A stretch of DNA of 64,000 nt, taken from NCBI RefSeq assembly GCF_009834535.1, contig NC_045696.1, forward strand, positions 89,034,001 through 89,098,000, given 5' to 3'. Within the stretch, counting starts at the first letter, position 1, and each line of letters opens with the position of its first letter. Made by a program: the position numbers and the translations under genes. The notes under the pieces were generated by a model. That model searched no databases and had not been told where the DNA came from. It worked only from the letters and a program-made list of their open reading frames with translations. This document shows, piece after piece, positions 1 to 64,000 of this stretch. This stretch comes from Camelus ferus. Its lineage: Eukaryota.

Positions 1-1188
1 GACACTTGAATGGGCAAATAAGGATGGTGAGAAGAGGTTTTAAATTCAAGCAGCAAAATCTCAAAGTGATAGGGGTTGCTTATGTTAAAAATGTCTTTGA
101 TCAGATGTACCTGATCCACACATTAATGTGTTTTAGGTAAACTTAAGAGCCTTAAAATGTTTATCAACATTCATTCCTAATTAAATTATTGCTTTTGGAA
201 ATCCAAAGTGTTGTTAGGGACCAAACAGTAACATTTTCTAACCCTTGTTATTCTGTGGTTTGTGTTAATTTATTTTAGGATTGTATTCGACTTTTGTGCA
301 GTCTTCAGTCTTGTCAGTCAAATCAGTTCTTGGATAAAAACTCTGAAACATGGTACTAGAACAGATATTACTGATATATTCCACCCTTATCAGACTGACG
401 GCATCATGTTCTGCATGTCTTTAAAATTGTCTTAAATTTTCTGTCAAACTTTCTCTTACTCTAATGCCAAAGTATCAATAATCTTACGTTCTTGAATTTT
501 GGTATAAAGGGAGCCTACTTTAAGTCAAATCCCTTTGATTTAGTTCCCTTTTTATTAACAGGGACTGGAGTTGTGGTGCTTTGTGGTAGGACTTTTTGCC
601 TCTCTGTCCATACAACCCTAAGTGCAAGCTCATTTGCTTTCCAGAAATTCCAAATTAGCTGTTGTTCTTAGATCACATCTGCAGTTCAGACTTCCCAGGT
701 CGGATTAGGGAATGCTCCTGCTCCTATAGATAACATGGCTGTAATCAGGACACCAGTTCTAAAATATTCCTAATGTCTTATCTGCTGAGAACAAATCTGA
801 GTAAGAAGATGCTTGGCTGTATTGTCAACTTATGATCAGAATCAGAATAGCATGATTAACTGTTGTGTGGGCAAAGAACATTTGGAGGGTATAATGGAGG
901 TATTCAGCTACACACTCACTGTAGACTGAAGTTGCACTGATTTAAGTACTAGTCACAACATAAATGCCATGTACGTTTTGGAATACATGTGTAAGTATTA
1001 GTAAGCACTGAAATGTGCCAAACATTTAATCTCACATTTGTGAAGTAGGTATTAACCCTTGCTTTTTGTAGATGAGGAGACAGACACTAAAGTGCTTGCT
1101 CAAAGCCATATATCTAGTATATGAAAGACCCAATGTATTCTTTAGAGTTCATCTGTCGTGCTACCTTTAAAGGATTTAAGCCAAGATT

Positions 1189-2732
1189 TTTATTAAATTA
1201 GAGTTTCTAATCTATGTCTAAGAACTACACTAAAAATTGAAGTGTTTTAGGTTTGACATTAATATTTTGTAACTTGCCAGTTTTTAGTAGACAAAAGTTT
1301 ATTTTTGGATACTTTCTATGTAGTGTGCATGAATACAGTCAAGGATACAAATAACTGATTCTTATAAATGCTGTTCTCTTTTGTATTTTTACCAGGAGGA
1401 TGAGATTGTAAAATTTAAAGTATATAATCTTGAAATATTTCTCAGGTTTATGTATAACAAAAGTATGTATTTTAATAAACTCATTTTGGTATTTTATTTG
1501 CATTGAGTGGCTTAATATAAGGTGCTCAAACTCAGGAGCAGTTGGTTGCTTTGGAATTTTCATATTGGCTATGGGCTATTATCTGTAACTCTTAAAGTTA
1601 ATACTAAGCTCTTCTACTCCATTGGTTATTAAAATATATTAATTCCATTCACCTCTGCGCTCACCAATATAAAAACGCTTGATTATATTATACTTCCCCC
1701 TGTTACTTTTCCCTTGTATAATCTTGATTTAAAACAACTAACCATGCTTGAGTTTTAGATCTTGTTTTATTTAAGTCCATGGTAATGTATTTACATTTTT
1801 AATAGCTATGTTATGATACAAACTGTCTTTGTTGGAGCTTTTAGTACTTTTAAACGATGGTGCACTGAATAAGGAGATAACTCTTAAATTCCTCAGGATC
1901 AGTATCTAGAAATTGAATAGCTAAGGCAAAGACTTTTGATTCAATACCAAAATTTCTTCTGAAAACCAAGTGGCTGCCAACTTATTTCCAGGAGCATTAT
2001 AATATTCTTGAACTAATAAGAGTGTAACACAGCAACAACAAAAAACCCTTGACAATCTGATGGGCACACAGCACTCTATCTTAATTTCCATTTATACTAA
2101 GAAATTAATCCTTATATGCTAGTTATTTCAGACAGTGTCTCAGTTTGCTGGCTCTTCTGCAAGCGTTTCAAGCACATCAGGTTTTAGAAAAGAATGTATA
2201 ATATTTAAGTTCTCATCCTTATAATTCAGAATGACTGGTTTAAAAAAAAATGTTCCCAGTCTGTGGGTTGTAAATAGTGATTATCTAAATTAAATTAGTC
2301 AGTTAAGTAGAATACCTTAACATTTTTACAACAGTAGTTGGCAGGCTTTTCCAGCGTGGGTCATAGGTCCAGGAAGATGTGCTTCAGGTCTTGGTACTGT
2401 GATCTACTTTAGAACTTTACTACTTATCAACATTTTTAAACTCTGCAGGTAGCAGTTTGGAACTAAGGGCAAGTTACCTGACCCTCCAGGCATTTTACTT
2501 TCTCCAAAGTTGTCTGCTTATAAAATTGTCAGATTCTTACAATCTCCTAGAAGCAGGTATAGAGAATATTTTATTGGACTTGTAGCATGTCTCTTAACAG
2601 CATAAAATGGTAACCAGTTACACGATCCAGTTTAGGAATATGTATTTTATACAATTTATAACTCTTTACAAATAGTAAAAATATGCTGAATCTATGCTGA
2701 TTCAATTTGAGGAATCTTAAGTATAAACAAAT
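1189..2732 (-). other. SMC4: SMC4 3'UTR with several candidate AATAAA signals (end approximate)
   Basis: AT-rich sequence after the stop; minus-strand AATAAA at 2575-2570, 1771-1766, 1498-1493, 1303-1298, 1194-1189. Confidence 0.6.
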
Positions 2733-2885
2733 TTAACAAAGTCCTTTAGATGCAATTTCTTTTGGGTTTACTGCAACACTTTTTGTTATATTGTATGTCT
2801 TGTAAATTCCAATAAGTCTATCTGAAATCTCAAACATATTATTTCGAAGAGAAATTATTATGAACTGGGCATTTTTTGTTTGTTC
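2733..2885 (-). CDS. SMC4: SMC4 exon 24 coding part
   Basis: [14 protein letters not shown]...KGLC*. Confidence 0.97.
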   Translation of the reverse strand, partial: EQTKNAQFIIISLRNNMFEISDRLIGIYKTYNITKSVAVNPKEIASKGLC

Positions 2886-5800
2886 CTAAAAAGAAAGAAA
2901 GAATAAATTAGAAAAAATAAGTAATATGTAAATCATAATAAATATCTAAGTTTTACTTCCCTGATACATTCTTGGGCAATAAATTCAACACTGATAATTA
3001 ACATGAACAAGAATGATGATAATAATTCATGAAACAGTATTTGGGTTTGAGAACAATTTGGGTCCTTGGTGGAAAAAAGATCTAGGAGGACTGGAGATTC
3101 TAGCTGTGTTTCTGCTACTAATTTACATTATCCATTTATATTTTACTTTTTCAAAATGGAACTATTTGGCTTATATAAACGACTTGGTCTCCTTTGATAC
3201 CATGAAACGTGGGATTAAAGAATAGGGGAAAAAAGCTCAAAAGAAGTCAAAGAATTCCATGTGTAATGTTTAGAGAAGCCATAAAATTTTCAGAATGAAA
3301 ACCTCTAAATGATTACTTACATATATGTAAAATGCAACAATGGACACATTTTTGAAATCAAGGGCTGCATCAATCTCATCCATGAAGTACAGAGGAGTGG
3401 GTTTGTAGTGGTGAAGAGCGAATACTAAAGCCAATGAACTAAGCGTTTTCTCTCCTCCTGAAAGGTTGAAGATCTTCTTCCAACTTTTCTTAGGTGGTCG
3501 AACACTGAAATAATTAAGAAAATCTCTTTATAAGTCAAATTACTCATAAAACTGAAGTGAAGACTTCATGATTTGTTTCCTATAACTGGCTTCTACCACC
3601 TTCTTTGGGAATCTCTAATTTGTATTTCACTGATTAAGCTTTTGGGGGGTTCTTTTATAACAATGTTATTGGAGGATGACATAAGAACACCTACCAAAAA
3701 TTTAAGATTTAAACAGCAGGCCAGCAAGTAATTCTTGCTACTCTTCCCCTGTTTCCAATGCAGTTTTTTGCTTTGTAATTTGAAAATCCTGATGTTAAAC
3801 TGAAATGGCTTGAAAATTAAAAGATGAACTAGACAAATATTCTGTAAAAGCAGGTATTTACAGTTTGCCTAGAATTGAAGCTGTAAACTGCCAAAATGTA
3901 ATCAAACTAATATTTATCGAATAAATCAAGTTGTAGACCTAACCTTCACATCCTACCCCTAAAAAATACTAAGTTTGGAGACTATGTAGAGGTATATAAC
4001 AGAAGGAGCCAAAAACTCAGCATATGTGTAATTACAAACCTGAACATGATTCCTTCAGAGAAAGGATCCAAGCTGTCTACAAGCTCCAGCTCAGCGTCAC
4101 CTCCCAAAGTAAGCATTTGGTAATTTTCCTTTAACTTATTTGTTATTACATAAAAACCTGCCATGAATTCATTAAGCCTTTGTTTCCGAAGATCCTCATA
4201 TGCCTGTCTAAAATTATCTCTTTCATTAGTAATTCTGTCCAATTCTGCTACCCGTTGTAAATATAACTCTTCCTATGAAAATATGAGAAAAACATCTGTT
4301 CAGTTATACATTTGAGATGAGAATTAACACTACTAATTATATAAAATTAAAGGCTACAATTTAGACTAAGGAGTAAAGAGACTTTCTGACCATTACACAT
4401 GAATAGATCATTCGTACCTTCTTTTTATACTCTGCAATGGCACCAAGGTTTGGTTTCATTTCATGACATTGAGCTTCCAAAAGCGCAATCTGATTTGTTA
4501 TAGAGTCTGGGTTTTTGATTGCTTCAAGATCCTCTGGGCTTAGAACTAAGATCTCTTCAACAGGATTATCTTCTATGGGATGCAATGATATTTTTGCAAT
4601 CTAAAAGTTTAATTTAGATGAGTGTTAGAAAAGGAACAATATTATAATTCATTGCTAAAAATAAAACCCCCCAAATTAATATGACAAATTACCTATCTAT
4701 TAGAACAACATATACTAAGAAGTGGTGATTAATCTGTGTATCAACTATTTTTCAAAGGACTTGAAGAAAAACAGTTGTAGTGTTCCCAAATGTTCAGATA
4801 GCCTTTTGTTAAATCCATTATCAGCCCTGGGGTGAAAATGTTGACTAATTCAAACCATTACCCATATCTTTCTGTATGTAATAACTATATATTGTTCATT
4901 ATGTCACCTATAAACCTGAGAAGTGATTATATATAATGAAATTAAGAATCACAACATACCTTAAAAACATACACAAAAACCCCAGCCAGCCCTTTTCCAA
5001 AAGAATATTTTAAAGTTACACTTAACAAACAGTAATAATTGGCTCACCTCTTTTTGCCAATATTTTATTTTAGAATTATGTTCACTAATGTGACCATCTA
5101 TTTGTTCGAGTTTCAACTTTATACTAAGTGCATCTTTCTGAAGAGCGTGTTCATGTTCTTGAATTACTTTTAGTTCTTGAAGTAGGTTACGATGTTCTTT
5201 CTGGATCTCTGGTAAGGACTCCTAAAAACCAAGAAGAGCTGCTACAGATGATCTTCCCAAATAGAACAGGAATTTTCACATTAGAAAGATGAAGAAATTA
5301 GCAATCTCTCCCCATTCCCCTTTCATTTAAAGTTAAAATGTTTTTATTTATAGAAAAGCTACAATACAGTATTCATTTCTACTGTACAGATAAGTTAATA
5401 TAGTTATGTTTTAACCTACTGAGTGTTTACTATGCAAGGTACTGGTGTCATCTATAACTTAGCTGCTTCAAATTCCATCCCCTCCCCCTTGTCTTACCTC
5501 TGCAGCATTTGTATTCTTTATGACCTCTGTTGCTTTGTCCTCAAGACTTTTGAGCTCTGCTGTTAAGTCATTTACTTCTTTCTCAGTATCTTTTATTTCT
5601 TTCTCTGTGCGAAAGACAGAGTCTTGTGCTTTTTTAAGATTTCTAAACAAGCAAAATGATGTATTAAAAATGTGGTAATGTGTGATTTGTTATACTGCTT
5701 CTGAAAACCTACCAAAGAACTTTTCAAGACATTAATGTGACATTTTTTCTATCAAAGATTTTAAAATTTATGATTTACTAAAATCCTTAAATTGTTTTTA

Positions 5801-8800
5801 TATGTTTATACATATACTTGTGGGATGTATATTTTATGAAACTCTCAGTATAAATTAATGCCTTATGTAACCTTTGCATATCATCCAATGTTAGACTATG
5901 AAGCAAAGTTGTTCACTGGATTATTATATTCTTGTCATTTTGTTATATGATTGGAGATTCTTAAGTATTGACACTCATGAAGATTTACCTTCAAATAAAT
6001 AAATACCTCTTGGTTCAAGTCAGGACAAACAAGTGCTGAAGGGGGGAGGAGCAGGGGATGGGATGACGATGACAATGACAAAACACACAACTATTTTTTC
6101 CCTTAAATAAAGTTACTTCTACTTTGATAATTGTTTAAGCAAAACAAATGGCTTATTAAGAGCCTTATCTCTGAACAAAAGACACTGCAGTAACTGAATA
6201 ATCAGACAATCAATGTGCAACCAATATAATAATTTTAAGACAAAAGAAACAGCTATTTACATTTCAACATTTTATATACATACTTAGCTTTAATTATTAT
6301 AGAAATACTTTAATACTCTAAAAATTAGTGAAAAACAAGATCTATTTTGAATGTACTAAAAACTTTTTGGGACAATGGAATAATCTGGTTAATTAAAAAT
6401 TTAAGTTATTAAGTCAATTTTGCTAAGAGATCTCATCTTTCTTATTCTCCTAAGACCTAGATCTGTTTAAATGAATCACCATCTACTCCTCTAAGCCAGA
6501 GAAACAAAGTTCTGATTTCTATGTTCTCCTAACAAGGGCGTTATATAACCACACTTTGCCAAGGCATACCTGTTTTTCAGTTTTAAAACACTGGTCAATG
6601 GTGTTTATTATAGGTGTCCACCTATTAAAATCCTACTAGGTAATAACACGTCAGAGAGGCTTAATAAGCAACAGTACCAGAAACATTTAATGGACATTAA
6701 ACATTAACCCCTTTTCAAATGTGGATGTAGGGAAGAGGAAGACAACAGTATGCATACTCTACCTGTCAGCAGTCTTGATTGCTACTTGGGCTTTAGTAAT
6801 AGCAGAAGCACATTCGTCTAATTGCTTATTTATTTTATCAAGTTTGTCTTGTTGGGCCTTAAGTTTATGGTTATTAATTTCTACGATGATATTGTGTAAT
6901 CTTTTAACCTCAGCTTCCACTTTACCAGCTCTCTCAGCCACATTGTCATATTCTGGGGGAAAAAAAAATTAATTCGTGTTTCTAGGCTAATAGGCATCAC
7001 GGATTAGATGTACATCTCTTCAATCAATATTACTTAACCTGATGCATACAAAAGAAATTTAAGATATCTGAGGAAACATATCTCAAAAACAAAACAAAAC
7101 ACAAAACCCACAATACCCTATGTCAAAACAAAAGGCACTGTAACAACACATGGTTAAATTCTCTGGCTAAGTTGTGAACATAATTCGTTTCTTAATGGGT
7201 GCATGCCCTGAAGCTCTTTTCAAAAAGATTCTTTAGGGTACTTTCTTGACTGTTGGTCTTAATGATTTTTACCCTTAGATAGGCTACGTGCCTAACTATT
7301 GCCCACGGTGCAGAAATTGTGGTTATTTTATTCTGCTAACCTAGAGTTCTACTCTTTATAACAAAAAAAGTGGGGGAGATAGAAGTGGCATTTTTCTCTG
7401 TGGCACAGAAAGCCGTAAGTTATACTCCTAGATTCCCGTGTACCTAGGGCTCACACATAATTTAGGTCCATTTAATCAAAAGAATTCACACAATTTGGAT
7501 GGCAAAAGTGATGAACTGAATATGTTTCTGCTGGTGGTCATGGAAAAGCTTGAGTTTTCTTGGTAGTGTTAGTGGCTCTAATGTTCACTCAAAAGCTTTG
7601 TGAATATTGACAGGCAGTGGCATTAACTCTGATGGTGTAGATTATAGTAGGTACAAATGTGCTTCTGCTGTTGTCAGTTGTAGTGTCATCTTCCCAATTT
7701 GAAAGATGACTTTTCCCACTGTAGAAGAGGCAGTATAGCTTGTTTGATGGCTCTGCAGAGTTGCTCTGGATATTCTTGAAGGTTCAACCTAAAATTTTTC
7801 TTAAGCCATCACAATTACTCTATAAACAATCTTACTCTCTTACACACACGCACTACACAAATCCTACTTACAACTGGCCAGAGTGGATCCTACTCTCCAT
7901 AGGTGAATCATAACCACTATATATATATACAGAAGGATGAGTAAATGTAAGTTCAAGCTATCAAGAATACCTAGAAAGGTAGAGAAACCGAGCCAACTTA
8001 TGCAATGAGATTCCCATAAAGCTCCTAATGGGAGGTATATAACATTTAGCATAGGAGAAAGGAGGTAGGGTTTGATGAGAGAAAAAGATTAGATAAAGGC
8101 TTAACTATTGCTTCCTCTCTTCTCTTCTGTTAGGTAGGTTGGAATTTCAGTATTCTCCAAATCTCACAACTGTTTATCTTTTTGTCTTAATTATCAGAGA
8201 ATTCTTTAGCCTGATATTTTGACCCATCTATTATTCATTTTCTGGTTTTAACATTATTATTTTAGTGGAGGTACTGAGGATTGAACCTAGGACCTTGTGC
8301 ATGCTAGGCATGCGCCCTACAACTGAACTATACCCACCACCCCAACCATCTATTGAGTTTAATTCCAACCTCTATTTTTTATACTTCTGAGATTACCGCT
8401 TGGCTCTTAAAAAAGCCAAGTAAAACAAAGCCTTGCCTTTTTTCGGTCTTCTGAATCTCCTTTTTTCCTAAGGATACTAAGATACTGTATTTATTGAAGG
8501 AGATTTTTGCTCACAGTGGTGACGTTCTCTGTGGCTGAAGTTCCATTAGGCTGCCTGTGTGCTTGGTTCCCTGCGCTCCCAGCTGCTGTGGAATCTGGCA
8601 CCATGACTTATACTGGGTGATGGGCCAGGTATGTAACTGGAAAGGGTTCAACCCTTTAAAACATCTTTTTCCTTATTTTTAACTATCTGCCATGCATAAA
8701 AAATTAAAAAAAAAAAATCTATAGTAGCATGTCTATTAGAAGTAGGAGGGAAAAACTGACATTACATAATTTGTAATTTTATACCACCTTGCTCCCCTTC

Positions 8801-11800
8801 TCTATACATTAGCCAGAGATTTTTAAAATCTAAATTAATATAAAATGAAGTATTTAATCTTAAAGCCACACTTGCAGAGATGGGCCTCCATGTTAGACAT
8901 TAACAGAGTCTACTAATAATAGCCAGCATTTCCACGAGAGGAGATATAAAGCCACAGATCCCTTTTCAAACAAGAATAAAATACAGATTTCTATAGTCTC
9001 TCTGTTAAAGTGTTGCTATAAATGACAAAGGTATGTACTTTGGTGTTTTAATTGACCAATAGATTCCATCAAAGCAGTCACAACAAATATTGTAGGTATT
9101 GTGGGGAAAGAGGAGTAGGGTGAAGTTCTTGCATCTGCAAGAACAAAATGTGGATCCAAAATAAATGCAAAGAAAAAAAATTCCTGTTAGATTATACCAC
9201 TTCCCTGTACATCACTCTTCAATGGCTTTCTATTTCACCTGGAGACATGGCCTGTAAGGCTCTATTCTCTGGATTCTTCCATCCTTTACTCTAACCACTC
9301 TGGCTTCCTTGTGTTCCTAGAAACTTCTGGCATACTCGTGCCTCAGGGGCTCTACTTGGTCCTCTCTATTCTTCTTGGAATGCTCTTCTCTCAAATATCT
9401 ATATCTGCACTCATATTTTTGGGTCTCTGCTCAAATACCCATAGCAGCGGCCTGTCTAACTGCTGCATCTATCTGGACTCCCCCATCTCCATCCCATCCT
9501 ATTTTCCTGGTTCCTAAGCAATGTATTTGTTTAGTTTTCCCATCTCCTAAGTGTGAGTTCCTTGAAAAGAGGGACTTCATTTTTTTCCCTGCTCGATCAA
9601 CAGCACCTAAAACAAAGCTTGGTCAGTAATAGATGCTACTTGAGTGAATGCCTCAAGATTAGAAATGCAGGTGAATATGACGACAAAAACTTACATTTGG
9701 ATAATTGCTCCAACTCCACTCCAACTAGTTCTTTGGGATAAACAATCAGTACTTGCCTTCTTTTGCATGGGTTCCAGAATCAAACTGCCTTGGTTCTGAA
9801 TTCCTATACCACCACTATATGCTGTGTGACCTTGGGCAAATTATATAAATCAGTCTGTCTCAGTTTTCTTATCTGTCAAATTAAGTACTTAATTTAATAA
9901 TTCTTTATAACTTTCTGAGAATGAAATAAAAACCATAAACAGAGTGGTCACTCGTATATAATATATGTAAGCTGCTACTTTTTATTCTACAAACTGCTAT
10001 GTTAAACATTTCAATTACAAACCTGTGTTTGACCATGGAGGGAAAAAGTCTGTACCCTTTATTAAACATACCTGTTTTGAAAGCACTAACATTTTCTTCT
10101 AGCAATTTCTGCTTTCTTTTGTCAGGGGCTGTAGCAAGAACATTAGCTTCAAGTTCCTTAACTTGGACATTCAAATATTCTTCTTGCTCCGATAAACGCT
10201 ACAGAAATGTTTCCACATGCAAGGTCAGTATTTTAACTTATTAACAGTAACATTTGCTTTACAGTTTAAATTAAAAAAAAAAAAGGCACTTAAAATCTTT
10301 AAGAAAAAGATGAAAACTAACAGGAAAGGGGCAGAAAACATGAATAATTAATATAAAGATTGAAAATGACCAACAAAACACATGAAATGTGTAAATTCAT
10401 TACAAAGATAAGTTAAAATGCCATTTTTTAGTATATCAGAGTAGCAAACTTCTACTGAAGAGAAGCTAGTGTTCAAAGACTTGGAAAAACTATTTGCATA
10501 TGCTATTAGCAGTAAATGCATAGGAACCATCTTTTTGAGACCAATTTGGCATTATGCAACAAATGCTTAAAACACTGTACACATACTGGGTAATTATAAT
10601 TTTAGGACTCTAACCTAAGGAAATAATTGGATGAGTGTATTAAGGTATGCCTAAAAAGGATATTTTAAACATAGCAGTGTACATAGTATCACAGAAAAAC
10701 ATTAAAAAAATTGTGGTACAAACAAAATATGCCAATGCATTTGCAAACAAAAGTACGTTTACACTGACTTGGAAAGAAAACCATAATTAGTAAGTGAAGA
10801 AAAGTTAGTATGAGACTTAAAAAATCCATATGCATATTTAATATGTATCTATTGTACCTTATACATAAACAAATACATGCAAACTAGACTATTTATACTA
10901 AAAGTTGAAGGATGTACATAAAAATTGAAGGTGATTAATTTTTGGGTATTTTCTAAAAACTGTTTTTTGGTTTTATTTTTTTAAAATTCAGTGGGCATGT
11001 ACTACTTTTTCATAATTAAGAGAACATTCTACTTTGAAAAGAGAATGAAATAAAGGGTCACACAGTTGTTAAGGGAAGACATATTTCTATGGAAGTACAA
11101 ATGGAAACCAGGAATAGCTGTGGCATTTATCCATTAGTACTTAAGGGAATAAAAACAACAGATAAGCCTTACACCTAGAGACCCACTCTCCACCTTCCCT
11201 TATACTTCAAAATTGTAAACAAATAGCAAAATGCTTCTGCCAAATTGCTGCTGAATTCCAATAGTTTCAGCTAATATTGATTAAAAAAAATTACCTGGAT
11301 GCTTGCAGTAAACTTTTCTAATGTATTCCTCATTTCTCGTTCACTATGCCTTAACTTAACTACTGCTTCTTCCAGTTGTACTTTCTGTTCCTGGATTTGC
11401 ACTGCTTTTTGAGAGTCTCTCTGCAACTGTAATTCCATTTTATTTACCTACAAAGAAAACCAATGAAATAATTTTACTCCAAGAGTCATTTCAAATTAAC
11501 AGCAAACTCAATTTATGAATGAAGAAAACCTGAACTTCTGATCCTGAACATTCTGACATTCTTTTATACTTGTGGGCAAATAAAACATTTTGAAATAAAA
11601 TATGGAAACATGCATCACAAGTCTTTGTTATATTTATACCTTAAAGAATTATTTTGAAATACAAAAGACAATTATGTAACGCAGCAGTATTTACGTAGAG
11701 ACAAATTAAATGTCAAACAGCAAGTGAATGGTTAAATAAATTATGGTATGATCAAAATGTCATAATAAAAAGATATATGTGTTGAACATACACTTTTTAA

Positions 11801-14800
11801 TTAACCTACTTTTAGAATTTTAAAGGGTTTTAAAATCCCACAGCATATATACTAGTCATTTAGAGAAAAAAATTCAATCTATTAATTGAAAATTGGATAC
11901 AGTACATTTAAAATGTCAGTTTTATAGTATGTTACATATCAATAAAGCTGCTTTAACCAAAAAACATCTTGACTGTAAGTTTGTATATGCTGACCTCTTC
12001 TTCGGAGATTTCAACAACAACTGATGAACCCATCCTTCCTTTCATTACTTTGCTTCCACCGCCAGTCATTGTCCCTAGAGAACAGAGGAGAGAAGTGAGA
12101 CTTAGATGCCTCTCCCAACAAGATTAAATAAACTCAATGGCAGAGGAAAAACCATTACCTGACTGTTCTATGATCTGCCCCTGTAATGTTACCACTCTCC
12201 ATCTTCTGTCTTTCTGATAAGCTACTCTTGTGGCTTGATCTAAGTTGTCAGCTACTAAGGTATCCCGTAAAGCAAAGTAAAATGCTTGGTGAATTTTCTC
12301 ATCTTTTACTTTTACTAAATCAAATAACCGAGGTGTATTTTCAGGAGTTTGAATTCTGGTCATTTTCTTTGCCCACACTGCCATCTAAAAGTTAAAATTA
12401 AAAAAAATTAAAAAAAAGTAAAAAAATAAAAATAAAAAATGTATAAAGAATATATCATTTCTTTTAGGTATCATTTATAGAATACATATGTATTAAACAT
12501 AAGGACATGTATATAAGGTTCTGAATATCTACATAATTTAGTATTACTTTACTTTTATTTTAAAAAAATTATGAAACTATTCACAGATGGCATGATCATA
12601 TATGTATGATATATATATCTACAAATCCTGAGGAATTCACACAAAAAACTATTGAAACTATTATGAATTCAGCAAAATTGCAGAATACAAGATCAATATG
12701 CAAAAATTACTTGTATTTCTATACACTAGGCAATAAATAATCTGAAACTAAGATTAAGAAAATTCCATTTATAATATATTAAAAAAAAAAACCCAAACAA
12801 AAAACAGGACACTCTTGACATTAAAGAAGAAAAGCAAAAGACTCTTGATTTCAAAGCTTACTACAAAGCTACAGTAATCGAGACTGTGGTACCAGTGCAA
12901 GGACAGACATACAGATAAATGCAGAGTCCAGAAATAAACTCTTACATTTATGGTCAGCTGACTTTTGACAAGGGGCACCAAGAAAATTCAATGGGGAGAG
13001 AATACAAATGGTGCTGGAACAACCAGATATCCACATGCAAAGAGTAGAGCTGGACCTCTACATTGTATCATAAAATTAACTTAACACAGATTAAAAGCCT
13101 AAATGTAAAACCCTAAGCTGTAAAAATCTTAAAGCAGGAGGTAAATCACTGCGTCACTGGATTACATAGTAGTTTCTAAGATATGACACCCAAAACACAA
13201 GCAACTAAAATAAATAGGACTTTTATCAAAATTAATTTTGTGCTTCAGAGGACACCATCAAGAATGTGAAAAGACAACCCACAGAATGGGAGAAAATATT
13301 TGCAAATCATGTATCTGACGAGACCTGTATCCAGAATAACAGAGAACTCTTACAACTCAACAGTAAGACAAATCAATTGGGAAAATGGGCAAAGGATCTG
13401 AATAGATATTTTTCCAAAGATAAAAGGCCAATAAATAAGCACATGAAAAGTTGTTCAATTTCATTAGTCATCAGGAAATGCAAATCAAAACCACAATTAG
13501 ATACCATATCACATCAAGTAAGATGGCTATAATCAAAACGATGTACAATAACAAGTGCTGGTGGGGATATGAAGCACATAGAACCCTCATAGACTGCAAG
13601 TAGGAAATGGTACAGCCACTGTGGAAAAGTTTAGCAGTTTCTCAGAAAATTAAACAGTTAACATGTGACCCATAATTCCACTCCCTAGGTACAAAAAAGT
13701 GAAAACATGTCTGCAGAAAAACTTGTGTATGTGAATGTTTACGGTAGCATTATCCATAACCAAAACATGGAAAACAACTCAAATGTCCATCAATTGATGA
13801 ATGAACAAAATGTGCTACATCATATAACAGAATAACATTCTGCAATAAAAAAAGAAATGCTGATACAACATGGATGAATTTTTGAAAACTAAGTCAAAGA
13901 AGACATACATAAAAACCTACATATTATATGATTCCACTTATATGAAATGTCCAGAATAGGTAAATCTACAGAGACAAAAAGTAGATTAGAGGTTGCAGGG
14001 TGATGGGGAGTAGAAGTAGGAATACTGACTGCTAAAGAATATGAAGTTCCTTTTTTTGAGGTGATGAAAGTATTCTGGAATTAGACAGTGGTCATGACTG
14101 AACAATCCTCTGAATGTACTAAAACCCAATGAATTGTATACTTTAATATAATGAATTTTATGGTTGTGAATTATATCTCAGTAAATGGTTCTTTTTTTTC
14201 CCCCCATAAACTACATTTATTAGAGAGGCTTATTGTTTAATAATCTTTGGGCATATTTATAAAATAAGACAATCACTGCCACTGCAGCTTTAATTTAATA
14301 GACAGCAGAAAAACTAGAGACACTTAGCCACATGAAATACAAATGAAAAACAGGTCTCGATAAAATTTGTTCCAAACATTAAGAATATAAAGATATTAGC
14401 ATCACCTCACACCAGTCAGAATGGCCATGATTAAAAAAATCCACAAACGACAAATGCTGGAGAGGATGTGGAGAAAAGGGAACTCCCTGAACACTACTGG
14501 TGGGAATGTAGTAACCGTGGGAAATGCATTCATTTTGGAAAACAGTATGGAGAGTCCTTAAAAAACTAAAAATAGACTTACCATATGATCCAGCAATCCT
14601 ACTCCTGGACATATATCTGGAGGGAACTCTAATTCGAAAAGATACATGCACCCCAATGTTCATAGCAGCACTATTTATGATAGGCAAGACATGAAAACAA
14701 CCGAAATGTCCATTGACAGATAACTGGATAAAGAAGTTGTTGTATATTTATACAATGGAATACTACTCAGTCATAAAAAATGCCATTTACAGCAACATAG

Positions 14801-14881
14801 GTGGACCTGGAGACTGTCATTCTAAGTGAAGCCCGAAAGAGAAAGAAAAATACCATTTGATATCACTCATATGTGGAATCT

Positions 14882-14913
<32 letters not shown>

Positions 14914-17900
14914 GAAATGAACTTATTTTCAAAACAGAAACAGAATCACAGACATAGAAAACAAACTTATGGTTACCAGTGGGGAAACGGGGTGGTAAAG
15001 GATAAATTGGGAGTTCAAGATTTGCAGATACTAACTACTATATATAAAATAGATAAACAAGTTTCTTCTGTATAGCACAGGGAACTAAATTCAATTATCT
15101 TGTAGTAACCTATAATGAAAAAGAACATGAAAACAAATATATGTGTATGTATGACTGAAACAATATGCTGTACGCCAGAAATTGATACATCATTGTAAAC
15201 TGGCAATACTACAATTATATGAATAAATAAATTTTAAAAAATTAGCATTTCAAAATTTACCCTGGTTGTGGAGAAACAGTCATATTCATTACATTTTTGT
15301 GTGTATGTTACTCAGTGGCATATATTCTAAATTTTGGGACAAGGTTAAGGGCATGCATAAGTCTACCAAAGAGAATTAGAAACAAAACCAAAAACCAAAA
15401 TAAAGTATACACTTCCAGCTTTTTAAATGAGGCTACATGATTGCACAGGAACCAAAAGTTTTTACTCACTGAAGTCAGCATGACTTTGGGTATACCTTAC
15501 TAGATCTTTAGCACTCCTATTTCAAAGGCAAATTTATTACACTACCACTGAAAGGACTTAATCACTTTTCTTTTGTGGAGGAGTCTAGGTTTTGTATAAA
15601 GTGTTATGAAAGTATACTAGTGATTGATGTCAAGCAGAATGTGAGTTAGGATTATTGCTGTTTTCCATGTTAGGAAGTTTATAAGAGAATTATCTATTAA
15701 ATTAGTAGATTAGGCGTAGAAAATTCATTCCTATACTTCATGTGAGGTTTTGTCACATGCCATTACATGCCAAGAAAAGTTTATACATAATGCTAAAGAA
15801 AATAACTTATGGTCTATTGATATTGTTATTGATTTGAAGAGTTGTCAAATTTTTTTTTAATTTTGTTTTTTACTGAAGTGTAGTTGATTTACAATGTTAG
15901 TTTCAGGTGTACAGCAAAGTGATTCAGTTATACACATACATACTATATATACCTATTTTTCAGATTCTTTTCCATTATATGTTATTACAAGAAATTGAAT
16001 ATACCTACTGTGAACAGACCTACTGTGCTGAAACTGAACAGACCTACTGTGCTGTATAGGTCTTTGTTGTTTACCTATTTTATATATAGTAATATGTATC
16101 TGTTAATCCCAAACTCCTAATTTATTCCTCCCCTGCCCTTTCCCCTTTGGTAACCATAGTTTGTTTTCTATGTCTCTGAGTCTGTTTTTGGTTTGTAAAT
16201 AAAATTTGTATCATTTTTTTTTTAGATTCCACATATAAGTAGTATCATATATTTGTCTTTGACTTACTTCACTTAATATGATAATCTCTAGGTCCATCCA
16301 TGTTGCAGCAAATGGCATTATTTCATTCTATTTTATGGCTCAGTAGTATTCCACTGCATATACATACTGTATCTTTACCCAGTCATCTGTAGATGGACAT
16401 TTAGATTGTCTCCATGTTCTGGCTGTTGTAAGTAGTGCTGCTATGAACACTGGGGTGCATTTATCTTTTCAAATTAGTTTTCTCTGGATATATGCCCAGG
16501 AGTGGGATTGCTGGATCATACAGTAAGTCTATTTTAAGTTTAAGAAACCTCCATCATTCCCACTAATAGTGCAAGAGGGTTCCCTTTTTCCCACATCCTC
16601 TCCAGCATTTATCGTTTGTATACTTCTAAATGATGGCTATTCTCACTGGTGTGAGCTGATACCTCTTTGTAGTTTTCATTTGCATTCCTCTAATAATTAG
16701 CATCTTTTCATGTACCTGTTGGCCATTTGTATGTCTTCACTGGAGAAATGTCTATATAGGTCATCTGCCCATTTTTTTGACTGGGTTGTTTATTTTTTGA
16801 TATTAAGCTGTATGAGCTATTTGTATGTTTTGGAAATTAGTCCCTTGTCAGTCGCATCATTTGCTAATATTTTCTCACTCTGTAGGTTGTCTTTTCATTT
16901 TGTTTATGGTTTCCTTTGCTGTGCAAAGGCATTTAAGTTTAGTTAGGCCCCACTCATTTATTTTTGCTTTTATTTTCATTACTCTAGGAACTGGTTCAAA
17001 ATAAATATTGCTGTGATTTATGTCAGAGTGTTCTGCCTATGTTTTCCTCTACGAGTTTTATAGTATCCAGTCCTACATTTAGGTCTTTAATCCACTTTGA
17101 GTTTATTTTTGTATATGATGTTAGAGATCTTTTTTTTAAGTAGTTATTGATGCTGGAAGTTAGAAATGCAAACTACCAGTCACTCTAACGCTGGAATCTA
17201 TATTCCTTTACAGAAGGCAGTACAAGGTTTTTTTTCCCCACAACCATGTGACCCCAGAACCTAACATAATCTTCAAAACCTATCAAATGCTCACTTAAAT
17301 AACTGAAGAAAAAGCTAGGATTCAAAATCAAAAAACACTTAAAAACTAAATTACAAGTAGATTATCAATACCCACCTTATCCAAACCTATAAAGGTTGCA
17401 ACTCCAATATTGTGTCTTTTAAGGAAGTTTACACATTCTTGGGCTGTATCAATAGAATCAACAACAATGTGGTCTAATGCATGACAACAGGATGAAATTG
17501 CAACATCGTATTTTTCATCAATTGCTCCTAAGTCCCCCTAATAATTAAGAGAAGGGGGAAAGAAATCAACACACAATCAGCAAGGGAATTAGGCACAGGA
17601 TCATTTTATTACTATACATATAGACTTTTAAAGTTGTGTTTAATTGAAGAACTGTACCTACATATGGTTTTAAGAAGTACAAAAAGGGAACACAGTGAAA
17701 AATTTAAGTGTTCCTCACATTTAACCTTCCCCTTCTGCAGAGGCAATCACTACTAGCTTCTTTTAATCTACCTTTTAAAAAAGTTTATGGATATACAGTT
17801 TAAGTTTTTAATAAGCACAAAATGAGAGAATTGTTTTTACTGCATATGTATGAAAACATATAATGTGAAGATTTGAAACTCAAAAGTACTATAAAAATAA

Positions 17901-20900
17901 CTTACAGAATAATAAAACTGAATTATCGAAAGCCATCTAAGATTATGTAAGTCTGCTTGTCAGTCTATTAATAAATTAGCTATCAAGCAGCATTAACCAA
18001 GTAGCTTTATTTTTCCTTGAGAGTAAATGAATAGGATCAAATTGTGTATCTTTAAGAAAATAAGGTGGAAATCACTTGACACGCAGACATGGAAGCAACT
18101 ATGCTGGGTAATTTTCATTTGCCCTTCTGAATCACTCTCTTCTGCTTCCTTCTCTAGAAGGCTGACTCAGGAGCTGTATCAATTGGCTCCTCTGGCTTTC
18201 TAACTTTAGACAATGTGAGGCACCAGCTAGAAGTGGCAGGGTAGATGAATGGGCTTGAAATATTTATTTTCCCTGTTTCCTCTCAGCTACCCTCTGGCCC
18301 CAGCCACAGCTCCCCTTCCTTCTTCAGGCTCAGGAGCTCAGGCTTCAGGTCCTGACTATTGCTAGTCTTGGGTTTTGATATTATTCCCTTGTTGATTTCC
18401 CTAAACTCAAACCACAACCTTTAATATAATGGTTTAAAATCTGGAATATAATCTATCGAGTTAATTTTCTTAGAAAGAAAAAAGGAGTTTTGTTAAGTTT
18501 ATCACTAGGGCTAGATCATTTTCTTAAAATGACTATAATTATCCAAAACTAAAAGAACAAGCAAAAATTATTTTTAACATGAAAGGACCCTTACCACAAA
18601 GAACATTATTATGCCTGAGTATAAGAGCAAAATGTTTAAAAATGAACATCCTTTAAAACAAACAAAAGAAACATTCAATATGTTTTCTTTAAGTCAAGGT
18701 AAGAAAATTATTTACAATGTCTGAGAAAGATGAATAGTTATTTACAAATAAATTTACTTTACCAATCTCCCATATATTCCTGGAATCCTGCCAGATTTTT
18801 TTTCTTGAATTATTGCATCAAGGACTTTCCCTCTACTTCGATTCATTGCTAAGGAACTCTTTGCTTCTTCAACTTTTTGAAAAAGATCATGAACCAAACT
18901 TTTGAAATTTATTTCTTCTTGTGTAAGTTTTTGAAGCTCTTTTTCTTTCTAAAAGTGAAAAGAAAAGAAAATGAATCCCAGAAGCATACAACTTATCATA
19001 GCATAGAATTATCTGCAATATCTAAAAAAAGGAAAGATCAGTAATAAACACTTGAACCAGAACTAAGCTGTCATATTGCAACTGCTAGTTTGATTTTGAA
19101 AAATATGGATGAATTTTCTATTCTAAAGGAGGCATACATTATTTAGGTCAGTAATAATAAACACTGTATAGTTCTAGGAGGGGTGCACTATTTGATAGAG
19201 CAAGTAGACCTAGGGTTGTTGGAATCCCAGTTTGGCACAATATGGTTATGTGTGTGTCCTAATTCTTGTCTTTTTACACTAAAACAAAAACAGACCTCAT
19301 ACAGGACTCCAGATATGGGTTACTGGGAAGGGCTATAATTATACAGTGCTTTGCTTTCTAAATAAAAGGAAGCTTATTATACAGTATCACATAGCATATA
19401 TTATTATATCTAATTAAAGGAAAACAAAACAAAAAAAGCACAGCTCTGAAATGAAGTGTAGCATGATGAGTGAATGGTACTATTGCTATACAAAAATGTC
19501 AGCTGCCAATGAAAGGATCCACATACACGCACACAAAAATCCTTACTCTCGGGTTCTCAATGTCCAAGTTAGAGCAGCCATTTTTCTTACATTCTCCTTC
19601 ATCTCCTGCCTTTCAATTATTACTTCTATTACCAGTCATACCAGTTTAAAGTAAAAGCTCAAGATACAGATACAATTTATCCAAAAATAGACTGAATCAC
19701 CATGAAGACAGAAGCGGTCACTGGATATGACTTAAATTGGTATTTAAATTCTACATGGTCATGAAGTTCTCTGATAACCAACTAGCGTGCATTTACTAAA
19801 ATGAAAAACACTATTTTCAGTATAATTTCCCTTCAAGCAGCATTTTCTACTGCCATCTTGCCTAATGATGCTTTGGAGATTAAAGCTATGAGCTAAGCTA
19901 GATATCTTAATCAGTCTAACAAGCTGCAGTCCCAATAACAAAACTACATCCATAAATTCAAAAGCAGAAAGAAATACACAAAGATAGTTGATTTGCACAT
20001 TCATTTACACACACACACACTTTCTATTTGTGTTTTTCCTCTACCCTTGCATAAATTGTCTACACTTAGATTTAGGGAAACACAAACATTGTTTAAATTT
20101 TATTTCCATGGGAAATAATGGTGGTTGCAGCAGTATTATTTCCTGTTTGACACTTCAGGCGAGAACATAGTTTCTTAATAGTCTTGATTCCTATCAGATG
20201 AAATACTGAAATACTAACCCTATTCTTTTGGGAAAGGTTATAGTAAGTTAAAAAAAAATCTCTGTACCAGTCACTTGAGATGTTGAGATTTAAAAAAATA
20301 TGTAAATATATATAAAAATAAATAAAACTAGGGTTGATAAACAATGTTCAGATGAAATACAAAAGCAAAGATTTACCTCCTTCAGTTCACTTTCAGTTTG
20401 AGGGAGTTTTGCCTCTATATCTCCAATTGCAGCTTTCCTTTCTTTGAGAGTCTCAGAAGCTGCCATTAGAGCTTCTTTGGCCTTACTTAATTGAGACACT
20501 GCAGTATTATGACGACTGAGATAGATATCAAGTTCTGACTGGGCTACATCCATCTTTGAACGCGCTTCATTTACCAATTTGCTGAAACCCATAAGTTCTT
20601 TCTCTCGACTCTGTTAAAATAAGATTAACTCCATTAAAACTGAAAAATATGTGTCTTCAAACCTAAAATGAAATGGAAACCATACAGTTTGAATTTAACT
20701 TAATAGAGTCACAAGCACCATATACAGAAATAAATCTCACAAGTGGAATAACAGTTTTTGCCTAGTTGCCAATGTTCACTGTACACTCTTTTCCCAACTA
20801 ATCTCACAAGATTAATGAGGTAGATTAGTATGCTCAATTTAGAGATCAAAATAACAAAAAAAGAATGGCTAAAAGAGAACAACCACTTTGGATCTAAACT

Positions 20901-23900
20901 CCATGGTCTTTCCTACATTACCTTACTTGAAATGGTATTATAAGGTATAATGACTACTCAGCAGTTTCCCCAACTAACAAAAGCCATAAATTGATGAGTG
21001 AGTAGAAATTTTAAGCTACTGTAAATGACTATGTTGAAAGGATCTATTTATTAGATAATGGTTTAAGAAAGACTCTTATAAAAGCCTAACTTTCAATTCA
21101 CACACAAGGCAGCAGGCCCAGGAACGTAGGGCCAAAGTCATCAGATAATCAGTTTAAATGTTTGATGATAAAAAATGAATAGCAACACACACACTACTCT
21201 AGGCTATGTTCTCAATGTTTTGTAGGCACTTTATATAAGTACATATAAATTTTATTTTCACAAAAATTCACAAGATGGTTAATATTTTCTTCCCCATTCT
21301 GAGGAAGATAACTTGGAGACATAACAACCTGCACAAGACCAAAGATAAGTGGCTGACCTAGGATTTGAACCAAGAATAGACACAAGAGTCATGTTTTAAA
21401 ACTATTACACAAGAGCTACAGAAGCAAGGGAGATGTCAACCTGTGGTTAGTGTGGTCGTAAGTTTTTATAGGTAGAGACCAATTAAATTACGAAGCAAAA
21501 TAATTGGAAGATGAAAAATTGATGATGATATCAATGTATGCAAAGAATGGCATATCTAATGAAGTATTTGACATGTCATATTTTCTTCCACCCCTATAAA
21601 TTCTTGTTTTCAGTTACCTTTTTAAAACAAGAAAGAAGAAAACAAAAAAGGAGAGCCTAGGCTGACTATTTTTAGAAACGTTAGATATTAAAAGTGCAGA
21701 CTTTAGGGGGAGGGTATAGCTCAAGTGATAGAGCACATGCTTAGCAAGCATGAGGTACTGAGTTCAATTCTCTGTACCTCCTAAAAATAAAAAAGTAAAC
21801 CTAATTACCACCCCCTCAAACAACAACAAAATAAATCTAAAAAAAAAAAACCCCCAAAACTAAAACAATAAGAAATTTTTTAAAAATTTATTAAAAAACT
21901 ACAAACTTTTTAACAGTTTTTACTATTACTATAAAAATCTTCAAGTTAAAAAAAAAATGCTGCCAAAATAAATACCAACTGATAAAGAATCTTACTTCTT
22001 TTTCTTTCTGAAGCCCTTGTGTTTCCTGTTTAAGGTTATCCATAACTTCCTTTAATTTTTCTTCTTCTTTTTCTTTTTCCTTCTCAAGGGCATTGTTTCT
22101 AGTTGTTGCCTCAGTTATGATATTCTCACTCTTGGCAGGTATACCTTTAAATTCTTCAACCTAAGATTATAGAACAAATTAAAGTTACTAAGAGCATGTA
22201 CCCTTAGACTATCCAATATCATTAATATTTGACTTATTTATAAGAATTTCTCAGGATTTTCTAGATTTTTGTGATTTTTCTTTGTAATTAGGTTTGAAAC
22301 AGCTAGCTTTACCAAGTAAACCATCTGCTTAACCATCTGCTACAATTTCTATATTCTCTCAGTCTAATGGTGAAGTTTATTCTATAAATTCCTGATTCCT
22401 TATGAAAGACAATTCTTCCTGGCTAGGCATTAGATCTTTTTTCCTTCCGCTCCAATTCCAGGCTGTAATTATCCTTCTTCACCTATGAATATGGTCTGAC
22501 TACATGGAATTCTCTAAAGTACTCATGGTATATAATAACTTACCACAAATTCTCTTTACACTCCCTAGACTGCTTAAAATCCTATAATCCTTCACAACTT
22601 TACCCTTCCAGAGTCACCTTGTAGGATTAATATTTTATTCCATTAATACCTTCTAGTAGTAATCACTTATCCACATTTAACGCCTAAAGGCTAATATCTC
22701 TTATTACAGTTACATTTGGCTTAATCTGCTCAATTTAGGGATTAGTATCAAATCCACATTATTTTGTTTATCCTGATTATGTATTACTAGAGAAATTCAA
22801 CATTTCCCAAAATGGTTTTCCTCAAACACTGATTCACATAAGATATTACTGTACTGAGGGTAAAATATTGTGTGAAAAATGCATTTGGAAAAATGTTTAC
22901 AAGGTAAAACAGAGCCTGTTATAATTACTATGTAATTATATGGTACAAAACTTTTTTGAGGGGAGGGGCTTTAGGTGTCATATCTATTATCTGATTAAGC
23001 TCTGAATATAGTTTGAAATACCCCCAATTAAGTGATTATTAGAATAGAGCTCCTAGCAAGTTAGGCATTCTGGTCTAAACGTCATCTGTTTTTTTTAAAA
23101 CCTCAGATTGGCTGATCTTGCTATAAAATATGAGCTTTCCCTTCCCTCCTTTTTAAGGGGAAACTACTGCTCTGATACTCTTATAAAGGAGGCAAGTGCT
23201 ATTTTTAAAAGTCTATGATATGTAGCCAAAGATATCTTTTTAAGCCACTAAACTCTAGGAAAAAGAAAATTATTTTATCACCAAAATAGAATTGCTGATT
23301 TGGTAAATATTTTCCCAACAATGTATATCAGAAACATAAGGTCTAAAACTCAAAATCAATAAACGTAAGATTTCTCTTCAGGGGAAAAAAGCCAGCTTCA
23401 GAGATAAATCTTGAAACACCTAACATTCAAAATCCCAACTCATTCTCTTAGGTAATAAGGGGCAAGCATATCCATGAAAAATAATAAAAAGTAGATCTAA
23501 TACTCAGACATGAAATTTTAAGCCCCCCCCCCCAATAACCTACCTTTTCTTTATCTTTTTGAAGTTGTTTCTCCAGTTTTTTGGCTTTACTTGTAGCATG
23601 TTTTAATTTTTCCCTAACTTGAACATCTTCCAAATCTAGCTTTGTAAATTTTTCTTTGTTCTCCTCAATAAATTTTGTAATTTTATTCAGTTTCCTAGCA
23701 AAGTAAGAAAATTATCAGTCACTATTTTAGATATTCAGATATTTTAAAGCCATTTTATATACCCTGCCTGGAACATTTTGTAAATGTGTCCAAACTCATC
23801 CAGTAGGACCCTAACACTATTTCAAGCTGACCACTCACCTCAGATTTGAGGGAGCTGTTAAAATGTGGGATTATGAGAGTTATTTTGTCCTTCAAAGCTG

Positions 23901-26900
23901 GATGGGAAATACTATATTTTTAAAAAACTGTATCTAGGTATAGAAAAATTTGACCATAAAAATGAGCAAAACTCATTTTAAGTAATAAAAAAGAAAACCA
24001 TATAGGTAAGAGATATTGGTGTCATTAAATACTGCCATGAGAAAGGTAATGATAAAACTTGAAGACAACTAACCGCAGGTTAAACGCTTATTTTTACTGC
24101 GATGTTTTGTGTTATCATGTTCTGCCACTAGGGGGTAGTATACTCCATTATTTTGAGACCAGTGTTGTGCACTTTGATAATGATCAACTGGATGAAGGAC
24201 AATTAAGTTTTTTATTTGCAGAAGGAGAGACCATTCTATATGCTAGCAAATGTATTACACTCATATGCTGGTAGTAAGTGTATATACAGACACACACACA
24301 TACATGTAATAAAATCAACTGAACCTAAATACTTTTAGTACTTTCCAAAAGATTATTACTTCTCTACATCTTTTACAGCTTTATTCTTAGCTTTCATTTC
24401 GTTTGACAGTATATTGCTCTTCTCATTAATTTCTCTGGTATCTTCATGAATTTTTTCCTTTTGAGTTTCCATTTCAGCAATTCGTTTCTGCAGATCATAA
24501 CTTGAGAGAGGAAAAAAAGAAACCAGAGATCCTAAAATGCCATTTCTAAAATTCTTTATTTTAGTAAAAACCAGCTGTTTCTAAAGTTTTATTTTTATTT
24601 TTTTTCTTTATTATTCTGAAGGTCTACCACTGAACTATTCCCCTCTCCTCTAAAGTATTCTTAACTATAGTCAAATAATAATTACCATGGACTACTGAGG
24701 AGGGTAGGGGAAACCAACCCAGCGTCAAAGCTAGAATTAGGAACAAAACAGGTTCCATATAAGCAAAATTTTATGCATTAAAAAATGAATGTATAGGTAA
24801 AGCTATTAAACATAGTAATAAATACTTTTGAATCCACCTCCCAACTTAAAGTAGGATACTTAAGAGTCAACTTCAACACTATGGTAACAACCCTAATTTA
24901 CATCACATGAAACAATTTTCAAATTTTTTTTTCACTTCAGTCTTCACATTTCTCTAATATAGGAAAAGAGAAGGGCTTAATGTCTGAAACCAACATAAAA
25001 ACTGATAAATTAAGGTACTTACATGTAATATTGACAAACATGATTCTTTTTTCTAAATATTTCATTTTCCAAGGTAAGGAATTCAATGGCTATGTTTTTC
25101 TCTCCTTCTAAGGCATCCTTTTCCTTTTCCACCATTTTAACTCTGTTTAACTACAAAATTTAAAAGTGTAGATATTGTGTATATGAAGTATATTTCAACA
25201 ATCTGAATTTAAAATATACCAACATTAGATTAAACTATATAAACTACATTAATAAAACAATGTTAACCTGCAATGCCAATGAAAGAAATATAAAATTTAA
25301 TCTAAAATAGTAAATATTATTTGAATAATTACGATTTAACATTACTTGAGTATCTGGCTCAGTAAACTTTGTTAATCAATAAACAAAACACTCTGGTTTA
25401 CAAGAGTCTACAGAAGATTCACCTTCTCTCCTCTGTGTTCATTTAATATTTCAACTCTCCGACACAAGACTTTAATAGGTTCATTTAGCCGTCCACAACC
25501 AATTATATCTTCTAGATATTCAAGCATACCCTCATCATGTTCTGTTTGGCCTTTTGGTTTCATCATAGCAATTTGTTCAACTTCACCCTTTAAAAAAAGT
25601 CATATTTCATATTCATTGTGTATGTTTACCTACATCAATCTTAAGTGAGAAATTAGAAACAGTCAATTAACAAACCCAACACTAATGAACAACTAAATGA
25701 TATATAAATCAGTAGCTTAAAGACTTAATAAGATAAAAATGTTCTCTCCACTGATATTCTTAAGAGTTTTAATTTTACTTAAGGGGGTAAGAAATGTATA
25801 TTTGTACTCCCTTGGATAAACTGTTATAAAATTGTAACAGATACCCACATATCCACAGAGCCAAAGGAAGATTCCCTATCTAGAATGTTCATTCAATATA
25901 AAAAAATGACTAACTTTTCTATTAAGTAAAACTCAGAAAGGTATTCATGTAATCCACAATTCAATTGTTGTGGCAACATTTTCAACTGTTAACATAATTA
26001 GAGCTCATGTTCTAAAACAAAGAATTTTCAAAAAGACCCTTCATAGTTAAACTGTAGTAGGACTCTTGTCCCAAGGTGGTTAGTATTAAGGTTTCTCTAT
26101 AAAACAAAATTTAAAAAATGGTGTTACAAAATAAAATTAAAACAACAACAAAAACAAACAAAAAAACCCCTGGTGTTAGGAGTTCCCCAAGTGCTGGGCT
26201 TCATAAGTATGCAAATTTAATGTTCTAACTTTCTAGAAACAAGACTATTAAATAAAAAAAGAAATATAACTATTTCTCACTGGTAATAATAGAAGAAATC
26301 CAACTGACTGAAAACTAAAGGTCCTGGTACATACAACATTGGAAAACTTTTGCTTGCAATCATTATAACAACTTTTGAATTGTAATTGAAATCTTAGGTT
26401 AACATTATATATTTGTATTTAAGCAATTTAATTACAAAGAGAAAAGATGAAAAAAATTCACAATCAGTAACCTTCAAGGTTGATTGCTAAGCAGCCATTT
26501 AGTTTGATGGGGGAGAAAATTTTGTCTGAACATGCTCAGGCAAAATGCAGCTAAACTTTTCTTCACACACAAGCAGCCTGCTTATACTCTATACTATTAC
26601 AACAGAAGAAAAGGGATAGGCAAGTAGAAAAAAAAATACTCCTTTATTTCTACAAAATAGCAAAAATTAAAAAAATTAATTAGACATTAAAAAAAACACA
26701 AACTCTTCTCAATTTAAATATCTACAGAAATTTGGGATAAAAGTTGCTAATGACAAAGTATCATATTTACCAAAAGCCTCAACATACTAATATAAAGAAT
26801 TTAAAGATAAAACAAGACAAGATAAAACAGTTCACTTTAAATCTACTCATTAAAAGGCATAAGTTTTAACACTTTTACACATTCTCACTTTTCTGTGTAA

Positions 26901-29900
26901 ACAGAAACTGTGCTGTATAAACAGCACATGATATAAAATATAGTGAAATGTTATCCAAAGAGCCTGTTTTTAAGAGATTTTCTCTGTAACCTTGGGTATG
27001 TATGAATTGTGTTTTAACTAAGTATTAGTGTTTAAACTGAAATATGTAGATATTTATCTAAAAATATTTCAATTCTGCCTTCAATTATCAGTTCTTTCCA
27101 ACGTTTTCAGCAAAAGGTTTAAGTTTTAGACAGGATTTAAGCCTGGAAGAATGTCCAAAGCTTTGGATCACAACAGGAGGGACTCCAGCCATTGAGAAAG
27201 CTGAGTCTTACTGAAAGTTTTTATCTAGACAGGATTATTAACAGCAACATTACTGTCATTTGGGGATGAAATCTCTTTGTTATGGGGAGCTACGCTGGGC
27301 ATCACAGGATGTTTTAAAGTATCTCAGACCTTTACCCAATAGATGCTAGCAGCATCAGGCTTCCGGAAGCTGTAACAGCCCAGTCTCCAAACAATGCTAA
27401 ATGTCCTGGGGGTAGGGATGCAAACCTATCTTCAGCTGAGAATCACTGGTCTAGGGGTAGTCAACTTTACTCTTTTGTGTTAGTGTTTATAATCCAAATA
27501 TTTGACACTTGATATGCCAACATTCTATCTAATTCTATTTGAATATTTACCACCTATTTTAGGATAAATGAAAAACTATGCCAAGAAAACTACGTGTCTG
27601 AGTCAAATTGCCATAAGGTATTAAGTATGTATTTTTCTGATAACCAAAAGTTTTGATTTAGGGTAACACTGATAAAAATATTCCTAAAGGCATCACACTT
27701 TCCCTGACCAAATAAGTTATTGAAGAGATGCAATGCCACTATTAGGAGACTGCCTAGCTTTCAGTAAAGCATAGTGGTTGCTTATTTTTGGTTACTTGTT
27801 CCTCCCTTTCCAATTAAAATGAAGTCTATACAGCTATGACTTCCTTTCATTCTAACAAGGTTGCCCAGTAGAAAACATTTTAAAGTGAAAGACAAGGACA
27901 TTTATGAATCAACATAGTTCCATCTCAATTCTCATATAACATTCAGTTTTTGATTTGTTTATATGGTATTAATTTTTTTAAAAGCTAGTTATTATCAGAT
28001 TAGCACTACTGAATCAACAAGTTATTAGAACATTTAGGCCTCTACCTGTCACTTGCCTATCAGGACTGCTGTGGTATTTCAATGACAATCTGGACCTTTC
28101 TTGTGGCTCTGTTCCTTGATGTCCTCTGCCTGCCTTACCACCTATTACTATTTGCTTTCTTCCCTCTTCTTCCATTTTGTGCCATTTTATATATAATCTG
28201 CGGGCTGACGGTCTGTGCCTAGAAGACCACTCATACTTTTTCAGAAAACTCACCTATCCCATGTGAAACTATAAAATATAGTTTTAATTTAGGGCAATAA
28301 GCCCAATACATTTCAGAAATAATTTTTAAACATCAACCTGAATTTAAAGTCACTCTTCCACTCAAAGCTCCAAATCACAAATAGCATTAACACGATGAGA
28401 CAAAAAAAATGTTTCAAGTTACTATACTGCTAGTAGCATTCGAAGCCGGCAAAGTTTTACAGGCCTCCACACTATTATCTCTATTTTCTATAGCTTAAGT
28501 AAACTACACATGATTTTAAATAAATTTTTTCACTGTTGTTTACTACAGACTTTCTATGTTTTAAATTATATTCATACTATATCAAAGACATTAAGCAACT
28601 GTGGAAAATATAATGCATGGTTCTTAAGAGTAACATACAAATAGCAAACTTACTTCAAGAGGATATTTGTAATATACAAAGCCTAAAGATTAACTTCTTA
28701 AAGTGGGTGGCAAACAAGGGTATTATGATTCATTTATAGCATACTTCAATAATCTAATTTACAGGTACACAGGTTAAAAAATCTAAGAGGAACAAATAGG
28801 TATGATGCTTTTTTGTCTTTATTGAAACAGAATCCAAATTTTAGCAAGCATGAACCACAGGAAACTCAAGTACATAGTTAGAATAAAACTTTTATTTCCT
28901 AATAAGGCCTGAAGGACTCTTAAAGTAAATATGGATGTTTGCATCAAAATTAAATGGCCCAGAATTACTAGGCTTTGAATTTTTATTTTGCCTTGGTAAT
29001 ATTTTTATTTTCTCCTTCTTTTCCTTTGTACCTGTACAGTTCTTTATCTACTTCTAATAAATTTTATTCTAATACGCTCTTTGTGATCTAACAGAGGCCG
29101 AAAAACCAAATGACCAAGGTTAGTATCTGTCCAAAATGAGTACATAAATAGAACAATGCTTTAGGAGGTAGACTGCTTGTTTTCTATCCTGGACACTTGG
29201 AGGTAACTTTCTGTTTTCTTTCATATAATTGAGGCTATTGAACAAGACACTTTTGGATAACTGAAGTACTACTGATAAAGCTAAAAAAATTCTTTTGATA
29301 TAGCACAGACTTTCTACACGCTAAAAAGCCAGAAAGCTTAGAAGTATACTGAAAAGAAAAAGGAAGAGATGAATAGGTAACAACTCAGATCTAGGTTAAT
29401 CTAATCTCCAAATTATTAAACAGTAAGAAAAAAAGCCTTGGTTCTTGTTATAAACTTAGATTTTATAATACGAATACAAAAAGCACATGAAGTTGAAAAC
29501 TTAGACTAAACTAAAATTTCATCAATAGTTATAGCTTTTGAGAAGCTTACAAAAACACTGAGATAGCAGTTATTAATGAAACTTCAAACTACAATAAAGC
29601 ATTAAGGTTATCATTCTCCTAACCTTAAATGGAGCAAATGGACCCAAACCAATTAAATCTAATTTATAAGTCACAGTTACCATGAAACGCTACACAGAGC
29701 TAATAAAACCCTACCTGTTTACACCAATAGTTACAACAATGGGACAACGGCTCCCAAACTAGGTATATATAAATGCAGAAATTTACAAACATAAAAAGTA
29801 CAATGGCCAATTATAATCCAACACTTTTAGAAGGTATGTATAAGTGCCTCTAAGGACAAGAAACAGAGTTCAGCCATCTTGTAACATTTACAGAAACTCA

Positions 29901-32900
29901 ACATAGTGACTTACTAGGAACTCACTAAAATGGTCAACTGATGAAATTTTGAACGATTTCAAATATTAGAAATGCCAACTGAAGAACCTACTAAATACTG
30001 TAAAAAAGTTTATCTTTATGGACTTCTAAAATTTAGTGCTTTTTAATATTAAAAATAAATTTTTACTTTAGCTGAATTTAGATCACTTAGGCTGTTAATC
30101 ACTATCACTGGCCAAACAATCATTTTATTCAAGTAATCACTTATGTCTTAGATGATGATATTATGATGTCTCTAAGTTCCTGGCCTCCCAAACCACAGCT
30201 AGGTTTTAAGATAAACATTATTTAGCAGGAGATAAATAAAAACTATATTCTTACTTACCTTCAAATGCTTTAAATCTCTAATGCAGGAGTCTAAGATTTT
30301 GATAAGTAACTAAATGAAAATCCATAGAACCACTGCCACTTTCCCTCAAACTTTTAAATAGGGCGTCATTATTTCTATCTAGTCCAATCCCTGTTTCTTC
30401 TAAAAGGTGAGTTCCTAAGGTTCTTATCTGTAAGTTTAATCAAATGGAACTGAATTTGTTAACTTAGAAAGTTTCTCTGGTGTTAAAAATGATTTAAACA
30501 ATGTAACTGTTAAGATGACACAAAAAGGTTGAGATTATTATGAGGACAAATGGCTTAAGCATCCCAGGTACTTCAGAAGCACATATTTAATATAAAGTTG
30601 ACAATTTAAAATTACTCTCATCTACTTCTTTTTGAGGTTGTTACTTTACTTAGCTTCCTTTATTACTGAATATGTACAAAGAGGGTGTACCAAGGAAAAA
30701 ATTACCTTTACAAGGGTTAAAATGCAGTCTATTTAATTTTGATCAGTCTTTGCACAGGTATAAAACTTTGATTGCCCCAGAGTGATAGTAAATAGCAAAT
30801 AATAAACAAAAGAAAAACACAAGTATATGTTCTTACAAAATGGCATGACTATCAAATTTAGTATTATAAAGGGGTATAACTTTTTAACCCATAATTAACC
30901 AAATAAAATCCCAGAATTATGAAAAGTCCATAAAACAGTTAAATTTGATTAAAACATACACACAAAGGTTTAATTCCACATTTATATAAATGCAAATCTT
31001 ACTTAGAAATATAACTGCTGATGATTTCCCAATATCCATTTTTAAGTTTGGGTTAAAGAAGTATTATGAATGAACTGGTAACAAAAGAGATTAAGTCATC
31101 TCAGAATGGTATTTCTTTATTTTGTACATATACTATACATGTCTACAAGTAATATTTTCTTTTAAAAAATAGTTAAAGAATAGACTAAAATGGAAATATG
31201 AGCTAACATTTTATGAGTTTCTTACTGGGAATACGCAGTCATACTAATAAAACTTTTAGTATCAAATCAAAATTCCCAAGTTAGTTTAAAACCAGTAGCA
31301 CTGACGCTAAGAGTATTAGCAGCTATTTCTACATCACAATACTGTTTTGCTCTTATTATACCCTTGGTGATTGTGGATAGGACAAAGGAAAAGATAGATA
31401 GCCTCTAATCAAAATAGAATGTTAGTATGTATGACAAAGCCATGTTTTACACTAAAGACTTTTTTGAAAGGTAAAACAGAGAGAAGATAAGGAATTTTTC
31501 TTACCAAGCAACTAAGTGTTAAAAAAGGTTAAATTAAGTTAGCTAGATGCTCAGGTAAATTTGTCAAACACTAAGAATGGTTTTTTTTTTGGTTATCAGT
31601 GGGGTAAGTGGGTGGGAAAGGATAAATTGGGAGTTTGAGATTTGCAGATACTAATTACTGTATACAAAATAGATAAACAACAAGTTTTTACTGTACAGCA
31701 CAGGTAACTATATTCAATATCTTGTAGTAATGTATAATGAAAAAGAATATGAAAAGGAATATATGTATGCACATATATGACTGAACTATTTCAGAAATTG
31801 ACACATTTTAAACTGACTATATCTTCAATTAGAAAAAAGTAGTTTTTTCTTTTCTTTTTTGGAGTATATAATGTTAGTTGAGATTACGAATAAAAACAAA
31901 AGTAAAGGAAAAAGACTATTAAAAGAGTGAATCTCATTTAAAATGTTATCTTAAAGAGAAATACAAACAGAAACCATAAATAGTTGCTATATCCCTGTCA
32001 CGCTGAAGCAGCACAATAATATTGGTGTTTAATATTTATTTCACTACGCCAATATTTACGTGCTGCTAGAGCGGAACAAGTATGTCAGTCCATCCAAAAA
32101 TAAAATAAGCATATGATGAAAATACAGTTTTGAATGAATTTCCTTAAATTTCTAGAGCAGCAAATAATGATTCGCATCTTTACTGTAGTATGTAAACCAT
32201 GATGTGCTGCTACAGTACTTTAAGGCCTCAAAAATACAGGATTCATCCAACAGGGGAAACCTCCTTGAACTTTACTGAAACAAACAAACAAACAAACAAA
32301 CAAACAAAAAACCAAGAATGAGAGCACTTTTAATTTCTTTAATATTACCTGTAAGATTAAAAATCTATTATGGTCCAGGTCAATTCCATGGCTTCGAAGA
32401 AGATTTCCAACATCCTTAAATGTCTTCTTCTTTCCACTTATGTGATAAACAGAAGTATTATCTCTGTAGGCCGTTCTGGATACATAGAAGTTACTGTTAG
32501 GAACGACTTCATAATCATCCCCTTCCTGTTTTGAGGAAAAACAAAACCAGAAAACAATTGTTGGTATTAAGGCATAGGTTTGCTCCAAATTTCCCTCACC
32601 TCATATTGAAACCAATTCTATGGATTAAAAACTTCAATTGAACATGCACATAAACTAACAATGGTTCTTAGAAATAATTATTCTTAGAAATAATTTTCCA
32701 AATTCTTTGATGCTTTCCTCATAGATCACAGAAACCAAAAAGTCTAAGCAAACAAAAAGAAAACATCCCACTTTCAAGCCTAAAAACATATTTGACTGAG
32801 GAAAGAACTGATGAAAGAGGACAAGACTCCCACCATATCCAAAACAAACCCACCCAAATTATTAAACCACGTTGACAGATTACCAGTCCATTAAAAAATA

Positions 32901-33326
32901 ATAAAAAAAGCTGTAAGAGATCATTCAAGGAAAAAGGAAAGAAGGTGGTGAAGTAGTAGGGTGATATGGCTTAGGTTTTTCTTTCTTTCTTTTTTGGTGA
33001 AGAACATGTCATTAATTGAAGGTAAAAAAAAAAAACTGCAAAGAATTGACAACTACATTCCCCTGTTTTTAAAATCAAACAAAATTAAAAAAAAAATGAA
33101 GTGCAAACCTGCTTTATTACTAAAAATCGCTTTCCTTTAAAAGCTGTCATTTTGAAATCATGGCTTTTAAAATTTACACAAAGCAAGTGTAATTAACAGG
33201 GTATGGAATCAAGTCTGATTTACTGGCAATCTATCTTCCAACCCAAAGTGTACGATAAAAAAGCACTAAGAAACAAAATTCAAATATATACCACCATGTA
33301 GATTTAATTAAAGCACTTTATATTAA

Positions 33327-33357
<31 letters not shown>

Positions 33358-35947
33358 GACCAAGAGGCCAAATCACATCCTTGTTTCATTATGTAATTAG
33401 TTTTTTACACTTTTAGGTTCCAGCCAGCCATTTTCGAACCATGAATTTCCAAAGTTAATTATTAAACATAAGAGGAAAAAACCCAGTATCAACAGAGTCA
33501 TGTAAATAATCTACATAGATATTTTACCTGTAATTGTCTGCTTTTCTAGCAAACAAACATGTTAGCTTATCCTTCCCCTATTTTAAGAGTAGTTAGTTCA
33601 AACGGAAGCAAAGCTTTTTCATATTACATGTACACAGAACTACTAATAACATTAAATTTAATGTAAATTGAAATAATGGTAAAATTAGTCAACTGTTAAA
33701 TTATGTGATTTATCTGAAAGCAATAAAAAACATAACTTTTAGAAAAACGAACCCTAAATTTATAGTAAAAGAATGCCTACTTGGTAACAGGATACTAAAT
33801 CTGCTCAGTGTTTTTATTCCAAAAAGGTAAGCATTATTATGAGCTACTTGTAATTCATTTTCCTGGCTTAAAAAAATAATATTTTAAGTTTAACAGCCAT
33901 TACCACCACTCCTCAAAAAGAAAATATGGTTATGGAGGTAATAAAACCAATTACTGGTTCTGCTTTAACCATATGCTAATTTTTACAAGCCAATTTAAGC
34001 CAAAAATAATAAAATGTGCAATGTATTGAAATCCTTCGTGTTCCCTACTTGAAGTTGCAAATAACTAAATAAAGTCCCTTACCTTATCAATTATCTTTTG
34101 AAAATGAACTTCTACAGTACAACTCTGAATATCCTTGTGTTCATCAGAATTGTGTATTAATACCGAGAGTTTTTTAGATCTTATTTTTTGTGCTCGATAG
34201 CCAAATACAAAAAGCATAGAATCAATAACATTGGATTTGCCACTGCCATTTGGCCCAATAATACAGGAAAAGCGCTGCATAAAAAGAACAGGGAAAAAAA
34301 GGTTAAAAAGGTCATACTACCAATTTTAACTTAAGCTGTTTTTTTCTTTACTCGCAGCAAAACTTCAAGTATTTATAAGTTTTCATTGCTAAAAGACAGC
34401 AGTTTTCATACATCATGTTCTCTACCACAAGCTTCAACACCTTAAATATGGCTATATTTTAATTCTAACAGACTTTTTATAAAATTCATTCTTACAGTCA
34501 GAGAACATACTCCTTTTGAACAAAAAACCCCCACCAATTGTATTCAGTGAGGAAAATTTAGAGATACGAAAGATAATCAGATAAACAAAAGCTAATTTCA
34601 GTTGTTAAAAGCATATGAAACACACCGTATATGTATCAATCGGAATAAATACAATAGCTACAAAATCGAAACATTTTGTAATAAAGACTAATCACCTTGC
34701 AACAGTTATTTAAAATGGTCAAATACCTTATGAAAAGGTCCCAGAATTTTTTCCCCAGCATAGGATTTGAAGTTCTGGTTTACAATATGAGTTATCATAA
34801 GCCGAGGAGCTCCAGCTTCATTGGTCATTGCTGGAGGCGGGGGAGGAGGGATGCTATTCAAAATCTCTTCTAAACTTCTATTATCAATTTCCTCACTTGG
34901 AGTCTCTAAGTCAGTCAAAGGAAAGGGAAGGCAAGGGAAAAAAGCCTGTATTAGTGCAATTAGTTGGGAGGACTGCTGCCTGTTCATCTCTGGAGAGCTG
35001 TTATTTATGAAACTTAGGAATCTGTATTTCCCGCTCAAATACAGGGGTGAGAACTCACAGGGATGAGAATCTTTCAGCTTGGTTTCATAAAAAAAAATTC
35101 TTGAAAGAAATGCCACCAGTCGCAAAAATCTACAGAAATACACGTTTTAGGGGTCAAAACACCACATCATGAAGCAAATCTGGGAACACCATAACCACTT
35201 GATTCCATGCTGCCTGCCTAAACAGGTGGCTAAATCCTACGGCTCTAGAACCAACGCTCTCCGTATCTTTGAGCACCCTGGAACCTTATCTTCGGATACT
35301 CAAGAGCCCCTACGACACTGTCGCAGGGGTTCCAAAATGTCACCCCATTCCCGGACTCACAAAAGCTGCAGTAGTTTCGAGTAAATTACCATCTCTTTAA
35401 ACGCAATTTAAGACCACGGAGAAGTTAGGATCAAACAACTTTCCATCATACTAACATACAGTCACGCTGACTGAAAAAAAGTCCACTGGCTACAGGCTAT
35501 GTCTATTTCCGCAGAAACACAAGACAATAAACAGAAATTCATAATTGAAGTTTCTATTCGCACCCCCATCCCCTCCAACACCGTTACACCGAAATTGCAC
35601 GTAGTCTAACGTAAAAATCGCCAAATCGCTTTCTTGAGCTGCTCTACCCGACCGACGCGCTACCTTCAGACGTCAACCCCGAAGCCCCGCTCGTTCGCGC
35701 CCAAGAACACCAGCCAGTCCTGGGTGGCGCGCGGACGCACTAGGGTATCCCACGCACGCATCAGGGTATCCCACGCACTTGCCCGTCGCGTCGCGAAGGG
35801 TTACTCACCTGCGGTGGCAGGCGCCGGGCTCCCCGCGCGGCCGGGCGGCGGTTCGGGCTCCATGTCGCTGCTGGTGCCGTCCGGAGACTGCGGCGGCCCT
35901 TCCTCTCTGCGCCGGGCAGTGGAGGGCTGGGTGCCTTTACGGGGCAT
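2733..35947 (-). CDS. SMC4: Structural maintenance of chromosomes protein 4 (condensin subunit), complete spliced CDS, 23 coding exons, 1288 aa
   Basis: ATG at 35947-35945 ([10 protein letters not shown]), Walker [10 protein letters not shown], hinge, signature LSGGEKT, Walker B/D-loop MDEIDAALD, stop TAA 2735-2733 after KGLC. All introns are GT-AG; exon lengths sum to 3867 nt with consistent phases. Confidence 0.99.
3321..3504 (-). CDS. SMC4: SMC4 exon 23 (signature motif, Walker B)
   Basis: [21 protein letters not shown]...MDEIDAALD. Confidence 0.98.
4040..4272 (-). CDS. SMC4: SMC4 exon 22
   Basis: [10 protein letters not shown]...DPFSEGIMF. Confidence 0.97.
4418..4600 (-). CDS. SMC4: SMC4 exon 21
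   Basis: [11 protein letters not shown]...EYKKK. Confidence 0.96.
5048..5221 (-). CDS. SMC4: SMC4 exon 20
   Basis: ESLPEIQKE...YWQKE. Confidence 0.96.
5498..5642 (-). CDS. SMC4: SMC4 exon 19
   Basis: RNLKKAQD...NAAE. Confidence 0.96.
6763..6952 (-). CDS. SMC4: SMC4 exon 18
   Basis: [11 protein letters not shown]...IKTAD. Confidence 0.96.
8233..8345 (-). mobile_element. tRNA-derived SINE (Vic-1-like)
   Basis: Reverse A/B-box head, AT-rich tail, 9-bp TSD CCATCTATT (8224, 8346). Confidence 0.8.
9185..9650 (+). mobile_element. L2 LINE 3' fragment
   Basis: Typical L2 3'-end motifs ending ...TACTTGAGTGAATG. Confidence 0.6.
9765..9885 (+). mobile_element. MIR SINE fragment
   Basis: Core GCTGTGTGACCTTGGGCAA...TCTCAGTTTTCTTATCTGT. 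Confidence 0.7.
10072..10198 (-). CDS. SMC4: SMC4 exon 17
   Basis: RLSEQEEY...SAFKT. Confidence 0.95.
11295..11447 (-). CDS. SMC4: SMC4 exon 16
   Basis: VNKMELQ...TASIQ. Confidence 0.95.
11995..12074 (-). CDS. SMC4: SMC4 exon 15
   Basis: GTMTGGGSK...SEEE. Confidence 0.95.
12159..12384 (-). CDS. SMC4: SMC4 exon 14
   Basis: MAVWAKK...[14 protein letters not shown]. Confidence 0.97.
12590..14185 (+). mobile_element. Old L1 (L1MB-like), ORF2 3' part and 3'UTR, with deletions
   Basis: ORF2 remnant [14 protein letters not shown]; 3' end TTGTGAATTATATCTCAGTAAA. Confidence 0.85.
14395..15240 (+). mobile_element. Younger L1 3' fragment with internal A-run (14882-14907)
   Basis: ORF2 C-terminal motifs (CCATATGATCCAGCAATCC, CCCAATGTTCATAGCAGCA), 3'UTR and A-rich end. 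Confidence 0.9.
15850..17125 (-). mobile_element. L1 3' fragment in antisense, related to the 14395-15240 copy
   Basis: Reverse-complement ORF2 end and 3'UTR with T-rich tail at the left. Confidence 0.9.
17376..17537 (-). CDS. SMC4: SMC4 exon 13
   Basis: [11 protein letters not shown]...FIGLDK (hinge). Confidence 0.96.
18763..18948 (-). CDS. SMC4: SMC4 exon 12
   Basis: KEKELQKL...GIYGRL (hinge start). Confidence 0.96.
20377..20610 (-). CDS. SMC4: SMC4 exon 11
   Basis: [11 protein letters not shown]...ELKE. Confidence 0.96.
21706..21890 (+). mobile_element. tRNA-derived SINE (Vic-1-like)
   Basis: GGGGGAGGGTATAGCTCAAGTG...GAGTTCAATTC head followed by an A-rich tail. Confidence 0.85.
21996..22160 (-). 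CDS. SMC4: SMC4 exon 10
   Basis: [10 protein letters not shown]...QKEKE. Confidence 0.95.
23544..23694 (-). CDS. SMC4: SMC4 exon 9
   Basis: KLNKITKF...KDKEK. Confidence 0.95.
24360..24500 (-). CDS. SMC4: SMC4 exon 8
   Basis: [11 protein letters not shown]...; phase consistent. Confidence 0.95.
25023..25150 (-). CDS. SMC4: SMC4 exon 7
   Basis: [12 protein letters not shown]...; ag/gt boundaries. Confidence 0.95.
25423..25587 (-). CDS. SMC4: SMC4 exon 6
   Basis: [12 protein letters not shown]...RGEK. Confidence 0.96.
27230..27448 (-). mobile_element. MER20-like hAT-Charlie DNA transposon
   Basis: ~220 bp resembling MER20; terminal CAGTGATTCTCA on the minus strand; TCTAG-containing flanks on both sides. 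Confidence 0.8.
31590..31837 (+). mobile_element. L1 3'UTR fragment ~160 bp downstream of miR-16-2
   Basis: Closely similar to 14970-15210 (GGATAAATTGGGAGTT...GCAGATACTAA). Confidence 0.85.
31997..32077 (-). ncRNA. MIR16-2: pre-miR-16-2 (5p arm 32068-32047, 3p arm 32025-32004)
   Basis: Exact mature UAGCAGCACGUAAAUAUUGGCG with complementary 3p arm, clustered just downstream of miR-15b. Confidence 0.99.
32134..32231 (-). ncRNA. MIR15B: pre-miR-15b (5p arm 32212-32191, 3p arm 32174-32153)
   Basis: Exact mature UAGCAGCACAUCAUGGUUUACA and 3p CGAAUCAUUAUUUGCUGCUCUA forming a hairpin in SMC4 intron 5. Confidence 0.99.
32278..32308. repeat. (AAAC)n microsatellite
   Basis: About 7 tandem AAAC units between SMC4 exon 5 and miR-15b. 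Confidence 0.9.
32349..32525 (-). CDS. SMC4: SMC4 exon 5
   Basis: EGDDYEVV...RFLILQ (Q-loop). Confidence 0.97.
33327..33353. repeat. (AAT)n microsatellite
   Basis: About 9 tandem AAT units. Confidence 0.9.
34083..34274 (-). CDS. SMC4: SMC4 exon 4 (Walker A)
   Basis: [15 protein letters not shown]...IIDK. Confidence 0.98.
34727..34905 (-). CDS. SMC4: SMC4 exon 3
   Basis: [11 protein letters not shown]...GPFHK; ag/gt boundaries. Confidence 0.97.
35809..35947 (-). CDS. SMC4: SMC4 exon 2 coding part (exon starts at 35952)
   Basis: cccag|CGACT ATG; MPRKGTQ...PATA; G|gtgag donor. Confidence 0.96.
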
Positions 35948-37081
35948 AGTCGCTGGGACCGAGGAAGAGCCGGCAGCAAGTCAGCCTGCGGGTCACAGGA
36001 CCGTCCCGGTGCATTCCCCGCCGGCCCCGCGGTGGGACTGGCTCAGACCCCACCCTACCCGACTCGGATAAAACTCGGTCCACTTGTACTCGAGAGCCCC
36101 GTTTTAAAACCCTGCTCAACGCCAGCGGGTCCTCAAGAAAGAAGGCACCAAAAACTCAAGTGCCAAGAAGGGGGATCCATTTTCTTAAGTCCTAAGCAAG
36201 TGGGAAAACCTAGACATGCTTGGAGATGACTCAAGGATAGAGCAACAGCTTAGGTTCTCTTTTATTTTTTAATGCCCCCCCCGCTGTCCGCCCACAGTAT
36301 ACGTATACAGGAATATTCTAATATAATTTCTAAACTAAGTAATTCCCATACGCTGGCATTTACTGATATTCCCACGCTCTCGGGGCTAGGGATGCAAGCT
36401 CACAGAATTTGAGAGGGTCGAGTTCGTATTAACTTTAGGCTTCAGGGGCTATCGACTCTTCCAACAGCAGCGAAGAACTAACGGGCGGCTCGCCGCCCAC
36501 TTTCCTCTACCCGCCATTAACTCTTGGCGCCGCTGACGGCCTGGGGGCTTTGCGGTCTCCTCTACAGTCCGACCAGGACCGGCGCCTGGAGGCTGGGGTC
36601 GACACTCGCGACTTTCAAGTCAGAAGCCGACAGCGCCTGCTCGGGTTCAGCCATCTGGGGTGGCAGGGATCTGTCCCTCAGGGATCCGCGGCGGAATCCC
36701 GTTGGACAACTACGAAAGGTCAGTAGTAAGGGCTCAGACCCGGTGATTACTCCCTTGGGAGATGAGAGAACGGGCAGGGGGCGACGGTAGGGTCCGACAG
36801 GGACCAAGATTTCTGAGAAGAGGTCCGCGAGGCTTAGAGCCCCTCCCGTCCCTCGAGCGACGCTTAAGCAGCTCAGAGAAGTGGCGCCGGGGAGAAGCGC
36901 GCGGAGCCCCGACTGCCGGGGAGCGGCCCAGGGGGGGAGGGGTGACAGTAGCGAAATCTCCCAGCGGCAGCCTCAGCCCAGACTTCGGCTGCTCCAGCTC
37001 AAGGCCTCTACTTCCCAGGCGCCCGCGGACGAGGCAGGAAGTAAGAGTGTGACAACCTGATCAGGAAAAGAAGTACTTTAC

Positions 37082-37200
37082 CTGCGGGACAGTCCACTCA
37101 AACCAAGGCTGGAAACGGTTGTGTAGCCCCCCCGCTCCTGCCGGTGTTTCGGCTCCGGGTCCTTCACTCGAAAATGGCGCCTAAAATACAAACTCGAACG
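37082..37200 (-). other. SMC4: SMC4 non-coding exon 1 (5' end approximate)
   Basis: Donor CAG|GTAAAG at 37082/37081 inside the CpG island; sequence resembles the mammalian SMC4 5'UTR. Confidence 0.75.
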
Positions 37201-37599
37201 GAAATTCGTTACAAATGCGCGCAATGCTTTCTGGGAACCATTAATTTGAAAAAAATGCGGCGATTATCTCCGCCATTTTCTTGTCGCTTACACGCATGCG
37301 CGGACTCCTGGCGGGACCCCGGCAGCGGACCTTTCTACTAAGTGAAAAAGAAGAGAGAGACAGTGTTTTCTCTGGGGCCTACGGAAGCAGCACTCTTATA
37401 AAAATATTTTTTAAAAATCTTTGCGAGTTTTGAAAAAGATAAAAAAAATAGGGTGGGGTTCCGCCCACTGACGAAGGCAGGACTCAGTCATCCAATAACA
37501 CCCCTTAAGGAGAGGGCGGGCTCGCGTAGGGGCGGGGTCCCAGGCCCGCTCGGGTGACGCGCTGCCGGGAAGTATCGCGGGAAGAGGGAGTGAGCGTAG

Positions 37600-37695
37600 C
37601 TCTTAGAAGTCGCTATGGTGACGGGGAGGTTCGAGGCTTCTTGGTAACGAGTGCCAGCTCTGAGAGCGATTGCCACCGCCTTCCTGGAACTTAAG
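37600..37695 (+). other. IFT80: IFT80 non-coding exon 1 (start approximate)
   Basis: Donor AAG|GTAAAT at 37695/37696 at the edge of the CpG island, divergent from SMC4. Confidence 0.6.
37609..37622. promoter_or_regulatory. X-box (RFX binding site) at the IFT80 5' end
   Basis: GTCGCTATGGTGAC resembles the 14-bp imperfect palindromic X-box; second half-site GGTAAC at 37643-37648. Confidence 0.7.
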
Positions 37696-40600
37696 GTAAA
37701 TCTCTTTACCTCTGAAGAGGTGAGAAAAGGATTTGGAAGTTGTGGCCATTACTTGATCCACGTTCCCTGCTTTGAGGGTGTGTGCAGCGTGGAGAATCAG
37801 TTACTTTCCTTCTCCCTGGCAGCAGTGGGACTCTGGACGTAGCTTTTGGGATGCGAAGGCAGCCTTGGGTTTGGAGGCAGTAAAGGGACAACAAGGAGGA
37901 GACAAGACCTGGATTGGTGAATGATCGTGTAGTGAATAGCAAAATAATAATTTCGAGTTATTGGTGTTAGGTCAGTAGTGTCACTAGTGAAAGGAGGTTT
38001 CAGGCTTTTAAAATCATTTGGCTGAAAGACTCCGTAATGGAAGCTATGTCATCTGGTTATGGGAAAATTATCAATCAGCAAATATTTCTTAAGTAGCTTT
38101 GTATACATTGCACTGTGTCAGGCATAATCAAGACTATTCAGCAAGTATTCCTGTTCTCAGAGAATTTAGTTTTGTTTGTAGGTTTTTAACTAGGAGTTTG
38201 TGGATCTGCTGGTAGGTGATTAGACTTCAGAGACGTTCATACCATCTCTTCACTAACCCTCTGCCCCCGGAATTGTATGAAAAATTCTGTGTGCCTGGGA
38301 ATTTTTCTGGGGAGTTAGTTTTCCTAGAACTTTGATCAGATTCTTAAACGTGGTCCTGACCCCCACAGTGTTAGCCACTGGTTGATTTGACTAACCCAAT
38401 AAGCATTTATTCAGCGACTCTTAAGTACTTGACATTGAGAATGGGGAGCCTCTTTCCCTCTTTTAATTTTTGCATTTTTAGGGCCTGGCATAATAAAACG
38501 CTAATCTGCTTTTTGAACGAACTTACATTACCATTCTAAATAAGTAAGTATGATTTGTGCCCTGAGGAGCATATTCAAGTTCCATGATTCTCAAAAACAG
38601 GTGTGGTGGACACTCCCTCCAAGTGTAAGAATTTGCTGAGGTTGAGAGACTGATGTGGTTTGAGTGAACATTGACTCGATATTACAATATACCTATATAT
38701 TTGAAAAAAATTATTGTTTTTGTAAGATAAACTACAGACAATAAAGCTCAATGAAAAAATTGGCCGGTATGTGTACCAAGAAAATGTAGCAATTCTCTTT
38801 GACAGCATCTGGAATCTTTTGGATTTTCGAAGTCTGTAAAACACTACTAAATCTGAGTTGAAAAGATATTAACGATGAAAAAAAGCAAAGACTAGACCAA
38901 ATTGAGTGGTGTATGTGGAGGACAGAGCACGATTTAGTAGAAAGATATAGCAGATAACAGAATCCCAAATCCTATCATTTTTTAGCCACATGCTTGGACT
39001 ATTTACTCAAGTGATCAATCTCTGAGAGTGTTTATTATAAAACCAGTATATAATACCTACCACATAAGATTGTTTATGATTGTTTGTCTAGCACACACAC
39101 TACAAGCATTTGATATTGCTGTGTTTATGACATTGACCTTATTAGGGTATATGCTGAGGATGACTAATGGGATGTCAAATTTGGAAGAAGGTTAGCTTAT
39201 CAAGAGTCTTGAAAGCTATATAAAGGATGATAGATATGATACGTTTTCAAAATATTAGAAAAATTTTGAGCTAAGGAATGACTTGGTAAACAAACAAAAA
39301 TCCAGTAGTTTTGTAGGATGTGTTAAAAGGGAAGAGATTAATCAGACATGGCTTTGATTATTATTGTACAGTCCTTCATGTGGAAGGTGACAAGTGCCTA
39401 TGCAGTAGAATGGAAAAAATCTGGACACGTTTGGGGTGGAGATCTACAGCTTTTGCAGATTTTAATGGCTAAAAGTCTAAGCCCTTAAAGTCAGTCAGCT
39501 TCTATTCTTTATGAATCCTTGGATTAGTGATGAGGGGATAGGAAGAAAATAAGTCACAAATAAATCCTAGCTTTACTGCCTTTGATGATTGCTGTAAATA
39601 ATGATAGGTCATAATGACTGATGAGAAAGAAATGTAATTTCAATAAATCAATAAAGTGACTGATAGCTTTAGATTTAGCTGAACCTAAACATGCTCCACA
39701 CAGGACAAATATTTTTTCAAATGAGCTTAAACCAGGTTGTATAATGTATAAAAGACATCCATAACAAACTGCTGCAGAGGAGACTTAAATCCAGAGTGAA
39801 AGTAGGGCACTCAGAATAAGTGGAGAAGTGATTTGAGAAAAGATTAGGGTCATAAGAGATAAAGACTTGATTGATCCCTGCCAATACTTTGGATAAAAAG
39901 AAGCTGGTCCAATTGGGATGGACTAGGTTACAATCATCTTGGAAAGTATAACCAAGTCTCATCTTTCTGGTCCAAAATCATCTACTAACAACCATTATTT
40001 TTATTTTCAGGCAGTCTGAGAAGAGAACCCTCACTTTTTATATTTTAAAAAACTGTACCCCACAGGAAGAAATAATAAGTTCAAAGAGAGAAATTGGAAA
40101 TAGAATTAAAATGCCATGTTTGCACTTCTTGAAGTGCATAGTTAAATTTTGTCATCATTATAATATGTTTTTTGTCTGCCTTCTAATGTGGTTACAGAAT
40201 TTCATTAAGTCTGAAATTAATTTGTAGGTAAATGTTTAAAAATATTAATCAAGTTTGTAATTTTAAATATTTGGATTAGTTAGATATTAATAAATCAAGA
40301 TGAATAAATACATATGCCTTTGTATAAGTAATGTATAAATACTTAGAGAATATTGTTCAAGATGAATAAATTAGATGTAGACACAGGACAGATAGTTTTG
40401 AATATTTTTCTTGATAATATAAGCCCCCTAGTACACCAATCTTGTTGAAATTCTCATCTACCTTAACAGAAAAAAAGGGAAGTGAGGAAGTAGAACAATT
40501 TTGGGAGATTGACTGTTTTGAAAAATGAGTTTGTTTTTATTCATATAGTTTGAGATTAGGAAAGATATATACAGTGGGTAGCAGAGGTAGAGAATATTGT

Positions 40601-40747
40601 CAGGAGAGAAAATAGGATGAGATGGAGTTACAAGAATAGTTGGAATACTAAAAATAGATTAGATTTTTAAGGTTGTGAATAAAGAGAGGATAGCAACAGA
40701 GAATGTCCATTCTTAGACTCTAGGAAGAAGAAGTAATTATAGACTTG

Positions 40748-41239
40748 AGTCTCAGGACTCTAGATTACAGGCGACAGAAAACCCAATTTAAATTGTCTTG
40801 AGAAAAGAAAAGAATTAGCTTCCATAACCAAAGAGTTAGTTGAGTATAACTGGACTCAGTGTTTAAACAAAGACACCAAGATTTGGTTTCTTTCTTTGCT
40901 CTGCTTTGCATTTCCTTCTCTTGGCATTATTCTCAGGTTCCACATAGTGGCCCTGGCACCACCAGTCTCTCCCCTTGCTGTGGTAAGATAGCTACAGTAA
41001 CTCCAGCCTCAAATCTTCTAAAATTAAAGACCTCAGGGTGACTCTTTCTTTCCCATCTTCTGGTTGAATAAAAGTTTCTGTTGGAATGCTATAATTGTTT
41101 TAAGTCTGGGTCTCATGCTGGCTCCATTCAAGCCATTTGGGCTAAAAGTGAGGAAGTGGGTGTTCCAAGGAGAAATTCTTTGTAGCTAGGGAAAGAGTGA
41201 ATACATGCAGAATGATAAAAACACCAATTTTCACTACAA
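40748..41239. mobile_element. Degraded MaLR (MLT1-like) LTR
   Basis: GACAGAAAACCCAATTTAAA near the start and CACTACA at the end, as in old MLT1 LTRs. Confidence 0.45.
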
Positions 41240-41899
41240 ATAGCTAACAGTTACTAAGTAATTACTATGTTTCAGGCATTCTACTGGACATTTGTAAGAT
41301 GTCTTTTTTAGATCTCATGTGTACTTTATCTCATTTAATTATCATAACTAACCTGTGAAGTAGGCATTATTAACTCCATTTTATATACAGAAGAAAACAA
41401 AGTACAGTACTTGAAAGATCACAAGGTGAGAGTTTCAATAAGATGGGTCAAATGCAGTAGAAACTGGAAAGAGAATGACAATGGTGATCTTATAAAAAAG
41501 TAACATTTATTAGGGTGTTTTTAAGTGCAGAAATGCGTAAAGAAGAAAGCAAAATTGGGCCATAATGCTATCACTCAGGTAATCTCATTTTAAAAATATA
41601 GAGATAAAGAAAATATTATGAACATGGTAAAAACTTCAATCAGAAACAAATAAAATGAGAGTTAAAATCTTCCTTTTCATCCTAGTGTCTCTACCCTCAC
41701 AAAGATCTTCATTAAGTGTCTTGCATATCTTCCAAGAAAAATGTTTTAGTATTCACTAGCTTAAATGTATATCCTCCCCCCACTTTTTCTTACAAAGGGG
41801 ATTGAGTTATATAATACTGCTGTACACTTTACTTTGGTCATTTAATGGATTATAAGCATCTTTCTGTATCAGTACATATAGATTCACCTCATTTTTTTT

Positions 41900-42008
41900 T
41901 AAGATAAGGATTTTATTTTTAAACAATTTTTTTTAAATGGTGGTATTGGGAATTGAACCCAGGACTTCACACGCTAAGTGTGTGCTTACCACTGAGCTAT
42001 ACAGCCCC
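41900..42008 (-). mobile_element. tRNA-derived SINE (Vic-1-like)
   Basis: Same head in reverse; TSD-like CACCTCATTTTT/CACCGCATTTTT flanks. Confidence 0.8.
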
Positions 42009-42879
42009 CACCGCATTTTTTTAATAGTTGCACTGCACTCTAGTTTATCAGTTGAGTATGATTTTTCTATGCTAGTTGATAAAATAGAAGAATGAATTAA
42101 AGATGACTACTTATTTTTAAATTTGTGAATCTTGTGGTTTATTGGCTGGAATTTATTAGGCCAGCCTGCAAAAAGATTATAAATATAAGCCAATAAGAAT
42201 AATATTAAAGTATAATTGGCAAGATCTGGAAATGTAAATAACACTGCATGAACACACACTTTAGAAAATGCATACAGAAATTGCAGTGTGGTGGGGGTTG
42301 GAGGTCTTTAGTAATTGAACTGTACTGCCATTTGCACACCTGTTTCCTTTGCTTGCTATGTTTTTTAATCTGTCCCTGGAAATGGTGAGCCTGCCTCTGC
42401 CTTCTGCCATATAAGAGATCTCATCGAGTTTTCAAGTGGTTCTATGATGGGACCAATCTGAGTAAAAGATCTGCCCCTGTCTCTCTCCTTTCTTTACTGG
42501 GAAAGAGACACAGGAGTCTGATTAGAGCTACTTAGGGGACTGTTGATAAAAATTGTACTTTTAAAAATAGAGCCTTTTGTAGTCATCAGCAAACCGTTCA
42601 TTTCACCTGTTAATATCAACACCCCAGGGCTAGCCAATATGCAAATGACCCAAACAGAACTTGGTATAAATGCACTTATGATCTAGCTCTTGAATTTCTT
42701 GTCTCTCCTTCACATTCTTGTTCACCACTGAGGCTTTCTGCTGCCTCTTATCTATACACATTCTTGTTGACAAGTCAAACCTTCCCTCTTTTCCTCCCAG
42801 GATTTTTCACATTTTGTTAGTGCTTTTTTCCTTTTAGTTTTGTTTCTTAAATCTAATTTTTGTCTTTTTTTGTAAACCA

Positions 42880-43150
42880 TCTTAACCACGTTTGGGTGTA
42901 TAGTTCAGTATAGTTCAACGGTATTGAGTAAATTCATATTGTTGTGCTACTATCACCTCTGAACTCTTTTCACCCTGCGGAACTGAAACTCTGTACCCAT
43001 TAAACAATAACTCCCCAATCCTCCTTCCCCCAATCTCAGGCAACCAGCATTCTACTTTTTGTGTCTATGAATTTGACTAGATACTTGATATAAGGGGAAT
43101 CATACAGTATCTGTCCCTTTGTGACTAGTTTATTTCATTTAACATAACGT
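42880..43150 (-). mobile_element. L1 3'UTR fragment in antisense
   Basis: AACTGAAACTCTGTACCCATTAAACAATAACTCCCC motif typical of L1MA/MB 3' ends. Confidence 0.75.
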
Positions 43151-44227
43151 TAAGTCTAATTCTTAATTCTTAATCCTATTTTCTTGGTTCTAATTCTGTT
43201 TCACATTGTAAACATGTATCTGCAACATGAGAGTGAAATTATGATGAATATTTAAATTTCTAGTTTTTGATAGTATTCTATCAAGTTCTGAAATAAACAG
43301 GCTTGTATAGTTTGTATATGTATCTTAGTGTACATTTACATGTATATAACAAATTCCTATGACTAGGAATTCTTCCCAGGGTAGATTCTTTATATAACAC
43401 CTCCTTTGAGTCAGTAGCTTCTAAATCAGAATATGCACAGATGTGTCAGATTGGCAGAGCCTAGGTAATTTGCCTGTGTCCTAGCTCTAAGGAGGGCTAG
43501 AGAGGAAATAATTTGTTTTTTATTTATAAGGTAGGAAATTCCCCCAAAGTAGAAAAGGTAGTTAGAAGTGTTGGGGTGGGGGTAGGGGGAAAAGAATAAA
43601 TGACCATTAGCACCAGTTTTCCTGCCCTTTAGTAATGTATGCGGGTATCTGTTTCTCTGTATGCCAGGATTGGGTTCTGGGTATTTTGCATTTGGCCACT
43701 CTGACAACAAAAAAATGGTATCTAGCTGTTTTATGTTTCATTTCTTTAATTATAATTGAGGCTGTGCATTACTTCATGCTTTTGATTGCCCACTGACCAT
43801 CTGTATTTATGCTTGTGTGAATGGTCAATCTATGTGTTTAAAAATAGAACGACCCCTTTATCAGTGCCCTTGATCAAATGACTTCATAGGGGCCCATGCT
43901 GGCTTACATTAGCTTCTGTTTCTGTAGTATTGCCAATCTATTCCTTTTCACTGGTTCCTTCTCCTTTGCCACCAAACATATTGAGGTCTACCCTAGTTTA
44001 AAAGGCATTCATAATTACTATTCTACTTCTTGCTCTAACCTCTACACTGATAATACCTTTATATATAAACTTATATACCTTTATCTTCTTCACTTATGAG
44101 CTCTGCCTGATGACTACAGTTTTTCACCATTTATTCATTGGACAAATATTTACTGAACACCTACTGTATGCAAGGATGTTTCTAGTTGCAGGGGATATAG
44201 GAGCAAACAAAACAGACAGAAATTCTG

Positions 44228-45822
44228 AGGTCTCCAGTATGGTACTTGCCAGCACAATGTCCTCGTGGTGGAGCAAGCTCCCAAAGATGGCTGCTGCCAA
44301 TATCTGTGTACTCAGGGGGAGTTCCCGTTGCCTTCTGCCTCTCTGGGAGACTCTCCAAGATCAGAAGGATACCACAGTCTTCATTGTAACCTCATGGTGG
44401 TATCCCAGGATAGAACTGTGCAATCACAGTTTTCTGCTGAGGGCCACTTGGATGGTCAGGCCTTCCTGTGCTGTGACTGTGAGACAGGCAGGGCAGAGCC
44501 CTGGGGGCTATGGGCAGAAGTAGTCCTAGGAGCAGAGACATGGGACACACAGTCCAAGGACTTGACGAAGAATGGGAAGGGCCTCAGAAAATTTCAGGTA
44601 GAAATCACGGCCCTGCAGGAGGAGAAAGGAGGCTTGCATTCTCCCCAGAAGATTCAGGGCTGTGAGATCCAAGAAGACAACCATGCCAGGGGCTTCAGTT
44701 GTTTCTAATATTTTCCTCTCCTATCACCCAAAGACCTATGGATGGGAAATGCCCTGGTCTTTGACTTGGACCTGGACTATGGAAATAGAGAAGTCCCAGG
44801 ACATAGATGGCTTTAAAAGGAAGGATTACTGGGTCTGTGTGCAGGGAGAGCTTTGTGGAAGACTGCAGAAATATCTGGAATCCTAAATGGGCTTCACAGA
44901 GAGAATAGTGCCCCCAGCAGTGAACATGGCCAGCAGCATGGCCTTGGAGGGCATGGTCACCCTGACAGCTTCTCTCCTCAGAGTATCTCACTGGCCTGGA
45001 TTCAGGATGAGAAACTCCTAAGCAGGGTGTCCAGAAATCTGGGGGTGTCCTGCCTGTTGGGAATGGGACCTACAAGACCTGAGTGGCCTTAAGGGTTCCC
45101 CAAGGTTCATGTGCTATGTGGAACACAGTGAAAATCCGAGTGCACACCCTGTGCCCTCTGGAAAGACTCTGGTGCAACAGAGTTAATGGCTGATCATTTT
45201 GGATGTTCCTGCTGTGGTTTCTTGTCATAATCATTATGCTTTGTGTCCTTTGGTACAAGAAGAAAAAGACAACATGGGCTGTGGAGAGCCCAAAGCCTGT
45301 TGGCCTACAAGACCCTGGTCAACTCCAGACACTCCAACAGATCATAATGGCCTCACACAACTGGGTTTTTGGTCTCTGTTGTCAGACCCTGGGTCCATTG
45401 ATTCAACTGAGGGAGCATAAAATCTGCAGCCATGAGGTCTGAACTCAACTCTCTACTCTGGTCTTGAATAGTATTTTCCCTCATGATGCTTCAGTTTCCT
45501 CATCTATGAAATGGGAAAAATAATATTTGCTTCCACTTATAGTTGGGATGATTAAAATGGTAATATATATGAAGTGCTTGCAGCTGTACCACACTAGTTA
45601 TTAACATTATTTTTGTTATTTTATATTATAATATATTACATGGATGATAATTAGGATTAATAATCAATAAGCTTTATCTGTAAGTGTCCTTGTAGCCACT
45701 TCTGAGGAGTCTAATAGAGTTTTGGTTCTCTTCACCCCCATCACACTTATATATGCATGATTTCATGTCCACAGTATCTGCATAATTCCATATAATAAGT
45801 TTTAAATGCTCTTTAAAGAAAA
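44228..45822 (+). pseudogene. Processed pseudogene of an MHC class I chain-related (MICA/MICB-like) gene; coding remnant 44368-45420
   Basis: Contiguous alpha1 (YHSLHCNLMVVSQDRTVQSQFSAEGHLDGQAFL), alpha2 (GLHSPQKIQGCEIQEDN; GELCGRLQKYLES), alpha3 (VPPAVN; ISLAWIQDE; CYVEHS), TM and tail (TQLGFWSLLSDPGSIDSTEGA*) with no introns; stops at 44706 and 44884 plus frameshifts; A-tract ~45815-45826; TSD-like flanks. Confidence 0.92.
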
Positions 45823-46149
45823 AAAATGGATAAAAATCTGTACTCATGGAGCTTACATTTTAGAAAGGGGCAGTAGTAAGTAAAATACTATGACAGATGG
45901 CCTTGAATAGGATACACCGGCAAGGCTTTACTGAGAGGGTGACTTTTGCGCAAAAAGATGAAGGAAGGAAGAAAGGAGTAAGCCATACAGCTATCTGGGG
46001 TCACGGATTCCAGGCAGAGAGCATGGGTACAAAGGCTCTGAGGCAAGAGCATGATTAGTATGTAAGAAGGAAAAAAAGAGGCTAGTGTGGCTGAAGCAGT
46101 GAGTGAAAAAAAGAGAGGCAACAGGAGATGAGGTCAGAGGAATGATGGG

Positions 46150-46470
46150 CATATCAGGGCTCTCCAGAGAAAGAAGAGTTGATGTTGAAATCTTTAGTCT
46201 TAAGGCTGGAAACTGATGGCAAAATTTCTGTATTGTAGTCAGATGGCAGAAGTCCTTCTTTGGAAAATCTTGGTCTTTGCTCTTAAGACCTTCAACTGGT
46301 TGGACAAGGCCCACCCACATGATGCAGGGTAATTGCTTTATTTAAGTCAACTGATTGTAAATGTCAGTCACCTCTAAAAAATACATTTATAGCAACATTC
46401 AGACTCATGTTTGCCCAAATAACTGGGCGTCATCGTGTAGCCAAATTGACACAAAAAATTAACCATCACA
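46150..46470 (-). mobile_element. MLT2-like (ERVL) solo LTR
   Basis: Minus strand begins TGTGATGGTTAATTTTTTGTGTCAATTTGGCT and ends TTTCTCTGGAGAGCCCTGATA. Confidence 0.8.
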
Positions 46471-48349
46471 GTAAGAGTCCAGATCAATAAAAGCTTTGAA
46501 CACCACTGTAAGACCTTTGTTTTAACTCTGAGATAGGAAGCCATTGGAGAGTTTTGAGTGGATAAGCACCATGACCTATTTTAAAAGTCATTTTGGCTGC
46601 TGTGGTGAGCACAGATTGTGAGGGGTTAGAGGCCAATAAGGAGGCTATTGTAATTCAGGTTAACAGATGATGGCACCTTGGACTGGGTCATAGCATTGGT
46701 GTCGTGAAATTCAGATATTTTGAAGATAGAGCATACAGATTTTGTTTTTTACTAATTGTGTTTACGATGTGAGAGAAGAGTTGGTGATGATTCCAATGTT
46801 TTTGACCTGTGCAACTGGAAGAGTGGAATTGCCATTTACTGAGATGGTTAAGGCTGTGGGAGAAGGAAAGTTGGAGGAAAGATTAGGGGTTTGATTTGAA
46901 TCTTCAGTTTGAGATGTCAGACATTCAAATAGATTTGTCAAATAATCAGATATAAAAATTGGGTTCAGTGGAGAGGTCTGAACTGGAGATATGAAATTGG
47001 GGGTTGTCACTGGGTAGTCACTATATTTAAATTTATATTAAGCCATGAAACTGGGTGAGATGACCATGGCAGTGAGTATAGATACAGAAGAGGTACAAGG
47101 ACTGAGCTCACAGTTTAAGGTTGGGGAAATTAGGAGAAAAGGTTGGAGATGTTTATTCCCTCTATAACTCTACAATTCCTTTCCCTCCATAAACTGCCTA
47201 CTGAAATAAATCCTAACAGCCTCGTTAGCAGGATTGTAAAGGAAATCCCATAGAGTTACATGTACTCCTAGCAAGATTGCCCTTCTCTCTTACAAAACTG
47301 CATCAGCACTACAAACCACCTAAGAGAGCAGTTCTAGGAGGAAGGCTACAATTTAAGTTGATTATCTGCTTTCCTTTATCCAACCATTGGGACTATTACA
47401 TCATACCTTACATCCCTGTTTACCTCAGTCTCCACATTCAAGACTTTTCATTCCCTGCATTAGTTCATTATTAGACTTAGCTGTTGATGACAGTAACTTA
47501 AACATGATAAAACTTTATTCTCTATTACTTAAAAAGCTAAATAGATGGTACAGGACTGATAGGACTCTCCACAAGTTCCTTCTATCTTGTTGTCATGTTA
47601 TATACGGTCTTGATGGCATGGTGGGGAGAGTACTATTCTTATTTTCCAAGTTATGCTGATTTATATAACTTTTATAAGAGATAATAAATTGGCTTTTGTA
47701 AGAGGTAACTCATTTACTTTTCACAATTCCACTGTGGGTAACCATTACTGGTGGGCAGTGTTATCTACCCACCCTTCAAGTATAAATCCCAGATTGGGCT
47801 ACTAGGTTGATGATGATGTAATATCCCCATGTAGGTTTAAGAATTGTTAATGCCCTGCATGGCCACACCTAGTTTTGAGGGCAATTGGGGAACATAATCT
47901 TTATTCTAAGTGGCCAGGTATGCAGCAAAAATTCAGATTCTTCTACTGGAGAAATAGGGATGAATGAGTATTTGAGGACAGCTGGCTGTTCTTACCATTT
48001 CCCACCATCTGTCCCAAACTCTTAGCTCTTCCCCATCTAAATCCTACAACTCTGCCTTTTGGAGCTCATAGTTTGTCATTGCCCAGATCTGTGTTCTCAC
48101 CCTTTACTGTGAATGATCTCTTTAACTTCACAGTCTAACTTAAATCTGGTTTCTTCTAAGGAAACAGCTCGCCCCATGGCCTTCTCAAGTGGACCAGGCT
48201 ATTTTGCATTCCAGACACCAATGTGTGGGCTTGCTTCTCATTAGTGTTTCTGGACAACTGATTGTCTTTTCCTTTCCTCTCTAAAATCCTCTAGTCCGTT
48301 TGAGACGTGTCCTCCGAGATCAAACCTTTTTGCAGTTAGTCAGCCACAG

Positions 48350-49400
48350 ATCTGATATTTTTCCTCATTCAGTGAATGGTATTTTAGCACCTGGGTAACT
48401 GTGTCTATCTCCACCACTATTCTTATCATTATTCTCAGTGATTTAACATCCTTGACTCAATCAATTCCATTCCCTGGCCTCTCAGTTCCTTGACCTCAGC
48501 CACTCATTTTCATAGTCTTATATATCTATATTTGCTCCCAAAATTTGTTTTAAACATCTCATTGTCTGTATATCCCTACCTGTTTTTCCCTGGTTACTTC
48601 CTCTAGAATTTAAGTGCTGACAGTTCAGTTCAGTAGGACTTCTAGGCTGTTGAAGCTACCACCTTTTCAAGTTCTGCTGGGTAGTCTCATCTTACCCCAT
48701 GGCTTCGAATATGATCTTTGGGCTGACAGCCCTCAAATTGATATCTCAATGGTATCTCCAGGTCTGACCTCTCCCTTGACTCCAGATTTGTATATCCAAT
48801 TTCTCCTTGAATTCTCTGTTTGGATGTCTAGTAGGCATCTTAAACTTAGCATGCCCCAAGCAGAATTTTTAAATCATCTCTTCCAACTTGTTCCTCCCTT
48901 AGTCTTCATTTCAGTAAATGGCAACTCTGTTCTACCTGTTGAAACTTTAGAGTCATTTTTGACTCCTCTTTCTCTTAACCCCAATTTATCAACAAATCCT
49001 GTGGGATCTTCTTTCAAGATATGAATATATTCTGAATAGAATATGACCACTTTATATCATTTTACCACTGCTACCTTCCTCATCCACCCACTTTCACTCC
49101 TCTTCTGGATTACTGAACCTAGCTGGCCTCCCTGCTTCCAGTCTTGCTCATTCTTGCTCTTTTTTTTTCTTTCACCCATACTGACACTTTAAAATGTGAG
49201 TCAGATCATATCACTCCTTTGCTCATAACTCTTCACTGGCTTCTCTGTTCATTCAAGAGGAAAACTGGTATCATTCAAAAGAAAGAAATGATTCTTTTAT
49301 TGTGGTTTTCCAAACCTCTACGGGATTTTGTGTCACTTTTCTTCCCCAATTTCTTGCTACTCCCTCCACTTACCTTGTATTAACCATACTGGCCTTCATG
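48350..49400 (+). mobile_element. L2 LINE fragments
   Basis: L2-like motifs (TGGATGTCTAGTAGGCATCTTAAACTTAGCATG; TCAGATCATATCACTCC). Confidence 0.65.
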
Positions 49401-51742
49401 ATCTGACTTAGCCTTAGAAGCATTACTGGCTGCTATATTTAGAAGAATTTGAAGGGGTATGTGTAAGAGCAGAAAGATCGGTTCTGGGGTCACTGTAATA
49501 ATTGAGACAGAGAATGATGGTGGCTTAGAACTATGATGCGGGTGCTGAGGAGTGGCCAGATTTGGAATATATTTTGGTAGCTTGGTAATCAGGATTTCCT
49601 GGGCACATTTTTTCCTCTTAAGCCTCATAAATGTTGACCTACACTGGACCAAAGATAGTTCAAAGATAATTTATAAATGATTTTTAGTAGCAAAGGCATA
49701 GTTCCTCCTGTCTGCTCTCTAATTATCCACCCCCCCCAACCCCATTTACCACTGGCTAGTCAGATCCTTGATGACCAATGCCTTTGGGCAGATAAAAATG
49801 CCTCAATGTAGTGCTCAGGCAGCTCTGCAATTCCCCTAAATGGCTGTGCTCTAATACTACTTTCCCCTTGTTCCTTTATTCAGTCTCATATCAGAATGCA
49901 CATATCATTCATGCAGATGATCTCAGCTAAATAGGGTGTATGGGGAAGATCTTTCTGAGCAAGGGAGAATCATTCCAGTGCTAGGATGCCACTCTCTTTC
50001 TCTGATCCTTTACACCATGTTTCTGAATAGTTGATTCCTTTCTCATAAAAACCATACTGCCTTTACTTATTTATATAGTATTAAGATTTCTTTTGGTAAG
50101 GAATTATTCCTAATTATGGATTTCTGCAGTTTGAAGTGTTGTTGGTTGGAACAGAGAAAGCTTTATTGCAATGCTAAGCAAGGAGAACAGGTGTGTGGCT
50201 CGTGCTCAAATATCTCGAATTCCAGATGTGTTTTGAAATAGGCTACATTATGACTTTGCCAAAGATCTTCAAAGTTTCTGGTTGTAATTTTATATATATT
50301 TTCTTGTCTATTGTGTTGTTTCTCATTTTCAGAATGAACAATTTATCTGTCTATTCTTTTGAAATCCTTATAAGCTGAATTGCTACTTGAATTATTGTGA
50401 AAAAGTAGCATTTTGTAAATATTTTTACCTTTCCCCTCCTCTAATTGAAGGAGGTCTGATGGAAGGGAGAACAAGTTATGAAAAAGGTGCTGAAATTCCT
50501 AGGAATTAAAAGTGAGCCTTGGAAATAGCCTGGGAGAGATTATCTTCTTGCTCTGCCTGCTATACACTGATTCATACTTTTGAATTTGAACATAAATCTC
50601 CTTAAGTCATCTGGAGAAGAGAGAAGGTTTTTGACCCTAATCGCATATTAACTAGACAGAAACTTTTTTCCTGTAGTCTTAACAATTTCCCCCCAGTCTC
50701 ACAAATTTAGGAGTAGAATAAGTGAAAAAGGTGTTTTGAAATACAGCTGTGTTTAGCACCTTGCTAATCTAAAAGTCTTCCTAGATTCGGAGGAATGAGA
50801 AATTATCGAAGGTAGGCCCACTGAGTTCTTATCTACACTCAGTACCTCCTTTGATGTAGTTAACAGTAATTTTCTACCTGGTGAAAAGCATTTTTTTCCT
50901 TTAACCACACTTTCATTTAATTTTTTTTTTCTTTTTAGTTAGTGATGTTTCTCAGAAAGAATCCAAAACTGTAAATTGGATTGCGATAATTTAGCATTTC
51001 CTTAATTTGTGTATTTTGATAGCATGGTTATTGCGGGAGTGTTACTCTTCTTCCCAGTTTTTATTTGGCAATTACATTGTGATTTTTATATAACTTTTAT
51101 AATGGATTTATTACCTCTTTCTTAAATAACGCACTTATTTTTCACATTGCCACTGTGGAAACCATAATTGTTGGGCAGTGTATCTACCCCAAACAGAATG
51201 TAAATCTCAGATTGGATCACTAGATTGATGATGTCATAATATTGCTATGTGGGTTCTATAATTAAGGCCTGCAAAAATGTATCGTAGCCCTTCATCAGAC
51301 CTTCAGAATTATTTTAATGTATATCCATTCAACAGCACCAACACTGATCTGCCATTGAAGGGTACCTATTTTAAAGAATCTTCTGATTTGTCCTCAGGAT
51401 GGCCTTTGAAATTACTTACCTGACCAGATTCAGTGGTGTTCTGCACTTGCAGGAATATTTTAGGCAGGTTGTGAGGACCTCTGGAATCCAACTCAAGGTC
51501 TCCAATCATCTGTTGGCAGAATTAGCACACTCTGAGTAGTTTTCTTCCTCTTTGCATATGCTTGCTGTTAGGAAGATTGAAGGTGCTTCAGTGTCTTTGC
51601 GGTGCTAAGATGTTTTGTTTGCTTTTATTTTTTTTGTGTTCATGTTTTGTTTTTAATGCAGATTCTATATTTCCCTCCCAACTTTTATTTTACAGTGAAT
51701 ACAATCAAGTGGCATCTAAAAATTTTGCTGAAAAGTGGAGAC

Positions 51743-63823
<12,081 letters not shown>

Positions 63824-64000
63824 TAACATTTTCCTGTAAAAACAGTCTAATAGTTCCTTAGACTAATTTTGGTCAGGCTCAAAACCTGAAATCTCTTGTT
63901 TCTATTTACACTTTTTCCATGTTTTCTGATGGGCCATGTGTTATTTGAGTCAAGAAATATAAGAAACACTCAAAAGTTTTTTCTTTGTTGGTGACTCTGT

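Follow-up and report, generated by a model that had tools for sequence, protein, structure and literature searches.

Processed pseudogenes that L1 elements produce in trans are marked by exact intron loss, a 3′ A remnant, a target-site duplication and decay (PMC4772013, PMC5860796), and processed pseudogenes have been noted as records of old transcriptomes (PMC9641868). A second system, the antisense promoter of the L1 5′UTR, is known from living RNA in primates and mouse (PMC4908685) and from reporters in pig (PMC6501411). The transcription starts antisense within the first ~600 nt of the 5′UTR (PMC4908685, PMC6501411). The human chimeric transcripts are spliced into a downstream host exon, typically omit the host first exon and carry a YY1-like motif at the start, while YY1 binds the human L1 5′UTR at 13-21 as well as close to where antisense transcription begins, and the 5′UTR antisense activity of old human L1s is described as only minor (PMC4908685). 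The L1.3 primer given in PMC5860796 puts the same YY1-like motif at position 13. The same paper describes SpIREs, in which a splice event in the L1 5′UTR is fixed in the genome by retrotransposition. The MIC genes finally (MICA/MICB; camel MICA, PMC6829570) encode alpha1, alpha2, alpha3, a transmembrane segment and a tail, in this order.

The camel locus described here has the same MIC domain order, but it is without leader and introns, lies outside the MHC and is disabled, and it retains one alpha1 codon, as well as a cytoplasmic tail, both of which are absent from camelid MIC. It shares all the marks of an L1-made processed pseudogene; however, its first exon is antisense L1 5′UTR and not an exon of the parent, and the parent locus no longer contains the source L1. 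The known chimeras are living RNAs or reporter constructs from primates, mouse and young pig families (PMC4908685, PMC6501411), whereas the camel copy is a record in DNA that stems from an old L1 family with a different 5′UTR, a putative start at ~+620, a donor at ~+480 and a predicted promoter activity. SpIREs are sense-strand L1 RNAs spliced within L1 (PMC5860796), whereas in the camel copy it is the antisense strand that was joined to a host gene by splicing.

The locus was found in a 64,000-nt stretch of the Camelus ferus genome (NC_045696.1, positions 89,034,001 to 89,098,000 of the forward strand), called the window in the following. With regard to its MIC part and its target-site duplication, the dead, intron-less MIC copy at 44228-45822 in an IFT80 intron is an ordinary processed pseudogene, which we consider virtually certain (Table 1). 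The living MIC gene of the camel is MHC-linked, and the region from 44368 to 45817 corresponds to its exons 2-6 and 3′UTR after removal of the four introns in between. The internal exon junctions are exact in 4/4 cases when compared with this intron-containing gene (G000:C20:20548854-20552472), and a comparison of its introns 1-5 with the insert returned as sole match 28 bp (E 0.005). Identity to exons 2, 3, 4, 5 and 6 amounts to 75, 77, 80, 78 and 77%, respectively, with K2P distances of 0.24-0.31 and of 0.28 for the 3′UTR, and for exons 2-4 a dS of 0.35 and a dN of 0.25 were determined (dN/dS 0.71). In the alpha1 frame the best PDB match is MICB (E 3e-34), ahead of class I (8e-11), HFE (3e-8) and MILL2 (2e-7). 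Compared with classical class I, MILL, MR1 and HFE, it is MIC to which the retrocopy is most similar, and it nests among MIC proteins in trees, its protein identity to camel, rhinoceros and whale MIC being 59-64%. Three stops (44884, 45080 and 45184) and four frameshifting deletions of 11, 13, 1 and 13 bp separate it from the living gene. The original prediction, made from the letters of the window, had proposed an intron-less MIC retrocopy with in-frame stops and frameshifts, and the exon-by-exon alignment reproduced its domain ends at 44631, 44908 and 45160 as well as the terminal STEGA* at 45420. Its warning that the copy could cross-map in MIC typing appears less apt; with 75-80% identity and the indels, cross-mapping would be unlikely. 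Having no leader and carrying stops and frameshifts, the retrocopy is not a functional surface NKG2D ligand; as a gene it is dead and without evident immunological effect. Its 3′UTR contains a small old repeat (window 45470-45620), presumably a MIR, and the same repeat is found in the 3′UTR of the parent.

Table 1. Features of the MIC retrocopy and its insertion site (window coordinates).
Feature	Position	Strand	Evidence
Older dispersed repeat, left part of insertion site	44130..44227	+	17 non-self matches at 74-92%; contiguous with right part in 5/11 copies
Target-site duplication, 5′ copy	44209..44227	+	14/18 identical plus one gap versus 45823-45840
First exon of retroposed RNA, antisense L1 5′UTR, ~L1 +620 to +480	44228..44367	+	38 repeat matches at 78-84%
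First YY1-like motif position, decayed (predicted start-site element), 8 nt after 5′ end	44236..44242	+	exact AARATGG in 19/36 L1 copies; labelled by likeness to PMC4908685
Second YY1-like motif, intact in retrocopy	44284..44290	+	exact in 20/36 copies
Splice junction, L1 antisense donor to MIC exon 2 acceptor	44367..44368	+	GT next in 25/36 copies; exon 2 after cccccag in C20 gene
MIC exon 2 (alpha1), open frame	44368..44631	+	75% to C20 exon 2; PDB MICB E 3e-34; Pfam MHC_I E 4e-10
MIC exon 3 (alpha2), 11-bp deletion, stop 44884	44632..44908	+	
MIC exon 4 (alpha3), deletions of 13, 1 and 13 bp, stop 45080	44909..45160	+	
MIC exon 5 (transmembrane), stop 45184, longer than camel exon	45161..45293	+	
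MIC exon 6, cytoplasmic tail to STEGA* (stop 45418-45420) and 3′UTR	45294..45817	+	77% to C20:20551971-20552472; tail like whale, pig, horse
Poly(A) tail remnant	45818..45822	+	parent similarity stops at 45817; parent then non-A
Target-site duplication, 3′ copy	45823..45840	+	versus 44209-44227
Host repeat resumes	45841..45913	+	

The host gene is IFT80 (E 2e-11) on the plus strand, head to head with SMC4 on the minus strand, the two sharing a CpG island at ~35-38 kb of the window. From the sequence, the donor of IFT80 exon 1 is predicted near 37696, and exon 2, which contains the start codon, is predicted at 51696; by these two marks the retrocopy likely lies in intron 1, in IFT80 sense orientation. 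At 51696-51790 exon 2 is followed by ATATCCTTT, which resembles an AT-AC donor of the minor spliceosome. The stretch is present in 20 of the 24 listed sequencing runs (two organisms); three are recorded as RNA, with shares of 0.54-0.78, which is no evidence of expression, since IFT80 pre-mRNA or DNA would explain them. The decayed duplication of 18-19 bp flanks the whole unit, L1 piece and MIC alike. In 5 of the 11 host repeat copies tested, out of 17 non-self matches to the left flank, the right flank follows directly after the left with one copy of the duplicated bases, more than in all 100 shuffles. Hence, the likely location in IFT80 intron 1 and the decayed flanks of ~18 bp were correctly foreseen, and so was the split of an older repeat that resumes behind the insert; this repeat is presumably an L2, and a Pfam search with two candidate ORFs of the repeat gave no match. 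The A-tract expected at ~45815-45826 is indeed a poly(A) remnant, but a short one, with ~5 bases between the end of parent similarity at 45817 and the 3′ duplication. Internal priming at a genomic A-run was considered and rejected, as there is no A-rich sequence in the parent where the similarity ends.

The original prediction read the whole of 44228..45822 as MIC and missed that the first 140 bp (44228-44367) are antisense L1 5′UTR. The 38 dispersed matches to this piece come from 40 of 449 candidates that were scored. Extended to 10 kb, the copies run into L1 ORF1/ORF2 on the opposite strand, and five of seven ORFs picked from 10 extended copies of the first 16 match Transposase_22, Tnp_22_dsRBD, Exo_endo_phos_2 or RVT_1. 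On the L1 scale the 5′ end of the retrocopy falls at ~+620 (range +564 to +642) and the junction with MIC at ~+480 (13/15 copies measurable). A comparison of the retrocopy 5′ end with the MIC leader exon showed no match beyond chance; together with the L1 5′UTR matches, this rules out the piece as the MIC leader exon. The ATGs in the L1-derived exon are out of frame with MIC, so that the leaderless RNA would give no normal surface MIC. The predicted L1-mediated retroposition of an ancestral MIC mRNA is therefore supported as to the retroposition, but the mRNA was chimeric, with antisense L1 5′UTR in place of the MIC leader as its first exon.

As read from the aligned bases, 44367/44368 is a base-exact record of an L1-antisense-to-MIC splice. 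Among the 36 of the 38 L1 copies that were surveyed, GT stands at the junction base in 25, mostly as CAG or CAA followed by GTGGGT or GTGAGT; 35 continue in L1 past the donor and one ends there. Scored against the donor consensus, this GT is the best fit (7.45 of 9; next 6.78) among 34 GT columns conserved over 640 nt, i.e. with GT in at least 8 of 15 copies. The MIC side of the junction is the first base of exon 2, right after the acceptor of the C20 gene. Two features of an L1 antisense-promoter transcript are present, a first exon of antisense L1 5′UTR and an L1 donor spliced to a host exon.

Two predicted RefSeq models from Camelus (P0089 and P0090) start with the peptide of one of the L1 copies (L016) and exit L1 at the same donor. 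In the present genome (G000), P0089 leads from AAG/GTAGGT at C6:27810250 to TAG/TTCAGA at C6:27812568, with the AG 2.3 kb downstream; as predicted models, the two would show use of the donor, not a promoter. In the region of L016 and L059 (G000:C6:27810170-27827958), the camel gene models LOC123619697 and LOC106730858 connect this L1 antisense donor with several exons farther downstream. A total of 166 proteins carry the L1 antisense peptide, of which 115 simply continue into L1, as gene calling from DNA would lead one to expect, 24 scored as other tails and 27 are too short or ended early. None of the 166 has a MIC tail, and only P0089 and P0090 could be placed on a genome. Eleven unnamed proteins (P0086-P0088, P0093, P0095-P0097, P0102, P0108, P0114 and P0264) switch at the donor position from the L1 antisense peptide to one common non-L1 sequence, and perhaps represent, in another mammal, a chimeric element present in many copies or a family of such transcripts. 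Their common sequence (P0093 family) is absent from this genome, has no Pfam match and was not seen in the metagenome scan. The one copy that ends at the donor base (L020; G000:C2:73979848-73979983, minus strand) is an antisense L1 5′UTR fragment followed by unique sequence and then another repeat. It was rejected as a second spliced retrocopy; the 90 bases past the donor have no other match before a common repeat begins, and a source exon was not found, so that an end at this base may also come about in some other way.

We consider it likely that a MIC intron that has since been deleted contained an L1 antisense promoter, that this promoter gave rise to a spliced transcript without the leader, and that the transcript was retroposed on the cetartiodactyl stem. 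Under this promoter reading, the retrocopy would be a full-length or nearly full-length processed pseudogene of the chimeric RNA. In 15 copies, examined on the antisense strand from -400 to +640, the exact motif AARATGG occurs only at +9 and +58 from the retrocopy 5′ end. The sense 5′ ends of the same L1s, judged by eye, show AARATGG after ~10 purine-rich bases. By analogy, this suggests that the retrocopy 5′ end lies within 1-3 bases of the start expected from such a YY1-motif module, in a comparison that is post hoc and uses L1 copies chosen by their likeness to the 140-bp piece; in the retrocopy itself the motif at +9 has decayed, which speaks against the promoter reading. The motif spacing would support a start inside L1, while nearby AGs leave room for exonisation, in which the normal MIC promoter produced an RNA running from the leader exon through a cryptic antisense L1 exon to exon 2, and reverse transcription stopped in the L1 exon so that the leader was lost. 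AGs are conserved at -25, -9, -4 and -2 from the retrocopy 5′ end and would bound an exon of ordinary size; the TAG at -4, present in 11/15 copies, would allow an internal exon of about 145 nt. L1s are described as holding cryptic splice sites that are retained as exons, cases which were filtered out in PMC4908685. The pyrimidine tracts at the upstream AGs are weak (0.45-0.56), which speaks against their use, with the limit that two real MIC acceptors have similarly weak tracts (0.47 and 0.53). A 5′ truncation, although common in retroposition, would have to stop within a span of between a few and 25 bases which, in addition, fits the motif spacing of the L1 sense start, and no leader remnant is left at the 5′ end. 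Taken together, exonisation appears unlikely.

With respect to age, the retroposition probably predates the camelids and falls on the cetartiodactyl stem, before the split of camel, pig, cattle and whale, and not in the camel lineage, as had first been supposed. Between two anchor residues of alpha1, 47/48 cetartiodactyl MIC proteins have 10 residues (one is misaligned and none has 11), whereas the 29/29 other proteins and the retrocopy have 11; counted were named proteins covering the interval, leaving aside unnamed proteins and redundant camel isoforms. The tail is ancestral as well, reading to STEGA* as in pig, whale and horse. At 16 diagnostic columns the retrocopy shows 6 cetartiodactyl, 6 outgroup and 4 other states, and of the 15 columns that set camelids apart from most others, 3 show the camelid state in the retrocopy and 6 the common one. 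In trees the retrocopy is placed outside the cetartiodactyl MIC clade with supports of 97/96 (23 of 36 rows, after removal of partial and redundant ones) and 97/94 (22 rows of alpha1-2), and its link to the cetartiodactyls has a support of 67/59 in one tree and 85/96 in the other. A position as sister group of camel MIC was rejected by the AU test (p 0.032), in which the retrocopy forms a long branch. The distances are 0.28 for the 3′UTR, 0.26 for the duplication and 0.23 from the L1 piece to its family, compared to 0.26 among the copies. At a rate of about 2.2e-9 per year, 0.28 corresponds to roughly 65 million years, which falls between the dates of the horse split and of the cetartiodactyl crown.

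These trees date the parent lineage and not the insertion, and the promoter reading would hold equally, at a different time, if an old MIC paralogue had survived to the camelid stem and been retroposed much later, with the insertion camelid-specific. A second MIC paralogue did exist in the C20 locus, and the clock of the duplication is weak (4/18 differences, 95% range 0.06-0.48). Its distance nevertheless equals that of the 3′UTR (0.26 and 0.28), the undeleted alpha1 state occurs in 0/48 cetartiodactyl proteins, and no such paralogue is left in the sample, so that we regard a late insertion as improbable. A metagenome scan for orthologous MIC copies gave nothing relevant.

The only MIC-like locus found in the 2.09-Gb genome, at C20:20545112-20552472, comprises exons 2-6 and, separated from them by an intron 1 of 3.67 kb, a leader exon; no further MIC copies were seen in the genome beyond C20, apart from one weak match (E 0.002). 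It is located in the MHC (C20:20.55 Mb) beside class I genes and POU5F1/TCF19, as the translations of the neighbouring genes suggest. Its protein is identical to a Camelus MIC record (P0011) over 243/243 aligned residues. The camelid protein records P0011 and P0004 omit the first 32 alpha3 residues by use of an internal acceptor, while exon 4 in the genome is open from the usual start. The living gene stops right after the transmembrane segment (G000:C20:20550663-20550773, L025:663-773), and the Camelus and Vicugna records end likewise. Camelid MIC, going by these sequences, is without the cytoplasmic tail that pig, ruminants, whales and horse keep.

Near the living gene, 70 kb (C20:20510001-20580000) were searched for a source L1 5′UTR and contained none, with only ORF2-end fragments in intron 1; the source L1 was presumably lost from the parent locus by deletion. 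An inverted duplicate of the MIC upstream region lies on the minus strand at C20:20556587-20561754 (L025, L026). It holds a leader exon without ATG, an orphan at C20:20556809-20556878 (minus strand), and the start of intron 1, but none of exons 2-6. One block of 886 bp is 92% identical to the upstream DNA of the living gene, and the rest 64-81%. A second MIC paralogue, deleted from intron 1 onward, would be the natural candidate for the parent.

The following history is proposed. In a MIC gene of the cetartiodactyl stem, an L1 of an old family would have come to lie upstream of exon 2, in reverse orientation, the likeliest parent being the second paralogue of which the promoter, the leader exon and the start of intron 1 appear to remain. 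In the germline or early embryo, the antisense promoter of its 5′UTR may have started transcription ~600-640 nt inside L1, ~10 nt before the YY1-like motif. The donor at ~L1 +480 was then joined to the acceptor of MIC exon 2, followed by exons 3-6, giving the leaderless mRNA that the order of the sequence records. As the anatomy of the insertion indicates, this RNA was copied into the older repeat in IFT80 intron 1 with a duplication of 18-19 bp. The enzyme for this copying is L1 ORF2p. The retrocopy subsequently decayed, as its lesions attest, with no L1 5′UTR left within 70 kb around living MIC. That the L1 piece was joined without splicing, by template switching in reverse transcription or as a separate L1 fragment beside a MIC cDNA truncated at exon 2, is very unlikely, even though L020 ends at the same base without an identifiable downstream exon and no such L1 lies near present-day MIC, because it would need two base-exact coincidences (one at the acceptor of exon 2, one at the donor that scores best among the 34), a single duplication flanks the whole unit, and the same donor is used in an independent, predicted gene model (P0089/P0090).

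In the open literature searched, no report was found of this copy or of any retrocopy of an L1 antisense-promoter transcript; subscription papers lay outside this scope, and supplementary retrocopy tables could list the locus. Ordinary as a retrocopy, the locus stands out by its record of the L1-antisense-to-MIC splice and, probably, of an antisense start site. Going further, and only tentatively, with the odds somewhat against it, the old laurasiatherian L1 family may have had an antisense promoter of its own in the 5′UTR, built like the sense promoter with a purine-rich start and a YY1-like motif ~10 nt on, and a fixed donor 140 nt later. The retrocopy would then record both ends of such a transcript, older than the radiation of the cetartiodactyls and made at an NKG2D-ligand gene that afterwards lost everything from intron 1 on, and the module might still feed chimeric transcripts in the camel, for which the models LOC123619697 and LOC106730858 offer a living test case. 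Antisense promoters in older L1 5′UTRs are hard to see because the copies have decayed; the retrocopy gives a predicted start and a donor that can be tested in thousands of copies of the family across hoofed mammals. If such an old-family antisense promoter existed, retrocopies could map extinct L1 antisense promoters to the base. For the MIC family, the retrocopy dates ancestral states, as the alpha1 codon deletion and the loss of the camelid tail would have come later. Its presence or absence is also a candidate marker for the cetartiodactyl stem.

Follow-up and report, generated by a model that had tools for sequence, protein, structure and literature searches.

An antisense L1 5'UTR exon at the head of a camel MIC retrocopy and its recurrence at a common splice donor

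The window analysed here (the whole stretch of 64,000 nt of Camelus ferus DNA, contig NC_045696.1, positions 89,034,001 to 89,098,000) carries an intronless MIC copy in which the signal-peptide exon is replaced by 140 nt of other origin. This raises the question of where these 140 nt, hereafter the leader, come from and how they were joined to MIC exon 2. The initial annotation of this DNA had interpreted the copy as a transcript driven from an L1 antisense promoter, spliced into MIC and retroposed. This interpretation is supported by the present analysis, in which the L1 identity, the donor and the acceptor were confirmed.

The retrocopy and its L1-derived first exon

The following features were delimited (window coordinates).

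37696 to 51742, plus strand: host-gene interval with the insertion, 5' intron region of a WD40 gene lying head to head with an SMC gene (donor 37695, coding start 51743)
44205 to 44227, plus strand: left copy of a degenerate target-site duplication, matching the right copy in 17 of 24 columns; its final G may also be L1's own base
44228 to 44367, plus strand: antisense L1 5'UTR exon (about L1 nt 635-496) of subfamily B, up to the family splice donor; 87% against the B consensus, with L1 homology between -142 and +1 relative to the donor
44233 to 44243, plus strand: first YY1-like motif, with an ATG at 44239 that lies 129 nt before the donor in the copy (130 in the family) owing to a 1-nt deletion near 44255
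44281 to 44291, plus strand: second YY1-like motif (from sequence, the label being our assumption), its ATG out of frame
44368 to 44631, plus strand: MIC exon 2 (alpha1) from the acceptor base, retaining a codon missing in camelid, hippo, whale and ruminant MICs
44632 to 44908, plus strand: MIC exon 3 (alpha2), with an 11-nt deletion after 44706
44909 to 45160, plus strand: MIC exon 4 (alpha3), with deletions of 13, 1 and 13 nt
45161 to 45292, plus strand: MIC exon 5 (transmembrane)
45293 to 45818, plus strand: MIC exon 6 and 3'UTR, with AATAAG at 45794; the exon 6 start is aligned to the parent and the comparison stops before the far 3'UTR
45819 to 45840, plus strand: short A tract and right copy of the target-site duplication

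From 44368 onward the window reads as an MHC class I alpha1-2 region (Pfam MHC_I, E 2e-10), and MICB/MICA are the top solved-structure matches of the post-junction frame (E 1e-34). Compared with the intron-bearing MIC gene of the same assembly, exons 2-6 are fused, 611 of 790 aligned bases are identical over exons 2-4, and the reading frame is broken by the deletions of 11, 13, 1 and 13 nt. Homology, intron loss and a disabled frame are those of a processed pseudogene, which is itself dead and very old. Its 3' end shows an 8-A tract followed by the degenerate target-site duplication, in which the matching columns are obtained with gaps and the ungapped score falls within the null. The neighbouring SMC gene encodes SMC_N and SMC_hinge domains on the minus strand and the host gene gave weak WD40 matches, below the Pfam cut-off; we take them to be SMC4 and IFT80, respectively. 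The insertion target is presumably an L2 element, and in an empty-site reconstruction no repeat match spanning the site was obtained. An inverted repeat pair of about 800 nt with 69% identity (14401-15199 and 15888-16660) was also noticed inside the SMC gene.

The leader strings quoted in the initial annotation and the junction placed at 44367/44368 are both present in the sequence, and its reading that the 140 nt encode no hydrophobic signal peptide is borne out by hydropathy. The best 11-residue values in the three frames are 0.57-1.44, far below the 2.45 of exon 1 of the MIC gene and the 2.34-2.75 of five other MIC leaders. A replacement signal peptide was considered and rejected as too polar; the best-kept L1 copy gives 1.71. 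A comparison with the genuine MIC leader and the 3' end of intron 1, a match to which would have spoken against the annotation, gave a score of 24 against exon 1 plus 300 nt upstream (shuffle maximum 31) and of 20 against the last 300 nt of intron 1 (maximum 29). A true MIC 5'UTR, exon 1 or unspliced intron 1 was therefore rejected for want of a match.

The leader is repetitive, with 443 candidates in the 2.09-Gb assembly; 40 were scored and 39 of them are non-self, at 78-84% identity. Upstream of leader-like copies, an ORF1 (Pfam Tnp_22_dsRBD) was found on the opposite strand in two of three frames tested, and the typical L1 5' end, with the CCAAGATGGC motif, lies about 495 nt downstream of the donor. 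These positions identify the leader as about L1 nt 635-496 read backwards, in agreement with the L1-antisense resemblance from which the annotation had started. The annotation had also expected a GT donor directly after the matching segment, and the two bases following the donor point in the 29 L1 copies fetched are GT in 20, AT in 5 and other in 4 (counted, like the comparison with subfamily B, from 44229, one base short of the leader). The leader groups with the 12-copy L1 subfamily B (support 82/96, rough), from whose consensus it differs by 19 substitutions and one deletion over 140 columns. The subfamily B donor, CAG/GTGGGT, is the top GT site listed for the B consensus (9.5 versus 9.3 for the next, with an approximate donor matrix). 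An argument built on a competing donor further upstream was abandoned, that site being absent from subfamily B.

Two side observations concern the same region of L1. In the consensus of subfamily D (L073-L088), the youngest sampled, the donor reads GC, not GT. Three L1 5'UTR pieces (L091:1-90, L094 and L022) start at or just inside the leader and run unspliced through to the L1 5' end; the DNA preceding them is, we assume, another part of L1, and they are possibly internally deleted or sense-spliced L1s.

On the MIC side, DNA and protein searches found a single intron-bearing gene, at G000:C20:20545112-20552000. A hydrophobic leader is encoded in its exon 1, an intron 1 of 3672 nt follows, and exon 2 starts, in phase 1, at cccag/GATTGCACAG (cccag/GATTG). 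The same base opens the MIC part of the copy, so that the join to the phase-1 first base of exon 2 is exact, as had been annotated, and the gene has an intact AG acceptor there. The copy thus shares two features with L1 antisense-promoter chimeras, a first exon made of the antisense strand of an L1 5'UTR and a splice from an L1 donor to a host acceptor. The join is very probably the product of splicing of some kind. The 'leaderless isoform' of the initial annotation fits the RNA, from which the leader exon would have been skipped; a corresponding protein is hypothetical. In today's MIC gene, the transmembrane stretch encoded by exon 5 is closed by an in-frame stop (L034, C20 about 20550660-20550740), so that its product would be without a cytoplasmic tail; the camelid protein P0011 terminates at the same place.

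Other insertions that leave L1 at the same donor

A donor pattern designed to favour continuations outside L1 gave 65 matches in the genome, of which L060-L063 and L064 were fetched and the other 59 were judged from the 13 bases shown. Five of the 65 leave L1 at the donor, namely the MIC copy, L060, L061, L062 and L063; L064 was rejected as a chimera, being plain L1 on fetching. An exact pattern for a non-L1 continuation gave 6 matches, all judged to be L1 from the bases shown. Among 59 copies obtained by other routes (10 of the 15 subfamily C copies among these were picked for continuing in L1), 10 break before the L1 5' end, and two of these 10, L017 and L085, do so at most 3 nt from the donor (p about 0.01). 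The loci are the following.

L060, G000:C15:54676724-54677290, minus strand: antisense L1 exon (best subfamily D) joined at the donor to some 420 nt of single-copy DNA, with an A tail; parent C6:85633411-85633830
L061:488-875, G000:C18:17720487-17720875: 5'-shortened antisense L1 exon joined at the donor to an old repeat
L062:432-1100, G000:C5:87378730-87379400: antisense L1 exon, then three or more non-L1 segments; parent exons at C15:38660341 and C15:38649313
L063, G000:C3:37264455-37264737, minus strand: 285-nt insertion made of an antisense L1 exon and a 150-nt exon; parent C8:48753698-48753845
L085:57-580, G000:C14:19823680-19824200: subfamily D antisense exon and single-copy sequence; parent C6:28475991-28476349
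L017:1501-1750, G000:C2:73979848 upward: L1 homology stops at the donor, with a longer 5' part

At least five further loci thus leave L1 at the same donor, and L017 is a possible sixth. The tails of L060, L062, L063 and L085 match one other locus each, at 74%, 81-86%, 79% and 79% identity, respectively, and no Pfam family scored above its curated cut-off in the tails of L060-L062 and L085. In L060 the A tail begins where the homology to the parent stops. In L062 two segments correspond to exons 11 kb apart with canonical AG/GT borders and the intron removed; for its first non-L1 exon no parent location was found. L085 has one extra base at the donor and was met, unselected, among 15 copies of a younger subfamily. 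The tail of L061 is presumably an old L1 3' repeat. Target-site duplications exceed the null only for L061 (13/14 positions, a score reached by 3 of 60 null trials) and weakly for L063 (13/15 positions where homology stops, reached by 9 of 60). The parental acceptors of L060 and L063 read TCG and CAA, not AG but one step away from it, and the L063 parent has a long pyrimidine tract at the join, ending in this CAA.

Since the pattern search was designed to find breaks at this very spot, and L017 has no unique parent among 40 of 94 scored candidates, one could suppose that the MIC copy is as described and that the other loci are ordinary 5'-truncated or deleted L1s ending by chance near the donor. 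Such a coincidence is very improbable, for single-copy parents begin at the join, introns have been removed, A tails and target-site duplications are present, and the 5' ends cluster without having been selected by the pattern. L017 itself may be a chimera or a truncated L1.

Relative to the donor, L1 homology starts at -142 in the MIC copy, -140 in L062, -149 in L060 and L063, -165 in L085, -98 in L061 and -238 in L017. Four of the seven 5' ends therefore fall 140-149 nt before the donor, just upstream of the YY1-like motif, and this clustering is not a search artefact because the pattern did not select for the start position. This candidate YY1 motif beside the 5' ends resembles the one at L1's own sense start. 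Independent insertions with the same donor and nearly the same start favour a promoter over chance. The leader could also have been an internal exon of a MIC transcript started at the normal promoter, the retrocopy being 5'-truncated near the exon start. Such exonisation is unlikely: AG dinucleotides do lie 3-9 nt upstream of the leader start, but the pyrimidine tract of an acceptor is absent (pyrimidine fraction 0.32-0.53), which argues against an internal exon, a recognisable host exon precedes the leader in none of the seven copies, and the seven starts lie several bases apart rather than at one common acceptor. Antisense L1 exonisation is nevertheless a known confounder according to the accessible part of PMC4908685. 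The clustered 5' ends and the missing pyrimidine tract are indirect signs of a putative transcription start inside L1.

The source L1, the proposed route and the age of the copy

The initial annotation expected a donor-bearing L1 near the MIC gene and took its absence as favouring a template switch. None was found in intron 1 or in the 61.5 kb upstream of exon 2 (C20:20487401-20552056), which formally goes against its reading. Template switching, RNA ligation or a DNA-level deletion at the CAG/G common to donor and acceptor would indeed need no neighbouring L1, and would suit the two parental acceptors, of L060 and L063, that are not intact. We nevertheless give this explanation very little weight, for the L1 piece is antisense to L1 mRNA, the same donor break occurs in 6-7 loci, and the MIC side is base-exact with all later introns gone. 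As the join is exact on both sides and recurrent, the absence of the source L1 does not rescue template switching. An L1 antisense-promoter chimera has its source L1 upstream of the host exon, and none was found in the 61.5 kb upstream of today's exon 2; this lowers the case that the copy is a member of that class, not the case that it works like one.

The 61.5-kb interval contains POU-homeodomain, PHD, HCR and SPR1 genes, through which a farther source would have to be read, so that loss of the source is the likelier case. The POU-homeodomain gene, presumably POU5F1, stands head to head with MIC, and some 17 kb separate its CpG-rich start from MIC exon 1 (interval C20:20523900-20545112); the locus is open in pluripotent cells. 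On the POU side of the MIC gene no class I domain was matched among the long frames scanned. The L1 piece in intron 1 (L054:8450-10000) is a 3' fragment that includes an inversion.

For L060, L062 and L063, the roughly 9.4 kb upstream of the parent likewise gave no source L1 5'UTR, and among the top 40 leader matches none lies near the L063 or L060 parent. A full-length antisense L1 about 560 nt upstream of the L062-parent exon (L067:900-3500) was rejected as the source because its 5'UTR is different; this element is CpG-rich and apparently young. That a source L1 lies near none of the four parents examined would suit trans-splicing, by which antisense L1 RNAs made elsewhere would give their first exon to unrelated pre-mRNAs, no L1 ever having stood beside MIC. 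This search covered just those 9.4 kb for three of the parents, however, and loss is easily explained, young full-length L1s being commonly lost or never fixed and the MIC copy branching outside the living artiodactyl MICs. Efficient trans-splicing is, to our knowledge, not established in mammals, and we regard this route as improbable.

The reading that we prefer, and consider the probable one, combines an antisense promoter, cis-splicing and germline retroposition, with later loss of the source. A then-young full-length L1 would have stood antisense in intron 1, or just upstream, of the ancestral MIC gene. The antisense-strand promoter of its 5'UTR would have started transcription about 140-150 nt before the strong GT donor, just upstream of the YY1-like motif, and splicing of that donor to MIC exon 2 would have skipped the signal-peptide exon. 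Fully spliced and polyadenylated, the chimeric RNA would then have been retroposed into an intron on C1 by the L1 machinery of germline or early embryonic cells, and the insertion would have decayed there. Either the source L1 or a MIC paralogue carrying it would later have been lost or never fixed. The same route may have given at least five other insertions from related L1 subfamilies. A backwards-firing L1 promoter was apparently active in the germline of this lineage, a situation already established in primates.

Expression in the germline or early embryo is deduced solely from the fact that the copy was inherited. In one DNA and three RNA runs compared with the well-preserved L1 copy L002, no pile-up of starts or ends was seen (contigs cannot show starts and the raw run has 18 reads), nor any loose ends at the donor among the rows listed, 1127 further rows existing. 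Three runs recorded as RNA contain 0.53-0.78 of the copy's words; as the copy sits in a host intron and the runs were not aligned to it, this word content does not speak for expression. Among metagenome contigs, the pattern matched 597 times without a confirmed relative of the copy.

In a protein tree of 16 MIC rows, camelid, hippo, whale and ruminant MICs form a clade excluding the copy (97/97), and the copy is its sister at 83/68, while the MIC gene of this assembly groups with that of the alpaca (100/100). A one-residue deletion is common to all seven MICs of the clade and is lacking from the copy and the eight other rows. The tree leaves open a grouping of the copy with camelids (p-AU 0.12) or with perissodactyls (p-AU 0.25). 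At four-fold sites the copy differs from today's gene at 14 of 73 (JC 0.22, pairwise). With an assumed neutral rate, the event would be roughly 50-70 Myr old, or later if the parent was a paralogue since lost. This divergence, taken with that of the leader from the B consensus, suggests that the source L1 was young when copied. The parent need not be today's gene; it may have been a gene of the stem lineage or a paralogue that has since disappeared. The copy appears to preserve a MIC lineage older than or separate from the living camel, hippo, whale and ruminant MIC genes.

The antisense frame and comparison with known systems

The ATG of the first YY1-like motif lies exactly 130 nt before the donor in 17 of the 29 copies (one of them, L023, mis-oriented in this count) and, in a separate count, in 10 of 15 subfamily A and 6 of 12 subfamily B copies. 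Among the consensuses, the ATG precedes the donor by 130 nt in A and B and by 124 nt in D, both phase 1 and in frame with MIC exon 2, whereas in C it does so by 128 nt, a 2-nt shift that puts it out of frame. The ATG of the MIC copy itself, one base having been lost, is now out of frame. Read without splicing, this frame runs for 127 codons in A and B, once CpGs are restored in the consensuses, and for 79 in D; a second antisense frame is likewise open for more than 100 codons. An ATG-initiated antisense frame with an internal donor, as in ORF0, is thus found in the A, B and D consensuses and not in C. No selection on this frame was detected between consensuses (pN/pS 0.64-0.79, versus 0.59-0.92 and 0.57-1.26 in other frames). 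No annotated fusion protein was found: five proteins continue in the unspliced frame only, and the peptide occurs in none of the 127 proteins of the MIC search. The protein P0001 matched no Pfam family. The ATG could simply come with the YY1-like motif, and an ORF0-like arrangement in these L1s is put forward as a possibility, not as a finding. We entertain, as a doubtful extension, that stem L1s of artiodactyls, perhaps of laurasiatherians, had a working ORF0-like unit independent of that of primates, which would comprise a start fixed by the YY1-like site, a strong ATG, a frame of about 127 codons and a phase-1 donor. Such a unit could have yielded translated germline L1-host fusions over tens of Myr, a signal-less MIC fusion among them, of which the retrocopies would be a datable genome-wide record.

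What is new here is the set of at least five further donor-break loci, four with single-copy parents and one with canonical introns removed. The single pseudogene is of modest interest; a recurring class of fossils in a non-primate L1 lineage is the interesting part. The literature searched, as far as its accessible text goes (supplements and subscription papers may list such cases), gave no account of retroposed antisense-L1 chimeras or of this copy, and copies of this kind go unmentioned in the accessible parts of a retrocopy review (PMC5408686) and of a camel MHC synopsis (PMC6829570). The value of the copy lies in evidence, for it locates a donor and a probable antisense start region within the 5'UTR of a non-primate L1, both of which would have persisted through several L1 subfamilies. 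A donor-break search could serve as a cheap readout of past germline antisense-promoter activity in any mammalian assembly. One could then test whether primates acquired antisense promoters and ORF0-like frames by accident or whether these are a recurring part of L1 biology.

Among known systems, MICA and MICB, the NKG2D ligands, share with the copy the alpha1-alpha3, transmembrane and tail exons, and processed pseudogenes share its removed introns; unlike MICA/MICB, the copy has its signal-peptide exon replaced by L1, a broken frame and a position outside the MHC. The SpIREs are described, in the part of PMC5860796 that is accessible, as sense-strand, L1-to-L1 spliced integrated retrotransposed elements. 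Like our copies, they are remnants of spliced L1 5'UTR RNA left in the genome, use one donor repeatedly and have target-site duplications and A tails; the difference is that the present splices are antisense, from L1 to host. For ORF0, presented as primate-specific in the accessible text of PMC5203782, the likeness to the ORF0-exon fusions lies in an antisense ATG near the start, an open 5'UTR frame and an internal donor that would bring MIC exon 2 into frame. Unlike ORF0, the putative camelid-lineage frame has a pN/pS like that of control frames and is shifted by 2 nt in subfamily C. Antisense activity of non-primate L1s, as proposed here, has precedents in the pig, where one L1D2 5'UTR was weakly antisense-active in a reporter (PMC6501411, restated in PMC10362595), and in the mouse, with an ORF1 antisense promoter cited in PMC6501411; in its accessible part, that paper maps no start site or donor and reports no retroposed chimeras. 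The closest comparison is with human L1 antisense-promoter chimeras, which according to the accessible part of PMC4908685 begin no farther than about 600 nt from the L1 5' end and typically skip the first coding exon, and with YY1, which sets the sense start in human L1 in the portion of PMC7778262 available. The present copies differ in having a camelid-lineage 5'UTR, known here from retroposed fossils of subfamilies 12-18% off consensus, the source element and the RNA not having been found. They are like the human chimeras of both papers in the antisense 5'UTR start, the sense splice into a downstream exon, the omission of the first coding exon and the YY1 site near the start.
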